IMG/VR virus record: IMGVR_UViG_3300028833_000072
Strand: one strand, 5' to 3'
Source of the DNA: a virus
Taxonomy: Duplodnaviria; Caudoviricetes
Length of the DNA: 64,000 bases
This document shows positions 1 to 64,000 of this stretch, in pieces; the first letter of the stretch is position 1, and the number at the start of each line of letters is the position of its first letter. The notes beneath the pieces were generated by a model. That model had not been told where the DNA came from, did not search any database, and saw only the letters and a program-made list of their open reading frames with translations. The translations under genes were made by a program, and so were the position numbers.

Positions 1-29
1 AATCATTAATATTAATTGAATTCATTATA

Positions 30-425
30 TATGTGCGGCGGATACTCCTGCTTTAACTGCAAGGAGCCGCGCTCCTCCTCTCTGTTAAATATGTCTTGCG
101 CCTAGAAATCAATACTAACTTCTTATAGCTAATACCAACAGAAATCTTAGTTCCATCAAGCTTACGAATATCAAAACTTCCACTCACACATCTGCCAAAG
201 ATAAAATCTACCTCACCTTGACATTTAACCTTATCAAAGAGCCTGTAACCAAAAAGCTCATACGGCAATTGATTTCTCTTGTGAGTGCCGCCTTTATTAA
301 TTGTAAGTTTATGAATCTGTCGATTATGTTTACGAACTTGCTTTTGATACCGTAGTTCTTGAAGAACCGAAGCTAGTCAAAAAGAACTTATACGAACTCA
401 CGTTTTTAGGCGTGGGGTTTTTAAC
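30..425 (-). mobile_element. Internally deleted IscB (IS200/IS605 OMEGA) element: 5' part of omegaRNA fused to IscB C-terminus and end hairpin
   Basis: Minus strand from 425 reads GTTAAAAACCCCACGCCTAAAAACGTGAGTT...TTGACTAGC...AACTACG (omegaRNA-like start). It runs straight into YQKQVRKHNRQIHKLTINKGGTHKRNQLPYELFGYRLFDKV (IscB C-terminus, similar to the 42598 IscB), then the end hairpin CTCCTTGCAGTTAAAGCAGGAGTATCCGCCGC. Confidence 0.75.
53..350 (-). pseudogene. iscB: IscB C-terminal fragment
   Basis: Frame open upstream of the ORF-track start; RxxNRQIHK...GG..KRNQ.PY..FG.RLFDKV motif; no RuvC-I/HNH region. Confidence 0.75.
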
Positions 426-530
426 TATATACTCCTATAATTTTTATAAAAAAATAAGACTTTATATATTAAAATAGATTAATATACAAGTCTTATTTTT
501 TTTATGTATATATTTTTTTATTCAATAGAA

Positions 531-1037
531 TTACTGATATGATATATGCTTTTCATCGGCTTCTATAATATTACCATCAGTTAATTCTATTTGATAATAT
601 TGCTTTTTATTTACGTCATATGGGCCGAATAAAATTTGGCCCTTATTTTGTACCTTATTTATTAATACCATAATTTTATCATCCACTTTATAAATAATAC
701 GTTTATTACGTTTTTTATTAGATTGTTTTTTAGATGAAAAAATATGCGCATCTGAAAAATATTCAGCCAAGTCCTCATCTACGTCTTTGCTTAAATTTTT
801 ATCTAATTCTTTATTATCATTATCATAATAATCATTATTCTCATTATAATAATTTTCTTCATTATAATCATTTTTTAAATCTTCATTATCATCTTTATAA
901 TCATCTTTATAATCATCTTCGTAAATATCTTTATAATTATTATATTGATTATACGAATAATTTTGATCATAATCATTATAGCCATAATAATCATAATCAT
1001 TTGAATAACTTTTATTATACCGCGTATCAAAATACAA
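531..1037 (-). CDS. Hypothetical protein, Y/N/D-rich low-complexity N-terminus
   Basis: 168-aa ORF with GGAGTGA RBS-like sequence upstream. Confidence 0.6.
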   Translation of the reverse strand: MYFDTRYNKSYSNDYDYYGYNDYDQNYSYNQYNNYKDIYEDDYKDDYKDDNEDLKNDYNEENYYNENNDYYDNDNKELDKNLSKDVDEDLAEYFSDAHIFSSKKQSNKKRNKRIIYKVDDKIMVLINKVQNKGQILFGPYDVNKKQYYQIELTDGNIIEADEKHISYQ

Positions 1038-1221
1038 TATAAATCACTCCATAATATTTTTATATAATTAAAATAATACATTTCATAATATATTATTTAT
1101 AAAAAAATATAATAATCATTTAATAAATAAAAAAATATTTTTTTATTAATTTTATTAATAAAAATAGACTTAAAATAAAAAAATGATTAGAAAATAATAT
1201 TAATCTAATCATTATACTATT

Positions 1222-2204
1222 TTAGATAATCTGATTTAATGATTCTTGTATATCATTTTGTACAGTTGCAATAATAGCATCTGGAACAGCAATAATTTTA
1301 TTATTATTGTCATAACCTGTTATTGCAGTAATTACTTCATTATTAATAGTAATATTAATATTATAAATTGTATCCATATCCGATGATTCAGCAAATTTTT
1401 TAGTTAAAAATCTAGAAGACTCAAACTGATATCCCTTCTTTTCCATATGCTTCATAAATAAATTAATATTATCAATTTCTTCATCCATTTTTATAATATC
1501 TGATTGTACTTTAGTAATACTATTAATACTATCATCATCAATTTGCATAACTGATTCATTAATATCATCTATATTAATATTATCTTGTATATCAATATCA
1601 GTATTAGAATTAATATCAGAATTAGTATTATTTTTATTAAAGTTATCTATATCATCGAAATTATCTTCATCATTGAATGGATTAAATTGATCTTTTATCT
1701 TACTGCTTTTCTTTTGCGAAATATCATTTAATTCTTCTTTATCAACTTTTTCTTCTTTATCAACTTTTTCTTCTTTATCAAAATCAGAATCAAAATTATT
1801 ATTTAAATTTAAATAATCACTATTATTTAAATCATCATTATTATCATTATTATTTACAATTTTATTTTCATTATCGAAATCAAAATCTAAATCAAATTCT
1901 AATTCGTCTTTCGATTTTTTATTTTTATCTGCTGCTGTAATTGTTAATTTTTTTTTACTCGTAAATCTAATCTATTTTTATCATAGCCTTTTTCTTTAAT
2001 AAAATTATGCAAATTTGTCATATTAAACTCCATTGCATTAGATGACATATAGCCAATAGCTTCTTGAATAATATTATCTGTAGGCTTAACACCCATAAAC
2101 TGAAGCATTTCTTTAACATGATCACTGTCAATTTTATAACCTGCAAAAATTAATTTACTCTGAATTGGATTAAATGACTTAGTACGTAAATCTTTAATGT
2201 TCAT
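1222..2204 (-). CDS. Hypothetical protein split at an A9 run (ORFs 1944-2204 and 1222-~1950)
   Basis: The 1222-1548 frame is open up to the A9 run near 1948-1956; one extra A joins ...LRVKKK-LTITAADKNKKSKDELEFD... Confidence 0.55.
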
Positions 2205-2242
2205 TATGACACCTCAATTTATATATAAATTTATCTTATTAA

Positions 2243-3514
2243 TTAATATTTAAATATTTGTTCAGTATTTAAATCTACACCAAATTTTGTATGACAATTA
2301 TGACATTTTATTTTTTGAATCGATGCTGTTTTTTTATCTAAGCATAGTGCTGCTGAATGTTGGCAATTAGGACAAATTCTTTGCTTAAATGTATCTGAAT
2401 CTTCATTATTTAAATATTGTTTATCATCATCTTTTATATCATCATTGTCATCAATAATTTCAACATTATCATCTATATCTGCTTTATCTTTATCTAATGT
2501 AGCTGCAGAAGTAGTAATAACAGTTACTTCATTATTAGTATTGTTATCATTAGTATCATTGTTAATGTTATCATTCACTTTTTTTTCTATTGGCGATACT
2601 TCTATGGTTTCAGTAAGAATTTCTTCAGGCATTTTTATATCTTCAATATCTTGTAAAATTTTATCTTTTAAAGAAACTCTACCTTGTGGCGTAGTAATAT
2701 CTACTTTATGTTCTGCATTAATAGCTTTTGCTGATTCATTAGCAGTTTGAGTATAATGCTTCAATTCTTGTTCTTGACAATTTAAATCATAAATATTACC
2801 CGGATTAATATATGCATGAATTTGATCCTGTAATTTTTTTACTGTATGAGCAATTTTTACAATACTATTTTTTATACTAGCCGTTCTATTTTCATACATA
2901 CTAACTTTTTGTTGTAATTTATCAATTTGAGCTTGATTATTTTTTAGTACTTTATTAGTATTTTTTAATTGATTTTGCAATTTCGCAATAATACTGGCAG
3001 TTGTTTGTTCCTGATTAGCATTATCTATTTGCTGATTAGTAATATTAGATGTAGTATTAGTAGGTGTATTAGTAACTGTATCAACTGATTTATTAATAGA
3101 TGGATCAGTTGTTTGCATAGACGGAGCATTTTGATCGTCTGCTTGTTTTTCTAATTGATTAATAGTATCAGCTACTTTTTCTAATTCATCATCTAATTTT
3201 ATAATTGCTTTAGCTCTATTTGTTTTCTTATTATCTACTAATTCTGCAACAATTTGCTTATTTAATTGCTGTTCTACGTCTTCAATCGATGCAACATTTT
3301 TTAATACTGTTACAACATTACCATATTTATTTAAAATATCAGCATTATTTTCTTCTGCATCTAATGCAACATAAAATGTAGAATCATGCCAAACCACTTT
3401 CGGTAAATTTTGAACATTTATAGCTGCTTCGTGTTCCATTTTTTGAGTAGATAAGAATGTAGATAAAAATGATTGGGCCCAATCTGGAGTATTATTCAAT
3501 TTTCTTACTTCCAA
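2243..3514 (-). CDS. Hypothetical coiled-coil protein with C-terminal Zn-ribbon (possible virion/head protein)
   Basis: 423-aa ORF; CPNC and CHNC motifs; recurrent KxA/TAS motifs. Confidence 0.65.
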   Translation of the reverse strand: MEVRKLNNTPDWAQSFLSTFLSTQKMEHEAAINVQNLPKVVWHDSTFYVALDAEENNADILNKYGNVVTVLKNVASIEDVEQQLNKQIVAELVDNKKTNRAKAIIKLDDELEKVADTINQLEKQADDQNAPSMQTTDPSINKSVDTVTNTPTNTTSNITNQQIDNANQEQTTASIIAKLQNQLKNTNKVLKNNQAQIDKLQQKVSMYENRTASIKNSIVKIAHTVKKLQDQIHAYINPGNIYDLNCQEQELKHYTQTANESAKAINAEHKVDITTPQGRVSLKDKILQDIEDIKMPEEILTETIEVSPIEKKVNDNINNDTNDNNTNNEVTVITTSAATLDKDKADIDDNVEIIDDNDDIKDDDKQYLNNEDSDTFKQRICPNCQHSAALCLDKKTASIQKIKCHNCHTKFGVDLNTEQIFKY

Positions 3515-3562
3515 TTCTCTTAGCCTCCATTTTTATTTTATTTATAAAAAAAATAATATTTA

Positions 3563-4036
3563 TTATATTAATTTTGCTAATCTTTGTACTTGATTACCTT
3601 TAGGATAATATAAAACATATACTTTATTAATTTTTAATTCTGTTTTTACTATTTCTGATATATTATTTATATTATCAATAATATTATTATCAATGCTAAT
3701 ATATTTCTTTTGCAACACATACTTTTGTAAATATTCTAAATAAGTTCCGCTAGTCATAATATAAGAAAATATAAATACTAATTTATTATTAGTATCAATA
3801 AATCCTCTAATGAGTGATTCTGACTTTACTTTATATTTACTTACCACTCGTACCATAGCATCTTAATGACCAAAATCTACACCAATACAATGTCTATTTA
3901 CAATAGCATCATCATATGTATTATAATTAGGAAAATTTATAATTTCTTTAATATCATCAGTTAATTGTGCTAATTGTTTTGTATTATCAACTGTTTTATC
4001 TACATCTTCACTAAAGTCAAAAATAATATTATCCAT
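3563..4036 (-). pseudogene. 'RLAK' paralogue interrupted by an in-frame TAA
   Basis: ATG at 4036 reads MDNIIFDF...CIGVDFGH* (TAA 3863-3865) then DAMVRV... in the same frame to VQRLAKLI. Confidence 0.55.
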
Positions 4037-4270
4037 TATCTTTTCTCATTAGCCATTCTGCATGATCATTTGGCTCTATAAATTTCCATATACGATCAAT
4101 GCTAGGTCCATATATTTTATCTTTTCTATTAATATAATTATTTTGAAAATCTGGAAATAATAATCCTAATGGAGTTTGATACATATAATTAGAAGGATTT
4201 GTCATAGATCCATTATCTATCGTAAAAAAATCTCCTGTATAATCACTTAACCAATCTCCATAGTTAGCAG

Positions 4271-4879
4271 TTATTTCTTTTTTTTTAATAGTTTAGCTAA
4301 ACGTTTCATATGATTATTATCTGGAACATATAAAGCATATACTTTTTCAACATTTAACTTTTGTGCTATAATATCTGCTGCTTTTTCTTTATCTGCTAAT
4401 GTAGCAGGTTTAAATAAATGATTCATATTAAGCAAGCTATTATCATCTCTATCTGTAGCCCAAATAGTTTTATGCTTATTATCATTGATAAACGCTATTG
4501 TATTTCTATCATAATAACCTTCTACTATACTCATTTTACGATTATTATTCTCATATTCTTGTAATACTTTGTTATACTTACGCATAAATCCTGCCATTAA
4601 GCCAAAATGCCCAAATTCTAAATCTCCGAATTCTTCATATGTTACAAAGTATTCAAAATCTCCGAGAATAAATAAACCATCTGCAAAAACTATATCTGGA
4701 TATGTATCTCCTACTTCATCATCATTATTTAATAATTTATGATAAATATCATTTTCATTAACTATATTATCATCTTCGTCTATATATTCATCTATTTGAT
4801 TATTTAATCGTACCGGTCTTAATCGCGAATTATTTTTATCATTATTTATAGAATCTTTTAAAGTCATCATATTATTCAC
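4271..4879 (-). CDS. Hypothetical protein, 'RLAK' family; probably extends past the A9 run to ~4030
   Basis: Ends KVYALY...MKRLAKLLKKKK; the -1 frame continues EITANYGDWLSDYTGDFF... Confidence 0.6.
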   Translation of the reverse strand: MNNMMTLKDSINNDKNNSRLRPVRLNNQIDEYIDEDDNIVNENDIYHKLLNNDDEVGDTYPDIVFADGLFILGDFEYFVTYEEFGDLEFGHFGLMAGFMRKYNKVLQEYENNNRKMSIVEGYYDRNTIAFINDNKHKTIWATDRDDNSLLNMNHLFKPATLADKEKAADIIAQKLNVEKVYALYVPDNNHMKRLAKLLKKKK

Positions 4880-4886
4880 TTCCTAA

Positions 4887-5264
4887 TTAACAGCTTTCAT
4901 TAATGCCTAAGAATAAAGGCTTTGTAAAATATAAAGAATTCCTTTTACGAAATATATCATCCGCTGCTTCTTTCAATAATGCTTGTGCTTTAAATAATAA
5001 CGTTTGTTTTTGTTTTATTAACTGTTCAGTTACTGTTGCACTATATAATTTTGCAATAATTGCTATATATAAATCAAAAGCATCATCAAATGAATCTCCA
5101 TCATAAAATGATGAATTATAAAATTGATGTTCCATAATAATTGAATAACGTAGCCTACCAGATATAAGTGTTGCTAAAAATTCTATAGGACTTCCATTTT
5201 TAGCTACACAACTATGTAAAGTTATATAATATGATGCTTTTTTAATTAATCTTTTCATTCCCAT
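4887..5264 (-). CDS. Hypothetical protein
   Basis: ORF in a tightly packed minus-strand operon; starts MKRLIKKAS. Confidence 0.55.
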   Translation of the reverse strand: MGMKRLIKKASYYITLHSCVAKNGSPIEFLATLISGRLRYSIIMEHQFYNSSFYDGDSFDDAFDLYIAIIAKLYSATVTEQLIKQKQTLLFKAQALLKEAADDIFRKRNSLYFTKPLFLGINESC

Positions 5265-5503
5265 ATAACACCTTGACTATACGGTATAGTTTCTTGTGGA
5301 TATGCAGGCTTTGTATTTGGTTCTTCAAAATTTATCATAGACTGATTATTAATTTTATTGCTTACTCCTGGTGTTAATGTCAAATTAGTTGGCCTTTTAT
5401 TTTTATGTAATAATCTTCGTTCTAATTTCTCATATTCTATACCTAAAGGAAGCGAATACTGAATAGAATTATTAATTCCATATACATTCTTACTGATAAA
5501 CAA
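5255..5503 (-). CDS. Hypothetical protein
   Basis: 82-aa ORF with GAGGTGA RBS, operon context. Confidence 0.5.
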   Translation of the reverse strand: MFISKNVYGINNSIQYSLPLGIEYEKLERRLLHKNKRPTNLTLTPGVSNKINNQSMINFEEPNTKPAYPQETIPYSQGVIWE

Positions 5504-5505
5504 TA

Positions 5506-8500
5506 TTATTCACCTCGTAAATAAGAAGTGAATTCTTTATGAACCTTTATAATATTATTATTATCATTTAATAATTCTAGCCATTCTTTTGCTTTTCGCT
5601 TTGTAATTAACTGATTAGCTTGTGCTAATTTTATATTATTTACCAATTTTTTATTTGCTATATTTATATATTCTTTTTTATTATTAAATTCTAAAGGTCT
5701 TACATTATCATCTGCAACATATGAATCAGTATTAATTGCAACTTGTTTATTAGCTAATTTTATTTCACGATTAACTTTATCTTTATTAACTAAATTATAT
5801 TTTTCCATATATTGCAATAATTCAGGTATAGAATATTTAGAATAATAAATATTACCATTTTTTAATAATATATTATTATTAACGAACAAAGAACATGCTG
5901 TTTTTACTGAATCTCTATCAACATAACTATACAATTTATTAGCTAATTGATCTTCAGTAAAATTAATATTAAATTCATTTGCACTAGAATTATTATCAAT
6001 ATATTTTTGTACTAATGATGAAGTTTCAGGTAGAGTATAATTTAAATTTTGCGGAATATTATTATTTAAATCCCACATAAAATCTACGGTATGTCGTAAT
6101 CCGTGATGGCCAATTTCAGCTTTAACATTTAATTTTATATTATCAATATTAACATCAAAAATTTTAATATAATTACTTAATTTATCTAATTGAGAATGTA
6201 TAAATCTAATATATTTATCTAAATCCCAATTTTGTTCGATTTTTCTATCACCAGTATCTTTAACATGAGCCGCAGATACTTTTAATAAATTATGTCGTTT
6301 ACTTAATTTATATTTAATTTCTTCATCAGTTAAAGCTTTTAATGAAGACATAGATAATAATTGTTCTATAGTATATTTAGAAGCATAAGCGTTAGATGCA
6401 ACTTTATAAATTTTATTTTGCTTTTCCCAATTAGCAATTATATCAACTAATTCGTCTTGAGTTTTATTGACTAATGGCTGTAGTTTATTAATAAAATGAT
6501 TAGTCGAAATAACTACTGGAGAATTTACTTTTTTATTATTATTATATTTTAAATACTTACTTAAAATATCGCTAGATGCAAATGCTTGTTTTACTTTATC
6601 AATAGGAACTGAATTCTGATTAATATTTACCTTACAATCTACAATTTGTCCATTATCAAATTTAAATAAACAATTAATATTATTTTTTAATCCAGTATTT
6701 TCATCAAATAATTCACATTGATAATTTAATATTTCATTATCAAATGAAGCATTATGAAAATTAACATTATTAAAATATTGATTTAAATATTTAGAAGCTT
6801 TATTAATAGCAGAAATTAAATTATCTGTAAATTCTATATCTCGTACTCCAGTATCTTTTATATCTTCGCGATTAATTTGTTCGTCTACTCTTTTTTGTAA
6901 ATCATACGTTTTTTCTACAGGAATATTAACATTATTTAATAAATATGATAATGGTTTATCACTTGCATAATAATTATTATCTAATTTAGTTGCTTGATTA
7001 ACTACTTTATCAGTAATTTCATCAATATTTGCTTGTTTAACAAAAGATTTTAAAACTGATTTTACCATATTTTTACTAAATATAGATTTAGCAACTTTTA
7101 AATTAGTATGTTCTTTATTATACGCTTCTACTAATTGATTAGTTACAGGAATAGATTGATTATTAATAGCTAATTTTACTGGTTGATTATTATTATATTC
7201 TGCTTGAACAATATATTTACATAAACCTACTGGAGATACTCTGCCAATTTCAATACTAGTAGCATCATCATTAGTATTAATAATATGAGCATCTTTATAC
7301 TGTTTATTAATAAATGAATATACATTAGCTAATCTAATTGATTTAGACATGATTATATTATCATCACGAATACCAGTATCTTTAATATAGCTAGCAGTTA
7401 TTTTTCTTCCAAAATGCGCTTTAATAGCTAATATTTCTTTTTGTTCTTTATCATTTAGAACTTGATAATTATGTTTTGATAAGCTATTAATAATCGCTGA
7501 TAAAGGATATTCACTAGCATAGAAATTATTATTTAAGGGTTTAGCTATTTTATTTAATACTATATCTGTTACTTTTTCTGGATTTTTAAAAATATTACTA
7601 AATACATTGAATAACATTTTTTTTGAAAAAACAGATTTAGCAAAAATATTTTTCTTATTTGCTTGTTTATATAATACTAATCCTTTACTATAAATTGTAT
7701 CAGGAATAATTATATTAACGCAATTATTATCTTTATACTGTGCTTGAACAATAATATTTTTTATTCCTTGTTCATCATAAACTTTTAATTGGATTTTTGA
7801 ACAGTCTTTATTATATTTAACTAATGAAAATTTAGGTACTTGTTGACTTAACTTATTATATGCACTAGCTAATCTAATAATCTGAGAATATGCAATAGAT
7901 TCTCGTATGGTATCTTTTTCATTTATTCTTGTAATATCATTAATTACCCTAGCACATTTTTTTAATTGCGTTTCTCGTTCATCTTTAGTTAAAATATTTG
8001 CTAAGCCTTCTTGAGCTGAAGTATTAATAATTGCTGATATAGGATATTCACTCGCATAAAAATTACTACCAATTTTATGTAAATTAAAACGCTGCTTAAT
8101 ATTATTAAAATCATAATTTTTAAATACAGTATTTAAAGCATTAATCAGCATTTTCTTAGAAAAAACTGATTTTGCAAAAATATTATATTTACTAGCTTTT
8201 TTATAAAGTTTTAAAGCTTCCGTAATATTTTTTTTATCATTAGTAGTAATATCTATACAATTATTACCATTATATTTAGCAATAAAAGTTAATTTTTCTG
8301 GACCGCGTTCGGAAAAATTAATTATTTTTACTAAAGTACAATCATCATTTATATCATCAATTTCAAATTTATCTAAAAATTTATATAATCGATTATATAA
8401 ATTAGTTAATCGAATCATTGGAGAAAATACTATATTATAATCTCTAATATTATCTTCAACATTTATTCTATCTAAATATGATTGTATTCTAGAAGATTGT

Positions 8501-9780
8501 TCATATAAAGCACTAATTTCTTCTTCAGTTAATAATTTAGTATTAACTTGATTCAATAATTCATTAAATGAATATTTACTCATATAAGTATTGCTATTAA
8601 TAATAGTAATTAATTCTCGTTCACACCAATTATCAATAATAGCTTGAATATTTTCTTTAGAAATTATATTATGTAATTGATTAAAAATAAATGACTTAGT
8701 TAAAATAATTCCATTAGTTAAATATTTTTCTTTATTATTAAATGCATTTAATACATTACTATTTTCGTTTTCTTCTAAAAAGGCTTTTAATGAAACATTA
8801 TTACCGGCATTATTAACATAAGCTATGCCTTGTATATTTTCATTATCAATATTAAAATTAAACGCTACATGCTTTTTTATTTTATTATGTAAAATATCAG
8901 CTGTAACAATTAATCTATCATCTTCACGCTTAAAAGATTTAATTTTAAAATCTGTAAATAAATCATGTAATTTCTTACTAGCATTAATAATTAATGATGC
9001 AGCTGTCGCATTAGGATTTACTGCAACATGTTCTTTATTTTTTACAAATTCAAAACTGGGCAATGAACTAGGCGAACCTTCTTTTTTCATTTTAGGAAAT
9101 AACGAGTCTAAAGCATAACACGTAGCAAATGTATTACTTCCTACTCCAATTATATCTTTTGAAGCAACTAATTCTTTTACCTTATCTAAAGCTGCGCGTT
9201 GATCTCCATTAAATCGGCGTAATACTTCTTCAAGCGTAATAGTATATGCAGTATAAGCATTTGCTTTAGTAGCAGTTTTTACTTTACCTGTTTTTAAATC
9301 CTCAATACATTCATTTAATCCAGATTTGCTAAAAGGATATTCGCCATCATTAACATCAATATTAAATAATTTAGCTGCTTTTAATTTACCATTATTAATA
9401 GAATATTTAAATAAAAAAGTAGCTGGTACATTAGCAATTTTTGTAGTTAATTCGATATTATTATTAATATTATTTACTTTAGTATTATAATGATAACCTG
9501 ATAAGAATTTAGCTAATTCAATTTTTGCAGCTAAAATTAATTCATTATTATCTTTATTCTGATAAATAGAGCGCGAATTAAAATTTCTATTATCACGCTG
9601 GACTTTAGGCATATAATTAAATGCTGCTTGTCTTTGAAATAAATTCTGTTCTATAGGTTCTATTGTTTCATCTTTAAAATCAATACTATTAATCCATTCT
9701 GGAATATTATTATTATTTTCATTAGTAAATAAAGATGATCCAACAGTCCTATAAGATTTATTCATATATATTATCACCAC
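5506..9780 (-). CDS. Large hypothetical protein with degenerate ~170-200-aa internal repeats
   Basis: 1424-aa ORF; recurring D(T/N)(G)IR...IRL, FAKS(V/I)FSK and (F/Y)YAS(E/K)Y motifs. Confidence 0.75.
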   Translation of the reverse strand: MVIIYMNKSYRTVGSSLFTNENNNNIPEWINSIDFKDETIEPIEQNLFQRQAAFNYMPKVQRDNRNFNSRSIYQNKDNNELILAAKIELAKFLSGYHYNTKVNNINNNIELTTKIANVPATFLFKYSINNGKLKAAKLFNIDVNDGEYPFSKSGLNECIEDLKTGKVKTATKANAYTAYTITLEEVLRRFNGDQRAALDKVKELVASKDIIGVGSNTFATCYALDSLFPKMKKEGSPSSLPSFEFVKNKEHVAVNPNATAASLIINASKKLHDLFTDFKIKSFKREDDRLIVTADILHNKIKKHVAFNFNIDNENIQGIAYVNNAGNNVSLKAFLEENENSNVLNAFNNKEKYLTNGIILTKSFIFNQLHNIISKENIQAIIDNWCERELITIINSNTYMSKYSFNELLNQVNTKLLTEEEISALYEQSSRIQSYLDRINVEDNIRDYNIVFSPMIRLTNLYNRLYKFLDKFEIDDINDDCTLVKIINFSERGPEKLTFIAKYNGNNCIDITTNDKKNITEALKLYKKASKYNIFAKSVFSKKMLINALNTVFKNYDFNNIKQRFNLHKIGSNFYASEYPISAIINTSAQEGLANILTKDERETQLKKCARVINDITRINEKDTIRESIAYSQIIRLASAYNKLSQQVPKFSLVKYNKDCSKIQLKVYDEQGIKNIIVQAQYKDNNCVNIIIPDTIYSKGLVLYKQANKKNIFAKSVFSKKMLFNVFSNIFKNPEKVTDIVLNKIAKPLNNNFYASEYPLSAIINSLSKHNYQVLNDKEQKEILAIKAHFGRKITASYIKDTGIRDDNIIMSKSIRLANVYSFINKQYKDAHIINTNDDATSIEIGRVSPVGLCKYIVQAEYNNNQPVKLAINNQSIPVTNQLVEAYNKEHTNLKVAKSIFSKNMVKSVLKSFVKQANIDEITDKVVNQATKLDNNYYASDKPLSYLLNNVNIPVEKTYDLQKRVDEQINREDIKDTGVRDIEFTDNLISAINKASKYLNQYFNNVNFHNASFDNEILNYQCELFDENTGLKNNINCLFKFDNGQIVDCKVNINQNSVPIDKVKQAFASSDILSKYLKYNNNKKVNSPVVISTNHFINKLQPLVNKTQDELVDIIANWEKQNKIYKVASNAYASKYTIEQLLSMSSLKALTDEEIKYKLSKRHNLLKVSAAHVKDTGDRKIEQNWDLDKYIRFIHSQLDKLSNYIKIFDVNIDNIKLNVKAEIGHHGLRHTVDFMWDLNNNIPQNLNYTLPETSSLVQKYIDNNSSANEFNINFTEDQLANKLYSYVDRDSVKTACSLFVNNNILLKNGNIYYSKYSIPELLQYMEKYNLVNKDKVNREIKLANKQVAINTDSYVADDNVRPLEFNNKKEYINIANKKLVNNIKLAQANQLITKRKAKEWLELLNDNNNIIKVHKEFTSYLRGE

Positions 9781-9787
9781 TCTTTTA

Positions 9788-11100
9788 TTAATTTTTAAGA
9801 TACCCGTCTATTTCACTTTCAGCTTCTTGTAAAGTGGTATAAAATCCATTATATGCTAGATTATCCCATTTACCTTCATTATAGCCACTAATATTATAAT
9901 TAGCAGATATAACAATATAAGCTTCATTTATTTCATTTTTTATCTTATTTAAAAATAATTTCCATATTTCGAATATTTTTTGTGTTCTATATGGATGAAT
10001 CGCTTCAACTAAAGTTAATTCATCATCTTTCATTATTGGTTCTAATGCTTTTATTTTTACTGGAGGGACTTCTAATGTCCTCGCTAATAATGTTGTAACA
10101 TTACGTGAACCAAATGTAATAGCATCTAAAGATATTGATAATGGTATTTCCATAATATTATCTTTATCACTATTATTATCTTTATCACTATTATTTTCTT
10201 CTTTATCTGCTATTTTATAAAGTTTTTTTTTAATCTTTGACCAGTAATTTCATACCTACCAGGTGCAGTGCCATCATAATTACGCATATCAGTATCAAAA
10301 TTCCAACCTTCACTACCACCATCGCGAATGTATGAATTATCATTACCACTCATATAATTTTCAATTTTCTTTAAAGACTCATCTGAAAAATCCCAATCTG
10401 TATCATTAAATTGCTCAAACTCTACTTCTTGCTTAGTTTGAGAATCCATTAAACTACTTACTAATTTTAATGCATAATCATTAGGATAACATTGTCTATA
10501 ATATTGTAAAATTCCTTTAGCTTCATTCATATTAACTGGATAACCGTTTTCTCTTAAATCAGCTAATTCCCCAGCAAATAAATGTAAACTATTACTATGA
10601 CTAATATTAGTAGCAAAATGAATTATATCATTTATATTTTTTTTGCTAGCAACCTTTTGCATTAATTTTAATAATCTTTTTGCATATCGCGGTTTATCAT
10701 CTACTAAACATGGATATACTTGATATCCTTGATTAGCTAAACATGCAGCTACCTGCTGTTTTAATATATTATTATAACGTAAAGTAAAGGCTTCATAAAA
10801 ATTCTGTAGAGGACCATCTGCACCATTCCATAAAGTTAATATGCGATCTGCTAAAAATTCAGGCGAAAACTTCATAATAAATACTTCGCCGGAAGCTTGT
10901 TTTTTCATAGCAGTACGAAATAACTGATTATGTTTTTTACTAGCCCATTGTTGGAATTCATATGGATTTATATTATAACCTTTAAGAAAATCATTTGTAG
11001 AAGGATCTGTTAATTCATCACCGTCATCTCTCCAATTAAGTTGTGAAGTTTCATATTCCTTTTTATCAGAAGTATTATATTGATTAGAAATATTATTCAA
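9788..11100 (-). CDS. Hypothetical protein(s): ORFs 10210-11100 and 9788-10153 joined by a -1 shift at an A9 run
   Basis: One extra A at 10223-10231 gives QRLKKK-LYKIADKEENNSDKDNNSDKDNI-MEIPL, in frame with the 9788 ORF. Confidence 0.55.
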
Positions 11101-11836
11101 CAGTATTTCCTCCTTTAATTATATTACTAATTTGTTCTCGATTATTAATCTTATTACTTATAATGCCTTGCATAATTTTATTATATGTATCTTTCTTATA
11201 TTGAGTAGACTGAATATTTAAATAGTCTAATTCACTTTTAATAATTAAATCTAATTTATGATTTAATATTTGTAATAAATCAACCGAAGCTTGCATTAAA
11301 TCATTAATAAATTCAATATTAACATCGCCATAAATTATATTACATAACTGCTTAATTTTTCCAATTGCTTTATTATTAGCTGTAATAATTAATGAATTAT
11401 TTTTAACTGTATCATATACTTGTCTAATAACTTCATTAGTTTTATCGTTTACTTCTTTTACTAAATATTCTTTACCATCTTTTGCAGTCATTACTTTCCA
11501 AATAGTACCATCATCAAAATCATAATGCTGCCAGCCTAATGGATTATTTGCTTGTTTATTAAATTGATATTGATTATATGCGATTTTTTTAAAAAATCCA
11601 CTAGATTTAGCTTCATTTAATAATACTTTTTGTTTTGGCTTAGCATAAATATAATAATTATTTTTTACTTGTTCAATTTGTGCATCATATTTATTTTGTA
11701 ATTCATTAGCAATTACATGTGCGTGATCAATATCATCCGTAATTTTAACTAGTTTTTTAGACTCATTAATAACGCTAGCAATTTTTTCAAATTCTTCATC
11801 ATTAATATATGAATAATCATTAATACGTCTTATCAT
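11093..11836 (-). CDS. Hypothetical protein
   Basis: 247-aa ORF with strong AAGGAGG RBS. Confidence 0.65.
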   Translation of the reverse strand: MIRRINDYSYINDEEFEKIASVINESKKLVKITDDIDHAHVIANELQNKYDAQIEQVKNNYYIYAKPKQKVLLNEAKSSGFFKKIAYNQYQFNKQANNPLGWQHYDFDDGTIWKVMTAKDGKEYLVKEVNDKTNEVIRQVYDTVKNNSLIITANNKAIGKIKQLCNIIYGDVNIEFINDLMQASVDLLQILNHKLDLIIKSELDYLNIQSTQYKKDTYNKIMQGIISNKINNREQISNIIKGGNTVE

Positions 11837-11975
11837 TAAATATCCTCCTTATATATTTTATTATTTATATATATATTATTCGTTCTTTATAAAAAAATAA
11901 AAAAACCTTATTAGTAATAAGGCTTTTACTTTTTTATAATATAAAAATTATAATTATTACTATATAAAATAATTT

Positions 11976-14900
11976 TTATTTTTTATCTTTAAGTAATTTA
12001 TACAATCTAGCTAATGTACGTTTTTTAATAACAGATACACGTGATTGACTAATATTAAGAATTTTACCGATTTCTTGCTGTTTCTGATAATTTATTAAAA
12101 ATCTCTGCTCAATAAACTTCATTACGAATTTCTAATCTCTTTCTTCCTTAGAATTAATATATCATCAATTATATAAAATCTTATATAATTTTTTCATCAC
12201 TATTAATTAATCTTAATATATGTAACTACTTTAATGATATATTTAAAAACTAATATTCATAAATTAATTCAATATATATTTATCTTTTATATATATTATA
12301 ATCAATTCATAAAATCAATTTCAAGATTAAATCTCCAGTTAGTTAAACTAACTTTATTCGTATAGGCGTCACCAGGCCGCCTCTAATGTCTAAAATTTTC
12401 TTAACATCTTCTTTTAACCTAGATAATATCTTTTTATCTATTATTTGTTCTCCACAAATCAGATGTTCTTCATTTACAACATTACTTATAATATTACTTA
12501 TTTCTTTATTTAATAAAGCTTTTCTCATTATATTTAATGATCCATTTACATCTGCATTAATTTTTATATTATTATTCGTTTTATATAAACCTTTTCTTCT
12601 TATACCTGAAAATATTATTTTTTTTAATTCAACTTTATTTTTTATTGTTCTTAATGCATTCTTATCATAAGTAAATATATAATCATTATTTATAAAATTA
12701 GCTTTACTTGTATAACTTTCTTCTTGCATTATCAATTTTATATTTTTCTCTTCACATCTATATATTAATTGTTCTTTTAACTTATAAAATGGTATATTAG
12801 TTATTTTTTGATTACTTTTCTTTCCTAAATCTATATTTTGTTTCATACCTTGATTATATCCTAATATAATTATATGTATATCATTTTGTAAACAATATTT
12901 TACTATATAATTACATGTTTTATTAATATAATCATATATTCTATTATTTCGTTTATATGTAATATTATACATTTGCTTACTATAATGTATTTGATTATTT
13001 TTATTTTTATCTTCATTTAATTTCTTTTTTAAAAATTTAATTCTTTTATTATACCATTGATTATAAGATTTCAATTTTTTACCATCTATAATAAATGCTC
13101 TAAATTTATTTTTTAATTTTTCATATGGTTTATAAATAGTACAAGTAGTTAAATTATTAATTCCTAAATCTATAGATAGAATATTGAAATTATTATTTTC
13201 TTTAACCTGAGCTAAAGGATCAATTTGATCTTTTTCTTTTTCAAAATAATAATGGATTTCTATATACTTAGCCTTATATTTAGGAGTTATTCTTATTTGC
13301 CTTATTTTTTTATTTTCTAATATATGAAATATTTGTATTTTTATTCTATCATTTATTTTCATTAAATCATGTTCTTTTAAAAATTGATAACTCATTGGTA
13401 TAGTATAATATAGTTTATTATTAATTTTATTTATCCTTTTATCATCTTCAGAATCTATTAATTGAAAATATCCATCTTTATCAAGATATCGTGGCATATT
13501 GCATTTTATTTTTTTCTTTTTTAATGCTACAAAACTTTTAAAAGTTTCATATACTATTTTTAATATTTGTTGTGCACAAGCTGCTTGTATATACTTATAA
13601 TTATTTGAATTTTTTAGCATATTATATAAATCATAATAACTAATATATTTTCTATCTTTTTTTTCTTTATTTTGATTATCAAAGAAATTCTGTCTTAAAA
13701 TATAAAGTGCTTCATTAAATAAATTTTTTGAATAATGCAACATTTCTTTTAAAATATTGAAATATTGTTTATATTTTTTATAAGTAAGTTTTTGTTTAAA
13801 AATACTATAAGTAATATCCATTTTTTTATTATTAGACATTAATATTTTCACCTCCTTTATATTTATTAATAATATATTAAGAAGATGAAAATATAATAGT
13901 TTATTGAAAGAATTTAATTTTTAATAATATTTAAATCTCTCTATAAATGAGAGCAAAGGCTAAATCATTAATATACATATTATATTATTAATGATTTCAA
14001 TGAAAGATTTACTAAAAATTAGTCGTTAAATTAATATATATAAATTTATACATATTAAATATTGATACTATTCTAAAAGAATTATATACCAATAATTAAA
14101 TTAATTATGATACTTACTTTTATATCCTTGTAAAGTTAATTCTAAAATTTGTCTCTGCTTTACACTAATACGAGAACAAATATAATCACTATAAATCTTA
14201 GAATCAGTATAATCAATTTCATGAGAAACAATTTCTTCGTTATCTGATGTTTCAGCATTACCAAAATCCTGAATTTCAACCTAATATTTTTTAAAATATT
14301 TATTTATATCTTAAAAATTTATACCAATTAAACTCCCTATTTCTGAAAAAAATATTATCGTATTAAATAAAAATTTTCATTATAAATAACTTTACTATAT
14401 TTACATTTGCTTACTTGTTATTTAATAGTTAAATAGAATTTTTCTTTTTTTTATAATTAGTATTTTTCTTTTTAAGATTTTTATTAATAATTATTCACTT
14501 CTACAATTTTATACTTTATATATTATTTATATATAATAATTAAAATCATAATAAGCAAAATAATATTAATTATTTATAAATATTTTAAATAATTATATTT
14601 TAACTTTAATTAAAATATAGATTATATCATTAATATATATAAGATATATATAATTAATAATTCTATAAAAATATACAAAAATTAATCGTTAAATTTAAAT
14701 AAATATAAAAATTTAAATAAATTATTGATTTACTATATAATATAGTTGTACCAATAAATAATTAAATAATTCATCCCGCAATTAGGATGTTCTCGTTTAC
14801 GTTTAGTATAAAATCGCTGAATAAAGGCCCGAAGCTTAATAATCATGTTCTTAAATAAATATCTATCAAATGGAATAAATCCATTATTCCAATATGGATC

Positions 14901-15170
14901 ATATTGTTCAGAAAAATAAATAAAATAAAGATATGATTGTTGAAAAAGATCTTCCTTATTAAAACCTTTCCAATTAGCTAACTTATTAACTATACGAATC
15001 ATTTTTTCTTCATAACGTTCCCAAATTAATTCAGGATTATTAATAACATCATAATATTCTTCTTCAAAAGGTATAATTTTAACTTGTATTAAATGAGAAT
15101 CTTTGCTACGAGTAGCCATTTTTGCGGTTACTGGAGGCTTAAACCCATCATCATATTTAGTTCGAGCCAT
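11976..15170 (-). CDS. Sigma-70-family (sporulation-type) RNA polymerase sigma factor; 3 exons 15170-14784, 14280-14122, 12083-11976 (217 aa)
   Basis: Region-2-like EDLFQQSY...YDP...F..Y in exon 1; in-frame joins REHP|VEIQD and LQGY|KQQEIGKILNISQSRVSVIKKRTL (region 4.2 HTH). Confidence 0.85.
12084..14121 (-). mobile_element. Group I intron 2 of sigma gene carrying tnpB (IStron-like, 2038 nt)
   Basis: P1 GAUAU/GUAUC with U•G; P4 UAUUGG/UCAAUA; R UUAACGACUA; ends ...UUAUCAG; tnpB enclosed by inverted repeats; in-frame exon join GY|KQQE. Confidence 0.8.
12343..13851 (-). CDS. tnpB: TnpB (IS200/IS605-family RNA-guided endonuclease)
   Basis: SKNLFNEALY; RuvC-I SIDLG; QEESYTSK; RuvC-III INADVNGSLNI; AAGGAGG RBS; no Zn-finger cysteines. 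Confidence 0.9.
   Translation of the reverse strand: MKILMSNNKKMDITYSIFKQKLTYKKYKQYFNILKEMLHYSKNLFNEALYILRQNFFDNQNKEKKDRKYISYYDLYNMLKNSNNYKYIQAACAQQILKIVYETFKSFVALKKKKIKCNMPRYLDKDGYFQLIDSEDDKRINKINNKLYYTIPMSYQFLKEHDLMKINDRIKIQIFHILENKKIRQIRITPKYKAKYIEIHYYFEKEKDQIDPLAQVKENNNFNILSIDLGINNLTTCTIYKPYEKLKNKFRAFIIDGKKLKSYNQWYNKRIKFLKKKLNEDKNKNNQIHYSKQMYNITYKRNNRIYDYINKTCNYIVKYCLQNDIHIIILGYNQGMKQNIDLGKKSNQKITNIPFYKLKEQLIYRCEEKNIKLIMQEESYTSKANFINNDYIFTYDKNALRTIKNKVELKKIIFSGIRRKGLYKTNNNIKINADVNGSLNIMRKALLNKEISNIISNVVNEEHLICGEQIIDKKILSRLKEDVKKILDIRGGLVTPIRIKLV
14281..14783 (-). other. Group I intron 1 of sigma gene (503 nt, no intact ORF)
   Basis: P1 CAUCCU/GGGAUG with U•G at the splice site; P UUAUUGG / Q UCAAUAA; R UUAACGAUUA; S AUGAUAUAAUCU; ends AUUAG; in-frame join. 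Confidence 0.85.
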
Positions 15171-15233
15171 AATTATTTTCTCCTTTATAATAAAGAATAT
15201 TTTTTAAATACATTATACTATATAAGCATCTTT

Positions 15234-16478
15234 TTATTTAGGTTCCACAATTGACCAGCAAATATTCTTTTTATTAAAATATTTATTTGTAAATTTCTGT
15301 ATATCTTTATTTGTAATATTTAATACTATATCTAATATACTATCAATAGTATAATCAGTATTATAAATAAAATTATCTTCATGAATAGACAATTTGGCTG
15401 AAGTTGTTTCTAAAGCCAATAAAGATTTTCCTCTATATAAAGCTTTTAACGTATTTAATTCTTTATCATCAATTAATTCATGCTTTAATTTATTTAATTC
15501 TTGTACTATAATATTATGTACTTTATCAATATTTTCTTTTTTTAATCCACAATATCCCATTATATAAGATGTATCTCGTAAAGGATTAGTACTGACATTT
15601 ACAGTATATGCTAATCCTAATTTTTCGCGAATAATATTATAAAGTTTAGATATAAATCCCCCACCAAGATAATCTGCAATTAAATCTTGTATATAATAAT
15701 CTTTTTCATAAGGCGGTACTCCTTTAATAGCAAATCCTAAATGAGCTTGAGCTAAATCATTTTTTTGTAATCTAATTAATTGATTATTCATTATTTCATT
15801 ATTAAATATATTATTTCTATCTTGTATAATTTGTTTATCTTTATATAGCATAAAAATATTAATATCAGCTAATACTTCTTTAATAGGAACATTTCCAGCA
15901 ATTAATAATGCAACATTATTAGGCTGATAAAAAATTTTTAAAAATCTTTTTAAATCATCTACAGTTAATTTAGAAACACTATCTATTGTACCAGCTACAC
16001 GTTGTCTATTAGTAAATTTACGATTAATTAATATATCAAGATTTTCCATACATTTACTACGCGGTTTATCTTCATACATTTTTAATTCTTCTAATATAAC
16101 AGTTTTTTCCTGTTCAAATTCTTCTTCAGGCAAAACTGAATTCCAAAAAATATCATTTAATATTTCTAAATTATCTTTCCATTTATCTGCCGGAGAAGAA
16201 ATATAATATAATGTATGATCAAATGAAGTAGCCGCATTACAATATCCTCCTATAGCGGCTATATCATTATTAATATCATCAACAGTTCTGCTATTAGTAC
16301 CTTTGAACATCATATGTTCTAAAAAATGCGCCACGCCAAAATTATTATCAGCATCATAATCACCGTATTCGTCTAATGCTCCGCATGCTACAATATATTC
16401 AAAAGTACAACTTTTTGCATTAGTATCTTGTTCAATAACTATTTGTAATCCATTATCTAATTGAGTTTTATAAATCAT
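15234..16478 (-). CDS. M16 (pitrilysin/insulinase) family zinc peptidase
   Basis: GVAHFLEHMMFKGT inverted HxxEH motif, NAATS, IREKLGLAY. Confidence 0.92.
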   Translation of the reverse strand: MIYKTQLDNGLQIVIEQDTNAKSCTFEYIVACGALDEYGDYDADNNFGVAHFLEHMMFKGTNSRTVDDINNDIAAIGGYCNAATSFDHTLYYISSPADKWKDNLEILNDIFWNSVLPEEEFEQEKTVILEELKMYEDKPRSKCMENLDILINRKFTNRQRVAGTIDSVSKLTVDDLKRFLKIFYQPNNVALLIAGNVPIKEVLADINIFMLYKDKQIIQDRNNIFNNEIMNNQLIRLQKNDLAQAHLGFAIKGVPPYEKDYYIQDLIADYLGGGFISKLYNIIREKLGLAYTVNVSTNPLRDTSYIMGYCGLKKENIDKVHNIIVQELNKLKHELIDDKELNTLKALYRGKSLLALETTSAKLSIHEDNFIYNTDYTIDSILDIVLNITNKDIQKFTNKYFNKKNICWSIVEPK

Positions 16479-16589
16479 TCAATATATTCACCTATTATTA
16501 AAATACTTATTTTTATATTAAAAATCATTTTTATAGTTATATTTTAACTTAACAATTTTATTGTTATAATTTACATTATTCCATATGTA

Positions 16590-17900
16590 AAAAAATTTTT
16601 TTTATGATATAAATTTTTACAAGATATAAATAAAATTTATAATAATATAAATAAAGTTTCGCGAAACATATTTATATCTTAATAAATATAAATAGTTACT
16701 TTTTAACTTTATATCTTATTTATTTATACTTCATATATTAATACCTTATATATTAACAAATGATTTATATTAAATTTTAAAGATTTTATTTTAACTATTA
16801 CTATAATTTATATATTAAAGTAAAATAAATTAAAAAGGAAAAAATATAAAAACAAAGAAAAGTATATTTATAACTATATTAATTTTTCTTTGTGATATTA
16901 AAAAACTATAATTAATAAGTAAAGTTTATAATAGTATAAATAAAACTTTTACGAAACATATTTATATCTTAATACTATAATAGTTAATTTTTAACTTTAT
17001 ACCTTTTATTTATATTCTAGAAAAACAATATTTATATTAGATAAAAGGAATTAATTTTAACTATTATTATAATTTATATATTAAATTGAAATAAATCAAA
17101 AAAAGAATATAGAAATAAAAGAAAATATATTTTATATTTTAAATTACTAGTATATTAATTTCTCTCTGTAATATTAAAAACTATAATTAATAAGTAAAAC
17201 TTATAGTAATATAAATAATATTTCGCGAAACATATTTATATCTTAATACAATAAATAATTACTTTTTAACTTTATGTCCTTTATTTATATTCTAGAAAAA
17301 CAATATTTATATTAAATAAAAGGAATTAATTTTAATTATTACTATAAATTTTTTATATATTAAATTAAAATAAATTAAAAAGGAAAGTATATAGAAACAA
17401 AGGAAAGTATATTTATAACTTATTAATTATTATATAAATGTTTTTATATTGACATTTTATATGCTTTAAAAAATAATATTTATATTAAGTATTAAAAAAT
17501 TTAGTTTTAATTACTACTAAATTTATATACTAAGTTAAAATAAATTAAAAAGGAAAGTATATTAATAATTTTATTAATTATTATATTAATTATTCTTCAT
17601 GATATTAAAAAACTATAATTAATAAGTAAAGTTTATAATAGTATAAATAAAGTTTCACGAAACGTATTTATATCTTAATACTATAAATAGTTTTTTTTAA
17701 TTTTATACCTTATTTATACTCTAGAAAAATAATGTTTACATTAGATAAAAGGAATTAATTTTAATTATTATTATATTTTATATATTAAATTAAAATAAAT
17801 TAAAAAGGAAAGAATATAGAAGTAAAGGAAATTATATTTCGAATAACTTAGCTTTAGCCGGAGATGTAAATCGGAGGCAAAGCAAGTTTATTCGAAAATA
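16590..17900. repeat. Non-coding array of ~4 degenerate 270-430-bp repeat units
   Basis: Core GAAAC(A/G)TATTTATATCTTAATA at ~16663, 16953, 17227 and 17659, with shared TAAATTAAAAAGGAAAG and AAACTATAATTAATAAGTAAA blocks. Confidence 0.8.
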
Positions 17901-17901
17901 A

Positions 17902-17952
17902 AATTAATAGATAGCAAACAAAATAATAAATGTTTGCTATCTATTAATTTTT
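17902..17952. terminator. Long perfect hairpin, likely terminator for the subtilase gene
   Basis: AATTAATAGATAGCAAACA-loop-TGTTTGCTATCTATTAATT. Confidence 0.6.
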
Positions 17953-17970
17953 ATTAAAATAATTTATATA

Positions 17971-18825
17971 TTAAAAATGAAATAATCCTCTAGCGTAAAC
18001 GTAATCTGTTCCAGGTATACCTAAATCTTCGCATTGTTCATATAATATTTTTCTAATTTCAGCTGTATTTAATTTTCTACCTTCTTCTTTTAATATTTTA
18101 CTTTGAATTAAAGCAATAGCACCGGAAATTAAAGGACAACTAAAGCTTGTACCAGAATTAACTGCATATTTATTATTTAAAAATGTAGATGTAATTTCTA
18201 CACCTGGAGCCACTAATTCAGCATGTTTACCAGTACTATTAAATTTAGCAATACGCTTAATTGAATCAATAGCTCCTATTGAAATAACTTCATTATACTG
18301 TGCCGGAAATTCTACATCAGTAGCATATTTATTATTACCTGCAGCGGCACAAATAATAATACCAGCATTATATGCATGACAAATAATATCATGCAATGCA
18401 GAAAAATTGCGTGTTAATCCTAAACTACAATTAATGATATCTATTTTATTATTAATACACCATTCAATACCAGCTATTAATTGTCCTACTGATCCTTGTG
18501 AATGGTTATCTAACACTTTTACTGCATATATAGAACATTCTGGTGCTATGCCAATAATACCTATTTTATTTGCTGCACCAGCAATTAATCCTGCACAAAA
18601 TGTGCCGTGTCCTACATGATCCATATAATCATTTTTATTTGTAGTAGTAAAATTAACTCCACTAACAAAATTATCTTTTAAATCTATATGATGATAATCA
18701 ATTCCAGTATCTAAAATAGCAACTTTAATATCCTTGCCTTTAGTAACATTCCAATATTTCATAGGATTAATTAAATTTACGCCATAATCAATTATTTCAT
18801 TCTTTATTTGTACTGGCTTAAACAT
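17971..18825 (-). CDS. S8 subtilisin-family serine protease (no signal peptide evident)
   Basis: Catalytic triad motifs ILDTG, GHGTFCAG, SGTSFSCP; AAAGN oxyanion motif. Confidence 0.93.
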   Translation of the reverse strand: MFKPVQIKNEIIDYGVNLINPMKYWNVTKGKDIKVAILDTGIDYHHIDLKDNFVSGVNFTTTNKNDYMDHVGHGTFCAGLIAGAANKIGIIGIAPECSIYAVKVLDNHSQGSVGQLIAGIEWCINNKIDIINCSLGLTRNFSALHDIICHAYNAGIIICAAAGNNKYATDVEFPAQYNEVISIGAIDSIKRIAKFNSTGKHAELVAPGVEITSTFLNNKYAVNSGTSFSCPLISGAIALIQSKILKEEGRKLNTAEIRKILYEQCEDLGIPGTDYVYARGLFHF

Positions 18826-18929
18826 ACTAATTTTTCACCTGCCTTAAAATATATTTACATTATAAAAATAATTGTATTATTATTTTAATACTATTAAAAT
18901 AAATTATAATAATATAAATTAAAAAGTGT

Positions 18930-19780
18930 ATTAAAAATTTTTCGTGATTTAAAAAATAATTATATTAATAAACTATACTTATAGTATAATAGATAAAACT
19001 TTCACGAAACATATTTATATCTTAATACTATAAATAGTTACTTTTTAAATTTATACCTTATTTTTTTATGTTCTAGAAAATAATATTTACATTAAATAAA
19101 AAAAATTAATTTTAATTTTATATTAAGTTAAAATAAAGTAAAAAAAGAATATAAAAACAAAGAAAAGTATATTTATAACTATATTAATTTTTCTTTGTGA
19201 TATTAAAAAACTATAATTAATAAATAAAGTTTATGTTAGTATAAATAAAACTTTTACGAAACATATTTATATCTTAATACATATAATTAATTAATTTTTA
19301 ACTTTATACCTTATTTCTTTATACTTCATATATTAATACCTTATATATTAACAAATGATTTATATTAAATTTTAAAAATTTTATTTTAACTATTACTATA
19401 ATTTATATATTAAATTAAAATAAATTAAAAAGGAAAGAATATAAAAACAAAAAAAAGTATATTTATAATTTTATTAATTACTATATTAATTACTTTTCGC
19501 GATATTAAAAAAACTATAATTAATAAATAAAGTTTATGTTAGTATAAATAATATTTTCGCGAAACATATTTATATCTTAATACAATAAATAATTACTTTT
19601 TAACTTTATACCTTTTATTTATATTCTAAAAAATAATATTTATATTAGATAAAAGGAATTTATTTTAATTTTATATATTAAATTAAAATAAATTAAAAAG
19701 GAAAGTATATAGAAGCAAAGGAAAGTATATTTTGAATAATTTAGCTATAGCCAGAGATAAGACTAAACTTATTCGAAAAA
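18930..19780. repeat. Second array of ~3 copies of the same non-coding repeat
   Basis: Core at ~19006, 19258 and 19561; ends with GAATAA-TTAGCT-TAGCC...TTATTCGAAAA like the first array. Confidence 0.8.
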
Positions 19781-19890
19781 AAATAATAGATATATTTTGC
19801 CAAAAAATATTATCTATTATTTTTTTTATAATATTAAATAAATAATATTATTTATTTTTTTACTATATTAAAAAGGAGATTAAAGTAAAA

Positions 19891-20598
19891 ATGAATAACT
19901 ATTATAATAATATGAATTTATGGTTAAATGATATTACTTATAAATCTATAGATTCAATTAATACTAATGATATATTAATTAATAATAATCAAATATTAAA
20001 AATTCAAAATAAATTAATTCCTGTATTAACAGTATTTACTGATTTAAATTATTTTACTATTGGTTATGATAATACATTATTAGTATATGATAATGAGCAG
20101 TCAAAAACTATATTAGCAAAAGATTATATTAATAGTAATTATAGATATAAAATTAAACTATCTGCAATTGAAACTGATTATGAATATTCTAAAGTAAATG
20201 CTTATTATGCTGGATATGATTTAATATTTACTTACTTATTATATACTTCTATTGCTACTAGAAAATCTATATTAGCCGGTATTATTGATAATCTATCAAT
20301 TACCTTTATTCCTAAAGGTATATCTATTAATATTGATGATGAAAAAATAAAAAATAATATTGCTAATTTAACTCGTAGTTTAGGATATATTACTTTTATT
20401 AGACCTAATTGTATTAATTTATTAGGTAATTTTAATGATATACCAGTAAAAGAAAAAAAAGAAATTCAACATATAGATTATAATAATCTTTATGTAGGCT
20501 TTTCTATTATAGATAATAATCAATCAATGATATGCTATAATATTCAATGCAATAATAATATTGGTATTAATAATAATGGATTAGAAATTTTATTATAA
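19891..20598 (+). CDS. Degenerate intein-like protein (Hint + LAGLIDADG-like remnant), free-standing
   Basis: YKSIDSINTND (block A-like), RKSILAGIIDN (LAGLIDADG-like), LTRSLG, CYNIQC..N.GI.NNG (block F-like); own AAGGAG RBS. Confidence 0.5.
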   Translation: MNNYYNNMNLWLNDITYKSIDSINTNDILINNNQILKIQNKLIPVLTVFTDLNYFTIGYDNTLLVYDNEQSKTILAKDYINSNYRYKIKLSAIETDYEYSKVNAYYAGYDLIFTYLLYTSIATRKSILAGIIDNLSITFIPKGISINIDDEKIKNNIANLTRSLGYITFIRPNCINLLGNFNDIPVKEKKEIQHIDYNNLYVGFSIIDNNQSMICYNIQCNNNIGINNNGLEILL

Positions 20599-20629
20599 AT
20601 CTTTTTATTTTAGAAAGGTATTTTATAAC

Positions 20630-21040
20630 ATGCTTGGAATTAATACATGTATATTAATGTCTAATTTACATTATAAAAAAATACAAGATATTATTATAGG
20701 CGATTTAATAAGAACTATAAATAATTCATATGTAAAAATAATTCATATATATTCCGGAATTAATCGTTTATATAATATTATTACTGATAAATTTGGTACA
20801 TATCAAATTACTAGCGATCATAAATTAGCACTATTACATAATAATAATTATACATTTGCAACAATTAATGATTTAAAAAATAATTATAATTATCAAGGAT
20901 ATATATTATCAAGTGATTATCCTATCATATATAATTTTTCAATTGAATTATCTAATATTAATATATATTATGGATTCAATGTAAATTCTGTTGATAACAG
21001 AATTATTATTAATAATAATATTATTACATACAGTAAATAA
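20630..21040 (+). CDS. Free-standing Hint-domain (mini-intein-like) protein
   Basis: LGINTCILMSNLHYKKIQDIIIGD (block A), ITSDH (block B TxxH), YYGFNV..DN.II.NN.IT (block F/G); lacks N-terminal Cys and C-terminal His-Asn. Confidence 0.65.
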   Translation: MLGINTCILMSNLHYKKIQDIIIGDLIRTINNSYVKIIHIYSGINRLYNIITDKFGTYQITSDHKLALLHNNNYTFATINDLKNNYNYQGYILSSDYPIIYNFSIELSNINIYYGFNVNSVDNRIIINNNIITYSK

Positions 21041-21055
21041 GTCTGGTGATTTTAT

Positions 21056-32100: not shown

Positions 32101-35100
32101 TTGCGAATAGTACTAGCTACATCAATTTCGCTGCCGCTTGTAGAATCATCCTCAAGAATATCTTGTAAAGCAGTATTAATTTGTTCTAATGCATCATTAA
32201 TAGAAGTATTAATTTCATCAGTAACATCTGCAGATTTAGCATAAGCTTCTAAACTAGAATAAACATCATCTACTGCATTAGTAATTTCTTCTGTTACTGT
32301 GGCCGAATCAACTTTTTTAGCCATTTCTGTATTAATAGCTTCCATAGAAGTTTCTACGCTATCAATTCGGTCTTCTAATGATTCTACAGCTTCAGTAACT
32401 GATGAAGTAGTAGCTAATCCGCTTAAATTACTATTAATAGCAGTAATAGAATTTTCTACAGAAGCAATTTTTTCATCCATGGAACTTACTTTTGTGTCCA
32501 TAGTATTAATTGATTCATTAGCCGCTACGAGTTGAGTATTAAAAGCATTTTCTAAAGTTGTTAAATTAGATTCAACTGTGGTTTTATCCGCTTTATCATT
32601 TAATAAACTATTAACATCAGTTTTCGTATATACATCATTTTTAACAGCCTTAGTATCTAATGTATTATTAATAACATCAATATTGTTATTAATAGTTGTA
32701 ACACTTCCATTAATGGTATTAATATTATTATTAATGGTTGTAATATTTCCTTTTACAGTTTCAAGATTATTATTAACATTAGTAATTTGGCTATTAGTCA
32801 TAGTCGCACTATCTGCAATTTTACTTTCTAATGCTGTTTTTGTTGAATTAATATTATCATTAATAGCTGCGGTTGCAGTGGCAACACTATTTTCAATAGC
32901 ATTATTAGCTTGTGCTTTAGTATAAACATCAGTAATACCATATTCACTTAATGATGTAGGCTTATTAATAATGTTATTAAAATCAAGATTAATATTTTCC
33001 CAATTAGCAGCGGCAACAAGAATCCAATCTGATCCATTATAAATATATGAATTACCAGTAGTGGTTTCAAAAGCTTTAGCGCCAGAAATTAATCCAGTTA
33101 AGGCTAAACGCTCATCAACATTAGTAACAATATAAGTAGCTTGTTTAGCAACATCAGGAATTTGTTCTAGAGAAATTTTGCCATTAACATCTAATCCTGC
33201 ATAACCGTTAGATACGTTTTTATTTGCTACATTTTCAGGTGTATAATTATATTTATCTTGTTTAGCATTAGCTACAGCAGTAATTTGTTCAGTAACTTCA
33301 GCTTTATCAGCTTTAATTGCTAATAAATTATCTGCATCTTCTTTGGTATATACTGTAGTCATTAATGTATTAATATCATCTTTAGTGTATGTAGTTTCTT
33401 TATCAGCTTTAATAGCGATATTAGTATTAATAGTATCAACTGCATTATTTAATTCATTAGTCGCTGTATTAGCTACATCATCAACATGAGCTGTTAAATT
33501 ATTAATAATAGTATCTAAATCTTTAATAGAGCCTTCGACTGCAGTTCTATTATTAGCAACAGTAGTTGATAATTCATTAATTTGATCTGTTAAATCTACA
33601 GATAGATTATCAACAGATTCAATTGAAGCAAATTTATCAAATGATTCAATATCAGCTTTTTCAAGAATATTAGTTTCTGCTTGTGCTAATACAGCTTCAT
33701 TTGCAGTAGCAATAGCTTCTGTATATTCAGAATCAATTTTAGACTTAACATCTATAATTAATTGTTTAGTAGAATTAATAACTTCTGTAATATCAGAATC
33801 CGCACTGCCACTAGTGTCTTTACCAGCAACATTTTGTAATGTATTGTTAATAGCTTTTAGTGCAGAAGAAATTGCATTATCAATGTTAGTATCAACTTCG
33901 TCAGAAGTGTATACTTCATCTTTATTATATACATCTGCTACGTTAGCTTTTATATCATTTAAATTGGTAACACTAGTATTAAGTGTTGCAATAGTTTCAT
34001 TCTGTTCGGTAATAGCATTTTCTGTAGTTTCTTTTAATGTATTAAATTGATCTGCAACATTATTTACAGTATCATTTAATTGGCTATGTTTATCCATAGC
34101 AGTAGTTAATTTATTGTCGATATTATTAGCAATAGTTGTATAACTTGCTAATACATCTGCATTATTTTGAGCAATACGAGCTGTTGCTTCGACAACAGTT
34201 TGCTGAACATTTTGAGATGCAGTAGTAATTTTTTCATCAACAACAGCTAAACGATTTTGAATAGCTGTTTCTGTATTTTCTTGAATTTGATTAAATACAA
34301 CAGTCGCATCTGCAATTTTTGTATCTACAGAAGTATTAAGAGCTTCAATTTTAGGATCTACATTATCTGTTACAGCTGTATTAACTTCGTCAGTAATACT
34401 ATTTTGTACATCACTAATTTCAGCACGTAATGCCGCTAACATTTCACGGTGTTTTTGATCAACTTCTTCAGTAGAATAAACTGATGTACGACTACTTTTA
34501 CCACCTGGTGTACGAGTAGGATCAATAGGAATCCAATTGCCATCAGAATCGGTATATTCCATTTGATCAAGATCTTCATTCCAACGTAAGCCTGCAGACA
34601 TTTGAGATCCGCGACGGAATTCTAATACTAAATTAGATGAATTTAAGCCTACTGCATTTTTATTAATTGTAAAAATTTTACGAGTAGTACCATCACCAGT
34701 AACAACATCAGATAACCGATCTTCGACATCTTGCATTGTTAATTTAGTATCTAAAGCATCTTGTAAACCAGTAATAGCTGCAATATTATGAGAATCAGCA
34801 CTATCAAGATCAGTTAAATCTTTATGTGATTTAATTACATTGGTAACTGAAAATAATGGACGAAGATCTTGAATTTGATCATCATAAATAGCTGTAGTAC
34901 TTTCCGAAATAACAACTGCAGCTAAAGGTAAAAAGTCTATAGGAAGATTAGTAGGTAAGCTAGGATTATCTCTAATTGCAGCTTCACTATAAATAACAAC
35001 CGCTTGTGAACCGCGTAAACCGATTACAGCTAAAGCTGTACCAGCTGTAACAGAAGATAAAACAACTGAGCCACCGGCATATTCAATTAAATTATTATTA

Positions 35101-35408
35101 ACCCATGCACTACCTTCATTAATACGAACTGTAAGACTAGGCGGAGTATTAGCTTTTACACGTAAAACTTGATTAAAAACTCCCCAGGATCTAAATGAAC
35201 TTCCATAACAATTATATTATTAAATATATTATTATTTATATTTTTTATCAAAAATAATTTAGCATATGCCTTTTTAACTAATGAAATAATAATTTATATG
35301 CGTTGTATTACTTATTTATTAATAAATAAATAGTAAAATCAAATTATAATTATTAATTATATTCTTGAAATTAATTCTATTTTCGGCTTATATAACCGGA
35401 ATATTCAT
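29109..35408 (-). CDS. Giant tail-fibre-like coiled-coil protein; 2 exons 35408-35395 and 35208-29109 (2037 aa)
   Basis: GAGGTGA RBS + MNIPV|YGSSFRSWG; frame open 157 codons upstream of the ORF-track start; KAN..DVYTK repeats; duplicated NGYAGLD.NGK / NIINKPTSL..YGITD module. Confidence 0.8.
35209..35394 (-). other. Group I intron in tail-fibre gene (186 nt, ORF-less)
   Basis: P1 CGGU/GCCG with U•G; R ACAACGCAUA; S AAGGCAUAUGCU (P7 GCAUA/UAUGC); ends AAUAUAAUUG; GT|T join in frame. Confidence 0.82.
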
Positions 35409-35640
35409 GTATTTTATCACCTCAAAAAAATCGATTTTTATTGAGCTTATAAAAGAACTATTTTATATATAAAAAAATATTTTTATATATAAAATAATAA
35501 ATATAAATAAATTCTATTATTTATTTTTAAACACTTTTTATTTTTAACCTTTATAATAGTAAATTTTAAAAATCTAAATCATATAAAAAATAAAAAGCAT
35601 TAAATTATTTTAAATATAAAAATATGGAGGTATTTATTAT

Positions 35641-36147
35641 ATGAAAAAATTTATTAATTATTCTGTATTTCATCCTTTTACTAATAAAACTTTAGGATTT
35701 AGAGAATGTGCAATGTTAAAGAATATTGCTGATAAAACTAATACTATTATTGAATTAAGTTTACATGGAAAAACTGGATCTACCAATAGTATTATTTCTT
35801 TATTACAATTAGGAATTAAAAATAATTCAGGTATTGTATTTACTATTAAAGGTGAAAATCAAATTGAATGCTGTCATTTAGTAATGGATATTATTAAAAA
35901 TGGCTGGCAAAAAGAAAGCAATAATTTAATTTCTACTTCTAAAAAAAATGTTTCTATTAATAATATAGTAACTAATTCTGATAATATAAAAAAAGATGAA
36001 AAAGAGATAAATAAAGACGATGATGAAGAATTAGTATCTGTTGATGATATTATTAGTTTACATCAGAATTTAAATAGTTTAATTACTAATGATATTAACA
36101 ATTGGGATTTAGATTATTCTTATAATATTGTAAAATATGCATGTTAA
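35641..36147 (+). CDS. HPr-like protein lacking the phosphoacceptor His, with acidic C-terminal extension
   Basis: LGFRECAML aligns to GLHARPA; TNSIISLLQLG to the Ser46 motif; FTIKGENQ; GGAGG RBS. Confidence 0.6.
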   Translation: MKKFINYSVFHPFTNKTLGFRECAMLKNIADKTNTIIELSLHGKTGSTNSIISLLQLGIKNNSGIVFTIKGENQIECCHLVMDIIKNGWQKESNNLISTSKKNVSINNIVTNSDNIKKDEKEINKDDDEELVSVDDIISLHQNLNSLITNDINNWDLDYSYNIVKYAC

Positions 36148-36168
36148 AAAACGATTAATTAAAAAAAT

Positions 36169-37113
36169 ATGTACCTATATAAACAATATATTGTTTATAT
36201 AGGTATTTTTTATATTGGAGGAAAATTATTAATGAATAAATTAATAACTGCATATATTCCTCAAAGTAGTGACGAATATTCAAATAATGAACGTTATAAT
36301 CCTACAGAAGAGGATATTTTAGATTCTAAGCAAGAATCATTTAAAAATATAATTAAGCCCATAGAAAATAATATTAAATTATACTTACAACAAGAAATAA
36401 AATCAATAATTACTGCAAAAACTAGACATTATATTCATAAAAATAAGCATATTAATAATGATAAATTATATGATTTTGTCATATCTCATATTAACTTTAA
36501 TTCATTATTTAATAATATACAATTTCACTCCCTCGAAACTTTTAATTTAATTAATGATAATATTATTAGCAAAAAACAATTACAATATGATTTTATTCAA
36601 TATATAAAATATTATTTTGCATTATATATAAAATTATTAATTGAAAAATATAGAAATGAATCTATTCTTAGTTATGATCAACAAATTAAGGATAAAAATT
36701 ATAATATTGATAAATATATACAAACACCAGAACAATTAACAGAATTAATTGATGAAGTTGGCGATACAATTCAATTAGATAATGGATTTAATATTAATTA
36801 TAAATGTCGAGATAATGCATTTATTGTTGTAAAAAATAAAGCTTTTATTGGTGATAATCATTTAAATTTAATGCTAAAATATTTAAAAAATAATAATATT
36901 AATGATCCTTATTATTTTAACATTGAAAATATTGATAAATTAAAATTACCTTATGCATATGGTCATATATATCAAGGCAGAGCTTTAATTAACTGGTATA
37001 AATATTGTACTTTAAACGATATAAAAAATGCTTTATTGAAAGAAGGTAAATATTATATATATAATTATAATACTAATAAACAAACATTATATAGATTGGC
37101 TAAAAAAGTATAG
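36169..37113 (+). CDS. Hypothetical protein, 'RLAK' family
   Basis: RDNAFI..GDNH..LPYAYGHIY...LYRLAKKV; likely start at ATG 36232 behind GGAGG. Confidence 0.6.
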   Translation: MYLYKQYIVYIGIFYIGGKLLMNKLITAYIPQSSDEYSNNERYNPTEEDILDSKQESFKNIIKPIENNIKLYLQQEIKSIITAKTRHYIHKNKHINNDKLYDFVISHINFNSLFNNIQFHSLETFNLINDNIISKKQLQYDFIQYIKYYFALYIKLLIEKYRNESILSYDQQIKDKNYNIDKYIQTPEQLTELIDEVGDTIQLDNGFNINYKCRDNAFIVVKNKAFIGDNHLNLMLKYLKNNNINDPYYFNIENIDKLKLPYAYGHIYQGRALINWYKYCTLNDIKNALLKEGKYYIYNYNTNKQTLYRLAKKV

Positions 37114-37165
37114 TATTCTAACAAAAAAATAAACTAATTCTTAATTAAGAACTAGTCTATAAATA

Positions 37166-38137
37166 TTATAAATTATATATATTTAACATTAAATTATTAA
37201 TTTTATCATAATTCGGATTATTAGGTAAAGTACTATATTGATATGCTTTATTAATTTCTAATTGTAAATCATCTTTTAATTTAAATATTTCTTGCATAGA
37301 TAACTGACCATTTCTAATATCCATTAATAATTTATGTTCTTTATATCTATAAGTATTAATTTGCTGGTTTTTTAATATATCTATTCCTATTAAATATAAT
37401 CGAATAAGATGCATTGCATGTTTATATAAATGTAATGTATCTTTTTTCTTATTTCTATTGTTAATTTTATTAAAATTATTTACATTAGCTTCTAATCCTT
37501 TAATAAAAGAAATTAAATACTTTAATGATATATTATTACTACTAATATTACATTTTAATTCATTATCTAAATAAATATTAAATTCTCCATTAAATTGATT
37601 TGATTCTTTTAATAACATAGATTGTATTGAATTTAATATTTGTTCATCTTTATTATTAGTTAACGATAAAGCATTTTCTAATTGTTGTAATTGTGCAGTA
37701 GCATATCCAATAAATGTATTATAGGCTTTTTTACTTAAGAATAATTGATAATTATTTCTTAATTCCTTACCAATATCATTTATAAATAATATATGTTCTT
37801 TTTTTGTTCCCAGTAATTCTATAATATTAGGATTACAATTAATTAATAATTTTATAAATTTTTTAAATGAATATAATACAGTATCTGTATTCTCATTAAT
37901 ATAATCTTCTTTAATCTGATTTAATGTAAAAAAATCATTTTTATCTTCTAAATAAAATCCTCGAATATCTATATCACTATTTTCATTATTAGTACCATAA
38001 GCATAAGAACCTGCTAAAGTTAAATAACATATAGAATGATTTATAAAAAAAATATCATTAAAAAAATGATATTTTGCTAAATATTCATCATAATTTATAA
38101 ATGAAAATTCATTTAACTTTTTATATATATTAATCAT
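37166..38137 (-). CDS. Pol-beta-superfamily nucleotidyltransferase (YcgL/RlaP-like)
   Basis: GSYAYGTNNENSDIDIRG; NPNIIELL; KHAMHLIRL. Confidence 0.85.
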   Translation of the reverse strand: MINIYKKLNEFSFINYDEYLAKYHFFNDIFFINHSICYLTLAGSYAYGTNNENSDIDIRGFYLEDKNDFFTLNQIKEDYINENTDTVLYSFKKFIKLLINCNPNIIELLGTKKEHILFINDIGKELRNNYQLFLSKKAYNTFIGYATAQLQQLENALSLTNNKDEQILNSIQSMLLKESNQFNGEFNIYLDNELKCNISSNNISLKYLISFIKGLEANVNNFNKINNRNKKKDTLHLYKHAMHLIRLYLIGIDILKNQQINTYRYKEHKLLMDIRNGQLSMQEIFKLKDDLQLEINKAYQYSTLPNNPNYDKINNLMLNIYNL

Positions 38138-38165
38138 TAATAAATATTCCTTATTTTTAATATAA

Positions 38166-39338
38166 TTAAACTAATCTTTTAATTTTAGTAGAACAATATA
38201 AACCAATAAAATATAATGATGCAATTAATACTAATGATATTAAATACGAATTTGTATAATTATATAATATAATAATTATAAATGGACCTAATAATCCTGC
38301 TAATGCCCAAGCAAATAAAATCGCACCGAATATTGATCCAGCATGCATTTCACCAAATATATATGCAGTTAAAGCTGGTAAACATGCAAATCCAGCTCCA
38401 TAACAACTAGCTATAATTAATAAACTACTTACAGTTAAAAATGAATTAATATTAATAATACATAATGTAATACATATTAATTGAATGCTAAATAAAATTT
38501 TATAAATATTAATATATCCTAATTTATCCGCTAAATTAGCAAAAAAAGGTCTACCTAATCCATTAGCTATACCAATAAAACTAACAAGTATAGCTGTATT
38601 TAATAATAATTCATTACCTAAAGGAGCTGCAATTGAAATTAATGATATTCCAATAAATATATTAATAAAAATCATTATAAATATATAATAAAATTCTTTC
38701 GTTTTTAAAGCCTGTTCTTTAGTTAAAGAATGATCATCATTATTTTTTATTTCATTTATATATACAAATGGTTTTAATAATAAACTTGCTGCTAACATTA
38801 ATATACCATATATAAAACCAATAATAATAAAAGCATTAATTATATTAGAAAATAAATTTACAAATGGTACAAATATCGCAGATCCTAATCCAAAACTTAA
38901 TATACTAATACTAGATCCTAAAGCTTTATTATTTGGGAATTCTTGAAGTAATAATGGTATTGGAATTAAATAAATAATTCCAACTCCAATACCTAACAAA
39001 ATACCATATATTATATATAACATAAATATATTTATATTTGATAAATTTAATATTAATCCAGTGCCTATCATACCAAACATAAATAATATAGATCCAATAA
39101 TAGCGCTTTTATACGGTTTTATTGACATTATATAATTACCGCCAAAACTAGTAGTAGTTCCTAAAGTAAAAATGGTTAAGCAAAATACTACTTGTATTGC
39201 TTGTATGGAAAAATTAGTAATTTCATATATAGGCTGTATAAAAATGCTCCAAGAATAAATTGAACCAATACATAATGATAATATAATAGATGCAATTATT
39301 ATTGATATTTTTTTAGACATAAATTCATCTTCTTTCAT
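38166..39338 (-). CDS. MFS transporter, OFA (oxalate/formate/lactate antiporter)-like
   Basis: ~12 hydrophobic helices; GSIYSWSIF, NGLGRPFFANLADKLG, CYGAGFA..PA. Confidence 0.85.
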   Translation of the reverse strand: MKEDEFMSKKISIIIASIILSLCIGSIYSWSIFIQPIYEITNFSIQAIQVVFCLTIFTLGTTTSFGGNYIMSIKPYKSAIIGSILFMFGMIGTGLILNLSNINIFMLYIIYGILLGIGVGIIYLIPIPLLLQEFPNNKALGSSISILSFGLGSAIFVPFVNLFSNIINAFIIIGFIYGILMLAASLLLKPFVYINEIKNNDDHSLTKEQALKTKEFYYIFIMIFINIFIGISLISIAAPLGNELLLNTAILVSFIGIANGLGRPFFANLADKLGYINIYKILFSIQLICITLCIININSFLTVSSLLIIASCYGAGFACLPALTAYIFGEMHAGSIFGAILFAWALAGLLGPFIIIILYNYTNSYLISLVLIASLYFIGLYCSTKIKRLV

Positions 39339-39372
39339 TCTAAAGAAAAAATTGGTAAAAGTATTAATATCT

Positions 39373-39873
39373 TTACCAAATATGATTTTTTTGTTTATAA
39401 TAATGCCGTGTAATATATACTAATTTCCAATTTTGCTCTTGCCACAATGAGCAATGTACTTGTTTTCTTATTGTATTAATTTCTTTTTTATTAGTATTAA
39501 TATTTGTATTAATATCATTATATTCAATTATGCATTGCTGATTAATATATTTACCTATACCATCCATTAATTGAATTTGTAAGTCTGTATATAATGAATC
39601 AAATTCTTTTTTTAATAAAGGATGATTAAAACTAATACATATTTTTAATATTTTACCAAATACTGTATTAAATCGTGTACTTATAATACCATCATAATTT
39701 AAATATTGTTTAAAATTTTTAGTATATTGTAATAATAAATTATTTATTTGCACATATGAAATATATGATTTTATATCATCATAATTAACTTCTTCTATAA
39801 ATTTATTATTTTCATATATTTCATATTTCATAGGACATTGAAACATATAATTATATATCATTATAAAATACAC
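39373..39873 (-). CDS. Hypothetical protein
   Basis: 166-aa ORF in operon. Confidence 0.5.
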   Translation of the reverse strand: MYFIMIYNYMFQCPMKYEIYENNKFIEEVNYDDIKSYISYVQINNLLLQYTKNFKQYLNYDGIISTRFNTVFGKILKICISFNHPLLKKEFDSLYTDLQIQLMDGIGKYINQQCIIEYNDINTNINTNKKEINTIRKQVHCSLWQEQNWKLVYITRHYYKQKNHIW

Positions 39874-41114
39874 CTTATATCTAATATATCAAGAATAAAT
39901 TTAATTATATACTTAGTAATAATTAATAATTTTAATTTGCTCTTTAATTGTTGAATATCAATACAACCATGTTTTAAAATATATATAACACTATTTATTA
40001 CTGGTTTGACTAAATAGCATAGTTTTAATAAATATGTACATAATATATTTAATTTAATATATTTGGAAGCGAAATTTAATACTGAATCTAATTGACTAAT
40101 ATGATTAAATAATATTTCATCAGTTTTAAATAACCGCCAAGTCATATTACTATACCAGCTATTATGTATACATGATAAGTTATTAATATTAATAATTAAT
40201 TTTTCTATATTATTATATACATTATATATATAATTTAATTCTTTATTATTTTTATCATATATATAATTTACATTAACATTATGTTTTAATGCTGAAAATT
40301 GAAATTCATCTAAATTATTAAATTGTTGATATTGTAAATCAGTACTAATATATTTCTTTCCTTCGTCATAAATAATAACTGGTTCTGTTTCAATTAATAC
40401 CGAATATTTAAAATTTAATTGTTTATCAATTAATTTTAAATCACGAATAGTATAAGGTTTAGAACAAATAGTAATATTTTTTTGATTAATACTTAAAAAT
40501 CGTACAATATATTTACATATGTATTGCGCATATTTAGTAAACATATTATTACACATAAATATTTGATTATTAAAATAAGAAATTTGTCCATTTTGATGTA
40601 TATATTCTTTTATCATATTATATACATTTATATAATCAGATAATACTAAATTATTATTAAATGTCTGTATTTTATATCCGCAAACTTTATATAAATTAAT
40701 TAATGCTTGATAATACGATTTTTCTCTATAATATGAAAGTGAATTAATATCTTGATTCTGATATTGAATATTAATAACTAATTGTTTATTCGATCCCAAT
40801 CCAAAAACGCCACATAATACTTGATTAAAAATATTGTTTAATATCATATATTTAGTAGAATTATTAATAAAAAAATAAATATAATTATTATGAATTGTAA
40901 TTGTTTTAAACCATTTTCTACTACTATTTAAATTAATATTATTTAATATATCTTCAGCTTGTATTTGTAATTTTAATGCTATATTACTTCTAAATGCAGT
41001 TTTATAAATATCATATCGTATACTATCATTAAGCAATGCTTTATCAAATGAAATATTTATTCTATGTAAACTGTCATTTAATAAATTAATTAATTCATTA
41101 TGCAATTTATACAT
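39861..41114 (-). CDS. Degenerate arginyl-tRNA synthetase-like protein (N-terminal and DALR-like domains)
   Basis: FKTITIHNNYIYFFIN, NYIYNVYNNIEKLI, NILCTYLLKL and KLKLLIITKYIIKFILDILDI follow the ArgRS pattern; no HIGH motif. Confidence 0.5.
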   Translation of the reverse strand: MYKLHNELINLLNDSLHRINISFDKALLNDSIRYDIYKTAFRSNIALKLQIQAEDILNNINLNSSRKWFKTITIHNNYIYFFINNSTKYMILNNIFNQVLCGVFGLGSNKQLVINIQYQNQDINSLSYYREKSYYQALINLYKVCGYKIQTFNNNLVLSDYINVYNMIKEYIHQNGQISYFNNQIFMCNNMFTKYAQYICKYIVRFLSINQKNITICSKPYTIRDLKLIDKQLNFKYSVLIETEPVIIYDEGKKYISTDLQYQQFNNLDEFQFSALKHNVNVNYIYDKNNKELNYIYNVYNNIEKLIININNLSCIHNSWYSNMTWRLFKTDEILFNHISQLDSVLNFASKYIKLNILCTYLLKLCYLVKPVINSVIYILKHGCIDIQQLKSKLKLLIITKYIIKFILDILDIRCIL

Positions 41115-41130
41115 TTTTCATACAATTCCT

Positions 41131-41508
41131 TTATCCAATTTTTATAATTAACATATCATTACTAATTTTAGTATGTTGTAACTTATTAAATTCAGATCCA
41201 TTATAATTAGTATATATATCTTCAATCATATTATTACTATAATGTAATTGAATACAAGTAATATCTTCATACTTCATTATTCGAGATAATACATTAATAT
41301 TATTATTAGAATTAATGTTTTTAATTAAATTTATATTTAATGATATTAATATATTTTCTGCTGTAGCAGACATTTCAATTTTATTAGGATAAAAATTATA
41401 ATTATATGATACTTTATTAAATCGTAACATATTTACTGCATTATATGGTATATTTACAGAATCACAATTTTCAAATATTAAAGTAATAAAATCAATTTGC
41501 TTATCCAT
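41131..41508 (-). CDS. Hypothetical phage protein
   Basis: ITLIFENCDSV...DITCIQL pattern; GAGG RBS. Confidence 0.55.
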   Translation of the reverse strand: MDKQIDFITLIFENCDSVNIPYNAVNMLRFNKVSYNYNFYPNKIEMSATAENILISLNINLIKNINSNNNINVLSRIMKYEDITCIQLHYSNNMIEDIYTNYNGSEFNKLQHTKISNDMLIIKIG

Positions 41509-41656
41509 ATATTAACCTCACTAACCCATACTTGATGCATATTAATTAATTCATCAAATATTATTGAAAATAATAAATAACTTAATATAACAGTTAATAT
41601 AAATACAATTAAAAACATAGTTTTCATTTTATGAAATATCCTTTCATTCGTAACAA

Positions 41657-42067
41657 CTATATAATATTAAATAAATTATCTTTGGGAACAAACATCATTT
41701 GACAAGTATCACATACTTTTACTTTATCCTTTGGAGTATCATCAATTTGTAAAAATATTTCTTGACAATATGGACATTGATATGAATAATTCCAATTAAT
41801 AATATTATTTTGTTTCATACCTCGTAATATATGTAATAATATTTCTAAACTAATAATTTGCCCGCTAATATTTGTAGCATGTTTTATTAAACCACTTAGT
41901 CTAATTAATTCTATTTTTTGAAATTTTGGTGTTTCTATTATACTAGGCGAATCTTTTTGCAATTCTACATTTCTTTGTTTTTCTGCTTCTATTTTCTCGT
42001 TTAAATGAAATATATCTACTATATCATTTAACATATTATCCATTTTAAAATCTTTAAACATATACAA
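41657..42067 (-). CDS. Hypothetical Zn-ribbon protein
   Basis: CPYC...CDTC. Confidence 0.6.
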   Translation of the reverse strand: MYMFKDFKMDNMLNDIVDIFHLNEKIEAEKQRNVELQKDSPSIIETPKFQKIELIRLSGLIKHATNISGQIISLEILLHILRGMKQNNIINWNYSYQCPYCQEIFLQIDDTPKDKVKVCDTCQMMFVPKDNLFNII

Positions 42068-42482
42068 TCTCCTTTTTAGATTTATTTATTAAATATTTAT
42101 TAATTGATTCATCACTATAACCAAATAACTTACCAAAAATAAATTCTGCAGTTAATGTGTCTCTTTCATTTATATGTTTAATAAATAATTGTTTTTGCCA
42201 ATTATATTTATAAATAAAAATCTGTATATATTTTTTTATTGCATTATCCATTAAATCAAATGGTAAAACATAATATTTTAATTTTTCTATTTGTATTAAT
42301 CTAATTATTTCTTGTTCTATATAAGGAATAATTTCTTCTGGAAAATCAATCCAGGTACAACTACGCACTTGTTTAGTAATTAAATAAACTTCATTAGATA
42401 ACATTATTAAGTATGGTTTAGTTAATTCTTTTAATTGCTTATCATTAAATGTTGTAGTTTTTAAAGTAACAATATAAGACAT
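42054..42482 (-). CDS. Hypothetical protein (true start probably ATG 42482)
   Basis: AAGGAG RBS before MSYIVTLK; GKLFGYS motif. Confidence 0.6.
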   Translation of the reverse strand: MSYIVTLKTTTFNDKQLKELTKPYLIMLSNEVYLITKQVRSCTWIDFPEEIIPYIEQEIIRLIQIEKLKYYVLPFDLMDNAIKKYIQIFIYKYNWQKQLFIKHINERDTLTAEFIFGKLFGYSDESINKYLINKSKKEIVYV

Positions 42483-42597
42483 TTTTATTTTCTCCTTATT
42501 TAAAATAAAATTTAATAAACTCTCGCGGAGTACATGGAAAATCTGTAATTCCTTGAATTTCAATTAATTCTTTTATCAACTTAGTATTAATTTTTAC

Positions 42598-43988
42598 TCA
42601 AATCCATATATATTTACCACATCTCTGTATCAATTCTACTTTACTATACATAGGTCTTATTTCTCTACGCTTCTCTATCTTATCTCCTTTACTCTTATTT
42701 GGTATTTGTACCCAATGCTCTCTTCGCATTTTTAATGCTAACTGTCCATTAATTTGTCTACCATCTATATACCAATATCTATTCAGATATCTCACCATAT
42801 CATAGCGCTTATATCCATTCTTCTCATAGCTCTGTATATTCCTCTTCCTTACATTACCTTTTAAAATTTTGTCTTTATATATCTTTCTATTATGATTTCG
42901 TACTTTCTTCATATAGTATACTTGAACATCATATTTACTACGTTTATAGCAGTTATCTGCTATTATTCTTGCATCAATATTCGGCTTTGCCGATGCGCCT
43001 TTGGCGCCCGAGCTTGCTCGGAAATCTATATGATGGTCTTTTTCTAGCCCTAACTGTATACGTTTTATTTTAGTTTCATAGCCATATGTCTTCTCTACTT
43101 CATATCCTAATTTAATCAGTTCATTATATATTCTCTCTTTAAGTATATTTAATTTTGTATCTTCTTTATATTCTTTTATCTTAAATCTCACTGTCTTATT
43201 TTTCTTTAGATATTCATGTACTTGTTTATGACAATGCTCACATAAAGTAACTAAATTTTCTGGTACATCAGTACCTCCTCGAGATTTAGGTTTTATGTGA
43301 TGTACTTGTAATTTTATATTATTCTTTTTTAAATCTTCTAAAGGCTTTTTACATTTTTGACAAATATAGCTATCTCTTTTTCTTACATAAGATTTTATAT
43401 TTTCTTCTTGATATAAATCGCCTTGTTGATACTGTATACCTTGTATATTAGGATCTTTTAATTTTTGGATATTAAAAGTATTATATTCATATCTCACTTT
43501 ATCTATATTAATATATTTATTAAAAAATTTAACAATATTGATATAAGTTAATAAGCTGGCTTGTATAGATGGCGAAATCCATCCATTAATTTGTTTATTA
43601 TATATTCTTTTTCTATTTTGCCATCTAGATGGTCTGTATCTTAATCTATTTCTTCTAGTTCTACGAGCATTTCTTCTAATTTCTAATAATTTAGGTATAT
43701 CAGTTCTTTGTTCTAATTGAGCCTCTGCGAGGACACGTTGTCGAGTAGTAATAGAAATACCTATTATTTTACCAGGATCTATGCCGATAGTAACATCTTG
43801 AAGTTTAGGATTATCAATTTGATAATTAAGTTTAATAGTGAAAGGAAAAGTCTTAACGACTTTAGCTTTTTTCTTTTTTAAGAGAATTCTAGCTTTAGTT
43901 TCAAGGTGCAAAGCACCTGTTCGCTTGCGAACTTAAAAGGATGAGTAGGCATTAATGCTTTACCATCTTTATTAAAAACAAAAACCAT
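42598..43988 (-). pseudogene. iscB: IscB (RRXRR/HNH RNA-guided nuclease), frameshifted by a 38-nt hairpin insertion
   Basis: MVFVFNKDGKALMPTHP (PLMP), GIDPG, RRNARRTRRNRLRYR, HHIKPKSRGG..NL.TLC..CH, DHHID; insertions at 43895-43932 and 42973-43023. Confidence 0.88.
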
Positions 43989-43994
43989 TTTTAA

Positions 43995-44330
43995 TCCTCC
44001 TTTGTGAAAAGGATTTGTAATTATAATACTTATTTATATTAATTTAATACTTATAATAAAATATTTATATTAAATTGATATAAATAGTAAATAAACTCCC
44101 ACGCTAAAGTTATCTCATGTTTTAATATGCCTTGTTAAGGACATATATAACTATAACACTATTACTTTATATATTAAAAGATACTCAAATAGGAATATAT
44201 AAAATAACTATTTAATTATAATCCGTAGAGTTTTAAGCTGGAAGAACACTTAAAAGTACCTATGATATAATGAGATAACGTAGTCTACTGGGTAGACTGA
44301 AGCTGATAGATTAATTGAGTATTAACCTAT
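43995..44330 (-). ncRNA. IscB omegaRNA (HEARO-like) scaffold
   Basis: CAGC..AGTCTAC/GTAGACTACGTT...ATAGGTAC...CCAGC...CTCTACGG...TTAAA immediately upstream of iscB. Confidence 0.7.
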
Positions 44331-44820
44331 TAATCTCAGTTTCTATTTCCATTGCATAAGCATCTAGTAAGTTAGTAAATCCTTTATGATGTTTAATCCA
44401 TTTTTTAATTTTTTTAGTTAACTGTTCATATTGCTTCTTTTGTTCTGGCGTACGGTTTTTCCAAAAATATGCTGCATATGCCTTATTAGCAGTTTTATAT
44501 CCATAACCTTGTGCATCATCTAATACTTCACCTGTTTCAGTATCAACAATAATATACAGATTTTTATAACCTTCACTTTCCATAGCTTTAATCATATCAA
44601 ATACCTCTTTTTTATATATATATTAATTAAATTAATATTATGATTAAATAATTTTAAATAGCTTAGATTTAAAAATCTAGTCATAAAATAGTATTTTTTA
44701 TATAAAAAAGAATCATTTTTAAAAAAAGAACCATTTTTTTTTAAAGAAAAAATATATTAAAAATAAGTAATAATAATTAAAGCATTGATTATAAAAGTTA
44801 ATACTAAGAAATAAATATGT

Positions 44821-46209
44821 ATGGAGCTGAATAAAAAATATATGGCTAAATTCTTTATTATAGATACTAATATTTTATTAGATTATCCTGAAGCTATATT
44901 TGCATTTGATGATAATGTAGTAATATTAACTGAGACTATACTAGATGAATTAAATTCATTTAAAAAATTAGACGATGACCGAGGTTATAATGCGCGTATA
45001 GTAATTCGCTATCTTGAATCATTACGTAAAGAAAATAATTTATTAATCGGCGCAAAAATTAATACTAATGGATTATTAAAAATTGAAAATAATCATATAG
45101 ATATTAATTTACCATATAATTGGGATATATCTGAAGCTGATCATCGTTTATTACAAGTTTGTATATATTATCAAAATAATAATATCAGATTAATTACTAA
45201 TGATATTATTTTACGAATAAAAGCTGATATGTTAAATATTCCTGTGGAAGAATATAAAGCTAGTCAAGCACCTAAAGAAAATTTACAATATACTGGCAGA
45301 TGCGAAGCTTATATATTAGATGATGATTTTAATGATTTTTATCAATTTGGCAGGGTTAATAGTAATAAATTATTAATATATGATAATAATGGCAATGCTA
45401 TAAAATATAATCAGCAATTATATCCATATGAATTTATTACATTAAAAAATTCTTTAGGACATACAGTTTTAGGAAAAGTTAATAAAAGTATAGATTATAT
45501 AGAAAAATTACAATTTGTTAAATTCTATCCGTATGGTATTACTCCTAAAAATATTGGTCAGCACTTTATGATAGAAGCACTAATGGATAATACGCCTTTA
45601 AGTATTATTAAAGGCTGTGCCGGGACGGCAAAAACATTATTAAGTCTAGCATGCGGATTAGAAAGAACAATTGAAAAAGGAGAATTTAGACATATATTAA
45701 TTTGTAAATCCTTAGTCGAACTTGGCGGTAAAAATCAAATTGGTTTTTTGCCTGGTACCGAACAAGAAAAAATAGATCCTTATCAAAGATCTATATATGA
45801 TAATTTAGAAATATTAGTAGATAGTAACGCTAATGAAAGATATAAGAATGAACAGTCATTACAAAATAAAATAGATTATTTATTTGATAAAGAATATATA
45901 ATATTTCAAGCAGTATCATTTTTGCGCGGTAGATCAATAAATAAACAATATGTTATTATCGATGAAGCGCAAAATTTATCTCAATCACAAATTAAAGCTA
46001 TAGTTACACGTATTGGTGAAAATACTAAATTAATAATATTAGGTGACCCAATGCAAATTGATAGTCCGTTTTTAAATTCTAGAACCAATGGATTATCGTG
46101 GCTGAGCGAAAAAATGAAAGGTTCAATATATTGTAATCAATTAACAATGCTATCCAATGAATGTATAAGAAGTAAATTAGCTGAAGACGCAATTAACCGA
46201 TTAGGTTAA
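44821..46209 (+). CDS. phoH: PIN-domain PhoH-family protein (PhoH2/YlaK-like)
   Basis: IIDTNILL PIN domain; GCAGTAKT; GFLPG; FLRGRSI; IIDEAQN; GDPMQID. Confidence 0.92.
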   Translation: MELNKKYMAKFFIIDTNILLDYPEAIFAFDDNVVILTETILDELNSFKKLDDDRGYNARIVIRYLESLRKENNLLIGAKINTNGLLKIENNHIDINLPYNWDISEADHRLLQVCIYYQNNNIRLITNDIILRIKADMLNIPVEEYKASQAPKENLQYTGRCEAYILDDDFNDFYQFGRVNSNKLLIYDNNGNAIKYNQQLYPYEFITLKNSLGHTVLGKVNKSIDYIEKLQFVKFYPYGITPKNIGQHFMIEALMDNTPLSIIKGCAGTAKTLLSLACGLERTIEKGEFRHILICKSLVELGGKNQIGFLPGTEQEKIDPYQRSIYDNLEILVDSNANERYKNEQSLQNKIDYLFDKEYIIFQAVSFLRGRSINKQYVIIDEAQNLSQSQIKAIVTRIGENTKLIILGDPMQIDSPFLNSRTNGLSWLSEKMKGSIYCNQLTMLSNECIRSKLAEDAINRLG

Positions 46210-46260
46210 TATTTAATTAACCAAGTTAAATAAATTAAATATTATAAGGAGAATAATAAT

Positions 46261-47175
46261 TTGATTACTATTAATAATGAACAAGATTTAATTAAAATAT
46301 TAGATACTAGAATAAATATATTACAATTTATTAATATTTGTGTTAGAACTGTATTATTACATTCATTACATAATTTTATCAATAAAGATATACATAAGTA
46401 TATTTTTGAACCGCTAAATAATACTAATATATTAGACAAAGATTTATTAGATTCAATATTAGATATAGTACATTTTTCCGACCAAGAAATAAAAATAATT
46501 GAGAATACTACAAATGCATATATTAAACAGCATAAAATTATTTTAAATAATAATATTATATTAAATTGGAACGAAAATAATCTTAAGCAATTTTTTAATG
46601 ATTATTTATTAACATCGCCATATCAAAAATTAATAATTAGAGAATTAAATATTATTAAAAATATAAAATTGCCAGCTAATTTAAAAGATATTTTAAATCG
46701 TAATTTACAAATTGGTGAATCAATACCTATAACTACTCATATTTTACGTAAAGAATTACATGGAATGTTAATAAAACCATTAATTTTTATTAATGGAAAT
46801 ATTATTTGGGGAGATACATTATCAACATTAAATGCTTCGCAAGCACAACGAGAACATCATGATCAAATATTATTACGTTATTTAAATAATGAATCATTGC
46901 ATAAGAATGATATTATACATTTATCTATGGATGAATGGAAACAATGTGATCGTTATAATATGCCTTGTGAATATGCTAGATTAGTAACTGATGATAATAT
47001 ATTCATTTTTATGTATGGAGATGTTGAAGTTAATTTTGAAGCCATCGGAAAAATTATTTATCAAAAATATCATAAACCAGTATTTGCAATTACACAATAT
47101 GCAACGCATTTAAAACGAGTAGCATCAAGATTAATAAATAATTATACTACTTTGTGTATTATACGTTTATATTAA
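46261..47175 (+). CDS. Hypothetical protein, probable 'RLAK'-family C-terminal domain
   Basis: KPLIFING...HDQILLRY...PVF...LKRVASRL; AAGGAG RBS, TTG start. Confidence 0.55.
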   Translation: MITINNEQDLIKILDTRINILQFINICVRTVLLHSLHNFINKDIHKYIFEPLNNTNILDKDLLDSILDIVHFSDQEIKIIENTTNAYIKQHKIILNNNIILNWNENNLKQFFNDYLLTSPYQKLIIRELNIIKNIKLPANLKDILNRNLQIGESIPITTHILRKELHGMLIKPLIFINGNIIWGDTLSTLNASQAQREHHDQILLRYLNNESLHKNDIIHLSMDEWKQCDRYNMPCEYARLVTDDNIFIFMYGDVEVNFEAIGKIIYQKYHKPVFAITQYATHLKRVASRLINNYTTLCIIRLY

Positions 47176-47191
47176 AAAGGAAAATTATATA

Positions 47192-47725
47192 ATGAGCTTA
47201 TTCTATATATTATCGATTTATTATCCCGCTGAAGATTTACAACAATATAATGAATATTCACAATCATTAAATACCTTATGGATTAATACTAAAACAAATG
47301 AACAATTTTCTGTTTATTATGATTATGATAAAAATGTATTTCTAAAAAATCAAGATTTTTATAATTTATATATCTTATATGAACATTTAACTGATAATAT
47401 AATTTTATTCATGCCATTAATTAAAAATCAAATATTAAATATAAATATTCCTTGGCTAGATTATTATCCACCTTGGATAATTAAAAGTTTTGATAATTTT
47501 AATTTAGATAATATTCAAAATGATATAAAATGTACTATATTAATTAGATGGTGGTTCTTTCTCAACGATAATCCATATTATAGATATACGAACTATGCTA
47601 AAAATGGTAGTATCCCATATACTGATGATATATTAATGAATATAATTAATTTTAGAGAAAAATATCGCGAATATTTAGTACAATTAAAGGGTGCGAAAAA
47701 TTATCAAGAATTATTAATATATTAA
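47192..47725 (+). CDS. Hypothetical protein
   Basis: 177-aa ORF followed by a terminator-like hairpin. Confidence 0.55.
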   Translation: MSLFYILSIYYPAEDLQQYNEYSQSLNTLWINTKTNEQFSVYYDYDKNVFLKNQDFYNLYILYEHLTDNIILFMPLIKNQILNINIPWLDYYPPWIIKSFDNFNLDNIQNDIKCTILIRWWFFLNDNPYYRYTNYAKNGSIPYTDDILMNIINFREKYREYLVQLKGAKNYQELLIY

Positions 47726-47895
47726 AAAGAACTTAATAAAGCATTAAGTTCTTTTTAATTATTATAATATTTTTTACTAATATTCTTTATAAAAATTAAA
47801 AATCAAATATTTCTAAAAATAAATATTAAATTTTTAATAGTATTAATTATTAATTACCATATTATTAAAATAATTGTTATTAAATTATTACTTTA

Positions 47896-48621
47896 TTAAT
47901 ATTTTGAATAATATCCTTTTTTATTTTCATAAAAATTACCATATAAACAATCTTGATTTTTATATTTTTGCATATATAACATAAAATCGTATAACAAAAA
48001 ATTATAATCTTCAATCTTATTATATAATTGTTTTTTAATACTTTTTTTAATATATGATTTAGTTTTTAATTGTGGACGATTATATTTATAATAATGATAA
48101 TCAATATAATTTAAAGTACCATAAATATAATTTTTATATATATTAGAATTTAATTGTTTTTTAATATACAATAAATTAATTGAATTATATATTTGATATA
48201 AATGATAATCTAAATTTAATTTATTTTGTTGCATATGAAAACTAATTAATGGTATATACTCATATAATAATTGCGATAAATCAATATAATTTTTTATATA
48301 GACTAAATTAATATAATTATTAAATAAATCATTAATAAATATAGTACTAATTTCTTTATATAATCCTCGAAAACAAGAATCTAATAACGCCGTGGCTAAA
48401 TAATATTGTTTATTAATTGGCATTAAAAATATAATAATACTTAAAATAGTATTATATGTAAAAGCTTTTTCATCATACCAATGAATAATTTTATTTTGTA
48501 AATTAATAAATAAACTAATATTAATAATTTCTTTTTTATTAAATTGTAAAATAATTACTTGAAAATCAATTTGTATATCATTTTCTTTTTTTATATATTT
48601 AGGATTATAAATATAATTCAT
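47896..48621 (-). CDS. Hypothetical protein
   Basis: 241-aa ORF, AGGAG RBS. Confidence 0.55.
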   Translation of the reverse strand: MNYIYNPKYIKKENDIQIDFQVIILQFNKKEIINISLFINLQNKIIHWYDEKAFTYNTILSIIIFLMPINKQYYLATALLDSCFRGLYKEISTIFINDLFNNYINLVYIKNYIDLSQLLYEYIPLISFHMQQNKLNLDYHLYQIYNSINLLYIKKQLNSNIYKNYIYGTLNYIDYHYYKYNRPQLKTKSYIKKSIKKQLYNKIEDYNFLLYDFMLYMQKYKNQDCLYGNFYENKKGYYSKY

Positions 48622-48836
48622 GATTTATACTCCTAAATAATTTATAATTATATTTACAGTTTTTTTCGCTAATCTAGTTAATTCTTTCAATTGTATTTGT
48701 AAATTATTAATTTGATTATTAATATTTTGATCCATTAATATCATTATTACCTTTCTTATCTTATTATAAAAAAAAATAAACTAATAATTTTAAATTATTA
48801 GTTTATTAATAATTGTACTTATAAAATTATTTAATC

Positions 48837-50084
48837 TTATAAATCATCAAATGATTCTATTTCTTCTGCTTCATTAGCTAATTGATCATAATTATTTGCA
48901 TTATTAATATTATTATCATCAATATTATCTTTATCTATATTATTTTCATCTATATTATTATCGTCATTTGTCTGTGCAGATACATAATTACCTGATTTTA
49001 TCATATCAATAAAATACTGTTGAATTTTAGGACATTTTCTTAATGCATCAGCCATATCTGCTTGTTTAGTAACACGTAATTTTTCATCTTCTAATTCAAA
49101 TATATAAGTTCTACCAGAATCACTTAATTTACCAGTAGAATCATATTTAGGAATTAATCCATTTGCTAAAATGATACTAGCTAATTCGTCAGTAACATCT
49201 GTTTGACGTCCATCAAAATATAATACAAATTGTGAACTTCTTCCAGGTGCACTAATTTTTGATTTTACTAATTTTACTTTTATAGTATGTCCTATACTTA
49301 ATGACTCATTACCCATTTTTTCCATAATATCAGATTTAAATACTTTATTAACTTCTAATCTGATTGAACTATAAAATTTTAAAGCTCTACCTCCAGTAGT
49401 CGTAGTAGAAGGTCCAACAAAATTACCGATTGTATCGCGTATTTGATTAATAAAAGCTACTGTTGTATTAGTTTGTGAACATAAAGAATTAATTTTCTTT
49501 AATTCTTGACTTAAAAATCGCGCTAATAAACCAATACTTTGTTTACCAATATCATTTTCAAATTCTTGTTCTGTTACTAAAGCTGAAATTGAATCTACTA
49601 CAATAAAATCTACCGCTCGCGAATTAATTAATTCTGTTAATACTTCAAAGCATTCTTCAGCAGAATTTGGTGCAGTTAAAATTAGATCATCTACTCGAAT
49701 TCCTAATGCTTGCGCCCAGTTTTGGTCAAATGTACCTTCTACATCAGAAAAACAGCATATTTTACCTTGTTGCTGCGCAGCTGCAATACATTTTAACATC
49801 AATGCCGTTTTTCCTGATGATTCTCTCCCATAACATTCTATAATTCTTCCTGGAACTAAACCGCCATTTAAAATAACATCTAAACTCAAAATACCAGTAC
49901 TAAAATGTGGTAAAGCTTCATATATATTATCGCTTAAAAAAAATGCTGTATTACTCCGTTTAGTTTTTTTATCAATATTTAAAAATGCTCTACGTATAGC
50001 TGCAATTTTTTCATTTTTAATTCTATCTAATACAGCTTCTTGATCATTAAGAATATTTTGTTGAGTACTACTTTTTTTAGGCAT
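48837..50084 (-). CDS. recA: RecA recombinase (phage type)
   Basis: GRIIECYGRESSGKT; IVVDSISAL; FINQIR; TTGGRALKFYSSIRL. Confidence 0.95.
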   Translation of the reverse strand: MPKKSSTQQNILNDQEAVLDRIKNEKIAAIRRAFLNIDKKTKRSNTAFFLSDNIYEALPHFSTGILSLDVILNGGLVPGRIIECYGRESSGKTALMLKCIAAAQQQGKICCFSDVEGTFDQNWAQALGIRVDDLILTAPNSAEECFEVLTELINSRAVDFIVVDSISALVTEQEFENDIGKQSIGLLARFLSQELKKINSLCSQTNTTVAFINQIRDTIGNFVGPSTTTTGGRALKFYSSIRLEVNKVFKSDIMEKMGNESLSIGHTIKVKLVKSKISAPGRSSQFVLYFDGRQTDVTDELASIILANGLIPKYDSTGKLSDSGRTYIFELEDEKLRVTKQADMADALRKCPKIQQYFIDMIKSGNYVSAQTNDDNNIDENNIDKDNIDDNNINNANNYDQLANEAEEIESFDDL

Positions 50085-50086
50085 AA

Positions 50087-51661
50087 TTATATTCCTTTCT
50101 TTTTATACAATTTTAAATATTTTGCTTTATTTTTAATACTATCTATATTTCGATTTAGATGCTGCGCAAGTATTTTATTACTAGTATTAGCATAATTATT
50201 AATTAAATAATTTATTTGATCTTTAGTCCATTTATTTATAATTCTTGTTTTTCGTAAACCTAATTGTCGTAATTTTATTCTTATATTATCTTGGCTTTTA
50301 TGTAATATTTTAGCTAATTCATATATAGATAATTTTATATAATTATTATATAAATATTGTAATTCAGCTTTTGTCCATTTATCTCTTTTAGATTTTAAAT
50401 TCAATTTTCTATATTGATATCTTACTTGTAATATTGTAATATTTAATTGCTGTGCAATTTCTCGTATTGTCATATATAAATAATTATTTTTAATATAAGA
50501 TTGTATTTTTTGTTCTGAATAATCATTTATATTAATTAATAATTGATTATTTAATATATTAGAAATTGTATTATCATAATGTGCCATTATTACTTTATCA
50601 TTATCTAAATCGATATAAGCCCATATATGTATAGTATTTATTAAACAATTTTTAACAAAATTAATAACATGTAATAATTGTTCTTTCGCGAATAATTTAC
50701 CATAAAACCAATATTCATTTTTCGCTATAATTCTTATAATTTTCCATTGCTTATCTAAAACATAAAAATTACGTATTTGTTCATTATGTCTAAATTGTAA
50801 TTCAGTTAAACCATTTAACTTAATTGTTAAATCATGTCCACTTCCATCATATTCTATATCTATTTTTTCATTTAATAATGCAATATCTAAAGAATATTTA
50901 TCTAAAGGATAATTTAATTTGATATTATTCTTATTTTCTTCTTGTTCATATAAAATATTATATATATATATTTGAGCTTTACTAACTGGACAATTATTAT
51001 TTTGAAATAATGTTTGTCGTACTTTTGCTCTAATTTCTGGAACTTGCATTGGATTAGTATATTGTTGACCATATTTTTCTTGTATTGCTTCCTTTTGTTT
51101 TTGCTTTATTTCTGGTATTTGATTAATAGAATTATATTGTTTACCATATTTATGCTGTATTGTTTCTTTTGCTTTTTGTTTAAATTGTTCTACTTGAAAT
51201 GTATTATATACACCATAACGTTCAAAACATGTTTGTTTATATTTTTGTAAACTTAATTCTTTTTCATCTTTAGTCTTATTTTTATGCGTATTACTTATTT
51301 GTTTTTTAACAATGTTATTTTGCGTAGGATATTCAGTTTTATATTTTACTTTACTTGTATGTATTGCTCTACATTTTTTACATAAAATTAAATTATCTTG
51401 ATATTGTTTAATTTTTAAATTTGCTGGTGCGGTAGTCTTACCTTGACTACGCATTAAATTTTGACATGAAATAATAAAATTTTTATTACAATAATCACAA
51501 ATACATTCTAATTTTATCTTAGGTGTTGTAGGAAGTAATTTATAAGCATCTATTTGTTTAATAATTATATTATCATTTTCATTGATTATATAATTATTAA
51601 ATCGTTCTTTATTTTTACAATATTTTATATTATAAATAATTTCTTTATCTATTATTGGCAC
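50087..51661 (-). CDS. Putative free-standing homing-type endonuclease (Vsr/DUF559-like) with KYG repeats and C-terminal Myb-like repeats
   Basis: CDYC/CKKC; ERYGV/KYG repeats; YSLDIAL..KIDIEYDGSGH..RN..LDKQWKIIRI; KWT...YL.NNY repeats. Confidence 0.7.
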   Translation of the reverse strand: MPIIDKEIIYNIKYCKNKERFNNYIINENDNIIIKQIDAYKLLPTTPKIKLECICDYCNKNFIISCQNLMRSQGKTTAPANLKIKQYQDNLILCKKCRAIHTSKVKYKTEYPTQNNIVKKQISNTHKNKTKDEKELSLQKYKQTCFERYGVYNTFQVEQFKQKAKETIQHKYGKQYNSINQIPEIKQKQKEAIQEKYGQQYTNPMQVPEIRAKVRQTLFQNNNCPVSKAQIYIYNILYEQEENKNNIKLNYPLDKYSLDIALLNEKIDIEYDGSGHDLTIKLNGLTELQFRHNEQIRNFYVLDKQWKIIRIIAKNEYWFYGKLFAKEQLLHVINFVKNCLINTIHIWAYIDLDNDKVIMAHYDNTISNILNNQLLININDYSEQKIQSYIKNNYLYMTIREIAQQLNITILQVRYQYRKLNLKSKRDKWTKAELQYLYNNYIKLSIYELAKILHKSQDNIRIKLRQLGLRKTRIINKWTKDQINYLINNYANTSNKILAQHLNRNIDSIKNKAKYLKLYKKKGI

Positions 51662-51792
51662 TTATTTATAAAATCCTTTCTTATTAAATTATTTTCTTTA
51701 ATTTATTTTTTAAAATACAATTAAAAAATATTTAGGTTTTTAATATCTGTTATATTTAATATTTTTCATACAAATATTTTTTATATTTATAT

Positions 51793-52278
51793 TCAATACT
51801 TTTCGTATAAATATTGTAAATATTCTATACTTTTATCAATTAATTTATTCATATGTTCTTGAACTTCTTTATTATTAACGTCAGGTATATTTAAACTATC
51901 AGTAATTAATATAATACCCGCGTTATTCCAAGTTTTAAAATCATTTTCATAATCATAAATTTCGGCAGAATCATAATATTTATTTTCATTAATATATTTT
52001 AATCGAGTATATTTTATTATATAAGATTGTTGATATTTATTAAAATTAATTGCTGTAATACGTTTTAATTTATATGAATTAATAATTTCATCAGTTTGCT
52101 TATCTACATCATCAGTATTAATAATACTTATAAAATATTTATCATTTTTTAAATCAATTTTATCATCATAATATTTATTATATTCTTCCACAAATTGTGT
52201 TGCTTTTTCTTTATTTAATGTCGAAAATTGTAATACTAAATTATCTAAATCCATTTTATATACATTATATATAATCAT
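51793..52278 (-). CDS. Hypothetical protein
   Basis: 161-aa ORF. Confidence 0.55.
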   Translation of the reverse strand: MIIYNVYKMDLDNLVLQFSTLNKEKATQFVEEYNKYYDDKIDLKNDKYFISIINTDDVDKQTDEIINSYKLKRITAINFNKYQQSYIIKYTRLKYINENKYYDSAEIYDYENDFKTWNNAGIILITDSLNIPDVNNKEVQEHMNKLIDKSIEYLQYLYEKY

Positions 52279-52348
52279 TTATTTTTTCCCTTTCTTTCTA
52301 TTATTTAAATATTTATTTTTTTCCTTTCTTTAAATTTTTTAAAATATA

Positions 52349-53296
52349 TTAATTTACCAAATTTAAAATTAGCTCATTAATTGTTGGATTATAAACTCCG
52401 CTTTTACTAACTGTTATACTAGCAGCTAAATTTGCTAATTGTAATATCTGATCAAAATTTAATTTTAATAATAAACCTAACGCAAATATTGCTACTACTG
52501 TATCACCAGCTCCGCATACATCTATTACTTCTTTTGCTTGTGTTAATTTATGAACTATATATTCATTAGAAATAAATGATAAGCCTTTTTCAGATCGCGT
52601 AACTAATAATCCTGTTAAATTAAATCGTTCTATCAAAGTTAAAGCTTTTAATCGAATATTACTATCAGTATTTAAAACTTTATGTCCCATTATATCGCTT
52701 AATTCTTTTAAATTAGGAGTAATATATGTTGCATTTTTATATTTATTCCAATTATTTCTTTTAGGATCTATAATAACTATTTTATTTAATTGATTACATT
52801 GTTTTATAATATGTTGACAAATACTTTCTGAACAAAATCCTTTTCCATAATCACTAATAATTATTATATTATTATTTATAATTTCACGACTTAAAATATT
52901 AATTAAATTTAGATTATATAAATCTACTAATTGATCTTCAAAGTCTAAACGCATCATTTGTTGATTATTACTTAATATTCTAATTTTTGTAGTAGTTATT
53001 TGTTCAGTACGTATTGGAAAAATATTAATATTTTTAAATAAAGACAATAAGACATTTCCATTAGCATCGTTACCAATATGAGTAATTAAAGAAGTATTTA
53101 ATCCTAATGTACTTAAAGCATTCGCAACATTTGCTGCACCACCGAGTTTATTTTTTATTTCTATAATATGATTAATTGGTACTGGAGCTTCGGGAGAAAT
53201 TCTATTCACTTCACCATAATAATATTTATCTAAAATTGAATCTCCTACTACTAATACTTTATATTTACTTAAATCTTGTGATAATATATCTTTCAT
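52349..53296 (-). CDS. rfaE1: D-glycero-D-manno-heptose-7-phosphate kinase (RfaE1/HldA, PfkB family)
   Basis: GDSILD.Y..G.V.RISPEAPVP; GGAANVA; SDYGKG; TPN..E; DVCGAGDTV. Confidence 0.9.
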   Translation of the reverse strand: MKDILSQDLSKYKVLVVGDSILDKYYYGEVNRISPEAPVPINHIIEIKNKLGGAANVANALSTLGLNTSLITHIGNDANGNVLLSLFKNINIFPIRTEQITTTKIRILSNNQQMMRLDFEDQLVDLYNLNLINILSREIINNNIIIISDYGKGFCSESICQHIIKQCNQLNKIVIIDPKRNNWNKYKNATYITPNLKELSDIMGHKVLNTDSNIRLKALTLIERFNLTGLLVTRSEKGLSFISNEYIVHKLTQAKEVIDVCGAGDTVVAIFALGLLLKLNFDQILQLANLAASITVSKSGVYNPTINELILNLVN

Positions 53297-53394
53297 TTAA
53301 TTATCCAACTTTCATTATTTATTAGCAAAAATATAGTTATATAAATTAATTATAATGATTAAAAAAATACCATTAATATAATGGTATTTATAAA

Positions 53395-64000: not shown

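Follow-up and report, generated by a model that had tools for sequence, protein, structure and literature searches.

The sigma factor, terL and tail-fibre-like genes of a phage-G-like rumen megaphage are interrupted by six intervening sequences, raising the question of what these inserts are and whether they amount, as an earlier note proposed, to a family of AU-rich introns whose need for a shared maturase turns splicing into a switch for late genes. All six lie in the 64,000-nt stretch of DNA analysed here (the window), which is the terminal part of a 158.8-kb fragment of the phage genome. The inserts are group I introns, and the explanation that we consider likely is that they belong to a heavy colonisation by mobile selfish introns with no dedicated switch; that they form a new regulatory system is not established.

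Six inserts and their junctions

The exons of the sigma factor, terL and tail-fibre-like genes are collinear with the uninterrupted phage G genes gp3, gp1 and gp255, respectively, and the junctions are fixed by uninterrupted relatives, i.e. phage G TerL, sigma factor and gp255, and the metagenomic protein P0126 (Table 1). All six intervening sequences counted by the earlier note are present, and five contain no ORF longer than 40 aa, as it had stated, sigma intron 2 alone holding one (tnpB). Its account of the 3' ends is likewise correct: terL intron 1 and the tail-fibre intron end identically, the identity extending to the last 12 nt, and three other window introns end in ATTAG or AATTG, the TnpB intron ending in TCAG.

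Table 1. Exons, introns and the intron-borne gene of the three interrupted genes (positions are those of the window)
Feature	Position	Strand	Length and content	Location or support
sigma exon A	14784..15170	-	129 codons from ATG	tblastn phage G gp3, 53% identity
sigma intron 1	14281..14783	-	503 nt, no ORF	IStron-lineage group I intron, tnpB lost
sigma exon B	14122..14280	-	53 codons, start of region 4	tblastn phage G gp3
sigma intron 2	12084..14121	-	2038 nt	IStron-type group I intron
tnpB	12343..13851	-	502 aa	inside sigma intron 2; Pfam, PHROG matches
sigma exon C	11976..12083	-	region 4.2 with stop codon	Pfam Sigma70_r4 2.5e-09
terL exon 1	21056..21346	+		tblastn phage G gp1 residues 14-93
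terL intron 1	21347..21550	+	204 nt, no ORF	inside Walker A, between G and K
terL exon 2	21551..21876	+		Pfam Terminase_6N, PHROG 2; 52% identity to phage G gp1
terL intron 2	21877..22014	+	138 nt, no ORF
terL exon 3	22015..22259	+		tblastn phage G gp1
terL intron 3	22260..22433	+	174 nt, no ORF
terL exon 4	22434..23221	+	nuclease domain, stop codon included	PHROG 5909 8e-11
tail-fibre-like exon 1	35395..35408	-	14 nt: ATG + four and two-thirds codons
tail-fibre intron	35209..35394	-	186 nt, no ORF
tail-fibre-like exon 2	29109..35208	-	about 2030 codons	ORF lists

Splicing of sigma intron 2 at its predicted junction would restore a length equal to that of phage G gp3, to which exon C is 69% identical. 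In terL the start of exon 1 is uncertain, there being no ATG, GTG or TTG and possibly an ATA at 21056 behind GGTGA; the intron-less P0126 runs uninterrupted over the predicted junction of intron 3, with an identical split codon, and exon 4 has 37% identity to phage G gp1 across 275 aa. Exon 2 of the tail-fibre-like gene, whose first 156 aa are 31% identical to phage G gp255, has no in-frame start codon within its first ~157 codons, and splicing to exon 1 would give the N-terminus MNIPV|YG, matching MNIPPYG of gp255. No TerL or capsid protein of the same phage, spliced or without introns, was found at 100% identity, the matches being relatives only, and scanning viral_contigs with terL exon 4 brought up no close relative; a sheep gut metatranscriptome run (X4) contains 0.60 of the sampled terL-region words, a share that is not evidence of splicing.

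Group I anatomy and its statistical support

In each of the six window inserts the end of the 5' exon pairs with a guide sequence that lies 7-14 nt from the start of the intron, with a U.G pair at the splice site. Across these six and seven capsid introns from elsewhere on the fragment, P1 comprises 4-7 bp with the guide at nt 7-28, or in one case nt 50. A P1 with U.G no more than 40 nt from the 5' splice site is present in 12 of the 13, the remaining intron having a 7-bp P1 at nt 50, as against 22% of controls, for which 4000 T...G pseudo-introns were drawn at random from this genome (P1 of at least 4 bp in 22%, of at least 6 bp in 4%). Seven of the 13 have a P10 of 3-8 bp lying no more than 2 nt from the P1 strand, which it directly adjoins in all but terL intron 3; in terL intron 1, the two sigma introns and capsid introns 4-6 P10 is weak or missing. 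Eight of the 13 real introns, as against 4% of controls, reach a combined P1+P10 score of at least 8, the best real introns scoring 12-15. The terminal G stands at the position required by homology in all six window introns, and the seven junctions of capsid introns 1-7 each permit a single T/G-compatible split (exon-end T, intron-end G); an exception outside the window is capsid intron 9, which on homology and P1/P10 appears to end in A.

The core is laid out alike in all, and 14 members could be aligned over the P, Q, R and S blocks, an alignment that proved usable where MAFFT of the six window introns alone was structurally inconsistent. The earlier proposal is thus far supported, in that these are group I introns forming a related family with a covarying P7. 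P7 is 98.6% paired with an invariant G-C; the four pairs quoted in the earlier note (GACUA/UAGUC, GAUUA/UAAUC, GCAUA/UAUGC, GUAUA/UAUAC) are present, the two remaining window introns having one a 4-bp P7 and the other a P7 with a single bulge. Covariation in P7 is partly circular for those introns found with a regular expression that requires complementarity; P4, which played no part in finding introns, also covaries, with changes on both sides in five of seven pairs. Against an overall intron G+C of 9-19%, the P4 and P7 columns of the alignment have 34% and the other columns 9%.

Among individual introns, terL intron 2 is the most compact, comprising P1, P3-P8 and P10 with no P2 and no space for P9; it has a 6-bp P1, an adjoining 8-bp P10 and the P/Q/R/S elements, and is the top match (70.7 bits) of R1, a model built from the mini-introns. 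The tail-fibre intron (R1 59.5 bits) has a 4-bp P1 with U.G, an adjoining 5-bp P10, P7 at nt 94/129 and a terminal G; terL intron 3 (58.2 bits) has a 7-bp P1 and a 5-bp P10; and terL intron 1 (34.9 bits) has a 4-bp P1 with U.G, P7 at nt 113/146 and a terminal G. In the sigma gene, exon A ends in ATCCT and its final 6 nt pair with the guide of intron 1, which lies at nt 7 and forms a 6-bp P1 including U.G, with P7 at nt 97/160, whilst intron 2 has a 5-bp P1 with U.G and its guide at nt 9.

The Rfam group I model (RF00028) gave no match to these introns at its gathering score or at E<=10, which we read as insensitivity of the model and not as absence of the structure, a match to it helping detection but not defining the class, and the window introns presumably being far shorter and more AU-rich than the sequences on which RF00028 was trained. 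Applied to the 159 kb, R1 retrieved family members only, and missed IStron-type cores. A relaxed P7 regular expression (386 matches) was too noisy for use, and since a strict one gave 46 matches against 35.5 expected in shuffled sequence, only matches with full core context were accepted.

Intron load, IStron-type introns and distribution among relatives

The 158.8-kb fragment bears at least 26 group I introns. Nine of these divide the capsid gene (283 codons, 849 nt) into ten pieces, the portal gene has three, an nrdD-like gene four, and further introns lie in other genes. The small capsid exons are 23-40 nt long, and in the 23-nt exon 14 nt pair with the guides of its two flanking introns. 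Two kinds of intron are present, i.e. ORF-less mini-introns (138-273 nt), which retain only P1, P3-P8, P10 and occasionally a small P9, and IStron-type introns with TnpB.

The latter are represented in the window by sigma intron 2, in which a ribozyme core occupying the first ~165 nt is followed by tnpB and then by ~260 nt ending in TCAG. The tnpB product matches Pfam OrfB_IS605 (2.9e-15) and Cas12f1-like_TNB (5.3e-07) and PHROG 506 transposase (6e-26). Five tnpB copies of three lineages occur on the contig, the four full-length copies keeping the RuvC D, E, D motifs and the fifth, a C-terminal fragment, retaining the last D. Portal introns 1 and 3 show the same order of core and tnpB, as does an element at 73.5 kb on the contig. 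Sigma intron 2 and portal intron 1 both have the AT-ending target and TCAG end by which group A IStrons are recognised (PMC4227781); a second lineage, with target ATCCT and end TTAG, thereby falls outside that end and target definition. Sigma intron 1 has a 5' core and 3' end nearly identical to those of the TnpB-bearing portal intron 3 and shares its ATCCT target, and is clearly a tnpB-less deletion derivative of the second lineage.

Most introns are absent from close relatives, giving a sporadic distribution: the relative L010 lacks capsid introns 1-7, i.e. seven of the nine, and P0126 lacks terL intron 3. Inteins occupy two of the terL intron sites in relatives, that of intron 1 in P0001 and P0004, and that of intron 2. 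The family model found no match on phage G or on the stretches fetched from more distant relatives; for L010, L011 and L014 it covered the fetched stretches of the records.

Competing explanations and known systems

Colonisation by mobile selfish introns would account for these features as follows. Each intron is predicted to be excised from the mRNA by guanosine-initiated two-step transesterification, the internal guide sequence aligning both exons through P1 and P10. Spread would occur by homing, with the help of endonucleases that the introns encode or that stand free and, in the case of the IStrons, of RNA-guided TnpB. The introns would sit in conserved essential genes because these are good homing targets in which exact splicing is obligatory, and would delay or tax expression as any intron does. 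The view that the inserts are never removed, the phage being defective and its genes pseudogenes, or the gaps being bridged by stop-codon recoding or ribosomal bypass, is scarcely tenable. The three terL inserts are indeed all multiples of 3 nt, so that all four exons lie in frame +2, but every insert is packed with 4-9 stops of all three kinds (TAA, TAG, TGA), which excludes recoding; with lengths of 138-2038 nt the inserts far exceed known bypass gaps, the essential terminase, portal and capsid genes are all interrupted, exons are conserved (81-97% nt identity to L010), and the group I features are far above chance. We regard it as very unlikely that the mini-introns are not classical homing introns but non-autonomous derivatives of IStrons, which IS200/IS605 machinery acting in trans would move as DNA. 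Sigma intron 1, the five tnpB copies and the existence of ORF-less IStron variants (PMC4227781) point in that direction, but the four window mini-introns have differing exon ends with no common target pentanucleotide, none of the four ends in TCAG, and R1 is blind to IStron-type cores. No tnpA-like ORF (ORF A) was seen in the regions examined, and an inverted-repeat search of sigma intron 2 returned 153 pairs in 2 kb, none standing out, AT-rich DNA making such a search uninformative.

The proposal of the earlier note, that AU-rich mini-introns need one shared phage- or host-encoded maturase and that splicing is a checkpoint for the sigma factor, terminase and structural genes, starts from the premise of weak folding, and this premise stood. 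Calculated fold energies at 39 °C are -0.09 to -0.15 kcal/mol/nt, mostly no better than those of shuffled sequence (z -1.7 to +0.6), and peripheral stabilising elements are missing, there being no P2 and little or no P9. Because the predicted secondary structures are so weak, unaided self-splicing is not assured, and a protein such as a chaperone may help. Two genes have an intron directly after a first exon of 13-14 nt bearing the start codon, and AU-rich mitochondrial group I introns depend on proteins, CYT-18 and LAGLIDADG maturases among them. The further step, to a shared maturase and a late-gene switch, is unsupported and in our view unlikely. None of the three candidates named has maturase domains: that at 23419 is an array of HTH_17/NUMOD1, closer in kind to a homing endonuclease that stands free, that at 39861 has a sub-threshold DALR_1 match alone, and that at 19891 a sub-threshold Hom_end match. 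The sporadic occurrence of the introns among close relatives, an outcome that the earlier note had itself set against its idea, speaks against their having a conserved regulatory function. As one would expect of autonomous ribozymes, P1 and P10 are well formed and the core helices are where G+C is concentrated; two of the six window introns are of the IStron type, and IStrons of that type self-spliced in all cases tested (PMC4227781). With as little as 138 nt, 9-19% G+C and neither P2 nor P9, these introns come close to the extremes of small size and AU-richness among natural group I introns. We give little credence to a bolder version, in which they cannot fold unaided and rely on an RNA chaperone, general or dedicated and of phage or host, so that the splicing of some 26 or more introns, spread over the capsid, portal, terminase, sigma and tail genes, would impose a global checkpoint on virion production.

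Selfish mobile introns, the reading that we favour, are of practical consequence for this phage lineage, in which automatic gene calling yields mere fragments of the terminase, portal, capsid, sigma and tail-fibre genes; the intron family, and the model that finds it, restore them. The locus also presents extremes: 138 nt suffice for a complete group I core, an 849-nt gene has nine introns, 14 nucleotides of a 23-nt exon pair with guides, and RNA-guided TnpB introns lie inside phage structural genes. These raise the questions of how small a natural group I ribozyme can be, whether very AU-rich introns require protein help and in what order tightly packed introns are spliced.

Several self-splicing group I introns in conserved genes, some of them ORF-less and inserted at conserved motifs, are familiar from orf142 of Staphylococcus phage Twort and from T4 td, nrdB and nrdD. 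Even with their ORFs discounted those introns measure about 250 nt or more, their base composition is closer to normal, and no gene has more than three of them, whereas the present phage has nine in one 849-nt coding sequence, a smallest intron of 138 nt and 9-19% G+C. With the protein-dependent mitochondrial introns, the analogy behind the maturase idea, the present ones share AU-rich cores and weak helices, but no maturase or splicing cofactor was found among the three named candidates. Group A IStrons (CdISt1; PMC4227781, bioRxiv 10.1101/2023.11.20.567912) and the present elements both consist of a 5' group I ribozyme followed by IS200/IS605 ORF B (tnpB), are inserted after a T-ending pentanucleotide, end in TCAG and occur in several copies per genome with ORF-less derivatives; in the present elements no ORF A was seen in the regions examined, and one lineage ends in TTAG after ATCCT. 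The only phage IStrons of the published survey are group B elements of C. botulinum phages (PMC4227781), unlike those described here, which interrupt genes of a lytic-type megaphage, those for portal and sigma factor among them.

Gut jumbo phages are already known to contain small group I introns at high density. The Jug phages have a mean of 18.5 per genome, of ~206 nt each, with metatranscriptome reads supporting the splicing of 37 of 76 predicted introns (PMC12880540), and crAss Zeta genomes have up to 14 (PMC7886860). As in Jug and crAss-like Zeta/Delta phages, ORF-less introns of ~200 nt split essential genes of a large gut phage, among them terL (in 2-3 pieces), nrdD and the capsid gene, with inteins at other sites. 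The present phage differs in belonging to another lineage (phage-G-like, with 22% G+C, from the gut of sheep and goats), in its density of at least 26 introns in 159 kb as against 18.5 per 360-402 kb in Jug, in a capsid gene of ten pieces (with exons of 23-40 nt) as against five in the crAss example, and in the tnpB-bearing IStron-type introns that, unlike in Jug or crAss-like phages, are mixed with its mini-introns.

Split genes in the window and their surroundings

Window positions 1-63941 form the terminal 64 kb of a 158,834-base IMG/VR virus record (G+C 22.5%; completeness rating ~32%), the terL region of which was found in public runs of gut metagenomes, including those of sheep and goats. 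Among cultured phages, Bacillus phage G is the closest relative; its genes for terminase (gp1), peptidase (gp2) and sigma (gp3) are adjacent and have homologues that are likewise neighbours on the contig. Homology to phage G gp1, gp3 and gp255 bears out the six interruptions in three genes described in an earlier note, with matching refined coordinates. With gp1 as tblastn query, terL resolves into four collinear pieces; recoding of stop codons is excluded because each of the three gaps holds 4-9 of them, of all three kinds. Mapping of gp3 divides the sigma gene into three pieces, the second gap containing a 502-aa ORF with OrfB_IS605 and Cas12f1-like TNB domains. The first ~157 codons of the giant ORF of the tail-fibre-like gene offer no start codon; an ATG-bearing 14-nt exon lies 186 nt upstream, giving a predicted spliced N-terminus of MNIPV|YG (gp255 begins MNIPPYG).

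Several neighbouring features were also recorded (see table). Exon 1 of terL lacks an ATG, GTG or TTG start, the sole candidate seen being ATA at 21056 behind GGTGA; directly 5' lie two intein-like ORFs with sub-threshold Hom_end and Hom_end_hint matches, the second sharing the exon 1 frame with TAA and TGA intervening. A subtilisin-like protease gene is flanked by two non-coding stretches (~1-1.5 kb each, roughly 11% G+C) of dispersed repeated units; identical short peptide-like strings recur in ORF translations. The intron-rich terL adjoins a gene whose 833-aa product contains numerous HTH_17 repeats plus a NUMOD1 match and may be a free-standing homing endonuclease mobilising ORF-less introns. 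Genes for an RlaP-family nucleotidyltransferase (an RNA repair pathway family) and an MFS transporter stand beside an ORF with a weak DALR match.

Coordinates of features discussed in the text
Feature	Location	Strand
Low-G+C repeat stretch	window 16478-17971	
Low-G+C repeat stretch	window 18825-19891	
Intein-like ORFs (two)	window 19891-21049	+
HTH_17-repeat protein	window 23419-25920	+
RlaP-family nucleotidyltransferase and MFS transporter	window 37166-38137 and 38166-39338	-
Partial tnpB element, contig start	contig 1-470	+
Capsid gene	contig 67006-70522 (L007:7006-10522)	-
Capsid intron 9	contig 67054-67279	-
tnpB IStron-type element, 73.5 kb	contig 71888-73600	-
tnpB IStron-type elements, portal gene (two)	contig 89300-94843	-
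RVT_1 protein of a related phage	L011:7342-8904	

Group I architecture and two kinds of intron

Several lines of sequence evidence identify all six window inserts as group I introns. In each, a guide sequence at nt 7-14 pairs with the final 4-7 nt of the 5' exon, placing the splice-site U opposite G, and is followed by P4-P5 and P6 hairpins, a J6/7-P7 block at nt 85-113, P8, a J8/7-P7' block and a terminal G. Aligned across 14 family members, the core blocks match the consensus elements known for group I introns as P, Q, R and S. In most introns the beginning of the 3' exon is paired with nucleotides immediately 5' of the P1 strand (P10), which fixes the 3' splice site independently; the combined P1+P10 score reached at least 8 in 8/13 introns (six from the window, seven from the capsid gene), and 11-15 in five of these 13, compared with 4% at or above 8 among 4000 T...G pseudo-introns drawn at random from this genome. 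P4, which was not used in intron discovery, shows two-sided changes at five of seven pairs; covariation in P7 is partly circular for cores found by regular expression. The P4 and P7 columns are 34% G+C, against 9% in the rest of the introns. An Rfam search returned no match to the introns, which we attribute to their extreme composition and small size.

Searching for the J6/7-P7...P7' signature located many further cores upstream of the window, confirmed by homology mapping to phage G, and the contig carries at least 26 introns including the window's six (~19 backed by split homologous genes, the remainder by core signature only). The capsid gene (283 codons; phage G gp27 homologue) comprises 10 exons and nine introns of 153, 273, 202, 196, 435, 815, 183, ~195 and ~226 nt, the 815-nt intron containing an endonuclease-like ORF. 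Its shortest exons are 23, 29 and 40 nt, and 14 nt of the 23-nt exon pair with the guide sequences of its two flanking introns; intron 9 apparently ends in A, judged by homology, P1 and P10, rather than the near-universal G. Three introns interrupt the portal gene (two of ~2 kb with tnpB), a single intron directly follows the 13-nt first exon of the capsid-decoration gene, the nrdD-like gene has four cores with approximate boundaries, one adjoining a putative endonuclease-like ORF, and a mini-intron lies near 3.1 kb. A covariance model trained on 14 mini-introns recovers these at E<=0.02, with no other convincing match in the 159 kb.

Mini-introns are ORF-less and 138-273 nt long, and IStron-type introns have a 5' ribozyme core followed by tnpB. 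The five tnpB copies form three lineages (76-88% identity within, 45-48% between); four full-length copies conserve the RuvC D, E, D motifs and the fragment keeps the last D. The group A IStron signature, insertion after an AT-ending site and a terminal TCAG (PMC4227781), is seen in sigma intron 2 and portal intron 1. The pentanucleotide ATCCT precedes sigma intron 1, portal intron 3 and the element at 73.5 kb, all of which terminate in TTAG. Sigma intron 1 lacks an ORF, and its near-identity to portal intron 3 in 5' core and 3' terminal sequence identifies it as a deletion derivative of an IStron; of the five window introns correctly described as ORF-less, only four are thus mini-introns, the fifth being a decayed IStron.

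Sporadic distribution and the question of a maturase switch

In a Logan contig of a related phage (L010; 81-97% nucleotide identity over capsid exons), capsid exons 1-8 are contiguous, such that introns 1-7 are absent; intron 8 is kept at 97% identity, and the last intron occupies a different site, a few nt from that of intron 9. At each of junctions 1-7 a single split fits the intron-less sequence, an exon-end T and an intron-end G. A metagenomic TerL fragment (P0126, 88% identity) reads through the exon 3/4 junction with the split codon as predicted, and inteins in other relatives occupy the exact sites of terL introns 1 and 2. The family model found no match within 20 kb around the capsid gene of more distant relatives, nor in the 497 kb of phage G. 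This variation in presence and absence marks the introns as discrete, mobile and sporadically distributed. Another related phage encodes a 520-aa RVT_1 protein just 5' of its capsid gene; the likeness of this protein to group II intron reverse transcriptases raises the possibility that relatives also carry introns of that group.

The earlier note proposed that such AT-rich introns could need a shared phage- or host-encoded maturase, which would make splicing a switch for late genes. Its premise of weak folding receives some support, in that predicted energies at 39 C are only -0.09 to -0.15 kcal/mol/nt (z -1.7 to +0.6 against dinucleotide shuffles), P2 is missing from the mini-introns and their P9 is scant or lacking, but this does not carry the conclusion. 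No named maturase candidate holds up, the sporadic distribution speaks against a conserved regulatory role, the scarce G and C sit exactly where an autonomous ribozyme requires them, and IStrons are documented self-splicers (PMC4227781). A start codon on a 13-14-nt exon does make protein output dependent on splicing; this would hold equally for any intron. We regard control of splicing by a dedicated maturase as improbable; partial reliance on general RNA chaperones would be likelier.

Relation to known introns

The introns studied here belong to an already known kind, since comparable cases have been described in Jug phages, crAss-like Zeta phages and IStrons. Jug phages carry a mean of 18.5 group I introns of ~206 nt each, with terL in 2-3 pieces and nrdD fragmented (PMC12880540); crAss-like Zeta phages have up to 14 introns and a capsid gene in five pieces (PMC7886860); and IStrons occur in Firmicutes, Fusobacteria and C. 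botulinum phages (PMC4227781). Within this known kind, the present introns stand out by their density, small size and base composition.

What the first reader, a model, noticed from the sequence alone, without database searches (positions are those of the whole stretch)
12084..14121. TnpB carried inside a group I intron in a phage sigma factor (IStron-like RNA-guided homing intron)
Seen in sequence: the intron core lies at the 5' end and is followed by an intact tnpB with its own RBS, then ~260 non-coding nt ending TCAG exactly at the 3' splice site. Inverted repeats (13898-13907/12109-12118 and 13917-13927/12092-12102) loop out the ORF, as for intron-encoded endonucleases. No tnpA is present in the window. 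Established: IStrons fuse group I introns with IS605/IS607 elements, and TnpB guides come from the 3' flank. Inference: the guide is exon 3 (AAACAGCAAGAAATCGG) and the TAM is the end of exon 2 (..GGATAT), so TnpB would cut intron-less sigma alleles of co-infecting phages in place of a homing endonuclease. The predicted P7 has one mismatch (GACUA/UAGCC).
Basis: partly seen in the sequence, partly recalled or inferred. Interest (0 to 1): 0.8.

Follow-up and report, generated by a model that had tools for sequence, protein, structure and literature searches.

The report
TnpB-carrying intron in phage sigma gene
A sigma-factor gene of an uncultured, very AT-rich giant phage is split by a self-splicing-type intron that carries an RNA-guided nuclease gene (tnpB) but no transposase; this is a phage variant of the known "IStron" elements, and whether the nuclease copies the intron into intron-free phages is plausible but untested.

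Summary
On the minus strand, a sigma-70-type gene has three exons (15170-14784, 14280-14122, 12083-11976). Uninterrupted homologues fix both junctions to the base. The 2038-nt intervening sequence (14121-12084) has these parts:
- a reduced group I core at its 5' end, with a P1 guide sequence matching exon 2, a U·G pair at the splice site, and P4-P9 helices with compensating changes;
- an intact tnpB with its own ribosome-binding site;
- a 259-nt structured, conserved tail that ends TCAG.

Two perfect inverted repeats loop out the ORF.

It is one of at least six related introns in this 159-kb contig. Five carry tnpB: two in the portal gene, one cut by the contig end. Close copies sit at other sites in related phages. 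Similarity always runs from splice site to splice site. Upstream flanks are conserved within each subfamily, and downstream flanks are unrelated. No tnpA was found.

It is best read as a transposase-less, IS605-type (group A-like) IStron. Splicing, guide-RNA ends, TAM and homing were not tested. The sampled intron-free sigma alleles differ from the predicted guide at 2-4 of 20 positions.

IStrons are already described, including tnpB-only and phage-borne ones. This scan has noted phage IStrons on other DNA before.

The parts
14784..15170 (-). Sigma factor exon 1 (129 codons, ends ...KREHP, DNA ...CATCCT)
   Evidence: Alignment with uninterrupted homologues P0001-P0013. Boundary located.
14281..14783 (-). 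Intron 1: a 503-nt ORF-less group I-type intron of the same family. It is a deletion derivative of a D-type tnpB intron and keeps remnants of about 40 tnpB codons and the last ~60 nt. IGS GGGAUG pairs with exon CAUCCU; the intron ends UAUUAG.
   Evidence: (R1 hit, 104 bits). It is absent from 95-96% identical alleles P0014/P0015.
14122..14280 (-). Sigma factor exon 2 (53 codons, VEIQDF...LTLQGY). Its last 5 nt, GATAT (14126-14122), form the 5' strand of P1 and are the predicted TAM.
12084..14121 (-). Intron 2: the whole 2038-nt tnpB-carrying, IStron-like element.
   Evidence: Copies at other sites are similar from end to end.
14109..14113 (-). Internal guide sequence GUAUC. It pairs with exon GAUAU, with a U.G pair at the splice site.
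   Evidence: The IGS covaries with the exon across copies: GUAAU with AUUAU in L027; GUAAC with GUUAU in L022 (read by eye from the sequence; the automatic P1 table picked a different helix for L022); GGGAU with AUCCU; GUUGCU with AGCAAU.
13937..14108 (-). Reduced group I core, P2-P9. P4 is 14093-14089 with 14064-14060; P5 hairpin 14082-14070; P6 about 14059-14031; P7 5' strand within 14027-14019; P8 13995-13964; P7 3' strand within 13963-13957; P9 13954-13937.
   Evidence: Covariance model R1. Pair counts: 91.5% paired against 77.6% in shuffles, and 26 pairs with changes on both sides against 13.4; no shuffle out of 500 reached either value. Coordinates.
13898..13927 (-). 5' arms of the two inverted repeats (outer 13927-13917, inner 13907-13898). 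With their partners they close off the ORF-containing loop next to P9.
12343..13839 (-). tnpB: 498 codons plus stop, ribosome-binding site at 13857-13849. RuvC residues D (IDLG), E (QEESYTSK) and D (NADVNG) are all present. There are no zinc-finger cysteines.
   Evidence: dN/dS is 0.21-0.28 between close copies.
12084..12384 (-). Candidate omega (guide) RNA scaffold, 301 nt. It has a GC hairpin at 12381-12365 inside the end of tnpB, a closing stem 12362-12356 with 12129-12123, internal AT-rich hairpins, and a terminal hairpin that overlaps the 3' arms of the inverted repeats.
   Evidence: Fold of -68.9 kcal/mol, z = -6.4, no shuffle out of 100 as good. This region is as conserved as, or more conserved than, the tnpB coding sequence between copies. 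A matching long-range stem, with one fully compensated base pair (A-U in five copies, U-A in copy B), appears in the C/B-type copies.
12084..12118 (-). 3' arms of the inverted repeats (inner 12118-12109, outer 12102-12092) and the 8-nt tail AUUAUCAG. The last intron base (omega-G) is at 12084.
11976..12083 (-). Sigma factor exon 3 (KQQEIGKILNISQSRVS..., region 4 helix-turn-helix, plus stop). Its first ~16-20 nt (12083-12064, AAACAGCAAGAAATCGGTAA) are the predicted TnpB guide and target.
   Evidence: The 16-mer occurs once in the contig.

Best explanation
The 2038-nt insert is a transposase-less, IS605-type (group A-like) IStron. It combines a miniaturised group I ribozyme, a tnpB gene and the guide-RNA region of that gene.

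Shown from sequence:
- The element interrupts the sigma gene exactly between two codons of the conserved region-4 motif LQGY|KQQEIG.
- tnpB and its structured 3' region lie in a loop closed by two inverted repeats, 8 nt before the 3' splice site.
- The whole unit, not tnpB alone, is what recurs at other sites.

Inferred:
1. The primary transcript has two mutually exclusive fates.
   a. If the inverted repeats pair, the 3' splice site is brought to the core. The intron then splices out, as does intron 1, and a 217-aa sigma factor is made.
   b. If the 3' arms instead fold locally into the terminal hairpin, the last ~300 nt plus the first ~16-20 nt of exon 3 form an omega RNA bound by TnpB.
2. 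That complex recognises the sequence GATAT followed by AAACAGCAAGAAATCGG. This sequence exists only in an intron-free sigma allele, because in the carrier phage the two halves are 2 kb apart.
3. During co-infection, the cut allele is repaired from the intron-bearing genome, or the competing phage is damaged. The nuclease therefore acts as the intron's homing endonuclease.

My confidence that this is an IStron-type element is about 0.9. My confidence in the RNA-guided homing step is about 0.5-0.55.
For: Junctions: uninterrupted homologues fix them.

Group I features:
- The P1 guide sequence covaries with the upstream exon in at least 7 different exon/IGS combinations (plus the L022 pairing read by eye).
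- The core helices are 91.5% paired against 77.6% in shuffles, and against 33-48% when the partner is slid by 1-3 columns. 26 of 42 pairs show changes on both sides.
- The P7 G-C pair is invariant in 17 of 17 sequences.

Inverted repeats: they sit at a constant position, with four different but complementary sequences, each followed by an 8-9-nt tail ending in G.

TnpB:
- It scores above NCBIfam's curated cut-off.
- The catalytic D, E and D are invariant.
- dN/dS is 0.21-0.28.

3' region: z = -6.4, and its conservation is equal to or higher than that of the coding sequence.

The mobile unit is the whole element:
- A-type copies in other genes (L027, L025) match from splice site to splice site.
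- The same holds for C-type copies at 5 or more sites.

Flank pattern typical of IS605 elements and IStrons:
- Upstream flanks are conserved within a subfamily: GATAT, ATTAT, GTTAT, GATAC for A-type; ATCCT three times, AACCT twice, AACCA and ACCCA for C-type.
- Downstream flanks are unrelated.

Further agreement with described IStrons:
- The 3' end is TCAG, as in group A IStrons (PMC4227781).
- GC-normal relatives L011 and L012 (TnpB 40% identical) have canonical R and S elements, end GGTTCAG at an exon, and have an inverted repeat (AACCTCCC with GGGAGGTT) that overlaps the last guide-RNA hairpin.

The sigma site is polymorphic: it is empty, holds an ORF-less intron, holds a degenerate tnpB, or holds an intact tnpB in related phages.

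No tnpA is present in the contig. With nothing to excise the element, the published role of TnpB in restoring an excised transposon cannot explain the selection on tnpB.
Against: - No RNA or biochemical data exist. Splicing, the ends of the omega RNA, the TAM and cleavage are all untested.
- P7 of this copy has an A.C mismatch next to the G-binding pair. Copy L027 has a perfect pair at that position, and L025 has A.G. Splicing of this copy may therefore be impaired.
- No intron-free allele matching the predicted guide perfectly was found. The nearest ones have 2-4 mismatches in 20 nt, including position 3 or 6. An exact search for the spliced or empty junction in JGI metagenomes found nothing.
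- About 38 nt lie between the closing stem and the splice site, and they contain the intron's own 3' arms. An omega RNA that ends earlier cannot be excluded.
- A 95%-identical allele (L019) has the same intron without tnpB. That could also be read as the empty state of a nested insertion sequence.
- The contig is only about 32% of the genome, so a tnpA elsewhere is possible.
- Conserved upstream flanks are equally well explained by IGS-directed reverse splicing.
Confidence: 0.6

Rival explanations
1. Nested element. A tnpB-only insertion sequence (IS1341-like) sits inside the P9 loop of an older ORF-less intron. Its omega RNA ends inside the intron, near ...GAGATTAG at about 12132, and guides TnpB to ORF-less copies of the intron rather than to intron-free sigma genes.
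For: - L019 and L020 carry the same intron at the same site without tnpB. The difference from the window is one block running from TTCTTAATA... to ...GAGATTAG.
- Two other copies (D, I1) end in TTAG.
- Homing-endonuclease genes are known to invade introns in this way (discussion in PMC4227781).
Against: - GAGATTAG reads GAGATTAA in L027 and L025, so it is not a conserved terminus.
- The sequence just after the block (ATTCGTA) pairs with the end of tnpB in the predicted fold, and its equivalent does so in C- and B-type copies.
- The tnpB block never appears with a foreign intron backbone. Backbone and tnpB subfamilies go together at 16 or so sites.
- A more distant allele (L022) has a decayed tnpB at the same site whose tail runs to the splice site. 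Loss in L019 is therefore the more economical reading.
- Intron 1 shows directly that such internal deletions happen.
Confidence: 0.12
2. Regulatory or domesticated use. TnpB and the 3' RNA no longer drive DNA homing. Instead they control splicing, and so the timing or level of sigma (and portal) expression. This would follow published IStrons, where the omega RNA fold and TnpB binding repress splicing.
For: - The terminal hairpin and the inverted-repeat stems use the same nucleotides, so the two folds exclude each other.
- In the C. botulinum IStron, splicing is repressed by TnpB and by the omega RNA fold alone (bioRxiv 10.1101/2023.11.20.567912).
- The introns sit in a transcription factor gene and in late structural genes.
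Against: - All three RuvC catalytic residues are invariant across copies that are about 50% identical. Nuclease-dead regulators would be expected to lose them.
- ORF-less and intron-free alleles of the same gene exist in close relatives, so the gene does not depend on tnpB.
Confidence: 0.1
3. Classical transposition in trans. The copies are non-autonomous IS605-type IStrons, moved to new GATAT- or ATCCT-like sites by a TnpA encoded elsewhere in the phage or its host. TnpB would have only its published role of restoring excised copies.
For: - The contig is about 32% of the genome.
- A complete phage that carries a GC-normal relative (L012) also has a Y1 tnpA directly followed by a 379-aa ORF in tnpB position (not itself searched), about 10 kb away.
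- The conserved upstream and variable downstream flanks are the IS200/IS605 signature (PMC4227781).
Against: - No tnpA or tnpA fragment is found in 158.8 kb holding five copies, nor in the 167-kb relative holding six.
- Upstream flanks differ between subfamilies, and the IGS has co-adapted to each.
- This explanation is compatible with homing rather than opposed to it.
Confidence: 0.1
4. Dead end. This copy no longer splices because of the P7 A.C mismatch. The sigma gene would then be a pseudogene, or be expressed as fragments, with tnpB a decaying passenger.
For: - The mismatch lies next to the G-binding pair.
- Rfam gives no hit.
- At least one sister copy has a broken tnpB: L027 is split into 114-aa and 353-aa ORFs, and one copy in G001 has six stop codons.
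Against: - All three exons stay open and are 95-96% identical in protein to alleles that lack intron 1.
- tnpB is intact and under purifying selection.
- The same P7 position also varies in L025, another copy with an intact tnpB ORF.
- The inverted repeats are perfect.
Confidence: 0.06

Closest known systems
Group A (IS200/IS605-type) IStrons: CdISt1 / CdiIStrons of Clostridioides difficile and relatives (PMC4227781; bioRxiv 10.1101/2023.11.20.567912)
   Same: - Group I core at the 5' end, followed by tnpB and its guide-RNA region.
- Splice sites coincide with the ends of the element.
- The upstream exon ends in U, paired to G inside the IGS stem.
- The 3' terminus is TCAG.
- The upstream flank is conserved and AT-rich; the downstream flank is variable; there is no target duplication.
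- A short inverted-repeat stem loops out the insertion-sequence part.
- Full-length tnpA is often missing: none of the 8 copies in C. difficile 630 has one.
   Different: - Host is an uncultured jumbo phage at about 22% GC.
- The core is reduced: no P7.1 or P7.2, and the core from 5' splice site to P9 spans about 185 nt.
- No tnpA fragment at all.
- Upstream motifs are GATAT, ATCCT and GCAAT rather than TTGAT or TTTAT. ATTAT occurs in one sister copy.
- Several subfamilies with co-adapted IGS live in one genome.
- The guide-RNA region is expanded by AT-rich hairpins.
Group B (IS607-type) IStrons, including CbISt3 and CbISt4 in C. botulinum phages c-st and D-1873, and the studied CboIStron
   Same: - Phage-borne IStrons exist, and tnpB-only forms exist.
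- TnpB with its omega RNA cleaves the TAM-plus-downstream-flank joint.
- The omega RNA fold and splicing are mutually exclusive.
   Different: - Those elements insert after GG, end in CGG, and splice after a G.
- They are linked to a serine-recombinase TnpA.
- The present element ends TCAG and splices after U.
Phage group I introns with a protein homing endonuclease in a peripheral loop (for example T4 td with I-TevI, from my own knowledge; the PhiPA3 intron endonuclease, PMC11620839)
   Same: - The intron sits in a conserved codon block of an essential phage gene.
- The ORF is looped out of the ribozyme.
- Occupancy varies between relatives, and ORF-less derivatives exist.
- A possible role in competition between co-infecting phages.
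   Different: The nuclease is RNA-guided. Its target would be set by the downstream exon rather than by protein-DNA contacts. That would let one intron family colonise many unrelated sites.
IS200/IS605 TnpB-omega RNA systems such as ISDra2 (PMC8612924; PMC10055086)
   Same: - The TnpB family and its RuvC catalytic triad.
- A guide RNA that starts in the end of tnpB and runs to the right end of the element.
- The logic of TAM plus downstream flank as the target.
   Different: - No TnpA partner.
- This TnpB clade has no zinc-finger cysteines. The same is true of its bacterial relatives P0130 and P0141.
- The element is embedded in a ribozyme.
Compact ORF-less group I introns of jumbo gut (Jug) phages (PMC12880540)
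   Same: Many small group I introns split essential genes of AT-rich animal-gut jumbo phages. In that study, splicing was supported by RNA reads for about half of those tested.
   Different: That paper's text does not mention TnpB or IStrons at all. Here, five of the introns in 159 kb carry tnpB.

Membership tests
Group I intron | P1 helix between the end of the upstream exon and an internal guide sequence, with U.G at the 5' splice site | tested here: met
   GAUAU pairs with GUAUC, and U.G is at position -1. The IGS covaries with the exon in at least 7 combinations across copies (plus the L022 pairing read by eye). Exceptions among sister copies: L025 has C-G, L007 has A-U, and L008 has U.U.
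Group I intron | Terminal G (omega-G) at the 3' splice site | tested here: met
   All 11 mapped copies end in G: CAG or TAG.
Group I intron | Conserved core helices P3-P9, including the P7 G-binding pair and R/S-like elements | tested here: inconclusive
   P4, P5, P6, P7, P8 and P9 are supported by covariation. R-like AACGACUAA and S-like GAUUUAGCC are present. P3 could not be assigned. P7 of this copy has one A.C mismatch. The alignment used for counting was fitted to the model.
Group I intron | Match to a curated covariance model (Rfam RF00028) | tested here: not met
   No hit even at E<10. The model also misses L011 and L012, which have canonical R and S elements, so it is insensitive for this subgroup.
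Group I intron | Self-splicing activity, or a spliced RNA | not testable with these tools
   No RNA data are available. An exact search for the junction in JGI metagenome contigs found nothing.
IStron, group A (IS605-type) | A group I intron at the 5' end fused to an IS200/IS605-family tnpB, with element ends that coincide with the splice sites | tested here: met
   Copies at other sites are similar from end to end.
IStron, group A (IS605-type) | 3' terminus TCAG | tested here: met
   The element ends ...AUUAUCAG. Sister copies end TCAG, and two end TTAG.
IStron, group A (IS605-type) | [quoted passage not shown] | tested here: inconclusive
   The upstream flank here is GATAT. Sister A-type sites have ATTAT, GTTAT and GATAC. 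Other subfamilies have ATCCT-like flanks and GCAAT. Downstream flanks are unrelated. The pattern is the same as in known group A IStrons, but the motifs only partly overlap.
IStron, group A (IS605-type) | A Y1 tnpA gene or a remnant of one | tested here: not met
   None in the element or in the 158.8-kb contig.
IStron, group A (IS605-type) | Intron of subclass IA2 (with P7.1 and P7.2) | tested here: not met
   Only about 25 nt lie between P7 and P8, and there is no P7.1 or P7.2 hairpin. GC-normal relatives L011 and L012 do have them. I read this as a reduced derivative.
RNA-guided TnpB | Full-length match to TnpB family models | tested here: met
   NF040570 scores 135.9 bits (cut-off 100) over profile positions 2-389 of 389. 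PF01385 and PF07282 score above their cut-offs.
RNA-guided TnpB | RuvC catalytic D, E and D | tested here: met
   D228 (IDLG), E377/E378 (QEESYTSK) and D434 (NADVNG) are invariant in all aligned copies and in bacterial relatives. Assigning these motifs to the catalytic triad rests on my own knowledge. No solved structure aligned by sequence.
RNA-guided TnpB | CxxC...CxxC zinc finger in the TNB domain | tested here: not met
   There are no cysteines between RuvC-II and RuvC-III. The same holds for named bacterial TnpBs of this clade (P0130, P0141), so this is a trait of the clade and not decay.
RNA-guided TnpB | An omega RNA that overlaps the end of tnpB and ends at the boundary of the element | tested here: inconclusive
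   The 301-nt 3' region is conserved and strongly structured (z = -6.4). The RNA ends have not been mapped.

The most novel reading that the evidence does not exclude
In these giant gut phages, TnpB has taken over the role of the protein homing endonuclease for a whole radiating family of miniature group I introns. The guide is whatever exon lies downstream, and the ribozyme's guide sequence can co-adapt to the TAM-like upstream flank. The same element has therefore been able to settle in many essential genes: sigma, portal (twice) and others, at about 16 mapped sites in a few relatives. It may now spread by RNA-guided homing, or attack intron-free competitors, during co-infection with no transposase at all. 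The same 3' nucleotides would switch between a splicing fold and a guide-RNA fold.
Probability: 0.4. Interest if true: 0.8.

Novelty: new variant of a known kind. Interest (0 to 1): 0.55.

Why it matters
IStrons are the one place where a ribozyme, a transposon and an RNA-guided nuclease share a single sequence. Published work covers clostridial and Bacillus chromosomes and two prophage-like clostridial phages. The suggestion that tnpB-only IStrons home like introns remains untested (PMC13565253).

This element gives that question a natural setting. Several tnpB subfamilies sit in essential genes of lytic-type jumbo phages, where co-infection supplies intron-free targets. No tnpA has been found in the available ~32% of this genome or ~34% of the close relative. 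Occupancy in the population varies: the site is empty, holds an ORF-less intron, holds a decayed tnpB, or holds an intact one.

It also matters for annotation. The sigma and portal genes of such phages are called as fragments, and the standard Rfam model does not see these introns.

Finally, compact zinc-finger-less TnpBs with new TAM-like flanks (GATAT, ATCCT) may interest genome-editing researchers.

Tried and rejected
- Rfam. At gathering score and at E<10, only chance snoRNA and miRNA hits appeared. Rfam also missed the canonical cores in L011 and L012, so I did not use it as evidence against an intron.
- Single-protein searches of viral contigs. Sigma exon 1 and TnpB both found nothing. 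An alignment query was needed.
- Exact search for the spliced or empty junction in JGI metagenome contigs: 0 hits.
- Sequence search of the PDB. It gave nothing with TnpB alone and only a marginal hit with the profile. No structure prediction was run.
- Plain MAFFT columns put the AT-rich helices of copies B, A and L022 out of register. I therefore built a covariance model and counted pairs on its alignment. That alignment leans towards the model.
- Model R1 does not reach the GC-normal IStrons L011 and L012, even with filters off. The link between the two groups rests on TnpB similarity and shared layout, not on the RNA model.
- I considered a group II intron and rejected it: there is no GUGYG start, the upstream exon ends in U, and the intron ends in G.
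- I considered GGGAT to be an exon or TAM motif, then rejected that once homologues showed it is the IGS of introns I1, C and D.
- I considered an internal right end at GAGATTAG and rejected it as the less likely reading.
- P2 and P3 could not be assigned with confidence.
Full report
**What the window is.** The window is the last 64 kb of a 158,834-bp viral contig with about 22% G+C. CheckV estimates the contig at 32% of the genome. Gene order around the finding is subtilase, M16 peptidase, sigma factor. The same order occurs in metagenome contigs of up to 372 kb, and the sigma factor resembles gp3 of Bacillus phage G. This is a jumbo phage.

**The split gene.** Everything relevant is on the minus strand.
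- The ORF at 15170-14733 looks like the N-terminal two thirds of a sigma-70-type factor.
- A 53-codon frame lies at 14280-14122.
- The small ORF ending at 11976 hits Pfam Sigma70_r4.
- A search of the large protein collection returned uninterrupted homologues of 224-236 aa, up to 76% identical.
- Aligned with the three pieces, they show continuous sequence across ...KREHP|VEIQDF... and ...LTLQGY|KQQEIGKILNISQSRVS....

The exons are therefore 15170-14784, 14280-14122 and 12083-11976. Two intervening sequences separate them: 14783-14281 (503 nt, no ORF) and 14121-12084 (2038 nt).

**The cargo.**
- The ORF at 13839-12343 has an AAGGAGGTG ribosome-binding site.
- It matches Pfam OrfB_IS605 and the Cas12f1-like TNB domain.
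- It matches NCBIfam guided_TnpB over the full profile, above the curated cut-off.
- The three RuvC motifs (IDLG, QEESYTSK, NADVNG) are invariant across all copies and in bacterial relatives.
- The usual zinc-finger cysteines are absent. They are also absent from named bacterial TnpBs of the same clade, so this is a clade trait and not decay.
- Between close copies dN/dS is 0.21-0.28, so the protein is under purifying selection.

**Is it a group I intron?** Rfam gives no hit. It also fails on related loci L011 and L012, which carry textbook GUUCAACGACUA and AAGAUAUAGUC elements. I therefore worked from comparison.

The contig holds five tnpB copies, 49-55% identical to this one in protein. Two lie in the portal gene, and one is cut by the contig end. 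Intron 1 of the sigma gene is an ORF-less relative. More copies came from related phage contigs: L007, L008, L019, L022, L025, L027, L034 and L035.

All copies share the same layout:
- The upstream exon pairs with a guide sequence a few nucleotides into the intron. That guide sequence changes with the exon: GAUAU with GUAUC here; AUUAU with GUAAU; GUUAU with GUAAC (read by eye); CAUCCU with GGGAUG; AGCAAU with GUUGCU. In all five mapped copies of this contig, and in most of the others, a U.G pair sits at the splice site.
- Every copy ends in G.
- I built a covariance model from P4, P5, P6, P7, P8 and P9. It finds all training copies. It also finds untrained ORF-less members, including an intron at a third site of the sigma gene in other phages.
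- On the resulting 18-sequence alignment, 91.5% of cells pair against 77.6% in shuffles. When the partner is slid by 1-3 columns, 33-48% pair. 26 of 42 pairs show changes on both sides, and none of 500 shuffles reached the observed values.
- The alignment is fitted to the model, so these numbers lean its way. The compensating changes in P4 (UUAUUG/CAAUAA, UUAUUA/UAAUAA, UUAUGG/CCAUAA) and in P7 (GAUUA/UAAUC, GACUA/UAGUC) are nevertheless visible in the raw sequences.
- P3 could not be assigned, and there is no P7.1 or P7.2. The core is a reduced form.
The 91%-identical sister L027 has A-U at that position, and L025 has A.G.

**How the ORF is looped out.**
They lie just after P9 and just before the 3' splice site.
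- An equivalent stem of 11-15 bp occurs in 9 of 11 copies. It starts at intron position 187-200 and is followed by an 8-9-nt tail ending in G.
- It comes in four different sequence versions that stay complementary.
- This corresponds to the "IR stem" drawn for IStrons in PMC4227781.

**The 3' region.**
- The 301 nt from the GC hairpin in the last codons of tnpB to the splice site fold with z = -6.4.
- The fold has a GC hairpin and a closing stem (UACGAAU at 12362-12356 with AUUCGUA at 12129-12123). It also has internal AT-rich hairpins and a terminal hairpin that uses the same nucleotides as the 3' arms of the inverted repeats.
- C- and B-type copies have the matching long-range stem, with one fully compensated base pair.
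- Between copies, this region is as conserved as the coding sequence or more so.
- Two mutually exclusive folds therefore exist. One brings the 3' splice site to the core. The other looks like a TnpB guide-RNA scaffold. Such a conflict has been shown experimentally for the C. botulinum IStron (bioRxiv 10.1101/2023.11.20.567912).

In favour of that scenario: a 95%-identical sigma allele (L019, L020) has the same intron at the same site without tnpB. It differs by one block that ends ...GAGATTAG.

Against it:
- Copies with 91% and 78% identical TnpB sit in two other genes (L027, L025). They match this element without a break from 5' splice site to 3' splice site, and GAGATTAG reads GAGATTAA in both.
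- The sequence just right of the block is one strand of the closing stem.
- A more distant sigma allele (L022) has a decayed tnpB at the same site whose tail runs to the splice site.
- Intron 1 is demonstrably an internal-deletion derivative that keeps tnpB remnants.
- Across about 16 mapped sites, intron backbone and tnpB subfamily always go together.

Flanks show the IS605/IStron pattern. Upstream flanks are conserved within a subfamily: GATAT, ATTAT, GTTAT and GATAC for A-type; ATCCT, AACCT, AACCA and ACCCA for C-type. Downstream flanks are unrelated. The 3' end is TCAG. PMC4227781 describes this pattern for group A IStrons, which insert after TTGAT, ATTAT or TTTAT and end in TCAG.

**Transposase.**
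- Neither a Y1 transposase nor a serine recombinase is found in the 158.8-kb contig.
- No Y1 transposase is found in the 167-kb relative that holds six tnpB copies.
- A complete 155-kb phage carrying a GC-normal relative does have a Y1 tnpA, directly followed by a 379-aa ORF in tnpB position, elsewhere in its genome.
- Both AT-rich contigs are about a third of their genomes, so absence is not proven.

**Mechanism.** By analogy with IS605 elements and IStrons (PMC10055086; bioRxiv 10.1101/2023.11.20.567912), the guide would be the first 16-20 nt of exon 3 and the TAM the end of exon 2.

That composite sequence exists only in an intron-free allele. In the carrier, the target is preceded by ...TTATCAG. 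With no transposase to excise the element, selection on tnpB is most simply explained by homing into intron-free genomes, or damage to them, during co-infection.

This step is inferred. The intron-free alleles I could retrieve keep CAAGGATAT (L013, L015, L024) or have CAGGGCTAC (L017). They differ from the predicted guide at 2-4 of 20 positions through synonymous changes, including position 3 or 6. No perfect target has been seen.

**Comparison with what is known.** IStrons were described in 2000 and surveyed in 2014. tnpB-only forms and copies in C. botulinum phages are listed in that survey (PMC4227781). A 2026 review states that tnpB-only IStrons imply intron homing, pending experiments (PMC13565253). 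The jumbo gut phage paper reports thousands of small group I introns, but its text does not mention TnpB. Full-text searches found no report of tnpB-carrying introns in jumbo-phage genes.

Earlier notes of this scan describe similar transposase-less phage IStrons on other genomes. I did not check those.

I file this as a new variant of a known kind. It is group A-like, miniaturised and AT-rich, lacks any detected transposase, and has diversified into several TAM/IGS specificities within one phage.

Noticed in passing
G000:C1:89026-94945 (just upstream of the window; loci L002, L004, L032): The portal gene (phrog_16240) is cut into at least four exons. Two of the interruptions are tnpB-carrying introns (copies B and D). 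A third short intervening sequence at about genome 92003-92219 gives only a weak hit to my intron model (E 0.49).
   Followed up: partly
window 14281-14783: Intron 1 of the sigma gene is an ORF-less deletion derivative of a D-type tnpB intron. It keeps about 40 degenerate tnpB codons, the AUAC...GUAU closing stem and the last ~60 nt. It is absent from 95-96% identical alleles (P0014, P0015).
   Followed up: yes
L022:2936-3142, L024:449-675, P0016: The sigma gene of this phage group is an intron hotspot. Besides the two sites used in the window, relatives carry introns after ...WERY in exon 1 and probably within FKNMIIKL. That makes at least four insertion sites in a gene of about 220 codons.
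   Followed up: partly
L004:1483-2958 (copy D, genome 90053-91528): The tnpB frame of copy D is open for 492 codons but has no ATG, GTG or TTG in the first ~84. Either it uses a non-standard start or its N-terminus is damaged.
   Followed up: no
L007:1209, L008:1224, L025:2223, L034: Some sister copies break the rule of U.G at the 5' splice site. The upstream exon ends in A (L007, L034 copy 1) or C (L025), or its U faces a U in the guide sequence (L008). These boundaries rest on reading frames only. They recall the unusual splice sites of group B IStrons.
   Followed up: partly
L030:8991-9211, L030:5818-6037, L031:10631-10832 (genome about 46991, 43818 and 67631): Further ORF-less members of the same intron family elsewhere in the contig, found with model R1 (E 6e-5 to 6e-3). 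Their host genes were not examined.
   Followed up: no
L034:2957 and sigma site 2 (window 14122-14130): A B-like tnpB intron in the related 167-kb phage sits after the same 9 nt, CAAGGATAT (codons ..LQGY), as sigma site 2, but in a different gene. This is consistent with a short upstream motif directing insertion, rather than the gene.
   Followed up: no
L033 (G003:C1:62790-66149): A complete 155-kb phage that carries a GC-normal tnpB IStron (L012) also has a Y1 tnpA directly followed by a 379-aa ORF in tnpB position (not itself searched), so probably an autonomous IS605, about 10 kb away.
   Followed up: partly
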